From positions 1-33,815 of the IMG/VR virus record IMGVR_UViG_3300025018_000364: a stretch of 33,815 nucleotides of DNA; one strand, 5' to 3'. The notes under the pieces were generated by a model that did not search any database, was not told the origin of the DNA, and saw nothing but the letters and a program-made list of their open reading frames with translations. Below, one piece after another: positions 1-33,815 of the stretch. Within the stretch, counting starts at the first letter, position 1. Every line of letters starts with the position of its first letter. Source of the stretch: a virus (Duplodnaviria; Caudoviricetes). The position numbers and the translations under genes were made by a program.

Positions 1-222
1 GTCTTCAAACCCCACGAGAAAGCACCTGCTTTTGTCAAAGCAAATCTATCAATCAATCGTGATGAATTTGTGAACTGGTTACAAGAGCAAGAGCCAGACG
101 AGAAGGGACGGCTCAAGATCGACCTCAAAGAATCCAAGAAAGGGTCGTGGTATGCACATGTGAATGAATGGAAGCCAGACAGTCGCCCTGTTTATCAAGA
201 TCAGCCACAAGCATTCACTCCA
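1..222 (+). repeat. Terminal direct repeat, left copy (circularity overlap)
   Basis: Matches 33594-33815 except at positions 29, 45, 54, 81, 93, 96; positions 97-222 are identical. Confidence 0.97.
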
Positions 223-282
223 CCTGTTCCACCACAGTCTGGTGGACAAGACGATATTCAAATGTCTGATATCCCTTTTTAA
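1..282 (+). CDS. 3' part of SSB-like protein; gene starts at 33561 and spans the circular junction (about 104 aa)
   Basis: Joined ORF MSEKQFVNGLFVFKPHEK...GGQDDIQMSDIPF; P/Q/G-rich linker and acidic DIPF tail typical of SSBs; follows the ERF gene. Confidence 0.7.
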   Translation, partial: VFKPHEKAPAFVKANLSINRDEFVNWLQEQEPDEKGRLKIDLKESKKGSWYAHVNEWKPDSRPVYQDQPQAFTPPVPPQSGGQDDIQMSDIPF

Positions 283-299
283 GAAAATGAAAAACCATT

Positions 300-452
300 A
301 TGAAAACTGCAAACCTTGTTATCGCTATCATCTACACTGCAATCCTATCTCTTGTCGCTCTGACGGCTACTGATTCAGAGACAATCATCGGAGTCATTAT
401 GCTTGCTCCGCCTGTCATCGTGAACTGGATGAGCTGGAATCACTTGAAATAG
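300..452 (+). CDS. Small membrane protein (50 aa; not in ORF track)
   Basis: MKTANLVIAIIYTAILSLVALTATDSETIIGVIMLAPPVIVNWMSWNHLK; two hydrophobic segments; fills the gap up to the ATG at 454. Confidence 0.65.
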   Translation: MKTANLVIAIIYTAILSLVALTATDSETIIGVIMLAPPVIVNWMSWNHLK

Positions 453-453
453 T

Positions 454-873
454 ATGACCAATGCCGAGCGTGAAATCTTTAAGGCTATGACCCCCGTGGA
501 AGTACACGCTAAGTACGCCCAGATGTTACGAGATAAGAAGATTGACTTTAACGGGTACGCTAAGGCCCTACGTGCTCACAAGAACCTCCAAGATCCTATC
601 GTGGAAGAATGTACCGAAGAAGACGTGGAATGGCTCACAGAGCAATTTCAGAAGCCTGAGGTAACAGGCAAGACACAGAAAGACCGCCTGCTCAACCTGC
701 TCAAAGACGGCTTATGGCACGACACACCCAGCATTCAGATAGTGGTGTATGGAAAAAACCATTTGGGTGTGGCTCGCATAGCAAGCAGGATCAACGACCT
801 GAAGAACGAAGGCTATGACATAGAGAGCCGGAAGAAAGCCGACGCAATCTGGGAATATAAAATGAATATATGA
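454..873 (+). CDS. Winged helix-turn-helix DNA-binding protein
   Basis: C-terminal TQKDRLLNLLKDG...ARIASRINDLKNEGYDIES pattern typical of phage wHTH proteins. Confidence 0.7.
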   Translation: MTNAEREIFKAMTPVEVHAKYAQMLRDKKIDFNGYAKALRAHKNLQDPIVEECTEEDVEWLTEQFQKPEVTGKTQKDRLLNLLKDGLWHDTPSIQIVVYGKNHLGVARIASRINDLKNEGYDIESRKKADAIWEYKMNI

Positions 874-1232
874 ACGACCACTGGCTCTCTATCACAGGCA
901 AAGTAAACATCCCACAACCGCTTGAAATGGACTGTGAGTATACGTTCATGGGCAAGATCGCTACCTATGGCGTAAACAAAGGGAGCAAGCAGGACGGCTC
1001 GTTTAACGAGACATTCAAAGCCAAGTTCTGTGAGGAGATCTACCTGACCAAAGGCGAGAAGGTTATGCAGGCGAAAGACAAATATTCGCGCTCGCAGAAG
1101 TGGCGACGACTGGTCGAGGGGAAAGGTCACGACTACGAGAAATGGATGCAGTGGCAGTTTAGTAAGTTTGACGAGTTGGAGCGAGAATATGAAGTCAATG
1201 CAGAAGAAAGTATTGATACAGATGTTGGATAG
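870..1232 (+). CDS. Hypothetical phage protein
   Basis: 120-aa ORF; ATGA overlap with the upstream gene. Confidence 0.7.
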   Translation: MNDHWLSITGKVNIPQPLEMDCEYTFMGKIATYGVNKGSKQDGSFNETFKAKFCEEIYLTKGEKVMQAKDKYSRSQKWRRLVEGKGHDYEKWMQWQFSKFDELEREYEVNAEESIDTDVG

Positions 1233-1503
1233 ACCACAAGTCTGTGCCAGGGCTGGACTAGATTGCTCTGGTCGAATGACTATTGAGCACGCCTTTGGAC
1301 GTAAAATGGAAGCCTCATGGAACTGTATCTGGCTCTGTTGGTTCCATCATCTCGGTGCTGGGCTGAGCAAAGAACTCAACCGCCACCTTGCTTACCAAAA
1401 TATCACCAACGAAGAACTGAAAAAGTATAAACTAGGGGAACAAATGATCGTCGAGAAAAAGTTTTTAAAACAAAAGTATGACCGAAACCCAACAACGCAT
1501 TGA
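1189..1503 (+). CDS. HNH-like / Zn-binding nuclease-fold protein
   Basis: C-x5-C...IEHAFGR...NCIWLCWFHH resembles an HNH (beta-beta-alpha-Me) motif; start uncertain (1168, 1189 or 1198). Confidence 0.55.
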   Translation: MKSMQKKVLIQMLDRPQVCARAGLDCSGRMTIEHAFGRKMEASWNCIWLCWFHHLGAGLSKELNRHLAYQNITNEELKKYKLGEQMIVEKKFLKQKYDRNPTTH

Positions 1504-1684
1504 AACTTCTTTCCGCCATCTCTACCAATCAGCAAAGTCAGACCCTGACTGGTACGAACTCGTTATCCTGCACGCCATAGACCGTTTGAAAGATCAGAGA
1601 CAACACGCCAAGCCGGAAGAAGTAGAGAGGGAATACAATTATCGTGTCCAAGAATTTGAGAATTACTACGCAAAGAAAGTATGA
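1478..1684 (+). CDS. Hypothetical protein
   Basis: 68-aa ORF coupled to the next gene by ATGA. Confidence 0.65.
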   Translation: MTETQQRIETSFRHLYQSAKSDPDWYELVILHAIDRLKDQRQHAKPEEVEREYNYRVQEFENYYAKKV

Positions 1685-2193
1685 CCATAGCTGTACACAT
1701 ACCAACCAAAGAATCCTATGACCGCCTCATGGAACTTTACGATATTGTGGGGTGGAGGTGGGCGAGTAGAACTAAAGCAACAGAATGGTCTCCGTCCTTT
1801 ACTTATGTACAAAACATTCATGTGAATTTTAGAGACCAATTCAGATACTGGTCTTGCTCTACAAAAGAGGAATTGGAAGCAGACGGCTACACCATCATCA
1901 CTGTAGTCGAAGCAGAAGCCCGACTCAAAGAGATGTATCCAGAGAAGGCAGATTTTATTCACAAATACAATAACCCACCTAAAAAATCCCTTATGCAAAA
2001 CATCAAAGACGTACTCAAGAACGCCCTACTCTCTGACACCGACCGTATCCTCCGTGAGAACAATCTCGAAGACGAGCACGGTGACATGACCACACAAGCT
2101 ATGGATCTTATGGAAGAAGAACTCTACAAAGAACGCTGGGCTACTCGACGTACAGAGGTCGCCGAGCAACTGTTGAAGATTGAGAAGAAATAA
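1681..2193 (+). CDS. Hypothetical protein
   Basis: 170-aa ORF in the operon. Confidence 0.75.
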   Translation: MTIAVHIPTKESYDRLMELYDIVGWRWASRTKATEWSPSFTYVQNIHVNFRDQFRYWSCSTKEELEADGYTIITVVEAEARLKEMYPEKADFIHKYNNPPKKSLMQNIKDVLKNALLSDTDRILRENNLEDEHGDMTTQAMDLMEEELYKERWATRRTEVAEQLLKIEKK

Positions 2194-2202
2194 CCCTGAC
2201 GT

Positions 2203-2406
2203 ATGAGCTTTCCACAAAGAAACTGGCTCGGCTTCCCTAAAGGTTGGGCAGATCGTGGACAGGTCAGTGGCGTGTATGACGGCAATAAAACTGAATTTTT
2301 TTCTACTTGTAACAGATGCAGAACCACAGCACGTATTGGTAAAGACCCTGAACCATTTTTATTCTGCCCTAAGTGTGAAGTAAAGCTCAATCCTCCAAAG
2401 AAATAA
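2203..2406 (+). CDS. Small Zn-ribbon protein
   Basis: CNRC...CPKC. Confidence 0.65.
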   Translation: MSFPQRNWLGFPKGWADRGQVSGVYDGNKTEFFSTCNRCRTTARIGKDPEPFLFCPKCEVKLNPPKK

Positions 2407-2408
2407 CT

Positions 2409-2816
2409 ATGACCCTCAACCTCCAACATCTTGAAGAGCTATACAAGAACGCCACACAAGGGGAGTGGATAATAAAAGACTATTCAAAGTATGACTCAAA
2501 AATGAACCAAGAAATAACACTAGCTGACTTAGCAGATTCTGAAAGGATTATCGGCGGTCATTCTGAAAGACCTGGGGTAATGAGTGTAGAAGACGCTGAA
2601 CTCATCGTCGCCCTCCACAACGCCCTGCCTAAAATTCTCAAAACTATTCGTGCCTACGAGGAGATGGTTGAAAATGTGAGGGGGATGTATGTTCAAGGCA
2701 TTGATTGTGAATTCTGGGGGTGTGAACCTCTAAGAACAGCGATTGAAGCGAGGCGTGACTCCATCCTCAAATACCTCGATGAGAAACTTAAAGAGGTTGT
2801 CGAGGGAATGAACTAA
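2409..2816 (+). CDS. Ead/Ea22-like early protein
   Basis: LEELYKNATQGEW...DAELIVALHNALPKIL matches the Ead/Ea22-like pattern. Confidence 0.65.
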   Translation: MTLNLQHLEELYKNATQGEWIIKDYSKYDSKMNQEITLADLADSERIIGGHSERPGVMSVEDAELIVALHNALPKILKTIRAYEEMVENVRGMYVQGIDCEFWGCEPLRTAIEARRDSILKYLDEKLKEVVEGMN

Positions 2817-2838
2817 CTTATATGGGCTAAAGAGATTG

Positions 2839-3030
2839 ATGTATGAGCAAAAGGAAAGACCTAAAAAACGTGTGTTGGGGCATTGGTAAACTGGGAGGTG
2901 GAAACTTAGACATTTGTCGAAAAGCAACTCTAAAAAAACTACTAAAGTTCCCGCAATATGTGACATCCACCAAGAATTGTTTATCGAGATTCTTGAATGT
3001 AATGACTGTGATGTAAGAATTGATGTATGA
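2839..3030 (+). pseudogene. Probably disrupted small Cys-containing gene
   Basis: The frame ending ...ICDIHQELFIEILECNDCDVRIDV* has an in-frame TAA at 2887-2889; an alternative 57-aa ORF runs 2843-3016. Confidence 0.4.
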
Positions 3031-3209
3031 ACTCATTTAAGAAACTTATCCTGTGTAGATTGTTTGGTCACGTTGTATCCGATGAATTTTGGTATGAGTT
3101 TGATGAGGGTTTCCAACCACGGTTTGTTCTTTGTGCTAGGTGTGGTGTAGTCTCTTCAGCCAATTCTTTCCCTGCTTTTAAGGAACTGCTTAAAGAGATT
3201 GATGTATGA
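3027..3209 (+). CDS. Small Cys/His protein
   Basis: LCRLFGH...CARCG, a common prophage DUF1660-like pattern. Confidence 0.6.
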   Translation: MNSFKKLILCRLFGHVVSDEFWYEFDEGFQPRFVLCARCGVVSSANSFPAFKELLKEIDV

Positions 3210-3541
3210 ACAAACTCAACCAACTCACAAAAGCGATACAAGGTAAGGTTCCTAACCTTACAAATGGGATGAAGGCTACACAAGTAAACAGTCAAGTAGT
3301 GGAGGTAACCGCAGATATGCCTGTTAGTTACCCCATCAAATTAGAAGATGTTTTGAAGACAATTCATTTAGTAAGACGAGATCGCTACCTTCTTGATCTA
3401 GATGGATACTTTCTGTGGCAAAGCGATGATACGCACGGCACACCAGAAGAAGAGCCTCAATGGGTTCTCGGTCTCCCCCTCTCCCAGCAACCACAAGAAA
3501 CGATAGACTGGCTTCATAGAGTAATTTGTATTGATATATGA
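3206..3541 (+). CDS. Hypothetical protein
   Basis: 111-aa ORF with ATGA overlaps on both sides. Confidence 0.7.
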   Translation: MNKLNQLTKAIQGKVPNLTNGMKATQVNSQVVEVTADMPVSYPIKLEDVLKTIHLVRRDRYLLDLDGYFLWQSDDTHGTPEEEPQWVLGLPLSQQPQETIDWLHRVICIDI

Positions 3542-3789
3542 AAAGAAGGTACTGGTATGTTTTGAATCGACAACACTGGTTCATAGATTATAGAGACTCT
3601 GCGTGTATTGGTTGTGGATTAAATTGGAGATATATTCTTCAAGAACCACACTGCAAGAAACCGTTATCAATTCTTCGACGTTTCCGTACAAATAAAAGCC
3701 TATTCTACACACGGAATATCTCAGGGAAATTATTGAGTGGTAAACAAATGCCTCAAAATAAAGAAACAAGAATCTGTCAAATTTCATAA
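3538..3789 (+). CDS. Hypothetical basic protein
   Basis: ATGA-coupled 83-aa ORF with CIGC. Confidence 0.45.
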   Translation: MKRRYWYVLNRQHWFIDYRDSACIGCGLNWRYILQEPHCKKPLSILRRFRTNKSLFYTRNISGKLLSGKQMPQNKETRICQIS

Positions 3790-4063
3790 CCCCCTATGTT
3801 CACCCAAGACACTAAAAGCTATGCAAACAATGTTTCCAAAACATAAAATAAAAACAGAAGAAGTGGAGATTGAAATGTGCGGGGACTGCATGGAAGAGCT
3901 AAAATCTATCGTTGTTCCTCCCTTTCGCCATCTATTTGAATGTTCTTGTGGTCATTGGCAAATGGCTCGGTGGAGAGAAATCGACGCAAAAGGTATCCAC
4001 TACAAGTTAGTCACACCACGGGTACTACTAGATTATCTGAAAGACGAATCACCGCCAGCTTGA
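3737..4063 (+). CDS. Zn-ribbon hypothetical protein
   Basis: CGDC...CSCG; start uncertain. Confidence 0.55.
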   Translation: MVNKCLKIKKQESVKFHNPLCSPKTLKAMQTMFPKHKIKTEEVEIEMCGDCMEELKSIVVPPFRHLFECSCGHWQMARWREIDAKGIHYKLVTPRVLLDYLKDESPPA

Positions 4064-4079
4064 CCGACCAACACTCTAA

Positions 4080-4115
4080 ACCACACGCTATCAAACAAGA
4101 CGGCTAGCGTGTGGT
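4080..4115. other. Intergenic stem-loop upstream of the RNA ligase
   Basis: ACCACACGCTA (4080-4090) / TAGCGTGTGGT (4105-4115), perfect 11 bp, no U-tract. Confidence 0.7.
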
Positions 4116-4171
4116 GTACGACAAGGATTTGAAAGAGTTTTATCATTATTGCACTAACTGTAAATAAATAT

Positions 4172-4816
4172 ATGACCACATACCACAAGATTCAATCAAT
4201 GTTTAAGCGAGACATGACAAAAAAAGGTCAGATGCTTATGGGAGAATGGACACTTCCAGAGTTTGAATGGCTTAAAGATAATCAATGGGTGTTCACGGAG
4301 AAGGTGGACGGTACAAACATTCGTGTTATGTGGGACGGAGAGCGTGTCTCATTCAACGGAAAAACAGACAACGCTCAGCTTCACACCGACCTTATCCGAG
4401 CACTTCAAGAGATGTTTGAGACGCTCTCTAAGCGTCAACTCTTCCAAGAAATCTTTGTCCCAGCAGAAGACGGTAAGGTAGAAGTCTGCCTTTATGGTGA
4501 AGGTTACGGGGCAGGGATTCAAAAAGGTGGTTGTTACCGTGATGACAAGAGCTTTGTACTCTTTGATGTGCTTATCGGAGGACTCTGGCTTCAGCGTAAA
4601 GACGTAGAGGATATCGCACAGAAGCTAGGTATTGATGTTGTTCCCGTGATTGGAGAAGGAACCCTTGAAGAGGGTATTGAGCTTGTCCGCAAAGGATTCA
4701 AGTCCCAGTGGGGAGACTTTGTTGCAGAGGGTATTGTGGCTCGTCCAGCAACCGAGTTGCGAACACGTCGAGGGGATAGGTTGATAACCAAGATCAAACA
4801 CCGAGATTTTAACTAA
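4172..4816 (+). CDS. ATP-dependent RNA ligase, Rnl2-like nucleotidyltransferase domain only
   Basis: Motif I EKVDGTN, III YGEGYG, IIIa FVLFDV, IV EGIVARP, V TKIK. Confidence 0.88.
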   Translation: MTTYHKIQSMFKRDMTKKGQMLMGEWTLPEFEWLKDNQWVFTEKVDGTNIRVMWDGERVSFNGKTDNAQLHTDLIRALQEMFETLSKRQLFQEIFVPAEDGKVEVCLYGEGYGAGIQKGGCYRDDKSFVLFDVLIGGLWLQRKDVEDIAQKLGIDVVPVIGEGTLEEGIELVRKGFKSQWGDFVAEGIVARPATELRTRRGDRLITKIKHRDFN

Positions 4817-4821
4817 CCTCT

Positions 4822-5103
4822 ATGCCATGCCCAACCTGCCACTCCGACGCAACCACAGAACTCAAGCACCCTGTACACGTCTGCCGACCCAACCATTTAT
4901 CCACCTGTAAGACCAACGACCACGAGGCTTGCGGGTACGAAGAGTGGACATCAGAACTCAAGTACAAGTGCATCCACGACCGACAGATGAGGGTGATACG
5001 GTTGCTTTGTTGGGTGGTGTTTGCATCGCTGGCTTATAATATGTATGTGATGTGGAAGCTATCACCTGAGACTGTTTGTCTTAACGCTCTAATGGGAAAC
5101 TAA
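4822..5103 (+). CDS. Cys/His-rich protein with C-terminal membrane helix
   Basis: CPTC...; hydrophobic LLCWVVFASLAYNMYVMW. Confidence 0.55.
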   Translation: MPCPTCHSDATTELKHPVHVCRPNHLSTCKTNDHEACGYEEWTSELKYKCIHDRQMRVIRLLCWVVFASLAYNMYVMWKLSPETVCLNALMGN

Positions 5104-5107
5104 TCCT

Positions 5108-5284
5108 ATGCCAATTACCTCACCTTTAATAACAATTCCAATGCTGAGAGAGGAAATTAAACGACTAGAGCATGAGATACGTTTCATTGACAAGCGAATA
5201 AAAGCTATTACTGAACTTATACGAGTCTTTGAACAAGATCCCTCCACAAGCTCGATCCAGCACGAGTCTGTGGGACGGTGTTAA
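5108..5284 (+). CDS. Small coiled-coil protein (58 aa; not in ORF track)
   Basis: MPITSPLITIPMLREEIKRLEHEIRFIDKRIKAITELIRVFEQ...; fills the gap. Confidence 0.55.
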   Translation: MPITSPLITIPMLREEIKRLEHEIRFIDKRIKAITELIRVFEQDPSTSSIQHESVGRC

Positions 5285-5296
5285 TGGGAAATTGAT

Positions 5297-5773
5297 ATGA
5301 AGTATTGGCTCACAACAGACACACATTTTGGACATGATAAAATGCTTGAGATTGGACGACCCACTGACTATGAACAAAGAATACTCAGAGGACTTTCAGC
5401 TCTTAAACAAGAGGATGTATTGATCCATCTTGGAGATGTGTGTATTGGGAATGATGAGTCGAACCACGCAAAGTTTATTGTTCCTCTATCTGTAAAAAAG
5501 GTTCTTGTTAAAGGGAATCACGACAAGAAAAGTGATACTTGGTATCTGCAAAACGGCTGGGATTTTGTTTGTGACTCGTTTTCTTTCAACAAGTTTGGTA
5601 AGCGACTGTTATTTACTCACGTGCCACAAGCCAAGCGACCAGACTTTGACCTGAACTTTCATGGTCATATCCACGAAGCCATACACCGTGAGTACAACCC
5701 TCAAGATCATCATCGGTGTATCTCGCTTGAAGTACAAGGCTATCAACCACAAAATCTAGAAAAACTCTTATGA
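5297..5773 (+). CDS. Calcineurin-like metallophosphoesterase
   Basis: DTHFGH, HLGDV, GNHD, FTH, HGHIH motifs. Confidence 0.92.
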   Translation: MKYWLTTDTHFGHDKMLEIGRPTDYEQRILRGLSALKQEDVLIHLGDVCIGNDESNHAKFIVPLSVKKVLVKGNHDKKSDTWYLQNGWDFVCDSFSFNKFGKRLLFTHVPQAKRPDFDLNFHGHIHEAIHREYNPQDHHRCISLEVQGYQPQNLEKLL

Positions 5774-5831
5774 CCTTTCCCCTCATCGACCTCCTCACAG
5801 GACTGATCCTTGCTCCGTTTAGCTATGCGTT

Positions 5832-5966
5832 ATGACCCAAGACGAACTCAACTCAATCAAACATCGACTTGAACAAGAAGTGAGAAAGTACCGTCGAGTA
5901 GAATGGATGGACGATGAGACATTTGTAGCCGATATTATGGCGAAAATAAATCATGAGCTTTTATGA
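5832..5966 (+). CDS. Small hypothetical protein (44 aa; not in ORF track)
   Basis: MTQDELNSIKHRLEQEVRKYRRVEWMDDETFVADIMAKINHELL; ATGA overlap with the next gene. Confidence 0.55.
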   Translation: MTQDELNSIKHRLEQEVRKYRRVEWMDDETFVADIMAKINHELL

Positions 5967-6238
5967 ACAAACTCAAACAATGGGAACGAGCAACAGATAA
6001 CCTGCGAGGGGTTTTCATTGAGAAGTATTTCTCTGATGTGCCGGTGGATTCTTACTGGGTCGGTTCTGAAATCGGTGGTGTCCTTTTTATTAACGATCAT
6101 TTCTTCAATCTCTCGGACATGGTGGACTATCTGAAGTATGATTACTCTCCAGAGGAGATGTTCCAGCGAGAGGAAGAAATGGAAAGACCTGTTGAAATAT
6201 GTATAAGAGATTGGAAGAAGTTCAAAGGTAAAGTATGA
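5963..6238 (+). CDS. Hypothetical phage protein
   Basis: 91 aa, YWVGSEIGGVLFINDHFF; coupled on both sides. Confidence 0.7.
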   Translation: MNKLKQWERATDNLRGVFIEKYFSDVPVDSYWVGSEIGGVLFINDHFFNLSDMVDYLKYDYSPEEMFQREEEMERPVEICIRDWKKFKGKV

Positions 6239-6630
6239 AAATAGTACACTGCATGACCCCGTTCCCTAACCCAAGGGCATTCGACATCCTCATTGGTACA
6301 CACACAGAAAAGGAGGACTACCTCAATGATAAGTTTGGGTACGGACTCATGGAAACAAACTCAAGGACTGCTGGGAATGCCCAATGCATTACTGTTGAGA
6401 CAAAGAAAGGAAGAGAGCGATTCCTTTGGTTCGAGCGTGTGAACACTGAACCAGAAGAACTAGGTCTAGTCGTTCATGAGGTACTTCACTTCGTCTTTGC
6501 TGAACTCAAGGATGCGGGGATCAAACACTCTGAAGAGAGCGAAGAGATATACACCTACCTACTTCAGCACATCGTGGTCAATCTATTTGCAGCGTTAGAG
6601 AAACCAAAGAAAAAGACAAAGAAAAGATAG
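6235..6630 (+). CDS. HExxH (zincin-like) protein
   Basis: VVHEVLH followed by EEIYTYL. Confidence 0.7.
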   Translation: MKIVHCMTPFPNPRAFDILIGTHTEKEDYLNDKFGYGLMETNSRTAGNAQCITVETKKGRERFLWFERVNTEPEELGLVVHEVLHFVFAELKDAGIKHSEESEEIYTYLLQHIVVNLFAALEKPKKKTKKR

Positions 6631-6873
6631 CCGACTAATCCTCGGCTCTCCAAAATAGGTTCTGATGAGTGGCAAATAGTGAGCCGTAATGCATTACACC
6701 CATGCTCAGCCATGTTGTTGCGTAACAGTAAGGAGTTGGCACTCCCTACCTCATCAGAATCTATTTTGGGGACAGACGTTGTGATGATGTGATAAACGAA
6801 GGCACCTCATCACTTTGGGTCGTTTGTCTCTAACAATTTAATAAGGGGGTTACACATAGAGTCGTAGCCCCCT
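6630..6873 (+). ncRNA. Structured 3' region or candidate ncRNA A
   Basis: Hairpin 6630-6646; 23-bp stem 6647-6669/6750-6772 (two G-U) enclosing three sub-hairpins; long hairpin 6769-6830; 10-bp hairpin 6844-6873. Confidence 0.55.
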
Positions 6874-6894
6874 GTTCTCCACTTTTTTTCAACG

Positions 6895-6903
6895 TGCTAC
6901 AAT
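6895..6903 (+). promoter_or_regulatory. Extended -10 promoter (TG-C-TACAAT)
   Basis: Predicted start at about 6910 coincides with the first base of stem GTAAGA(6910)/TCTTAC(6967). Confidence 0.5.
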
Positions 6904-6909
6904 AAATAA

Positions 6910-7251
6910 GTAAGAACTGCACACCACCCTTATTGGGAGGTCTCCCATAGGGAGCGGATGGTCTTACCGCACGAGTAGTGGCTCAAGTAAGGTATATGCC
7001 ACGGAGAAGGAGACTCGTGACTTGATTCCTCACCTCTGTCGTCGATCAGAGGGGAGGGATGGGGTAAAAAAAATCAATACTTTCTTCGTGGGTTCCCTGC
7101 TAGGTTAACTGGGAACATCTGGATCGGCAGCCTTCGGGCTAAAGCGACTGATGATTAGCTGAAATGCTATGAAACATTTGTCTCGTGGAGTCTCCCCAGC
7201 CGATGAATAACTGGAGACCTTAGACCTAGCCCTTCGTGGAAAGTATTGATT
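6910..7251 (+). ncRNA. Structured leader or candidate ncRNA B containing the hammerhead
   Basis: Stems GTAAGA/TCTTAC, CACGAGT/ACTCGTG, CCTCTG/CAGAGG and a perfect 13-bp AATCAATACTTTC(7072-7084)/GAAAGTATTGATT(7239-7251); no convincing ORF. Confidence 0.6.
7136..7193 (+). ncRNA. Type I hammerhead ribozyme (variant); predicted cleavage after C7182
   Basis: GCGA-CUGAUGA-U-UAGC-UGAAAU-GCUA-U-GAAA-C-AUUU-GUC^UCGU: complete core, stem I GCGA/UCGU extendable through an AAA/GG loop to GGGCU/AGUCU, stem II with UGAAAU loop, minimal stem III. Confidence 0.75.
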
Positions 7252-7269
7252 CAACCCAGAGGAGGAGTA

Positions 7270-7533
7270 ATGAGAAATTCATCACTCAGAATCCCCTCTC
7301 GTGAGGGGTACTCACCTGACCGTCTGTACATCGCTTGTCCAGACTGCGGTACACCATGCCTCATTCGTCTCGCACTTCTGTGTGATAACGGAAAGATCGC
7401 CTACATCGCTGTATGTGGTGAGTGTGCAGACCACGTTTCGATCCGTCTATGGATCAACCTCTCTGCCCACGACTGGAAGTCCATGTGGCTTGCTGGGGTT
7501 CCCGTCGTTCACTATGAGGTGCAGGGTGGATAA
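7270..7533 (+). CDS. Zn-ribbon protein (87 aa)
   Basis: SD AGGAGG at 7260-7265; CPDC-x22-CGEC. Confidence 0.75.
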   Translation: MRNSSLRIPSREGYSPDRLYIACPDCGTPCLIRLALLCDNGKIAYIAVCGECADHVSIRLWINLSAHDWKSMWLAGVPVVHYEVQGG

Positions 7534-7756
7534 ACATCATATCCGTCCTCGAAGTCGCCGAGGAGGAAGACGCAACAACATCGTCAAGCTCCCCATAGGC
7601 TTCCATAGAGCACTTCACCAGGTGTTCCAAGATCTGAAGCCGGAAGAGTACGGTATCTTCCTCGATACGATCTTGGTTCCGAACACAGAGTGGACGAGTA
7701 AAGACCTCCACTACCTACGTGAGCGTATCAAACGCTTCAGCGGGAGTGAGCCATGA
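7526..7756 (+). CDS. Minimal HNH endonuclease-like protein (76 aa)
   Basis: GTG start after GAGGTG; DKHHIRPRSRRGG...NIVKL...FHRALH is an HNH motif. The ORF-track start at 7301 is over-extended. Confidence 0.75.
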   Translation: MDKHHIRPRSRRGGRRNNIVKLPIGFHRALHQVFQDLKPEEYGIFLDTILVPNTEWTSKDLHYLRERIKRFSGSEP

Positions 7757-7842
7757 GTGCTGTCATCTTCTGGTCAGTTGTCATCTTGGCAATCCTCTTG
7801 TCAGTCTTCAGGAGGGATCATGCGCAAGCTCAAAGGGCATGA
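7753..7842 (+). CDS. 29-aa single-helix membrane peptide (not in ORF track)
   Basis: MSAVIFWSVVILAILLSVFRRDHAQAQRA; GGGAG upstream; ATGA overlap with the HNH stop. Confidence 0.6.
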   Translation: MSAVIFWSVVILAILLSVFRRDHAQAQRA

Positions 7843-8023
7843 GGTCGTCTGCCCGTGCTGCAAGAAGATCACCGGCATGAGCCGAGGTGCCCACACAAGT
7901 GCCTCCGAGAGCGGTGTCTTCATCATCTGTTGGTGCGACCACTGTGGAGAGAAGTTGGTCGTCAAGACGATGGACAAGAACTGTCGCCCAATCGACAACC
8001 TCGTCATGTTTCCTAAACGTTAG
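7820..8023 (+). CDS. Zn-ribbon protein (67 aa)
   Basis: SD AGGAGG at 7810-7815; CPCC-x24-CDHC. Confidence 0.75.
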   Translation: MRKLKGHEVVCPCCKKITGMSRGAHTSASESGVFIICWCDHCGEKLVVKTMDKNCRPIDNLVMFPKR

Positions 8024-8030
8024 ATAGGTC

Positions 8031-8057
8031 TGCCAGTACCTGGAACTGGCATTTTCT
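8031..8057 (+). terminator. Intrinsic terminator-like hairpin closing the SD-led operon
   Basis: TGCCAGT/ACTGGCA followed by TTTTCT. Confidence 0.6.
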
Positions 8058-8075
8058 AACAAAGTAAAATATACT

Positions 8076-8219
8076 ATGTTCAAACAAGAAAAGCCTTTTG
8101 AGGAGAGAGTGAAGAAGTTTCAAGAGCAAGTGCTAAAGCTCGCAAAAAAATACGGCGTTGATATGTTTCCAACAATTCAAATCGCAGATAGCAAAAAGAA
8201 AGAAGAGCCTAGTAAATAG
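8076..8219 (+). CDS. Small charged protein (47 aa; not in ORF track)
   Basis: MFKQEKPFEERVKKFQEQVLKLAKKYGVDMFPTIQIADSKKKEEPSK. Confidence 0.6.
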   Translation: MFKQEKPFEERVKKFQEQVLKLAKKYGVDMFPTIQIADSKKKEEPSK

Positions 8220-8228
8220 GCTCTTTTT
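8203..8228. terminator. Probable bidirectional terminator where the two arms converge
   Basis: AAGAGCCTA/TAGGCTCTT stem, A-rich on the left and T-run on the right. Confidence 0.7.
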
Positions 8229-8336
8229 AGTTTCCAAGTCTTCCCTCCCACCATTAAAGGTGGAAGTTTCCAAGAGTATGACAGCAAGGAGCGACCCCGT
8301 TCAAGACGGGAGGGAAGAGCCGAGGTTACTCGGCAA

Positions 8337-8513
8337 TTAGATGGTTCGTGCTACTCGTTCCCATACTTTCAATACTCCTAGAATTGCAGTAGCGATTCCT
8401 AGCGAGGATAGATCACCTGCTTCGATAGCAGATCGGACGACTTCCAGTGATCCGACAAGGGCTGTGATAATACCTAACCACACACCTTTGCTCTGATACC
8501 ATTGTTTGTTCAT
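8337..8513 (-). CDS. Holin-like membrane protein (58 aa; not in ORF track)
   Basis: MNKQWYQSKGVWLGIITALVG...LGIATAILGVLKVWERVARTI; KxWYxSKxxW start and two hydrophobic helices; directly after the putative lysin. Confidence 0.7.
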   Translation of the reverse strand: MNKQWYQSKGVWLGIITALVGSLEVVRSAIEAGDLSSLGIATAILGVLKVWERVARTI

Positions 8514-8517
8514 AAGA

Positions 8518-9639
8518 TTAGTTCTTAATAGAATTAAAGTAATCTTTACGATAGATTTTGAAGTTCAACTTGTATGCTTCTTCTTCTGTTTTACCTCGTG
8601 AGAGTGCGTATAGATGATTGATAACGTCTTCAAAGTTCCATCCGAGATAAGTACAGGCTTTCATAAATACGTGCTTTCTACGTCCGTGATTCTCCCTTGC
8701 AACGATGTTCGACGCTCTTTGTGCGATTGATACGTCTAGTGGGAACTTCTTGTTTACAAATGCCTCTAGTTCCTGAGCATTGGCTCTTTCTGCCCAAGGT
8801 TTCTTTTCTGTGATAACCACCTCAACGTCTTTCTCAATCCTCAAATCCTTTTCTTTGATCGGTTCGACAAAGGCAATTGGGGAGTGAAAGTCGGTGTAAT
8901 TCCTCGGGAGCCAGACCATCCCTTTGTCCCCCCAGCTAGACCCAAACGAGTTCACACACCCGAGATACGGCTCGCCATCTATCCACTTCCATGCTACGGC
9001 ATAGATGTCGTGTCCTGATCCTGACCCCTCAACAGAGCGAGCAGGGAAAATTCCCGTCTTACGTACCTGATTGTACCCAGACCAATTCTGTTTCCACGAG
9101 ACCCCAATCTTCACGGGTCGCTTCTGCTCGTACAGATACCTCACGGTAGCGTCAAAAATCGCTTCTGAGCCTCTTTCCCTCGTTGGATAGAGGAATGATC
9201 CTCCTTTGTATTTGAGAGCGTTCTGACGCATTTCAGGGGTAATATCCAAGGCAAGGTAGGCTTCGTTATTATCTGTCTCATCGTTTGGTACGGTTTCGAG
9301 GTCAGCGATCCCGTCTGATATTTTCAGCTTCACGCTATCGAGCATAAACGCTCCATACGGGAGGTTATAGCTCGGGTACTTCGGATCGTTCTTAATGATT
9401 GTTTGAGCATAGCGAGGGGAGAGCAGGTGTCCTTCTGTCTGGTGAATAACCCCACAGGTAGAATGAGATGTGCAAGCGGTCGTTCTGTATTGGTTGTAGA
9501 CGTGAGCTGGTCTGGCGAGGATGTTTCCACTTTCAGGAATCCCTGCCCCAAAGGCAATGCTCATCTCGTCATAGGCGAGGTTCCGTGGATCGTTCAAATC
9601 CTCCTCGTTCCACATGGCACCAGTTGTTTGGTCTTTCAT
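8518..9639 (-). CDS. Papain-like (C1 family) cysteine peptidase, putative lysin
   Basis: NQ...ACTSHS (oxyanion Q, catalytic C), GHDIYAVAW (H), VNSFGSSWGDKG (N); lies between two membrane-protein genes. Confidence 0.8.
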   Translation of the reverse strand: MKDQTTGAMWNEEDLNDPRNLAYDEMSIAFGAGIPESGNILARPAHVYNQYRTTACTSHSTCGVIHQTEGHLLSPRYAQTIIKNDPKYPSYNLPYGAFMLDSVKLKISDGIADLETVPNDETDNNEAYLALDITPEMRQNALKYKGGSFLYPTRERGSEAIFDATVRYLYEQKRPVKIGVSWKQNWSGYNQVRKTGIFPARSVEGSGSGHDIYAVAWKWIDGEPYLGCVNSFGSSWGDKGMVWLPRNYTDFHSPIAFVEPIKEKDLRIEKDVEVVITEKKPWAERANAQELEAFVNKKFPLDVSIAQRASNIVARENHGRRKHVFMKACTYLGWNFEDVINHLYALSRGKTEEEAYKLNFKIYRKDYFNSIKN

Positions 9640-9863
9640 ATAAAGTTTCCTAGATATTTAAGAAAGAGTTGCGCACCGAACGAACCAATCGTGAGGGCAA
9701 TCATGGCGTAGACAGAAAACTTTGCAACAAACACCAGTTTCCAATCCTCCAGAGCTTTAATTCTTTTATTCATAATTTCATGAGCGGACACAAAGTCGTC
9801 CATCCTCAGACGGATGTACTCTATATCTTTTTTCATACCCTCCATGCTAACCTCGATTGACAT
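9636..9863 (-). CDS. Coiled-coil plus C-terminal TM protein (XhlA/holin-like)
   Basis: RIKALEDWK followed by a hydrophobic helix; lysis-module position. Confidence 0.6.
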   Translation of the reverse strand: MSIEVSMEGMKKDIEYIRLRMDDFVSAHEIMNKRIKALEDWKLVFVAKFSVYAMIALTIGSFGAQLFLKYLGNFI

Positions 9864-10048
9864 ACTTGCTTGTACAAATTCAATATAGCGAGTTTAGCGT
9901 TTGACTGGTTCTCAGGCTCTACTCCTGCTTCTGCAAGGATATCAATGATCTGTTGCTCTTTGGTGAGAGCAACGGTTGTTACTTCCTCGTAAGTAACTTC
10001 TGTAAGCACACCGTTACGTTGTTCTTTGCGTTTGATTTGGTTTGGCAT
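9833..10048 (-). CDS. Hypothetical protein, possible fibre chaperone
   Basis: 71-aa ORF after the fibre gene. Confidence 0.55.
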   Translation of the reverse strand: MPNQIKRKEQRNGVLTEVTYEEVTTVALTKEQQIIDILAEAGVEPENQSNAKLAILNLYKQVCQSRLAWRV

Positions 10049-10052
10049 AAGG

Positions 10053-11840
10053 TTAGGCTAAGGTATAAACAGGTTGAAAATAATCTTGATCTGTAATCTG
10101 ATTCCCTTTGTCGTCAATCTCTATTTTAACGTATCCAGCGAGGGTAGCGGTAGTAACATCCGCGACATTCACGATGTTACGGGTGAGATCAGCGGCGGCG
10201 GCTGTCCCGATAAACTTCATAAATGGCTCATCTGTGTCGTCTTGGGTAATTGATACAACTGGAAGTGCAGCCGTAGTAGAAGTCTGCTGAACATCTAAAA
10301 GTGTCGCCGGTGCATCGGTGTTAATACCGATTCGGTTTGTTCCTCCATCAATGAAAAAGGCATTGACCATTCCGCTTGTTTCAAATCTTCCGTCTACATC
10401 AGCAGCTTGCTCGTTGAAAACGTAGGCTCCTGTCGGATCAAAAGTAATGTTTGGTGCTCCTGGAGTTCCTCCAAAACGGACAATTCCACTAGAAGAGATA
10501 CTCTGTCGATGTAAAAGTCCTCCTCCGTTTGTTTGAGAAGTTAAGAACATCAACTGCATTGGTACGGTATTCCCTGAAACCGCTCCGTCAACTGTGGCAC
10601 GAATCTGTGCTCCTTGGTTAAAATCTGTTCCGTCGTGACCAACAAATGTGAGGTTGGCGATAACGGCGTTCAACGCGACAGCAGTCTTAGAAGCCCACGT
10701 ACCTGCACACTTACCAAATGAGATGTCGTTACCTCGTGTGTTTGTGCTGGACGCAAGGAAGAACGAACCACCTGTGGAAGTGGCTGAATCATCTTTTAAG
10801 GCGAAGAATGGAGAAGGCTTTGCTTGACCTTCTCGAATCCACGTTGGGTCACTTGTATTAAACCCGACGGCATCTGCTCCACCATTGATAAAGAATGTGT
10901 AATCCTTTCCTAGTGTGTCTACTCGTGTGTCGATGTCAGCATTGGTATTATTAAACCAAATCAGATTATTCCTAAACGATGCTGTCACCCCCTGCGTGGC
11001 AGTTCCGATGTTCACTTGATTGGCACTTGCATCAACTCTGAACAAGTTTAGATATCCTGAGACACCTTGCCAGCGGAGATCAGACGTACTAAGAGATTGT
11101 GAAGATACGTTTCCAACCAGTCCACCGCCAGGTTGGATATTTACATTGTTTCCTGCTGTACTAGAAAAAGTTACGTTTTGAGTATTTTGAATAGTTAAAA
11201 CTGTGTTGAGCGATCCTGATGCGTCCATGAGCTGAAGAGTGTAGCTTGTCGGAACAATACCCGTGGAGACAGTATTATCAACGCTGAAAAAAAAGTTTCC
11301 ACCTGTGATGAACTGAGTTCCGTCGTGTGCATCAAAACGAAAGACACCACCTCGATCTCCGTTTTGGACAGCTTGAAGAGTAGTCGGACTTGTCGTGGAA
11401 CCCCTAGCTCTCGCCCACAACATGAACGCTCCCGCAGCAGCAGTATCTTGGTTTGAAAATGAAATGAAATTGATGTTGGAATCTCCTCCACTACGATCTA
11501 CAAGGAGTTTGGGTTTAACGGTAATGCCGTTCATCGTCAACTCTGTGAGCGAAGTCCCCATTGACCAGGTATCGTTCGCTCCACCGTTATACAGAGCGTG
11601 CTCGTCACCAACGGTCTCAAACCGATAGCTCATCGCATCGCTATCGTCATTCCAAACAAACGCTGTTGAGGTGATTTTAAGAACGTCTGCATTGCCTCCT
11701 GCGTCGAAACGGAGGGTGTTCTCTCCAATGGTCTGTTCTGCCCAAATCTTTGTGTTGCCATCAAAACTAGAAATCCACCGATCCTCTAAAAGGTCGAAGG
11801 GTTTGTTTGGGTTGAATGGATTGAAGACGACTCTCGACAC
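10053..11840 (-). CDS. Tail fibre / receptor-binding protein
   Basis: G/S/T/N-rich beta repeats; RIGINTDAPATLLDV fibre motif; internal duplications. Confidence 0.8.
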   Translation of the reverse strand: MSRVVFNPFNPNKPFDLLEDRWISSFDGNTKIWAEQTIGENTLRFDAGGNADVLKITSTAFVWNDDSDAMSYRFETVGDEHALYNGGANDTWSMGTSLTELTMNGITVKPKLLVDRSGGDSNINFISFSNQDTAAAGAFMLWARARGSTTSPTTLQAVQNGDRGGVFRFDAHDGTQFITGGNFFFSVDNTVSTGIVPTSYTLQLMDASGSLNTVLTIQNTQNVTFSSTAGNNVNIQPGGGLVGNVSSQSLSTSDLRWQGVSGYLNLFRVDASANQVNIGTATQGVTASFRNNLIWFNNTNADIDTRVDTLGKDYTFFINGGADAVGFNTSDPTWIREGQAKPSPFFALKDDSATSTGGSFFLASSTNTRGNDISFGKCAGTWASKTAVALNAVIANLTFVGHDGTDFNQGAQIRATVDGAVSGNTVPMQLMFLTSQTNGGGLLHRQSISSSGIVRFGGTPGAPNITFDPTGAYVFNEQAADVDGRFETSGMVNAFFIDGGTNRIGINTDAPATLLDVQQTSTTAALPVVSITQDDTDEPFMKFIGTAAAADLTRNIVNVADVTTATLAGYVKIEIDDKGNQITDQDYFQPVYTLA

Positions 11841-11841
11841 A

Positions 11842-12081
11842 TTAAGTCTTGGTTACAGATGAAATCCTATGAGATGAATCGTATACAAGAGTAAGTGTTG
11901 CGACCGTCGTTCCTCCTGACCCACCTGTTTTATAAGTAGCCGTTTCTATTTGCCCCTCCCCGTTACCAGACGCAACGTAAGTGCAAGCAACGTAATCATG
12001 TGCTGGAATCTCAAAGCCAACAAGATAGCCAAGTAACGCCTCGATTTCTGTTGTGGAGGTCAACCCCTGTGTCTGTGCCAT
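11842..12081 (-). CDS. Small virion-associated protein
   Basis: YKTGGSGGTTVATLTLVYD, a pattern common in phage structural modules. Confidence 0.65.
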   Translation of the reverse strand: MAQTQGLTSTTEIEALLGYLVGFEIPAHDYVACTYVASGNGEGQIETATYKTGGSGGTTVATLTLVYDSSHRISSVTKT

Positions 12082-12082
12082 A

Positions 12083-12562
12083 CTAGACGGATGCTAACAG
12101 TTCTTTAACACGATCACGTCGTTGGTTGAAAGAAAGCACATCTTTGTCAAGCTGTTCTTTTTGTTCTTGAAGTTCTTTTTGCTCCTTGCGGATAGCAGAA
12201 AGAATCTCCTCACGTTTTGTAACCTGATCTTGTGTCTGATCTGTTGCTTCTTTCAAAGCCTTGTTTGCTGTTTTAATGGACTGTCCCAGCTCGTTAAGGT
12301 CTGTTTCCGCTTGTCCTTTTTTAGCAAGAACGGCGTCTAGCTCCTCCTGTGCTTTAGTTACATCCTTTTCAAGCTGTGGGAGTGATGATTCAAGTGTGTC
12401 TTTGGTAATTGAAAGTCGAGCAACTTCTTTTTCAATCTCGACTTTCTGGCGAGCAATAGCGATCTCGTCTTCTTTGAGCAAAGCAATCTTAGTGTTTGCT
12501 ACGTTGATTTGTTCCTGAATCTTCTCAGGAAGCTCAACACGTTGTGGTGAGATTGTTGGCAT
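12083..12562 (-). CDS. Coiled-coil protein
   Basis: E/K/Q-rich heptads; likely ATG at 12562, one base after the upstream stop. Confidence 0.75.
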   Translation of the reverse strand: MPTISPQRVELPEKIQEQINVANTKIALLKEDEIAIARQKVEIEKEVARLSITKDTLESSLPQLEKDVTKAQEELDAVLAKKGQAETDLNELGQSIKTANKALKEATDQTQDQVTKREEILSAIRKEQKELQEQKEQLDKDVLSFNQRRDRVKELLASV

Positions 12563-12563
12563 A

Positions 12564-12869
12564 TTATTCAGACTTTTCGCTAATAACGTAACGTGGGGTT
12601 GTTCCAGCAATAGTAATAACTCCTGTATAAATTTGACTTGCTGGCGATTCGTAAATTCCTCCTGTTCCGTTGTCGTTTGCGGTTCCGGCTACAAGAACAC
12701 GAGTAAAGTCTGTGGCAGAGGCAGAAGCACCCTCTTTGACAAAGAGAGCATTCTGACCGAGGTTCTGGATTTCGTAGCTAACACGAGCTTCGTTAGCCGC
12801 TAGGGCTGTGGTTGCACTTGCAATACCGCTGTTCGTGGACTGTGTGAGCTTTTGGATAGTTTGTGACAT
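12564..12869 (-). CDS. Small structural (spike-base-like) protein
   Basis: 101 aa; ALAANEAR..YEIQNLG..LFV beta-sandwich pattern. Confidence 0.65.
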   Translation of the reverse strand: MSQTIQKLTQSTNSGIASATTALAANEARVSYEIQNLGQNALFVKEGASASATDFTRVLVAGTANDNGTGGIYESPASQIYTGVITIAGTTPRYVISEKSE

Positions 12870-12935
12870 AGAGATAAATAAAACGGCTTTTTCGGGTGTT
12901 TAAATCCCGATAAGCCGTTGTTTTAGTGATTAGGG

Positions 12936-12984
12936 TTGACTTTTTATGTGTTAAATGCTAGTCTTTCATGTTTTAATTATAGCA
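12936..12984. promoter_or_regulatory. Face-to-face promoters
   Basis: + strand TTGACT(12936)-17 nt-TAGTCT(12959) with TGn; - strand TG-C-TATAAT (12984-12976). Confidence 0.55.
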
Positions 12985-12987
12985 TAT

Positions 12988-13104
12988 ATGGGTTGTTTGA
13001 TTATCTTAGTCATCGCACTAGCTGTCGCCTCAATGTTCAACATTGGATTCCTGTTCGCTTTATTTGCGGTGATTGGTGTACTAGCTTTATTGGAGGCTAT
13101 TTAA
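12988..13104 (+). CDS. 38-aa all-hydrophobic membrane peptide, opposite to the late operon (not in ORF track)
   Basis: MGCLIILVIALAVASMFNIGFLFALFAVIGVLALLEAI; own predicted promoter; tail-to-tail overlap with the ejection gene. Confidence 0.65.
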   Translation: MGCLIILVIALAVASMFNIGFLFALFAVIGVLALLEAI

Positions 13105-14935
13105 TACCTTCTAAAACTTCGTCGAGAAGTTTCTTGAGGGCATTTTGTTGATCCTTAAGACCTGGTTTACCAACCTCCAGGCTTTTTTCTAATAGACCAC
13201 GAAGTCCTAGATTTATTCCTCCTGCAAATCCAGTAGCTGGAATAGTGTCTGGGAATATCTTTTTTAATTCCTCTGCGAAAGCAATGAGATCAGCAGGATT
13301 TGAACCCTTATAACCGAGAGAACGAGCAACACTATCCATTTGTTTAACAATCTCATCGTAAGCCGTAGCGCTCTGTGCTTCACTTAAAATTCTTCGCAAA
13401 TTAATCTTCGCAAAGTCAGCGGGATCAGTTGCTTTTACCGCTTCATACCCGGGAGTCTTGAATATGCTAGACTCAAGATCATCAATGAGTGTTCTTAATG
13501 GTCGGTATTGTTTATTTAGTGCTCTGATCTCAGGAGAAACAGCTTCAAGACTGTCTGAAAAGATATTTCTGAAAGCACTAAAAACGTCTGTTGCACCTCC
13601 TTCTGGTAAATCAACCATCATCTCTCCCAACTTTTCAAAACGTGCCTCTCTTTGGAGAGTAGAGAACAACTGGTCTTTATTCCACACTGCAAATGGTGTT
13701 GGATTTTCTAAACCTTCCTCTACAAGATCAAATAATTCCTGAACCTTAGCCCTTTGTGCTTTGGAGATTCTAGTTGAGGAACCAAAGACCAATTTTCCAC
13801 CCTCGACATCTTCCACCCCGAGTGATCTCAATACTTGGTTTATGCGATTTGTGTCTACATCGACCACGTCTGTTTTATTAAGGTTTCTCGTGGCTTCTCC
13901 AATCTGTTTACCAACATCTTTTCGTGCTTTATCGATCAGATCATACTGACTAGCTGCCGATTCTCCAGCAACCACAGAAGGTCGTTTTTTCATTCTTAAG
14001 ACTCCTGTATCAGATTCAGCAAGATCAACCATTTTCTTATAGTCTTGAACCGTAGGTATGTCAGCTTGTTTGATTGTGTTGATGATCTTATCATTCACAT
14101 TCGACTTAATCGCTTCACGAACGGCTGGTGTCGCATCTTCCATACGAACTGACTTTTCTGCTGCTTCTTCCAATGCTTCTTTAGCTCGTTTCCCTGCTCG
14201 TGGGATACGTTCAAGCATTTCTGTCCCAAGACCAGCTAATCCCCTCTGTGCAGTGCTTGGAGGTGGCGTTGGAATACCACCGAGAGGTGGAGTCCCCGTA
14301 GGGGGTACATCAGGTGTTACACGAGACAAAGACTGTGAAAGTCGATTTAACCCTCTTGTTGAGCCTGTAATAGCTCTCTCAACAGGAAGTAAAGAAGCTA
14401 TGTTCACAACTGCTTCAAGGTTTGCGGCATCTTTTGGGTTTGCTTGCTTCCACGACTGATAACTTTCCATTCCACCTGAAATGGCTTCCATCGCTTTTTG
14501 ACCCATTGGTGTCGCAACCAACTCTTTTGCTTTCTCAACGGCAGATCGCTCAATATCGTCTGGTGTTACAGCTTTTATTGCCGATCCAATACCAGCACCT
14601 AAAACGTCACCCAAAAATCCAATACCTGTTCCAACAGTTTGAACAGCAGTTGATACAGGAGACTGTTCAGGTTTCTCTCCGTCCTTGAACATACCCCGTG
14701 CAAAACTTTCTTTGACTTGTCCAAAACGACTTCTCGCACTTTCAGCAACAGAAGACAGAAACCCCTTTTTCTCAGGTTCCTCTACTTGTGTTGGTTGTGT
14801 AGATGTTTGCGCCGGTGTCGTTGTGAGACTTGGTTGTTCTTGACGATATTGCAAAACAGCCTCTTTGATTTTGTCTTCTGACCAACCACGGGCACGAGCA
14901 CGTTCTACAATTTGTCTTTCAATTTCTCTAGACAT
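13097..14935 (-). CDS. Internal virion / DNA ejection protein
   Basis: About 612 aa, helical, A/E/K-rich; podovirus core-protein position. Confidence 0.65.
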   Translation of the reverse strand: MSREIERQIVERARARGWSEDKIKEAVLQYRQEQPSLTTTPAQTSTQPTQVEEPEKKGFLSSVAESARSRFGQVKESFARGMFKDGEKPEQSPVSTAVQTVGTGIGFLGDVLGAGIGSAIKAVTPDDIERSAVEKAKELVATPMGQKAMEAISGGMESYQSWKQANPKDAANLEAVVNIASLLPVERAITGSTRGLNRLSQSLSRVTPDVPPTGTPPLGGIPTPPPSTAQRGLAGLGTEMLERIPRAGKRAKEALEEAAEKSVRMEDATPAVREAIKSNVNDKIINTIKQADIPTVQDYKKMVDLAESDTGVLRMKKRPSVVAGESAASQYDLIDKARKDVGKQIGEATRNLNKTDVVDVDTNRINQVLRSLGVEDVEGGKLVFGSSTRISKAQRAKVQELFDLVEEGLENPTPFAVWNKDQLFSTLQREARFEKLGEMMVDLPEGGATDVFSAFRNIFSDSLEAVSPEIRALNKQYRPLRTLIDDLESSIFKTPGYEAVKATDPADFAKINLRRILSEAQSATAYDEIVKQMDSVARSLGYKGSNPADLIAFAEELKKIFPDTIPATGFAGGINLGLRGLLEKSLEVGKPGLKDQQNALKKLLDEVLEGIK

Positions 14936-14936
14936 A

Positions 14937-17225
14937 TTAAGCAAATGATTTTAGTTGGTCATAGACTTCTCTGGCTGTGTAATACGACCCGTCTGGTTTT
15001 TGAACTGTAAGGTCGAGATGTGAACCATCACCACCACTTGTTGAGTAGACATTCCCTGTGTTTCCGCCTTTACCGATTGTTTGACCACTTGAGATTGTAT
15101 CCCCGACTTTAACACCTATCGAGTCCAAGTGAGACAACCAAACCTTGTTTCCTTGTGGTGTAAGAACTTGAACTTGATTTCCAAAACCTCCATTTGTTCC
15201 AGCAAATACCACTCGACCACTTACGGGGCTTGGTACTGGATCACCAATCTTCAAGTCAATATCTAATCCATGTTCCCAATATTTACTTCCAAAACCTGTA
15301 ATTTCACCGAGGCTTAGAACTGAGCGTTTGGTCGAGTCGCTCCCCTCAGAGTTAAAAGGCTGTGAACTACCGTCTAAGCTGTCCAGCCACGAATCTATTT
15401 CATCTCCACCACCAGACTGACTAGTAGTGAGTGATTCCTTTTCTTGTAACAATGGTTCTAGCAGGCGATTAAGTTCATTAACAATGTTTTCCTCTGTTGT
15501 ACGAAGGTATTCCTGTCCCTGTTTAGCAATAGGAATACCACTATTAGGGAAGAACGGAGCCTTACCAATTCGGATATCTTCTTCGTATTCTTCAAGGTAA
15601 TTTTGGAGTGATGTTGCTGCCTCTGCAACAGTTCTCATTTCTTGCTCACTCAAAGCACCAAATGTAATCCCACGCTCTTTAGCTGTTGCGAGTTGATTCA
15701 ATGTTTCTCCACTGATGAGCCGTTTAATGTCTGCAATAAATCTTGTTCGATCTCCTACATTCAGAGGAGTCTCTAATCTACCTAATTTGTAAGTACCTAC
15801 TGCTGAATCAAGTCCTGGATCGTCTATCAATCCTTGAATATCACTGATAGCTCGGTCAAGAGCAGTTTCATATTCCTCTTTAATCTTAGCTGTTTCTTCG
15901 TCAGCTCGTGCTTCTTCTTCTGCTCCAACAACAATGCCTTGTGAGATAGCTTCTGAAACGGTTGTTCCGTAAGGAAGACCTAACTTTTCAGCATCAGAAA
16001 GCGAAAGAAGTTTTGCTCCTTCGTCTTCTCCTTCCTCAATAGGATCAGGTGCTCCAATCCTCTGCATAACCAAGTTACCCTGTGCGTCATACGTTGGGTT
16101 GTTTTGGTCGAACATATATCCTTGACCTGTTCCGTCTGTGTAGAACTCAAGGTCAGCCGTTGCGGAGGCGGACGCTGTAAGTCCCTCTGGGAGAGCATGA
16201 GTTGTTACAACAGGTTTACCTGAAACTGGGTCGAAGTAGTACCCGACAAGCTGTCCGTTTTGGATTGAATATTGTGCGTTAGCTTCTGGTGAACTTTGCG
16301 CCCAGATCGCTCGTGCTTCAAAGTCTGACATTCCGCTTTCTTCTAGCATGGCTCGATATTCTTCCTCGCTCATGTCGTCAATCGAGATACCACCAGCCGC
16401 CATGTTTCCTATTGTAGTAGCAAGAGCAGATTTTGCTGCCTCTTGTCTAACAATCTCCTTGTCTCGTTCTGATACCGCAAATTCACGCTCTTGCTGGTAA
16501 CGTGCAATCTCTTTGTCGTATTGTTCGGTAGCTTGGTTTTGAGCTGCCGCCATGAGCTGGGCAATCTGAGCTTGGCGTTCTGCTCGTCTGGCTGCCAGTA
16601 CGTCTTCCGTTGCTTCTTGCGTCTTAGCTTCTGCTGTCTGCTGAAACGGCGAACCAGCCAGACCTGCACCGACGGATATCGAGCTTGTTCTTGCTAGTTG
16701 TTCACGCCCCTGCTGTTCAAGGCGTGCAATCTCTGTCTGGTAAAGCTGTTCTGTTGCGTCGATGACGCTCTGAGCCTGTTCAAGCTGTTCCTGACGGATT
16801 TCTTCTAAAGATCGTGGCTCCGGGACTTCGTAATCCAATGCAGTTGATTCCGTTGTTTGTGCGTTTCTTGCCTCCCAAGCGTTTGCACTGGCTGATCCCG
16901 GAGCATAAGGATTGGCTTGAGAATACATCGAGGCATCTGTTCCTGTAGAAACGATCTGGTTGAGCACAGGTCTTGCCTCTGTAGTGCTCTCAGGTGTGGT
17001 AGTACCAGTTTGCCCTGTAAACGCCTGTGAGGAGGCTACAGCGTCTCCTACGTTGCCTGTACGGGTCGCAATAGACTCCTCTACGAGCTGTGTTGTTGCT
17101 GGTGAAGAATCAAGAACAGAAGGCACGTCTGCCCCTGCCCCCAGACTCCCCTCAGCCATAGCCGCTCCGCCTTCTGATTGAGACTTCAGGATGTCCTCTA
17201 ACGCTTGTTGTTCTGATGTTGCCAT
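14937..17225 (-). CDS. Ejection protein with C-terminal M23 peptidase domain
   Basis: Q/A/E coiled coil, FGALSEQE motif; C-terminal HGLDID, GFGNQV, SHLD, GNTG...SHLD. Confidence 0.8.
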   Translation of the reverse strand: MATSEQQALEDILKSQSEGGAAMAEGSLGAGADVPSVLDSSPATTQLVEESIATRTGNVGDAVASSQAFTGQTGTTTPESTTEARPVLNQIVSTGTDASMYSQANPYAPGSASANAWEARNAQTTESTALDYEVPEPRSLEEIRQEQLEQAQSVIDATEQLYQTEIARLEQQGREQLARTSSISVGAGLAGSPFQQTAEAKTQEATEDVLAARRAERQAQIAQLMAAAQNQATEQYDKEIARYQQEREFAVSERDKEIVRQEAAKSALATTIGNMAAGGISIDDMSEEEYRAMLEESGMSDFEARAIWAQSSPEANAQYSIQNGQLVGYYFDPVSGKPVVTTHALPEGLTASASATADLEFYTDGTGQGYMFDQNNPTYDAQGNLVMQRIGAPDPIEEGEDEGAKLLSLSDAEKLGLPYGTTVSEAISQGIVVGAEEEARADEETAKIKEEYETALDRAISDIQGLIDDPGLDSAVGTYKLGRLETPLNVGDRTRFIADIKRLISGETLNQLATAKERGITFGALSEQEMRTVAEAATSLQNYLEEYEEDIRIGKAPFFPNSGIPIAKQGQEYLRTTEENIVNELNRLLEPLLQEKESLTTSQSGGGDEIDSWLDSLDGSSQPFNSEGSDSTKRSVLSLGEITGFGSKYWEHGLDIDLKIGDPVPSPVSGRVVFAGTNGGFGNQVQVLTPQGNKVWLSHLDSIGVKVGDTISSGQTIGKGGNTGNVYSTSGGDGSHLDLTVQKPDGSYYTAREVYDQLKSFA

Positions 17226-17229
17226 ATGA

Positions 17230-18768
17230 TTATGTACGTGTGATTGCTAGAAGTCGAATTGAAGACCCTTCAACACCAGCATTGCTTTCAACGGTAAAAC
17301 CGTAAGCCACACCAAGAGATGTACTATACGGTAAGAACAGACTGATCTGACTGTGATTAGGTTGGGCATCAGGATAGAAATAACGAATAACAGTTGCTGT
17401 TGCAGCACCACCAGCCAGAGCGTACTTCCTAATTGTTATTGCCCCCGACGTGTTTTCTGTGACCCACACACTCGTTCCGTCACACGTTGCACCACCATTA
17501 CTGATAGCACCTGCTGTTGCGTAAGTAACCCCTGCGACATACGTTGCTGTGGTACCTGAAATGGTGTAACGAGCGAACGTGTTTGAAGAGGTATAAACAT
17601 AGAGGTCTGTTCCGTCTGTAAAAGACGAGCTACCTGTGTTCCATCCTGTTCCTGATATGGTGATTGACGTTACGTTTGCGAGGTCTGCAAGATCGTAGCG
17701 GTCAATCTTATTCGTTCCATTATCGTCGTACTCGACATAAATATAGTTACTTAAAATCATTGAGCTGGCTTCGTTGATTGTCGTACCTGAAAATGAAGTT
17801 GTGTGCGTTATAACATACTGTCCCTGCTCCCTAGCGACACGATAGATATAGTAATTTGCACCTACATAAGTCGTAATCACACCAATTGAACCATCTGAAT
17901 TTGTTGCAAATTTTACATTAGAAGCATAAGTCGTTGTTGTGGAAACAACGTAAGAAAGCACTTGTTCTGGGATAATACCGTGAGTGTGCTCTGCGTCTGC
18001 GTTGCTTCCATCTGAAAGTGTCTCTAACTCAGCACCTGTAATATCAGTTGCTTGAACAATCGCACTCATCTCATTGAGATCGTTCACGTCCCCTGTATAG
18101 CCGTCGAGAGTATTGATTTCTGCTGCTGTTGATGTGATGTCATCTAAAAGAGTCTTCTGGTCTGCACTCGGTAGTCTCGTACCGTATTTACTTGTTGCAA
18201 GCGTGCTTGGGTTCACAAAAAGTCTGGCTGACGTGCCCCCTGCTGCGGTATCTGCGTCAATCTCTGCTTCTGTTGCCTCCTCAACAAGTCCTTTCTGAAC
18301 CGTCGAAGCGTCAGCCGCTCCGGCGTTTGCTTGATCTTCTGCAAACTTGACCGTTGCAAGCTCGTTAGAAGCCGTCGTAAAGCTAGGTGCTGCGTCGTAC
18401 TTCATAATGTTGTCAGCGTCAAACTCATCGTCGGCATTGATGAGCCGATTGATCAAGACAAGGTTCATGTTCGTGATCTTCACACTGGCACCTCGTCCGT
18501 GTTCGTGTCTGTTGTCAGGGCTACTTGTTTTGCTTGTTGCGCTATCTACCCGTGAAAGACCACGAGTCATAGTAGTAATAGAAGCTCCTGAGAGCGTCGC
18601 AAGGACGTGTTCCTCGGTTGATTGTCCCTCGTCAATGGTCAAAATATAATCACCGGACAGAGTTGTATTGTCTGCGTCGGTACTGGTGTTGAGTGTCCCA
18701 GTCGTTGCAGTATTACTTATTTTGGAGGCTAACGATGTTTCAAAGTTAGCTAATACTTTTGGTAGCAT
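17230..18768 (-). CDS. Tail fibre/spike protein
   Basis: S/T-rich; ASTVQKGLVEEAT fibre repeat; beta-rich C-terminal domain. Confidence 0.7.
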   Translation of the reverse strand: MLPKVLANFETSLASKISNTATTGTLNTSTDADNTTLSGDYILTIDEGQSTEEHVLATLSGASITTMTRGLSRVDSATSKTSSPDNRHEHGRGASVKITNMNLVLINRLINADDEFDADNIMKYDAAPSFTTASNELATVKFAEDQANAGAADASTVQKGLVEEATEAEIDADTAAGGTSARLFVNPSTLATSKYGTRLPSADQKTLLDDITSTAAEINTLDGYTGDVNDLNEMSAIVQATDITGAELETLSDGSNADAEHTHGIIPEQVLSYVVSTTTTYASNVKFATNSDGSIGVITTYVGANYYIYRVAREQGQYVITHTTSFSGTTINEASSMILSNYIYVEYDDNGTNKIDRYDLADLANVTSITISGTGWNTGSSSFTDGTDLYVYTSSNTFARYTISGTTATYVAGVTYATAGAISNGGATCDGTSVWVTENTSGAITIRKYALAGGAATATVIRYFYPDAQPNHSQISLFLPYSTSLGVAYGFTVESNAGVEGSSIRLLAITRT

Positions 18769-18769
18769 A

Positions 18770-20605
18770 TTATGTAGTTCTAAATCGTTTTAGGTTCTTT
18801 TTGCCGTATGTTCGGATGTCAAAGAAGTTTAGCTCTGTTACAGATAGATACCCGACGTTCGTTGCTTCTATGCGTACTTTTACCTTGTCAAAATAGTCAG
18901 AGTTGATTCTAAACTCTCGTGTGTAGTCTCTTGCAGTGATACCGCTTCCACCACCACCAACAGCGAGTGAGCCGACTTGTGGGCTTCCTACGTTGGTTGA
19001 TTCTGATGTTGCGACATAGCTTCCGTCGCCGTCTATGGTTCCCACTTCCTCGAAGTTGCCGTTGTCATAAGCAAGTGAAACGGTGGCTGATTGATCCACT
19101 CCGATCTGACCTTTGACAGTAAACCGTTTCAGTTTCTTCAACTCTTCTACCTCCAATGCGGTTAGTTTCCCCTCCCAATAGTTGTTGATAATGGCGTCGT
19201 TGGCTGCGAAGCCTGTGAACGCTTGATAGACATTGTTTGAGGCACTGTCCCCAATCCATAATGCACCGTTGTAGTCGTCCATGCATGAAACGAAATAGTC
19301 GGTCATGTCAAAAGACTTCCAAATGGTGTGGTAGGCAAACATTCGATCGGGATTATCGCTGTCTTCGGTCTTACAAGAGAAGAGAACATAATCACCCCAA
19401 CGGAATGCTACAGAATCGCTAAAATCAAACGATGAAAGGTCTACGTTGAACGAAATGCTGACTGGGACGACCTCGGCGTTTTGAAGGTCTAGGGTCATCA
19501 GCTTAAACCGTGGTTCTGACGGATTGGAGTTGTCGATGTAGTAAATACCGTCACCAGTTGAAACGGCAGCTCTCCAGTTAGGCATTCCTGTATTCTCACG
19601 AAATACCTCGTTGGTTACGTCTAGATCGTCAAGCGAGATATTGAATATCCAAAAGTTCCTCTGATGAGGAATGTAAGCGTCTTGTTTGTAGAAAAGAATG
19701 TTCTGCAAGTCTCCACCAGTTGGTTGTGGCAAGAAGAACCCCTGTGAAGCTGTACGAGTACCAGAGAAAGTGAAGTCTGCTAGTCCTTGTGCTGTACTGT
19801 CTTCCCATTCGTAGTTTGCTGTGACTGATCCCGTAGTTGTTCCGCTAAATGTGATGTTGTATGCCCCTGTGGCGTAGTTGATCGTTCCGGTGGCGTCACC
19901 GACAAATCCTCCGTTCTTGTCGTCTTGTGCTGTAAGTGTCCCGTCTGTAAAGACGGCGTTAAAGCACGTTCGATCACCTGTTACAGCTGCAAGCGTGCCT
20001 GTGTAGTTGGTTGATCCTGACGATCCGATAGCCTCTGAGCTTACGGTTGTATAGACTGTGCTGTTTTGGAGGTCTTTATACGATCCGTAGATGTAGTTTT
20101 TGTTGTTCAATCGGTTCCAGAGGTGAATGCGTCCGTTTTCTGCTGTGATGTACCCCTTGAAGTTCTTAGCTGCGTCGTACAAGTCTTTGATCGAGCCGGG
20201 ATTCGCTAACATCATCTTGTAGTAGCCACTGTTAGGGCTTGAAATCCACGCCTGATAGCCTGCTAGGGACGTGTAGGTCGTAATTGCCACGTCTTCGCCG
20301 TCAGCGTCCGTTCCAAGCACGTCAGAGCCACTTTCCGTCCAGTCTGTGGTGTAGTATTCGATCTTCTTGCCACGAGTTCTGATTGGTAGAAGCGTCCCAT
20401 CCACCTTTTCAGCGACTTTCAGCCCTGTGATCTTCCCTGTTCCGGTTGCTTCTGTACCAATAATAGAATATCCACCTGTTAATTCGATCTTATCACCTGA
20501 AGTAAGCCAGTTCAGCGACTTGCTGGCGGCTTCTTCAGGGATTGAGTGATCCTCGATTGAGTTCACTGTCCCCTTCGTGAAGTTTTTGACCGAAAATTCT
20601 CTCAT
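18770..20605 (-). CDS. Tail nozzle / stabilisation protein (P22 gp10-like position)
   Basis: 611 aa, beta-rich; follows the adaptor gene. Confidence 0.65.
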   Translation of the reverse strand: MREFSVKNFTKGTVNSIEDHSIPEEAASKSLNWLTSGDKIELTGGYSIIGTEATGTGKITGLKVAEKVDGTLLPIRTRGKKIEYYTTDWTESGSDVLGTDADGEDVAITTYTSLAGYQAWISSPNSGYYKMMLANPGSIKDLYDAAKNFKGYITAENGRIHLWNRLNNKNYIYGSYKDLQNSTVYTTVSSEAIGSSGSTNYTGTLAAVTGDRTCFNAVFTDGTLTAQDDKNGGFVGDATGTINYATGAYNITFSGTTTGSVTANYEWEDSTAQGLADFTFSGTRTASQGFFLPQPTGGDLQNILFYKQDAYIPHQRNFWIFNISLDDLDVTNEVFRENTGMPNWRAAVSTGDGIYYIDNSNPSEPRFKLMTLDLQNAEVVPVSISFNVDLSSFDFSDSVAFRWGDYVLFSCKTEDSDNPDRMFAYHTIWKSFDMTDYFVSCMDDYNGALWIGDSASNNVYQAFTGFAANDAIINNYWEGKLTALEVEELKKLKRFTVKGQIGVDQSATVSLAYDNGNFEEVGTIDGDGSYVATSESTNVGSPQVGSLAVGGGGSGITARDYTREFRINSDYFDKVKVRIEATNVGYLSVTELNFFDIRTYGKKNLKRFRTT

Positions 20606-20606
20606 A

Positions 20607-21248
20607 CTAGAGGTTCACGCCTTTAGGATTGTTATAGTCTGCCCGTCGTCTAGGTGAGCGATTGACCATCTTTAGTTTATCGTTCCAGCTCATCATTCGG
20701 TTCAGTTCTCGTTCATACTGTGCTGACCAGCGATCATCCCAAGAGCGAGATTTCTCACCAGCGTCTGAAGCATAGTAAAGCTCCGCCATTTTTAGAGGAA
20801 GGATTGAGTGAAAACGAGAAGGGAAAGACCACTCTGATCCGCTCGTGATGTCTGCTGAATACTCTGTGTAGTAGAAGTACATCGTCTTTGCGTTGTGGTT
20901 TGACCCTGAAAGGTAAATGTTGCCTCCTGCAAGATCAATAAAATACCCGAGAGGGTGATTAGCTCGGGCGTATCGGTCGTCGAAGTCTACCTTTGCATAG
21001 TCTACATAGCTTGTATCCTCGACCATGCGAACAGGCATAGCAAAGCGTGTTGGAAGTGTACCAATGGTGGATGTAAAGCTGTAACCAGAGGAAACACTGT
21101 ATGACGTTTCCTTTTTAAGTTGTTCCCACTCAAGCGAGGATTCAACCTCGTCTTTTGCGTCGTTCAAAAGCTGGTAGGCAAAATCGCTGTCGATTGTGTC
21201 CTGAACCATGTTCTCGAACTTTGTGATGATTGTTAATCCTGTTGCCAT
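20607..21248 (-). CDS. Head-tail adaptor protein
   Basis: LLNDAKDEV...W..LKK; FPSRFHSIL; size and synteny. Confidence 0.7.
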   Translation of the reverse strand: MATGLTIITKFENMVQDTIDSDFAYQLLNDAKDEVESSLEWEQLKKETSYSVSSGYSFTSTIGTLPTRFAMPVRMVEDTSYVDYAKVDFDDRYARANHPLGYFIDLAGGNIYLSGSNHNAKTMYFYYTEYSADITSGSEWSFPSRFHSILPLKMAELYYASDAGEKSRSWDDRWSAQYERELNRMMSWNDKLKMVNRSPRRRADYNNPKGVNL

Positions 21249-21297
21249 ATTGGTAATTCATTCATCCCTGACCCTGTAAAGGATCAGAGGGAAAGAA

Positions 21298-22110
21298 CTA
21301 TTGTGATACCCAGTAACGGCAGTGGAACACGACTTTTCCAGCAGTCACATCCTGACCACCTGCGACTGTCACCTGGAAGGTTCGAGCGGCGGCGGTTTTC
21401 TTTGGAGTCTGTGAAGTAACTGTTAAAGCGTCCATGCCCTGAACAGCGATACCTGCGTCCCAAGGGTTTGCTCCGTCAGAGATCGCAATAGCAGCGAACA
21501 GATCCCCGTCAGTTGGAAAACCGAGGGTCAAGGTTGCTGCGTCTGAGAAAGATGTGAGCGTTGTCAACACCTCATAGGAGTCACACCATACAATAGCGTT
21601 GTCTGGGATCGTAGGTGAGCCAGTAAGAGCAATCGCTCCCTGTGCTCCACCATCAACATCAAAGTCATAGACGACGATGGCTTCCTTTGCGACAGCAAGG
21701 GTTCCTGTACCAGCAGTATCAGCAACCATTGAGTTCTCAACGGCTCCGGCTGCAATAGTCACTGCACCAGAACCGTCCATTGTTACGTCACCTGAGAGGG
21801 CAGCGTACTGAGCGTCAGCACCAGAACCTTGTCCAATAAGGATCTTCCCTGATGAGTCTGAACGAGCGAACTTAGCAAGAGAAACGGTGTTTGCTGCGAG
21901 AGTCAAAGCACCCGTATTGCTGAGCGTTGCGTCTCCACTCATGGTGACTTCTGCTGTTACTCCTGAAGAGTTACCAACATAGATTTTTCCTGAAGCAAGT
22001 GAGTCTTGAATGTTTGCAACGATGTTCCCGTCTGCGTCCACAAGGACTGTACTACCTTTCATGAGCCGTGATCCTCCTGCGAGGTCTACGTCTCGATTAA
22101 ATGTTTTCAT
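21298..22110 (-). CDS. Head fibre / decoration protein
   Basis: Repeats of SGKIxxG...SGDxT; directly after the capsid gene. Confidence 0.6.
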   Translation of the reverse strand: MKTFNRDVDLAGGSRLMKGSTVLVDADGNIVANIQDSLASGKIYVGNSSGVTAEVTMSGDATLSNTGALTLAANTVSLAKFARSDSSGKILIGQGSGADAQYAALSGDVTMDGSGAVTIAAGAVENSMVADTAGTGTLAVAKEAIVVYDFDVDGGAQGAIALTGSPTIPDNAIVWCDSYEVLTTLTSFSDAATLTLGFPTDGDLFAAIAISDGANPWDAGIAVQGMDALTVTSQTPKKTAAARTFQVTVAGGQDVTAGKVVFHCRYWVSQ

Positions 22111-22187
22111 AATTGTCTCTTAATCCGCTCGAAGCGGAGAGAGGGGGCTATTGCTAGCCCCGTCTTACCTAGTTAGAGCCGTTGGTT

Positions 22188-23456
22188 TTAGACCCAAGCT
22201 GCGGAGTTGATATCAACACTCACAAGGGCGTCTGCACCCTCTGTAAAGGTCTTGAGACCGTAGAGAGCACGTGGCTTCACGTACACACCGAACTGCTTAG
22301 GGATATCAGAGATTTTGACTCCAACTTCCTTCTGCATAACGAGATCAACTGCACCCTTCTGTCCGAACATCTGGTGAGAGATTTCGGAAGTCCAAGCGTC
22401 TGTTGTGTCAGTAAGCGTTTCGCTCACAACGATGTAACCATACCCCTCTGCAACACCAGTTGCGGTATTAGCATCGTTGTCGTTTGTCCAGACAATGTTT
22501 GCGAGAAGCCGTTGGTTGGCAGCACTCACAGAAGAGTAACCTGTGTCCGTTGCTTCTGCTTCTGAATCAGCACCTGCTGAGTTCAAGAATTCAACAAGGT
22601 TTGCACGGGTAATGTCTACTGTGGAAGCGATGTGAACTTCAGCTGCACCTGATGCAGTTGTAAGAGTGGTTTGGAAGGTAATAGTAACACCGTTGATGAC
22701 GAGTGTGTCGCCATCAGTTGGGTTGGTTGCCATTGAAAGAACACCCGTCCATGAACCGTTGGTTGTGATGTAGTTATCAAAACCGAAGTATGAACTCATA
22801 TAACCGTTCTTTCCGACCATGTCTCCTTGTGCGGATTCACGACCAGCAAGAGAGAGGCTCAACTTCTCGTAGAAGTTTGGGTTGCAGTTTGCAAAACCTG
22901 AGCTTCCCATTGGTTTCATGTTTCCAGCGTCAGGTCGTGGGTCTGGCTGACCAGAAATTGACACATCCTCCAACTGGAGCTTTCGCAGAGCCGCGGAGTA
23001 CACCTGCAACACGTTTGATGTGTCGAGTGAGATTCCTGTTCCTGCTGTTCCACCAACGTCACCAGCGTCAACGGTATTGGTTGCGTTAGCTACTTCTCCG
23101 AGATAGTCAGAGTCAATGCGCTTGCTGATAGCTCGCACACCGTCACCGGCAACACGGTTTTGAATGTTTGACTTGTGCTGGAGAGCATCGAAGTCGTCCA
23201 CTCGCAAGAGGATTCCTGGGATTTGGTTTACAGTAAGAGTTTCAGAAGCCTCTGTGTAACCCTGCTCGGTCATGTCTGATCCTCGTGTGTAAGACTCAGA
23301 GTAAAGACGAGCAAAGGTTGGGCGAACGACAGCTTCACCATCGTTTAAGGTTGCACGTTCCTCGAAAGAGGCTTGTGCGGTAAATACAGGGGTCGAGTAT
23401 CGAGTAACCTGCATTCGCTTCGAGAGTTTTGTCTCGAAGATACTTGTATTTGCCAT
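22188..23456 (-). CDS. Major capsid protein (HK97 fold, P22-coat-like) with inserted domain
   Basis: 422 aa after the scaffold; YFGFDNYIT and C-terminal LYGLKTF patterns. Confidence 0.85.
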   Translation of the reverse strand: MANTSIFETKLSKRMQVTRYSTPVFTAQASFEERATLNDGEAVVRPTFARLYSESYTRGSDMTEQGYTEASETLTVNQIPGILLRVDDFDALQHKSNIQNRVAGDGVRAISKRIDSDYLGEVANATNTVDAGDVGGTAGTGISLDTSNVLQVYSAALRKLQLEDVSISGQPDPRPDAGNMKPMGSSGFANCNPNFYEKLSLSLAGRESAQGDMVGKNGYMSSYFGFDNYITTNGSWTGVLSMATNPTDGDTLVINGVTITFQTTLTTASGAAEVHIASTVDITRANLVEFLNSAGADSEAEATDTGYSSVSAANQRLLANIVWTNDNDANTATGVAEGYGYIVVSETLTDTTDAWTSEISHQMFGQKGAVDLVMQKEVGVKISDIPKQFGVYVKPRALYGLKTFTEGADALVSVDINSAAWV

Positions 23457-23459
23457 AGA

Positions 23460-24254
23460 TTAATTGTATCGACTTTCCTGTCCTTCTGACCACTTCACAT
23501 ACTTTGCGTATGCCTTTGGGTCTGAATCAGCGAGTTGAATTTCTTCTGCGTCTGACAGTTTCTTGAAGCTCACCATTTCAGAGCTTCGACCACCAGAGGG
23601 TTCAGCAGACATTTTATTCTTGAACTCGAATTGATCCTTTTTAACCCTGTAAATATCCTCGACACGGTAGGTGTTGTAACCTTCCGTGAATGCAAGCTCC
23701 ATAACTTGGGCTTTCACATCTCGGATATGAGCGTCAGATACTTCGGGAAAGTCTTGTTTGAGTAAAGGGAGTACAGACTCATCGAAATCGTTGGATACTT
23801 TTGATTTATATCCTTCAATCTCTTTTTCTTTGACGATTCTGTCGTACTTGGACATATCCGGCACAGGGATTGCTTCCTTGAACACGTCTAGGAGGCTTTT
23901 TGCTGCGCTTGGATCAAGTCCGTGCTCTTTCGCCACCTGTTCCAGCTTTGCCTCGTAAGAGGTTGGATTGGTAGATCGGAGCTTTGTTTCGTACTCGTCT
24001 TTGAGCTTCTGCATTTGTGCTTCGGCTTCTTGGCGAGCTTCTTCTCTTGCCTTCTCTACCGCCCGTTTTTTTTCTTCTTGAGCCTTAGATACTGGCATGG
24101 TGTAGACGGGTCGTTCTTTTTCAGGTTCAGGCTTGACCTGCTCAGGTTCCTCACTAGGTTCCTGTTCCAACTCCTCTACGTCTTCGGTTTGTTCAGTAGT
24201 TTCCTCTACTTGATCGTTTTCGAGCTGATCTAGCTCTTGGTCTTCTTCAGACAT
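23460..24254 (-). CDS. Capsid scaffolding protein
   Basis: Very acidic N-terminus, coiled coil; immediately before the capsid gene; ATG at 24254. Confidence 0.8.
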   Translation of the reverse strand: MSEEDQELDQLENDQVEETTEQTEDVEELEQEPSEEPEQVKPEPEKERPVYTMPVSKAQEEKKRAVEKAREEARQEAEAQMQKLKDEYETKLRSTNPTSYEAKLEQVAKEHGLDPSAAKSLLDVFKEAIPVPDMSKYDRIVKEKEIEGYKSKVSNDFDESVLPLLKQDFPEVSDAHIRDVKAQVMELAFTEGYNTYRVEDIYRVKKDQFEFKNKMSAEPSGGRSSEMVSFKKLSDAEEIQLADSDPKAYAKYVKWSEGQESRYN

Positions 24255-24294
24255 AAGATATTTTTTTGTGCTTGACTGCACAGGTTATTATTTG

Positions 24295-24453
24295 CGTTCT
24301 CAACCGAGAACAAAGGTTTGTAATGCGCTTCCACGCAAGAAAACACCACACTTTTGATAGCGTGGTGCTGGTAACTAAGGACTAAGACAACGGCGAAGTA
24401 ACTTAGCCCTTAATAGCCAGCGCAAAGCTATCAAAGGTCGCCGTTGTTTTGGT
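24295..24453 (-). promoter_or_regulatory. Structured leader upstream of scaffold/capsid genes
   Basis: Long interrupted hairpin 24351-24437; its loop ACAACGGCGA (24387-24396) is complementary to 24438-24447. Confidence 0.6.
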
Positions 24454-24459
24454 TTAGTT

Positions 24460-24906
24460 TTACTTGTTGTTTTTATCTACAAACATTTGTGCCAATGCTT
24501 TGTAATTGTCGCCATGCTTTGATCGACTGTACGTTCTGATTTCTTCCTTGTAGTTCTTGTGGCTTTTGTACACCACACAAGCGTCTGCACTTTCTTTGAA
24601 GTAATACTCCCAGATTGACTTACGGAGGTTTGCTAGGACTTGACCCGGTACGATAACCCCACTGGGTGTCTGCACATCTCCCATGTCATTGACAGTCATT
24701 TCAGCGAGTACCACCTCAACAGGCTTTTCGTTCACTTTAGAGACTGACTCAGCAATCTTTTGGATCTCTTCTTCTGTATAGGTTGGAGGTTCAATCACAG
24801 CCTCCGAAGGGATCAGAGCCTCTAGCTTGGCTATGCCCCACCGTTTGTCGTACTCAATCCCGAGCGAGTCGAGTTTGTCGTACAATGGTTGTTTATCCTG
24901 TTTCAT
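24460..24906 (-). CDS. Hypothetical head-module protein
   Basis: N-terminal LDSLGIEYDKRWGIAKLEALI small helical motif. Confidence 0.75.
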   Translation of the reverse strand: MKQDKQPLYDKLDSLGIEYDKRWGIAKLEALIPSEAVIEPPTYTEEEIQKIAESVSKVNEKPVEVVLAEMTVNDMGDVQTPSGVIVPGQVLANLRKSIWEYYFKESADACVVYKSHKNYKEEIRTYSRSKHGDNYKALAQMFVDKNNK

Positions 24907-25211
24907 AGTTTTTTGACATATTCTTCTACGTTACGAATTGCTTGTCTGGCGATATCAAACTGCTCAACAAACCACACCCAACAACTTCGTTCAGTCATCA
25001 TTCCTTTACGCTCCTCCATTGTCATATCTACATTATACAACAGTTTCTCGTTTATGGCTTGAATACGGCTATCTAGTTCCTCTAAGAGGATTTTGACCCC
25101 GTCATGTTCTTGTAAGTCGATAACCATTTCAGCACGTTTGGCTGTCTTTTCCATGTTCGTAAGACGCATGGCTTTCTCTGGGTGTTCTTCTTTTTGTTGT
25201 GATAAGTCCAT
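24903..25211 (-). CDS. Hypothetical head-module protein
   Basis: 102-aa helical ORF in the usual post-portal position. Confidence 0.75.
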   Translation of the reverse strand: MDLSQQKEEHPEKAMRLTNMEKTAKRAEMVIDLQEHDGVKILLEELDSRIQAINEKLLYNVDMTMEERKGMMTERSCWVWFVEQFDIARQAIRNVEEYVKKL

Positions 25212-25222
25212 ACAAGTGTGAG

Positions 25223-25549
25223 TTATTGTTGTTTAACAAAGGAAAACATTAAGGCAAAAGGTTTTTTATAGTACGGGATACCCCAAAGTCTATTTTGTAG
25301 GGATGTTTCTTTCTGAAAATAGCAAGAGGATGGGGAACCGTTTTGTTGAATGATAACCATTGTCTCTAGTTGTTTTCTCTCTTTGAATGTCCACCAATAC
25401 AATTTGTTGATCGGATTCTGTCGATTGAAAAAGAATTTGCCTATTGGACGCAGTATCTTTTTGCCGATTGTTCTTGGGTGTCCGCAACCTATATTAAACC
25501 ACCAACATGGATATTGTATGCTTTTATTTATTTGTTGTATCAAATCCAT
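25223..25549 (-). CDS. AT-rich inserted (moron-like) gene
   Basis: W/F/K-rich 108 aa; visibly more AT-rich than flanks. Confidence 0.5.
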   Translation of the reverse strand: MDLIQQINKSIQYPCWWFNIGCGHPRTIGKKILRPIGKFFFNRQNPINKLYWWTFKERKQLETMVIIQQNGSPSSCYFQKETSLQNRLWGIPYYKKPFALMFSFVKQQ

Positions 25550-25550
25550 A

Positions 25551-27587
25551 TTAAGACATGATTCCACTTAGAGCTTGGGAGGTGCTAGCAGTAGCTTGTG
25601 GTGTGCCTGACCCTTCAAAAGGCTTGGCTGATGATTCCTGCTGTTTCTGTCTTGAAACAGGCTGACCCTCGATAGACTGGTCTGCTTTCGCTTGCTCCTG
25701 CACGCCGAGCTGTTGAAGTCCTTGCTGTGTCTGCATTTTTGTAATGTTGCGAGCCATGTTCTGCAAGACAATCTTCTGATGAGCTTGGACGTATGCAAGC
25801 AATTTGTCTGACATTTCTTTCTTCTTCTTGTCCACTCCTTTTTCACGCCCCTTACTGTCGAGCTTGATGTAGTTCAGGTTCTCTCGAACGTAGTCAAGAA
25901 TACGTTGCATATACATCTGGTCTGCGTCCATATTGAGCACGAGAGGTCGTCCGAGGATCACGTCTTGGATAGCTTGGTCTGCTTCTTCCATAAGTTCTTG
26001 GTTAGCTTGGTTCTGTGAATCAAGAGCGTAGGTGATTTCATCTTCGTCAAACCCTGCGATACGCATTCGTTCCTTAATCATCCACACAGGGTTCAACTTG
26101 TCTGGGTAGGCACCTGACAACTCTTGCATAGCCTTGCTCTTACGTTCCTTGTCCACTTCGGTTTCTTCGGCTTCTTTTGAGCCGCCGTGAACAATCACGT
26201 CATCCACGTCATCAACATCTTTCAGCTCAAAGCGTTCAAGCTGTTGGAGTTTGATTCCTGACTTGCCCAACATCTCGACTTGCTTGTCTTCAGTTAGGTG
26301 TTCCTTGAGTCCCCAAAAATAGCGGTAGCCTTTGTGTGAATAAGACTCCGAGTATTCCTTGTTGATGATTCCGATTCGATCTGCTTCCTGCTGTAACTGT
26401 CCGTAGAACACACCTACCTTAGCGTCTGATTCACGGATAGACGGGTCTGATACACCTGATGAGGACTGCATGAGGTTGTCGAGGTAATTCACCACGTCAA
26501 ACGTCATGGAAGCTTGTGGGGTTTCAATCGTTACCATGTTTGGATCACGTCCTGGGTTGCGTAGTACGACGTTGTCTGGGATGTAGTCCTGCAACTCGTT
26601 GATGTTCACCAAAGAACCAGAATCAACCATTCGCATTGGTCGTGTCTGTCGCTTAGCGTTCTCTAAGGCGTTGTTGAGTAGGAATCGTGCCGCTTCTGCT
26701 AATGGGAAGAAGTCATCACCCGGACTCTTTGACCAGAATGAATACTCGTCATAGTGCGTTGCCCATGAGATATACGGAGTCTTGCCGTTCTCGAACACGT
26801 CCTCCAGCTTCTCAGCTCGTACCCATAGACGAGTCTTTGGATCGAACAGAAGATAGAACCACTCGTCTTCATGACGCATGATCCACTCGGTCATGTTCAC
26901 TCCTTTCTGTCCAACAAAGCTTGTACGCTCTACGTCCATGCCTGTTGCTTTCAATCGGTCGTAACGGTACTGCTTCACGTCTTGATCTCCGTCTGCTTGT
27001 GTCCCCTCAACACTTAGAAGCTGTGCGACGTTTTGCTTGTCGTAAAAACCTGCCTTAGCGAGTGCTTGCAGAGAGGTTGTCGTTTTGAAAATATCTGTCT
27101 CTCCGTGATAGTTCCCGTCCTCTAACCATCCACGAGTAGGATCAGCGACGAACGCATAGGGATCTACTACGTCGTAATGGCTTTTATATTTATTGCCGAC
27201 GCTGGAGGCGTACACCTTAGCGATTCCACGTCCTGAAAGAAGGGCGAGCTTCTTCTCGGATCGGTCTTTGCGGTTCCAACCAGCTCGGGAGGAAGACATC
27301 TCCTGTACCCACGAGGCTTTGACCTTCTCGGACAATGTCTTGCGGTTAGGGATAGCAAACTCTAGGTCTGGTGGGTTGTCGATCTTAGACAACAAAAGCT
27401 CGATCTGTCGAGCGTAAAAGGAAAATGGAATGTTGAAAATATCACCGTCTACCTGAATGGTTTTGTTGTTGTAGAGATCGTTCATCTCAACAAGCGTATC
27501 CATTCGGTTCTTTTTGGCTTGTAAGCCTTCTTCAAGTTGTTGCGTCGCCGTTCGCACCAGCTCGTCTGCTAGTGTGCGAGATAACAT
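25551..27587 (-). CDS. Portal protein
   Basis: 678 aa after the terminase; LLSGRGIAKV, VVDPYAFVADP; Q-rich C-terminus as in podovirus portals. Confidence 0.85.
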   Translation of the reverse strand: MLSRTLADELVRTATQQLEEGLQAKKNRMDTLVEMNDLYNNKTIQVDGDIFNIPFSFYARQIELLLSKIDNPPDLEFAIPNRKTLSEKVKASWVQEMSSSRAGWNRKDRSEKKLALLSGRGIAKVYASSVGNKYKSHYDVVDPYAFVADPTRGWLEDGNYHGETDIFKTTTSLQALAKAGFYDKQNVAQLLSVEGTQADGDQDVKQYRYDRLKATGMDVERTSFVGQKGVNMTEWIMRHEDEWFYLLFDPKTRLWVRAEKLEDVFENGKTPYISWATHYDEYSFWSKSPGDDFFPLAEAARFLLNNALENAKRQTRPMRMVDSGSLVNINELQDYIPDNVVLRNPGRDPNMVTIETPQASMTFDVVNYLDNLMQSSSGVSDPSIRESDAKVGVFYGQLQQEADRIGIINKEYSESYSHKGYRYFWGLKEHLTEDKQVEMLGKSGIKLQQLERFELKDVDDVDDVIVHGGSKEAEETEVDKERKSKAMQELSGAYPDKLNPVWMIKERMRIAGFDEDEITYALDSQNQANQELMEEADQAIQDVILGRPLVLNMDADQMYMQRILDYVRENLNYIKLDSKGREKGVDKKKKEMSDKLLAYVQAHQKIVLQNMARNITKMQTQQGLQQLGVQEQAKADQSIEGQPVSRQKQQESSAKPFEGSGTPQATASTSQALSGIMS

Positions 27588-27591
27588 AGTT

Positions 27592-27783
27592 TTATAATTT
27601 GTCTTCAGTAAGACGAGTGGCTAGTATGCACGAAAAGATACACACTAGAACAAAAATGTTGAAAAGTAATGATTTTACAAAGTTAGTTTTGAAAATATAA
27701 ATCTCCAAAGCAACAACTACCAAAACAAGAAAGGTGATTATTAAGTAGGAGGACAGTCTCATATGTTTCATATTTCTAACCAT
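27592..27783 (-). CDS. AT-rich two-TM membrane protein (moron-like)
   Basis: Two hydrophobic stretches; sits between terminase and portal. Confidence 0.55.
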   Translation of the reverse strand: MVRNMKHMRLSSYLIITFLVLVVVALEIYIFKTNFVKSLLFNIFVLVCIFSCILATRLTEDKL

Positions 27784-29077
27784 ACTTCGTAATTTTAACG
27801 TGTTCTTTTGATCGTTTTTGAATGCTTGCTGTCTTGTAGTGATTGTGCCCTACGGCTAGATAACGGAAAGCGTCTGACCCATGCGAACTCCAGTCGTGAT
27901 CTGGTCTAGTCTTGTACACCTTGCGTTTCTCATCGTATTCCTTGTGATAATTAGCAAGTGTCTCTAATCCACGCTTACATTTTACCACATCGAACCAACA
28001 ACGAGAAAGCAAAATACGTGTGGCTTGAATCCCGTCGTCTACGGATAGGTTAGGAACTATCAGGATTGGATTAAGTCCTAGCTTCTGTGCCGTCTCCTTC
28101 CGTGATACTCCGGTTGATAATTCTCGTGCTTCCCCGTCGTGTGGCCAGTAGTGATCCCCGTACACGTACCCCTTTGTTTGGAGATGTGCGACGTAATACG
28201 GCACTCCTTCACCTTCTGATTCTAGATAGTCAATAACGTGTATCTCGTTGCCGATTGACTGTGTGAACCAGATCGCCATAGCGTCGCCCACTCCCAAATC
28301 CCACCATGTATCAACGGGAACGCTTGAATCATACGGTACTTCCTTGATTCTGTTCTTTTCCTTAGCTTCTTGGAGTAACTGTCCATAGTAACTTCCTTGG
28401 ACACTTGCCTCGAAGGAACAGAAGTATTCCTGTTGAAAAATAGCGTCGTCTCCGTTCTTGGCGATGATCTCTTTCTTCTCTTGGTCTAAAACGCTCTGGG
28501 GGATCGCTTTGGTATCGTCTGCGGTTAGAACTTGCGTAAACCAATTAGGATCGCTCTCAGCGAAGCGTAGGAGGTCGTAGGCGTGGTTCTTGCCACGAGG
28601 AGTGAAGTTAAATCCTGCCCATCCACCGTTCTCAGCAAGAATCGGTCTAATGAAGTCCCATGCTCTTGGGTCTTGTAGGGAAAACTCTGAGAAGATCACA
28701 CCCATTGGGTTTGTACCGACGATTGAGTCGATATTATCTGACCCTACGATCTGAAAGGTTGAACCGTTGACCATCTCAATAAACATCTCTGTCTCGTTGG
28801 TTTTGGTTCGCAATTCCTTAGGTAAGTGATCCATGAACCTAAACCCCTCCTTGTCTGCGCCATTCCAGATAATCTTCTTGCCTTGCGTGTAGGTCGGGAA
28901 GACGTAGAAGTAAGCCCCAACACGTTCAAACATCTTCTTGGTGATGATGTTGATCGCCGTCTTATCCTTGCCTGCTCGTCTGTGCCACACCCAAATAAAA
29001 CGATTGATCCCATTGTCTACTGCCTTGAGTAGTGGGAGCTGGTAGTCCCGTGGTTCGTAGTTAAACGGAATCCTCAT
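27776..29077 (-). CDS. terL: Terminase large subunit
   Basis: PRDYQ, Walker A HRRAGKD, Walker B VIFSE, FTPRGKN, nuclease WDLGVGD, SHGSDAFRY. Confidence 0.96.
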   Translation of the reverse strand: MRIPFNYEPRDYQLPLLKAVDNGINRFIWVWHRRAGKDKTAINIITKKMFERVGAYFYVFPTYTQGKKIIWNGADKEGFRFMDHLPKELRTKTNETEMFIEMVNGSTFQIVGSDNIDSIVGTNPMGVIFSEFSLQDPRAWDFIRPILAENGGWAGFNFTPRGKNHAYDLLRFAESDPNWFTQVLTADDTKAIPQSVLDQEKKEIIAKNGDDAIFQQEYFCSFEASVQGSYYGQLLQEAKEKNRIKEVPYDSSVPVDTWWDLGVGDAMAIWFTQSIGNEIHVIDYLESEGEGVPYYVAHLQTKGYVYGDHYWPHDGEARELSTGVSRKETAQKLGLNPILIVPNLSVDDGIQATRILLSRCWFDVVKCKRGLETLANYHKEYDEKRKVYKTRPDHDWSSHGSDAFRYLAVGHNHYKTASIQKRSKEHVKITKYG

Positions 29078-29441
29078 TTGGTACTGTTGGTAAATCCATG
29101 AATTCTAAAGATTCTATAATACTTACCATTCCACAAACATCATTTTGCATTTTTACCATCTTTTTATGCCCTGCCTCAGCCTGATCCCATGTGTCATGAA
29201 ATGTAACCCAGTTTGTTTTGTTAGATTTTGTATAAAAAGTTATTGTCTTAAACCAGTATGTTATTCCGTTAAAATCATGAGCTATCCCAAGAAAACAAGT
29301 AAAGACACAAACTTCTGGCTCTTTTTTAATAACATCATAACCAACAACCTGATTTGCTTTAAGCATCCAATTCTCCCATTTAACAAGGTCTTGTTCTAAA
29401 ACAACTTCATTATTCTCATTCAAAATTGCTTTTTTGTTCAT
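29061..29441 (-). CDS. AT-rich inserted hypothetical phage protein
   Basis: VFTCFLGIAHDF...TWDQAEAGH resembles a widespread small phage family; lies between the terminase genes; likely ATG at 29441. Confidence 0.6.
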   Translation of the reverse strand: MNKKAILNENNEVVLEQDLVKWENWMLKANQVVGYDVIKKEPEVCVFTCFLGIAHDFNGITYWFKTITFYTKSNKTNWVTFHDTWDQAEAGHKKMVKMQNDVCGMVSIIESLEFMDLPTVPNEDSV

Positions 29442-29502
29442 AAAAAATCTTTTATAGAGAATTTGTTTTGTGAGCGTGGAAGCGGTTGGCATTGAACAGG
29501 TG

Positions 29503-29901
29503 TCATATAGAGTCTTCGTCTTGTTTATCTGCGTAATTGACAAGGGTAATGCTCACATCTCCTTGTATTGGTTGGGTTGATTTTCCGTAGGCTCTGTCAA
29601 TCATCTTTTCCATTGTGTCGAATCCCCTGTTCTTTAGCAATTCTCGACAAACGATTCGTAGCAACATTGGGGCGGTCTTATCGTTGGCTGTCACCTTCAT
29701 CTCATCCTCGCTCATGTCCATAGCTCTGGTGTAAGCAAGGTCTATGTCTGTCTTTGAGGCACGTCCTTTTCCTTGTTTATCCCACTCATCCAAAAGACGC
29801 CGAAGTGATGACTTCGGTCTTCCTACGTCTGGAGAAGCAGGATCGCCTTTCTCTCGCTGATTGATTGCGCCTCCATGAGCTTGTGGTACAAGTTTAGCCA
29901 T
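29503..29901 (-). CDS. terS: Terminase small subunit (putative)
   Basis: GRPK N-terminal motif; IDRAYGKSTQPI C-terminal motif; upstream of terL. Confidence 0.75.
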   Translation of the reverse strand: MAKLVPQAHGGAINQREKGDPASPDVGRPKSSLRRLLDEWDKQGKGRASKTDIDLAYTRAMDMSEDEMKVTANDKTAPMLLRIVCRELLKNRGFDTMEKMIDRAYGKSTQPIQGDVSITLVNYADKQDEDSI

Positions 29902-29923
29902 TTCCTTTATTTTGCCTTTATTT

Positions 29924-30580
29924 TTACGACACTTGTTTTAGCTCACTCCATGCCATTCCATCCTCACGAATTGGATCACCGCCTGTTAGAGCAACCCAAC
30001 GGTTGAGGATGACATCACAATAAGATTCCTGCAACTCTAAAATATAGCATTTACGGTTGGTTTGCTCACAAGCAATCAATGTGCTTCCGCTTCCACCGAA
30101 GAGATCGAGAACAATATCTTCCTCATTAGAAAACATCTCAATAATTTTTGCTATCATTTGTGCTGGTTTTTGAGTTGGGTGTACTCGCTTCTCACGTTCA
30201 CCCTTCTGAACCATCCCCATCCAAGTGTGTCTGATCATTTTTGCAGGTACATCGAAAGAAGTCCAAGCCATCTCGAAATCTGAAAAATTATCGTCCCAGT
30301 CCCTCTCCTTTTTATCCCATACAATCCATCCCTTTGATGGGGGTAGAAAATCTGTAAAGTAATTTCCTCCCCATATAACCATTTTCGTCACGCCAAGTGC
30401 AATAATAATGTCGTAAACCATTCTCGCGGTATCTGTCGTTTCATCACCAATAATAGGGCTGTATTTATTCGCCTTAACAATATTACTGGCTCCGTCGGAG
30501 CCAAACGATTTTGCACCTCCTATACTTTTATGAACAACATCAATCCCGTAAGGAGGATCAATGATCGCTATAATCTTCAT
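29924..30580 (-). CDS. Orphan N6-A/N4-C DNA methyltransferase (beta class)
   Basis: DPPY, HPTQKP, DLFGGSGST. Confidence 0.9.
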   Translation of the reverse strand: MKIIAIIDPPYGIDVVHKSIGGAKSFGSDGASNIVKANKYSPIIGDETTDTARMVYDIIIALGVTKMVIWGGNYFTDFLPPSKGWIVWDKKERDWDDNFSDFEMAWTSFDVPAKMIRHTWMGMVQKGEREKRVHPTQKPAQMIAKIIEMFSNEEDIVLDLFGGSGSTLIACEQTNRKCYILELQESYCDVILNRWVALTGGDPIREDGMAWSELKQVS

Positions 30581-30741
30581 ATCTCACTCTCCTCAATAAT
30601 AGGCTGGCTATCCACCTTACCGTTTGCCACCATTTCATCGCTTGCTCTCTGGGCTGATTCTCGATCCTTGTAGTGGGCAGATTCTGGAATGCTCTTTCCG
30701 CTTTTGGTTATCTTTTCCCATGAAAGCTTGAAGGTCTTCAT
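30577..30741 (-). CDS. Small hypothetical protein (54 aa; not in ORF track)
   Basis: MKTFKLSWEKITKSGKSIPESAHYKDRESAQRASDEMVANG...; ATGA overlap with the methyltransferase. Confidence 0.6.
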   Translation of the reverse strand: MKTFKLSWEKITKSGKSIPESAHYKDRESAQRASDEMVANGKVDSQPIIEESEI

Positions 30742-30747
30742 AATTAC

Positions 30748-31086
30748 TTAAATTTTATCGCAAAAAGGCTTGATTGTAAACATAATGTAATCCTCTCCCT
30801 TTTTCACCTTCTGTTTCTTGAGACTTAGCTCGTAAATCCGGGAATCATTGAACCCGTATTGCTTTTGCAAAATATCCAGTAAAGGCTTGGTTGGGTTGTC
30901 TACGTCTGATTGGACGGAACTGAATCCGTACTCTATGTCTAAACTCAATTTTCCTTCTGGGATTGGGTAATAAGCCGGAAGGAGATAACCAAGTGTTTTT
31001 TCGTAGGCTTTATATTCTGGAGTCTTGAACCTACGCCCACGCCACACCTTATTTACAGAAAGAGGTTTTATTTTTATTTTAACCAT
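30748..31086 (-). CDS. rusA: RusA-family Holliday junction resolvase
   Basis: PLSVN; DVDNPTKPLLDIL...FNDSRI catalytic Asp motif. Confidence 0.88.
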   Translation of the reverse strand: MVKIKIKPLSVNKVWRGRRFKTPEYKAYEKTLGYLLPAYYPIPEGKLSLDIEYGFSSVQSDVDNPTKPLLDILQKQYGFNDSRIYELSLKKQKVKKGEDYIMFTIKPFCDKI

Positions 31087-31094
31087 ATATTTTA

Positions 31095-31123
31095 TTGACA
31101 AATCCCCCCTTATGCGTTACCTT
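31095..31123 (+). promoter_or_regulatory. Sigma70-like promoter
   Basis: TTGACA-17 nt-TACCTT. Confidence 0.55.
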
Positions 31124-31442
31124 GAGAGTACTGACGGGGTGTCAGATTCTCTGTGGGAGGCAGGCATTTAGTAGGTGTCTGTTTTTCTTTTGCTCTGTGG
31201 AGTACGACCAGGTTGACGGGGTTGTGCCATACAGGAGCGACCTGTATGGAATCAGAGCCTGGATTTTCCCACAGCCACAAGGCAAAAGATTGTCATCGGT
31301 ATGCTTCTTCCTCTCGCCGGATGTTAACCGGACAACGAACTAGGCGTTCGGGTTTTGGAAGTAAATGGGTTATTTCTATGCCGGAAACCGCCGGTAGAAC
31401 CGAGTTTTTAGCGTGGGGATCAGGTTTCTATTTTTCCACGAC

Positions 31443-31469
31443 AGAGGTCTTTTATAAGAACCTCTTTTT
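31443..31469 (+). terminator. Intrinsic terminator-like hairpin
   Basis: AGAGGT...ACCTCT followed by a T-run. Confidence 0.5.
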
Positions 31470-31472
31470 AAG

Positions 31473-31661
31473 TTATTTCAGTATACCAAATCGACGGAGT
31501 AACTGTTTGATCGCTTCAATGGCTCCCTCGTCTTTATAAACATCCCATAACATCTCATGGATAGGCATACAACAAAAAGGACACCTGTAAGTGTCTCTGT
31601 TGTGATATTCAATCTCAACACCCCATTCTTCACCGCATTGGTTACACAAAATGTCTTCCAT
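31473..31661 (-). CDS. Small Zn-ribbon protein
   Basis: CNQC...CPFC; ATG at 31661. Confidence 0.6.
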   Translation of the reverse strand: MEDILCNQCGEEWGVEIEYHNRDTYRCPFCCMPIHEMLWDVYKDEGAIEAIKQLLRRFGILK

Positions 31662-31798
31662 ATAATAAAACACTTCTATTGACCCAACCCGATTGGAAAG
31701 TGCACACAACTAGGCACCGCCCTGTCGGGCTCGGATTGAGTCAGCAAAAGTGTTTTTTGTTGTGTTCCTGTTTCCAAGCAGGTCTTAATTGCAAAAAT

Positions 31799-31827
31799 AT
31801 GATACCACACCTCATTCATTCAGTCCA
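31799..31827 (-). promoter_or_regulatory. Sigma70-like promoter
   Basis: TGGACT-17 nt-TATCAT with TGn extension. Confidence 0.45.
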
Positions 31828-31853
31828 ACTGTGGAAAAACGCACACATATCCC

Positions 31854-32108
31854 TCATAACTTGATTGTCTTACGTTTTCTGATCCATGTTGTTGGAATCA
31901 TGATCGTATGGGCGAACTGTGGTTCTAGGAATCCTTCTGTGTTCATCTGGCTGGAGAGAATGAGATACTTGTCGTTTTCTTCTATGACCCAACCAATCTG
32001 TTTGACCAAATAGTCTACGTCCTTAGCCCAATCTAAAATCTCACCTTTTGTTCGCCACGTTTGGGTAGATGAAATAGCGTCAGTCCATTCAATGTAGATC
32101 AGTTTCAT
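31854..32108 (-). CDS. Conserved small phage protein
   Basis: IEWTDA...GWVIEE...IPTTWI pattern. Confidence 0.75.
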   Translation of the reverse strand: MKLIYIEWTDAISSTQTWRTKGEILDWAKDVDYLVKQIGWVIEENDKYLILSSQMNTEGFLEPQFAHTIMIPTTWIRKRKTIKL

Positions 32109-32305
32109 ATCCCTGCTTGCTTACGGATCTCAGCGAGGCAATCATCGAACCCTCGACCATAATTTTCAGGTTCCTTGAATCCATATCTCTCGCTAAAAAA
32201 CTTTTTCCGTTCAGGCAAAATCTCCGCTAGACGTTGCTTGAAATAGTTATCAAGCGACTTGAGTTCTGCCTCAGTACACGCCTCGTCCCAGATTTGATCT
32301 GTCAT
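32105..32305 (-). CDS. Hypothetical protein, first gene of the leftward arm
   Basis: 66 aa, GFDDCLAEI; ATGA-coupled. Confidence 0.7.
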   Translation of the reverse strand: MTDQIWDEACTEAELKSLDNYFKQRLAEILPERKKFFSERYGFKEPENYGRGFDDCLAEIRKQAGI

Positions 32306-32308
32306 ATA

Positions 32309-32342
32309 TTGACATCATACACCTTTTAGGCGTATATTGCAA
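32309..32342. promoter_or_regulatory. Overlapping divergent promoters
   Basis: + TTGACA(32309)-18 nt-TATATT(32333); - TTGCAA(32342)-17 nt-TATGAT(32319). Confidence 0.65.
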
Positions 32343-32378
32343 GGTGTCAATCTTTTAACGGCTGAAATTATTTAACAT

Positions 32379-32540
32379 ATGGAAAAACATACATTTAACA
32401 TCAAAGTACAGGCTCACTGCCTCGGATGTAAGAAAAGTGACCGAAAACACCACGCAAGGGGGTATTGTCGGCAGTGTTATGGCAAGGTCTGGTACAAAGA
32501 GCAATTAACAAAGGAAAAGGAAGAAATAGACTGTGGGTAA
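32379..32540 (+). CDS. Small Zn-finger protein (53 aa; not in ORF track)
   Basis: CLGC...HHARGYCRQCY. Confidence 0.7.
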   Translation: MEKHTFNIKVQAHCLGCKKSDRKHHARGYCRQCYGKVWYKEQLTKEKEEIDCG

Positions 32541-32546
32541 CTTCGC

Positions 32547-32575
32547 TTGACGTATTCCGCCTAATCAATTAAGAT
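32547..32575 (+). promoter_or_regulatory. Sigma70-like early promoter
   Basis: TTGACG-17 nt-TAAGAT. Confidence 0.65.
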
Positions 32576-32689
32576 AGTAGTAGAAGGGTCAAGAGACCTG
32601 ACAGGACTCCACCACCTCGACTACTCGGTCTAACTGACTAGCCTGAGGTGGGGTGTTCGCCATTTATCAAAAACATAAATCCCAAAAAT

Positions 32690-32941
32690 ATGTTTCTACT
32701 TCGTTCAGACTTCGTCCGTACCCCTAATAGGATCTGGGTCTACAATATCGCTCCTTTCGTACCAACACCTCGTGAGTGTATCTCCTGCACAGACATCTTT
32801 GTCCAAGACGATCAGCTCGTGTGTTACACCTGCCGGAAGAAGGCAGAAGCTAAGATTGACCTATTAATGACAGATGAATTTCAACCATGCCGAGGGTGTG
32901 GCTGGGATCACGACGATTATGAGTGTCCTAACCAACACTAG
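32690..32941 (+). CDS. Cys-rich Zn-binding protein
   Basis: CISC, CYTC, CRGC; ATG at 32690. Confidence 0.65.
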   Translation: MFLLRSDFVRTPNRIWVYNIAPFVPTPRECISCTDIFVQDDQLVCYTCRKKAEAKIDLLMTDEFQPCRGCGWDHDDYECPNQH

Positions 32942-32942
32942 T

Positions 32943-33143
32943 ATGGAAATGACACCAGGGCAGAACAGAGCGTTTGCCTACATTCTGTGGAAGAAACCAG
33001 AGAGCGTAGACGACTGGCTAACTATGGAGGAGTGGAAGCAAATCGCACCACAGCTAGACTATGGAACATCTAAAGACATTCTAAAGATGTTCGATAGCGA
33101 GAACTTTGACATGGCGATTAAACAACTCAAACACTTGTTATGA
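32943..33143 (+). CDS. Hypothetical protein
   Basis: 66 aa; starts one base after the upstream stop; ATGA overlap downstream. Confidence 0.7.
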   Translation: MEMTPGQNRAFAYILWKKPESVDDWLTMEEWKQIAPQLDYGTSKDILKMFDSENFDMAIKQLKHLL

Positions 33144-33559
33144 GCGAAGAAAAAATGACCCTCAACCAAAAGATTCTCATGATCCAACTTGAGATCAAGG
33201 CTATGAGCCGAGACAAGACGGGGTACAACTATAAGTATTTCGACATCAACCAAATTATCGCAGAGCTTAAACCCCTGATGAAGAAGCACGGACTATTGGT
33301 AATGCAACCATTGACTCAGGTGGACGGTAAGCCAGCACTTGAAACAATCGTAGCTTCTAGTGACGAAAAGCTATCCTGGACGACAATGTTGCCAACCAAC
33401 TCAAAAACAACTATCGGGACATCTAAGACTGGCGGACAATATACAGAGGTTGAAACAGACCCACAGAAGATGGGGGCAGTCATTACATACTACCGACGAT
33501 ACGCACTCCAATCTCTATTCTTACTCGAAGCCGAAGACCTCGACGGCGTAACGAAATAA
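33140..33559 (+). CDS. ERF-family single-strand annealing protein
   Basis: YKYFDINQII..LKPLMKKHGL; DPQKMGAVITYYRRYAL...EDLDG. Confidence 0.9.
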   Translation: MSEEKMTLNQKILMIQLEIKAMSRDKTGYNYKYFDINQIIAELKPLMKKHGLLVMQPLTQVDGKPALETIVASSDEKLSWTTMLPTNSKTTIGTSKTGGQYTEVETDPQKMGAVITYYRRYALQSLFLLEAEDLDGVTK

Positions 33560-33560
33560 T

Positions 33561-33815
33561 ATGAGCGAAAAACAATTTGTTAATGGACTGTTCGTCTTCA
33601 AACCCCACGAGAAAGCACCTGATTTTGTCAAAGCAAACCTATCAATTAATCGTGATGAATTTGTGAACTGGTTGCAAGAGCAAGAACCTGACGAGAAGGG
33701 ACGGCTCAAGATCGACCTCAAAGAATCCAAGAAAGGGTCGTGGTATGCACATGTGAATGAATGGAAGCCAGACAGTCGCCCTGTTTATCAAGATCAGCCA
33801 CAAGCATTCACTCCA
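33561..33815 (+). CDS. 5' part of SSB-like protein (continues at the window start)
   Basis: ATG one base after the ERF stop; frame open to the end and continuous with 1-282. Confidence 0.75.
   Translation, partial: MSEKQFVNGLFVFKPHEKAPDFVKANLSINRDEFVNWLQEQEPDEKGRLKIDLKESKKGSWYAHVNEWKPDSRPVYQDQPQAFTP
33594..33815 (+). repeat. Terminal direct repeat, right copy
   Basis: 216 of 222 bases identical to 1-222. Confidence 0.97.

Follow-up and report, generated by a model that had tools for sequence, protein, structure and literature searches.

A short operon in a phage genome, with a hammerhead ribozyme folded into its leader, raises the question of what kind of unit this is, and whether the ribozyme belongs to its workings. 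The window, that is, the whole stretch of DNA analysed (33,815 bases), is an entire virus record, 98% complete, with Pfam and PHROGs matches to terminase, capsid-like, Erf, RusA, RNA ligase, phosphoesterase and C1 peptidase genes. The unit (6895-8057) lies where the + strand early arm and the - strand late arm converge. A first-pass annotation had described it as a candidate new system in which a ribozyme regulates a toxin, exclusion or anti-defence cassette, or in which a selfish element's RNA partners a small HNH protein. Our analysis indicates that the operon is a real, self-contained unit and that it forms a layer separate from the hammerhead. Its features are as follows.

6895-6903, + strand: extended -10 promoter-like motif TGCTACAAT (predicted; the sole + strand match in the window)
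6906-7068, + strand: 5' structured leader of three stem-loops (z -2.7), common to the relative L004
7069-7254, + strand: insert of ~186 nt, its ends closed by a perfect 13-bp inverted repeat (7072-7084 / 7239-7251; z -3.8)
7115-7218, + strand: H-type pseudoknot around the hammerhead (helix A, 7123-7128 / 7199-7204; helix B, 7190-7195 / 7213-7218)
7144-7186, + strand: type I hammerhead (core CTGATGA 7148-7154, GAAA 7171-7174, GTC 7180-7182)
7270-7533, + strand: ORF1, 87 aa, from an unannotated family; zinc-ribbon-like, with four cysteines (Shine-Dalgarno site, SD, -11.4 kcal/mol)
7526-7756, + strand: ORF2, 76 aa, GTG start, mini-HNH-like (SD -8.8)
7753-7842, + strand: ORF3, 29 aa, predicted to form a single membrane helix (SD -6.9)
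7820-8023, + strand: ORF4, 67 aa, two CxxC motifs (SD -9.7)
8031-8057, + strand: intrinsic-terminator-like hairpin (predicted)

Operon anatomy and the shared genomic address

The layout given in the first-pass annotation was borne out. The extended -10 motif is present at 6895, and a like motif occupies the same place in the relatives L004 and L005; genome-wide the motif is not enriched (4 seen, 5.8 +/- 2.3 expected), and a sigma-70 scanner did not include the site at 6895 in its list. The leader, described as about 340 nt of stacked stems, folds in two halves, 6906-7068 (z -2.7) and 7068-7255 (z -3.8), and its 5' part has 83% identity to L004 over 180 nt. The four small ORFs overlap serially, as the coordinates above indicate, each is preceded by an SD, and the terminator placed at 8031 corresponds to a hairpin at 8031-8051. 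The cassette had also been called more GC-rich than its neighbours, and the GC content of the ORF block is indeed 0.529 versus 0.450 for the genome, a value reached by 2 of 662 sliding windows. Cysteine makes up 5.0% of residues in the cassette proteins versus 0.7% in the backbone.

What the annotation had missed is that the remaining genome is without SD sites and that the hammerhead segment is an insert. The cassette SDs range from -6.9 to -11.4 kcal/mol. With gene starts picked by the analyst and a cut-off of -6.5 kcal/mol chosen after the first SD results had been seen, an SD of that strength or stronger precedes 4/4 cassette ORFs versus 3/46 backbone genes (Fisher p 1.5e-4); a threshold-free comparison gave the same contrast (Mann-Whitney p 0.001). 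Among the 24 long ORFs of the window, the fraction with an SD is 0.04. Canonical SDs are found in most phages and are missing from some, according to PMC7162821.

SD-led, cysteine-rich ORF blocks stand at the same address in L004, L005, L007 and G003. All four relatives that cover the address carry a block (4/4), with variable gene content, and no empty site was seen. L004, a close relative of the window, has the promoter, the 5' leader and ORF1-3, while L005 and L006 represent one more distant phage. Leaving out of the SD counts two misframed ORFs (L005 5648 and G003 27188), L005 has 6 correctly framed ORFs with SDs of -6.4 to -15.0, L007 has SDs of -7.2 or stronger in 4/4 ORFs, and in G003 5/6 correctly framed block ORFs have SDs of -7.6 or stronger; the fraction among 25 long ORFs of G003 is 0.08. 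In both L005 and L007, the HNH gene is part of a longer series of ORFs with SDs, coding for membrane and multi-cysteine proteins, and the series stops at the convergent lysis genes. G003 is a complete phage whose terminase is 74% identical to that of the window. Its block is a GC-richer run of CxxC ORFs with an ORF1 homologue (26856-27191; hhalign 96%, E 4.5e-9) and no HNH, and, judged by eye, a leader and a phosphoesterase-like ORF with an SD appear to begin the unit. Two complete or near-complete SD-less terminase relatives (G015 and G019) yielded no such cluster with our cluster filter, which under-calls, as it failed to pick up the G003 block and some of the L005 block. Amid early genes that lack SDs, G008 has a lone CxxC ORF (5944-6183) with an SD and a terminator-like hairpin, which looks like the cassette reduced to one gene.

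Other genes vary around this address. Between an upstream terminator-like hairpin and the cassette promoter, L004 has an SD-less ORF of 201 aa (1302-1907) that by eye resembles a DNA methyltransferase; the slot is empty in the window. The phosphoesterase-like gene of G003 (24579-26398; L047 7579-9398), which is SD-led, is split by an apparent group I intron that holds an SD-less ORF and gave no Rfam match.

Morons, as known from HK97 and HK022, are autonomous promoter-gene-terminator accessories of phages. The cassette has its own promoter, its own terminator and an atypical composition, the traits by which morons are recognised, and like them it is self-contained with exchangeable genes. Unlike them, it has a GC content above that of the backbone, an address fixed across the family and an initiation signal absent elsewhere in its genome. 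The operon is a new variation on the moron, set apart by a translation signal that is alien to the surrounding genome. It could instead be an ordinary moron acquired from a phage whose host uses SDs and has a higher GC content; in that case SD and GC would be donor relics without a current role. The promoter-ORFs-terminator layout, the high GC and the variable content would all fit such an origin, and the phages sharing the terminase do include GC-rich, SD-using ones (G014, G011 and G020). However, the SD persists before different, diverged ORFs in four lineages (ORF1 27-49% identity; pS 0.46-0.84), a pattern not expected of decay, and G003 places an SD before the large phosphoesterase-like ORF of the same unit. 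We regard a relic origin as rather unlikely. The proposal of a selfish element is also unlikely, since even diverged phages keep the block at a single place in the genome.

Host and translation route

The host of the window phage is probably a member of the Patescibacteria. This assignment is drawn from the SD-less backbone, from the aquifer and groundwater runs (X2 and X3) that cover the locus, from one distant HNH homologue named from a Patescibacteria genome, and from the lack of enrichment of the Bacteroidota -7 box (23 seen in the window, 24.4 +/- 5.0 expected). Searches of species genomes with ORF1 and ORF2 yielded no prophage or spacer link to a host. Because PMC9297842 gives the anti-SD as present in 48% of Parcubacteria, the SDs of the operon could be read either by ribosomes of the host itself or by those of a partner cell.

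The explanation that we favour, with a confidence evenly balanced between belief and doubt, is that of a phage-family accessory operon, SD-led in an SD-less phage, read in the infected cell and exchangeable, in which the hammerhead insert would likely only trim and protect the message. A separate translation route in the host is most likely the explanation for an operon that alone uses SDs. In such a scheme, the host sigma-70 polymerase would produce one transcript of about 6906-8057, and a single hammerhead cut after C7182 would leave a 3' mRNA piece that starts with a 5'-OH and whose 87-nt leader is held together by the pseudoknot and the outer stems. Such ends would be expected to resist decay. 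Host ribosomes that retain the anti-SD would initiate on the ORFs through pairing with the SDs and through translational coupling, a path that the backbone genes leave unused. The products would then act on the infected cell, through nucleic-acid cutting or binding and at the membrane, and would be accessories for takeover or counter-defence that phages exchange. A trimming role would match the mRNA processing proposed for prophage hammerheads, which flank genes of non-constant identity (PMC3088659). The favoured explanation does not account for the confinement of the SD to one operon or for a GC content that stays high.

If the host belongs to the SD-less Patescibacteria, the operon mRNA could be made in the epibiont and translated by ribosomes of the epibiont's own bacterial or archaeal host. 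The virus would then send effector mRNA, coding for zinc micro-proteins, a mini-nuclease and a membrane peptide, across the symbiosis, stabilised by structured ends and an optional ribozyme. A sharp contrast in SD, GC and cysteine that recurs in four phage lineages, each time within a single transcription unit, is what such a message might look like, as is the union of a host-type promoter with a foreign-type initiation signal, and about half of Parcubacteria are missing the anti-SD (PMC9297842). Yet the host is inferred, its ribosomes may well possess the anti-SD, SD-like sites precede a few backbone genes, and none of the papers listed by a literature search mentions mRNA transfer or the host ribosome. 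Both the translation by a partner's ribosomes and the export of effector mRNA seem unlikely to us. Our literature search, mostly of open-access main texts, yielded no description of the operon or of SD-led islands in CPR phages, and the statement that no described module has this combination of parts likewise held in our searches.

With either route, a testable question arises from the finding that, in four lineages, one compact phage transcript has an initiation code unlike that used elsewhere in the genome. Which ribosome reads the cassette bears on the ways in which Patescibacteria and their phages influence partner cells, and also on the use of SDs by SD-less bacteria.

The leader insert and its hammerhead RNA

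In L004, the 5' leader is joined directly to the ORF1 SD, and the ~186 nt that include the hammerhead are missing; L008 ends on the same empty junction. Although the event is unrooted, we prefer an insertion in the window to a loss in its relatives because the remaining leaders are also without the segment. An assembly artefact was ruled out by a contig from run X3 that spans 6951-7270 with zero differences.

A hammerhead in the leader, as the first-pass annotation had called it, is supported by a full core and by covariation in homologues. The elements CUGANGA, GAAA and a NUH triplet occur in order, with the predicted cut after C7182, and three stems can be drawn: stem I of 4 bp (open), stem II of 4 bp following a U-U at 10.1-11.1, and stem III of 2 bp. 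The U-U is also seen in 4/24 homologues, and section 8 of PMC3088659 describes both a U10.1-U11.1 mismatch and a weak stem III in natural hammerheads. The homologues come from 24 other viral contigs, several of them near-duplicates, found with a pattern of the core plus a three-base stem I. In most of them stems II and III vary in sequence with pairing kept; part of stems I and III is fixed by the search pattern, which imposes the invariance seen there. Both flanking helices reach >=6 bp in 21/24 homologues versus 0.5% of shuffled flanks. In a set made of the window and 8/24 homologues chosen for window-like flanks, with the structure drawn from the window, 6/6 pairs of helix A and 5/6 of helix B change on both sides, and 99.4% of cells pair, a level reached by 0/500 shuffles. 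By this comparison the hammerhead is genuine, and self-cleavage is predicted.

Searches with Rfam gave nothing at gathering score on the window and five related loci; on the window with E up to 10 there were six chance-level matches, none a hammerhead, and the hammerhead models had no match at gathering score on the 17 of 24 homologue loci tested. Since some of the unmatched loci have textbook stems, the Rfam models appear to miss the family. ARAGORN found nothing on six loci. Our literature search, mostly of open-access main texts, found no description of this RNA family, of which figures S4-S8 of Perreault may hold members. Like the prophage type I hammerheads of Perreault et al. 2011 (PMC3088659), the window ribozyme has a full core, type I topology, a weak stem III, a U10.1-U11.1 mismatch and a position before variable phage genes. 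Unlike those, for which pseudoknots linking stems I and II are described, it sits inside a larger H-type pseudoknot formed from both flanks. It is a new member of an established class, set in a frame that has not been catalogued, and a hammerhead-in-pseudoknot family that is supported by covariation and missed by Rfam is of interest in its own right. Readings of the pseudoknot as twister, pistol or HDV-like were dropped on comparison by eye with the layouts of those classes. Of the 17 homologue loci tested, 4 hold tRNAs and in 3 these adjoin the ribozyme; in L099, L109 and L111, members of the family adjoin tRNA genes or clusters.

Is the ribozyme, then, an integral regulator of the operon, or the leader an RNA guide for the mini-HNH? 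In favour of such a module are a genuine hammerhead 87 nt 5' of ORF1, a 5' strand of helix B that could pair with the SD, the company of HNH-like and membrane ORFs, and a weak HNH match of ORF2 to an IscB chain (E 0.018). However, L004 has ORF1-3 without the insert, no hammerhead core was found in the leaders of L004, L005 or G003 (L007 begins inside its cassette), and leaders differ wholly between lineages, so that they are not conserved with the HNH; G003 has ORF1 and no HNH at all. A family profile search of 28 related records, many of them fragments, matched only the window, and the 24 family contigs have other ORFs downstream: those within 700 nt 3' of the ribozymes are by inspection unrelated to the cassette, and some members adjoin tRNAs. 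Nor did folding reveal an SD switch upon cleavage. The SD is predicted to be mostly paired whether or not the 5' part is present, in pseudoknot-free folds whose 3' piece began at 7181, two bases before the predicted cut.

Because the closest relative is without the insert and searches of the other leaders gave no hammerhead, a ribozyme-regulated or RNA-guided system is unsupported. As a conserved system this model is largely refuted, and we consider it very unlikely. The self-contained unit, the real hammerhead, the HNH-like ORF2 and the zinc-ribbon-like ORFs of the original interpretation stand; the ribozyme as integral regulator or RNA partner does not. By the comparative data the hammerhead is incidental here. 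It is an optional insert, drawn from an RNA family widespread among phages, and not a switch dedicated to the operon; in the favoured accessory-operon reading it likely just trims the mRNA. The window and L004 form a natural with/without pair for the effect of a phage ribozyme on its mRNA.

Two known systems offer partial likenesses. IscB/OMEGA (HEARO) systems are RNA-guided nucleases with a structured RNA upstream of an HNH-containing ORF. The operon resembles them in having a structured RNA 5' of an HNH-like ORF, and in the weak match to IscB noted above. In contrast to them, it gave no Rfam match, its leader is not conserved with the HNH, and neither a RuvC domain nor a cognate RNA was found; at 76 aa, ORF2 has no room for a RuvC or bridge helix. 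In type I toxin-antitoxin loci, a short membrane peptide lies 3' of a structured leader, as does ORF3; unlike those peptides, ORF3 comes third in a series of coupled ORFs and has no Pfam or PADLOC match.

Several RNA-related elements lie nearby. An RNA ligase gene (4172-4816) and a calcineurin-like phosphoesterase gene (5297-5773) 5' of the ribozyme could form an RNA-repair pair, and both genes, together with the insert, are missing from the matching stretch of L008/L004. Distinct from the operon is a + strand tRNA-like element at 6647-6772, with a 23-bp closing stem (z -6.7), that gave no ARAGORN call and no Rfam call. Similar elements occur in L004 (952-1119) and L005 (5511-5632), with ends resembling a D-arm and a T-arm and closing stems of ~20 bp. 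Between the window and L004 the ends are conserved and the interior differs (z -6.7 and -5.7), and a third variant appears as loose ends in run X2.

The four proteins

Searches of Pfam and PHROGs returned zero matches for all four ORFs, and PADLOC profiles matched 0/8 proteins at E 0.05. The functions suggested below follow from motifs and weak family matches.

ORF1 has 43 matches among 50%-identity representatives. Its family keeps 4 invariant cysteines in 40 aligned sequences, an alignment from which four long multi-cysteine proteins and four weak matches were left out. The predicted model has a pLDDT of 84.5 and gave no fold match at E 0.001. Between the window and L004, pN/pS is 0.31/0.60. 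No relative of ORF1 was found in species genomes, and among 24 related records, most of them fragments short of the locus, only the window and G003 had one.

ORF2, for which an alternative ATG start at 7514 would give 80 aa, has 73 matches and belongs to a family of 76-87 aa (lengths of 41-147 were searched). In 44 family sequences, H8, H9, H31 and H35 are invariant and N22 is nearly so, which supplies the catalytic His, the structural Asn and the metal-binding His pair expected of an HNH, and the model (pLDDT 92.4) has the order strand-strand-helix. PF01844 was matched weakly by 12/44 family members (best E 0.0026), while ORF2 itself has no Pfam match. Fold comparisons gave a best E of 0.0099 in BFVD (none at E 0.001), where most of the top rows are HNH proteins, and a best Z of 3.3 in VIA. 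Against L004, pN/pS is 0.09/0.46, so that pN is below pS for ORF2 as for ORF1. Like the small free-standing phage HNH proteins of PF01844, ORF2 has an HH..N..H...H pattern. It differs from them in its length of 76 aa, its lack of CxxC, a three-helix C-terminal part and the absence of an above-cut-off match, and also in its position, which is not beside the terminase but usually after a separate four-cysteine ORF. ORF2 is likely a mini-nuclease. The uncharacterised uncultured marine virus proteins that head the BFVD rows for both ORF2 and ORF1, below significance, have neighbouring accession prefixes.

Relatives of ORF2 were absent from the viral contigs, GenBank phages and species genomes searched, and among 36 related records, most of them fragments short of the locus, the HNH was found in the window alone. 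The search did reach four metagenome contigs besides the window's own, namely L004, L005, L006 and L007. Five ORF1 homologues lie on contigs of the same size as that of an ORF2 homologue (1282, 1742, 6572, 1186 and 1550), which is indirect evidence that the two are linked on shared contigs. ORF1 and ORF2 represent two unannotated micro-protein families.

The membrane helix of ORF3 has a mean hydropathy of 2.6 over 19 aa, and L004 has a similar peptide. No homologue of ORF4 was found, the L004 contig ending before it. A single viral match to ORF4 (L002/G002) was set aside as chance, amounting to 15 aa in an unrelated phage.

The sole taxonomically named HNH homologue, a distant one, comes from a Patescibacteria genome; this, the conserved extended -10 promoter and the unenriched -7 box make it hardly credible that a Bacteroidota-like host hides its anti-SD and reads the operon with a remodelled ribosome pool (for example, without bS21), the SD serving as a stage or stress gate, even though such a gate would suit the SD-less backbone and PMC9976891 describes sequestration of the anti-SD by bS21, bS18 and bS6 and a regulatory function gained by bS21-less ribosomes.

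Downstream of the four ORFs, a promoter-like site overlaps the cassette terminator in the window. A 22-bp imperfect inverted repeat (8239-8318) and a hairpin (8195-8233) both lie between the convergent arms, and beyond the cassette terminator comes a short lysine-rich ORF without an SD, both in the window (8076-8219) and in G003 (27714-27893).
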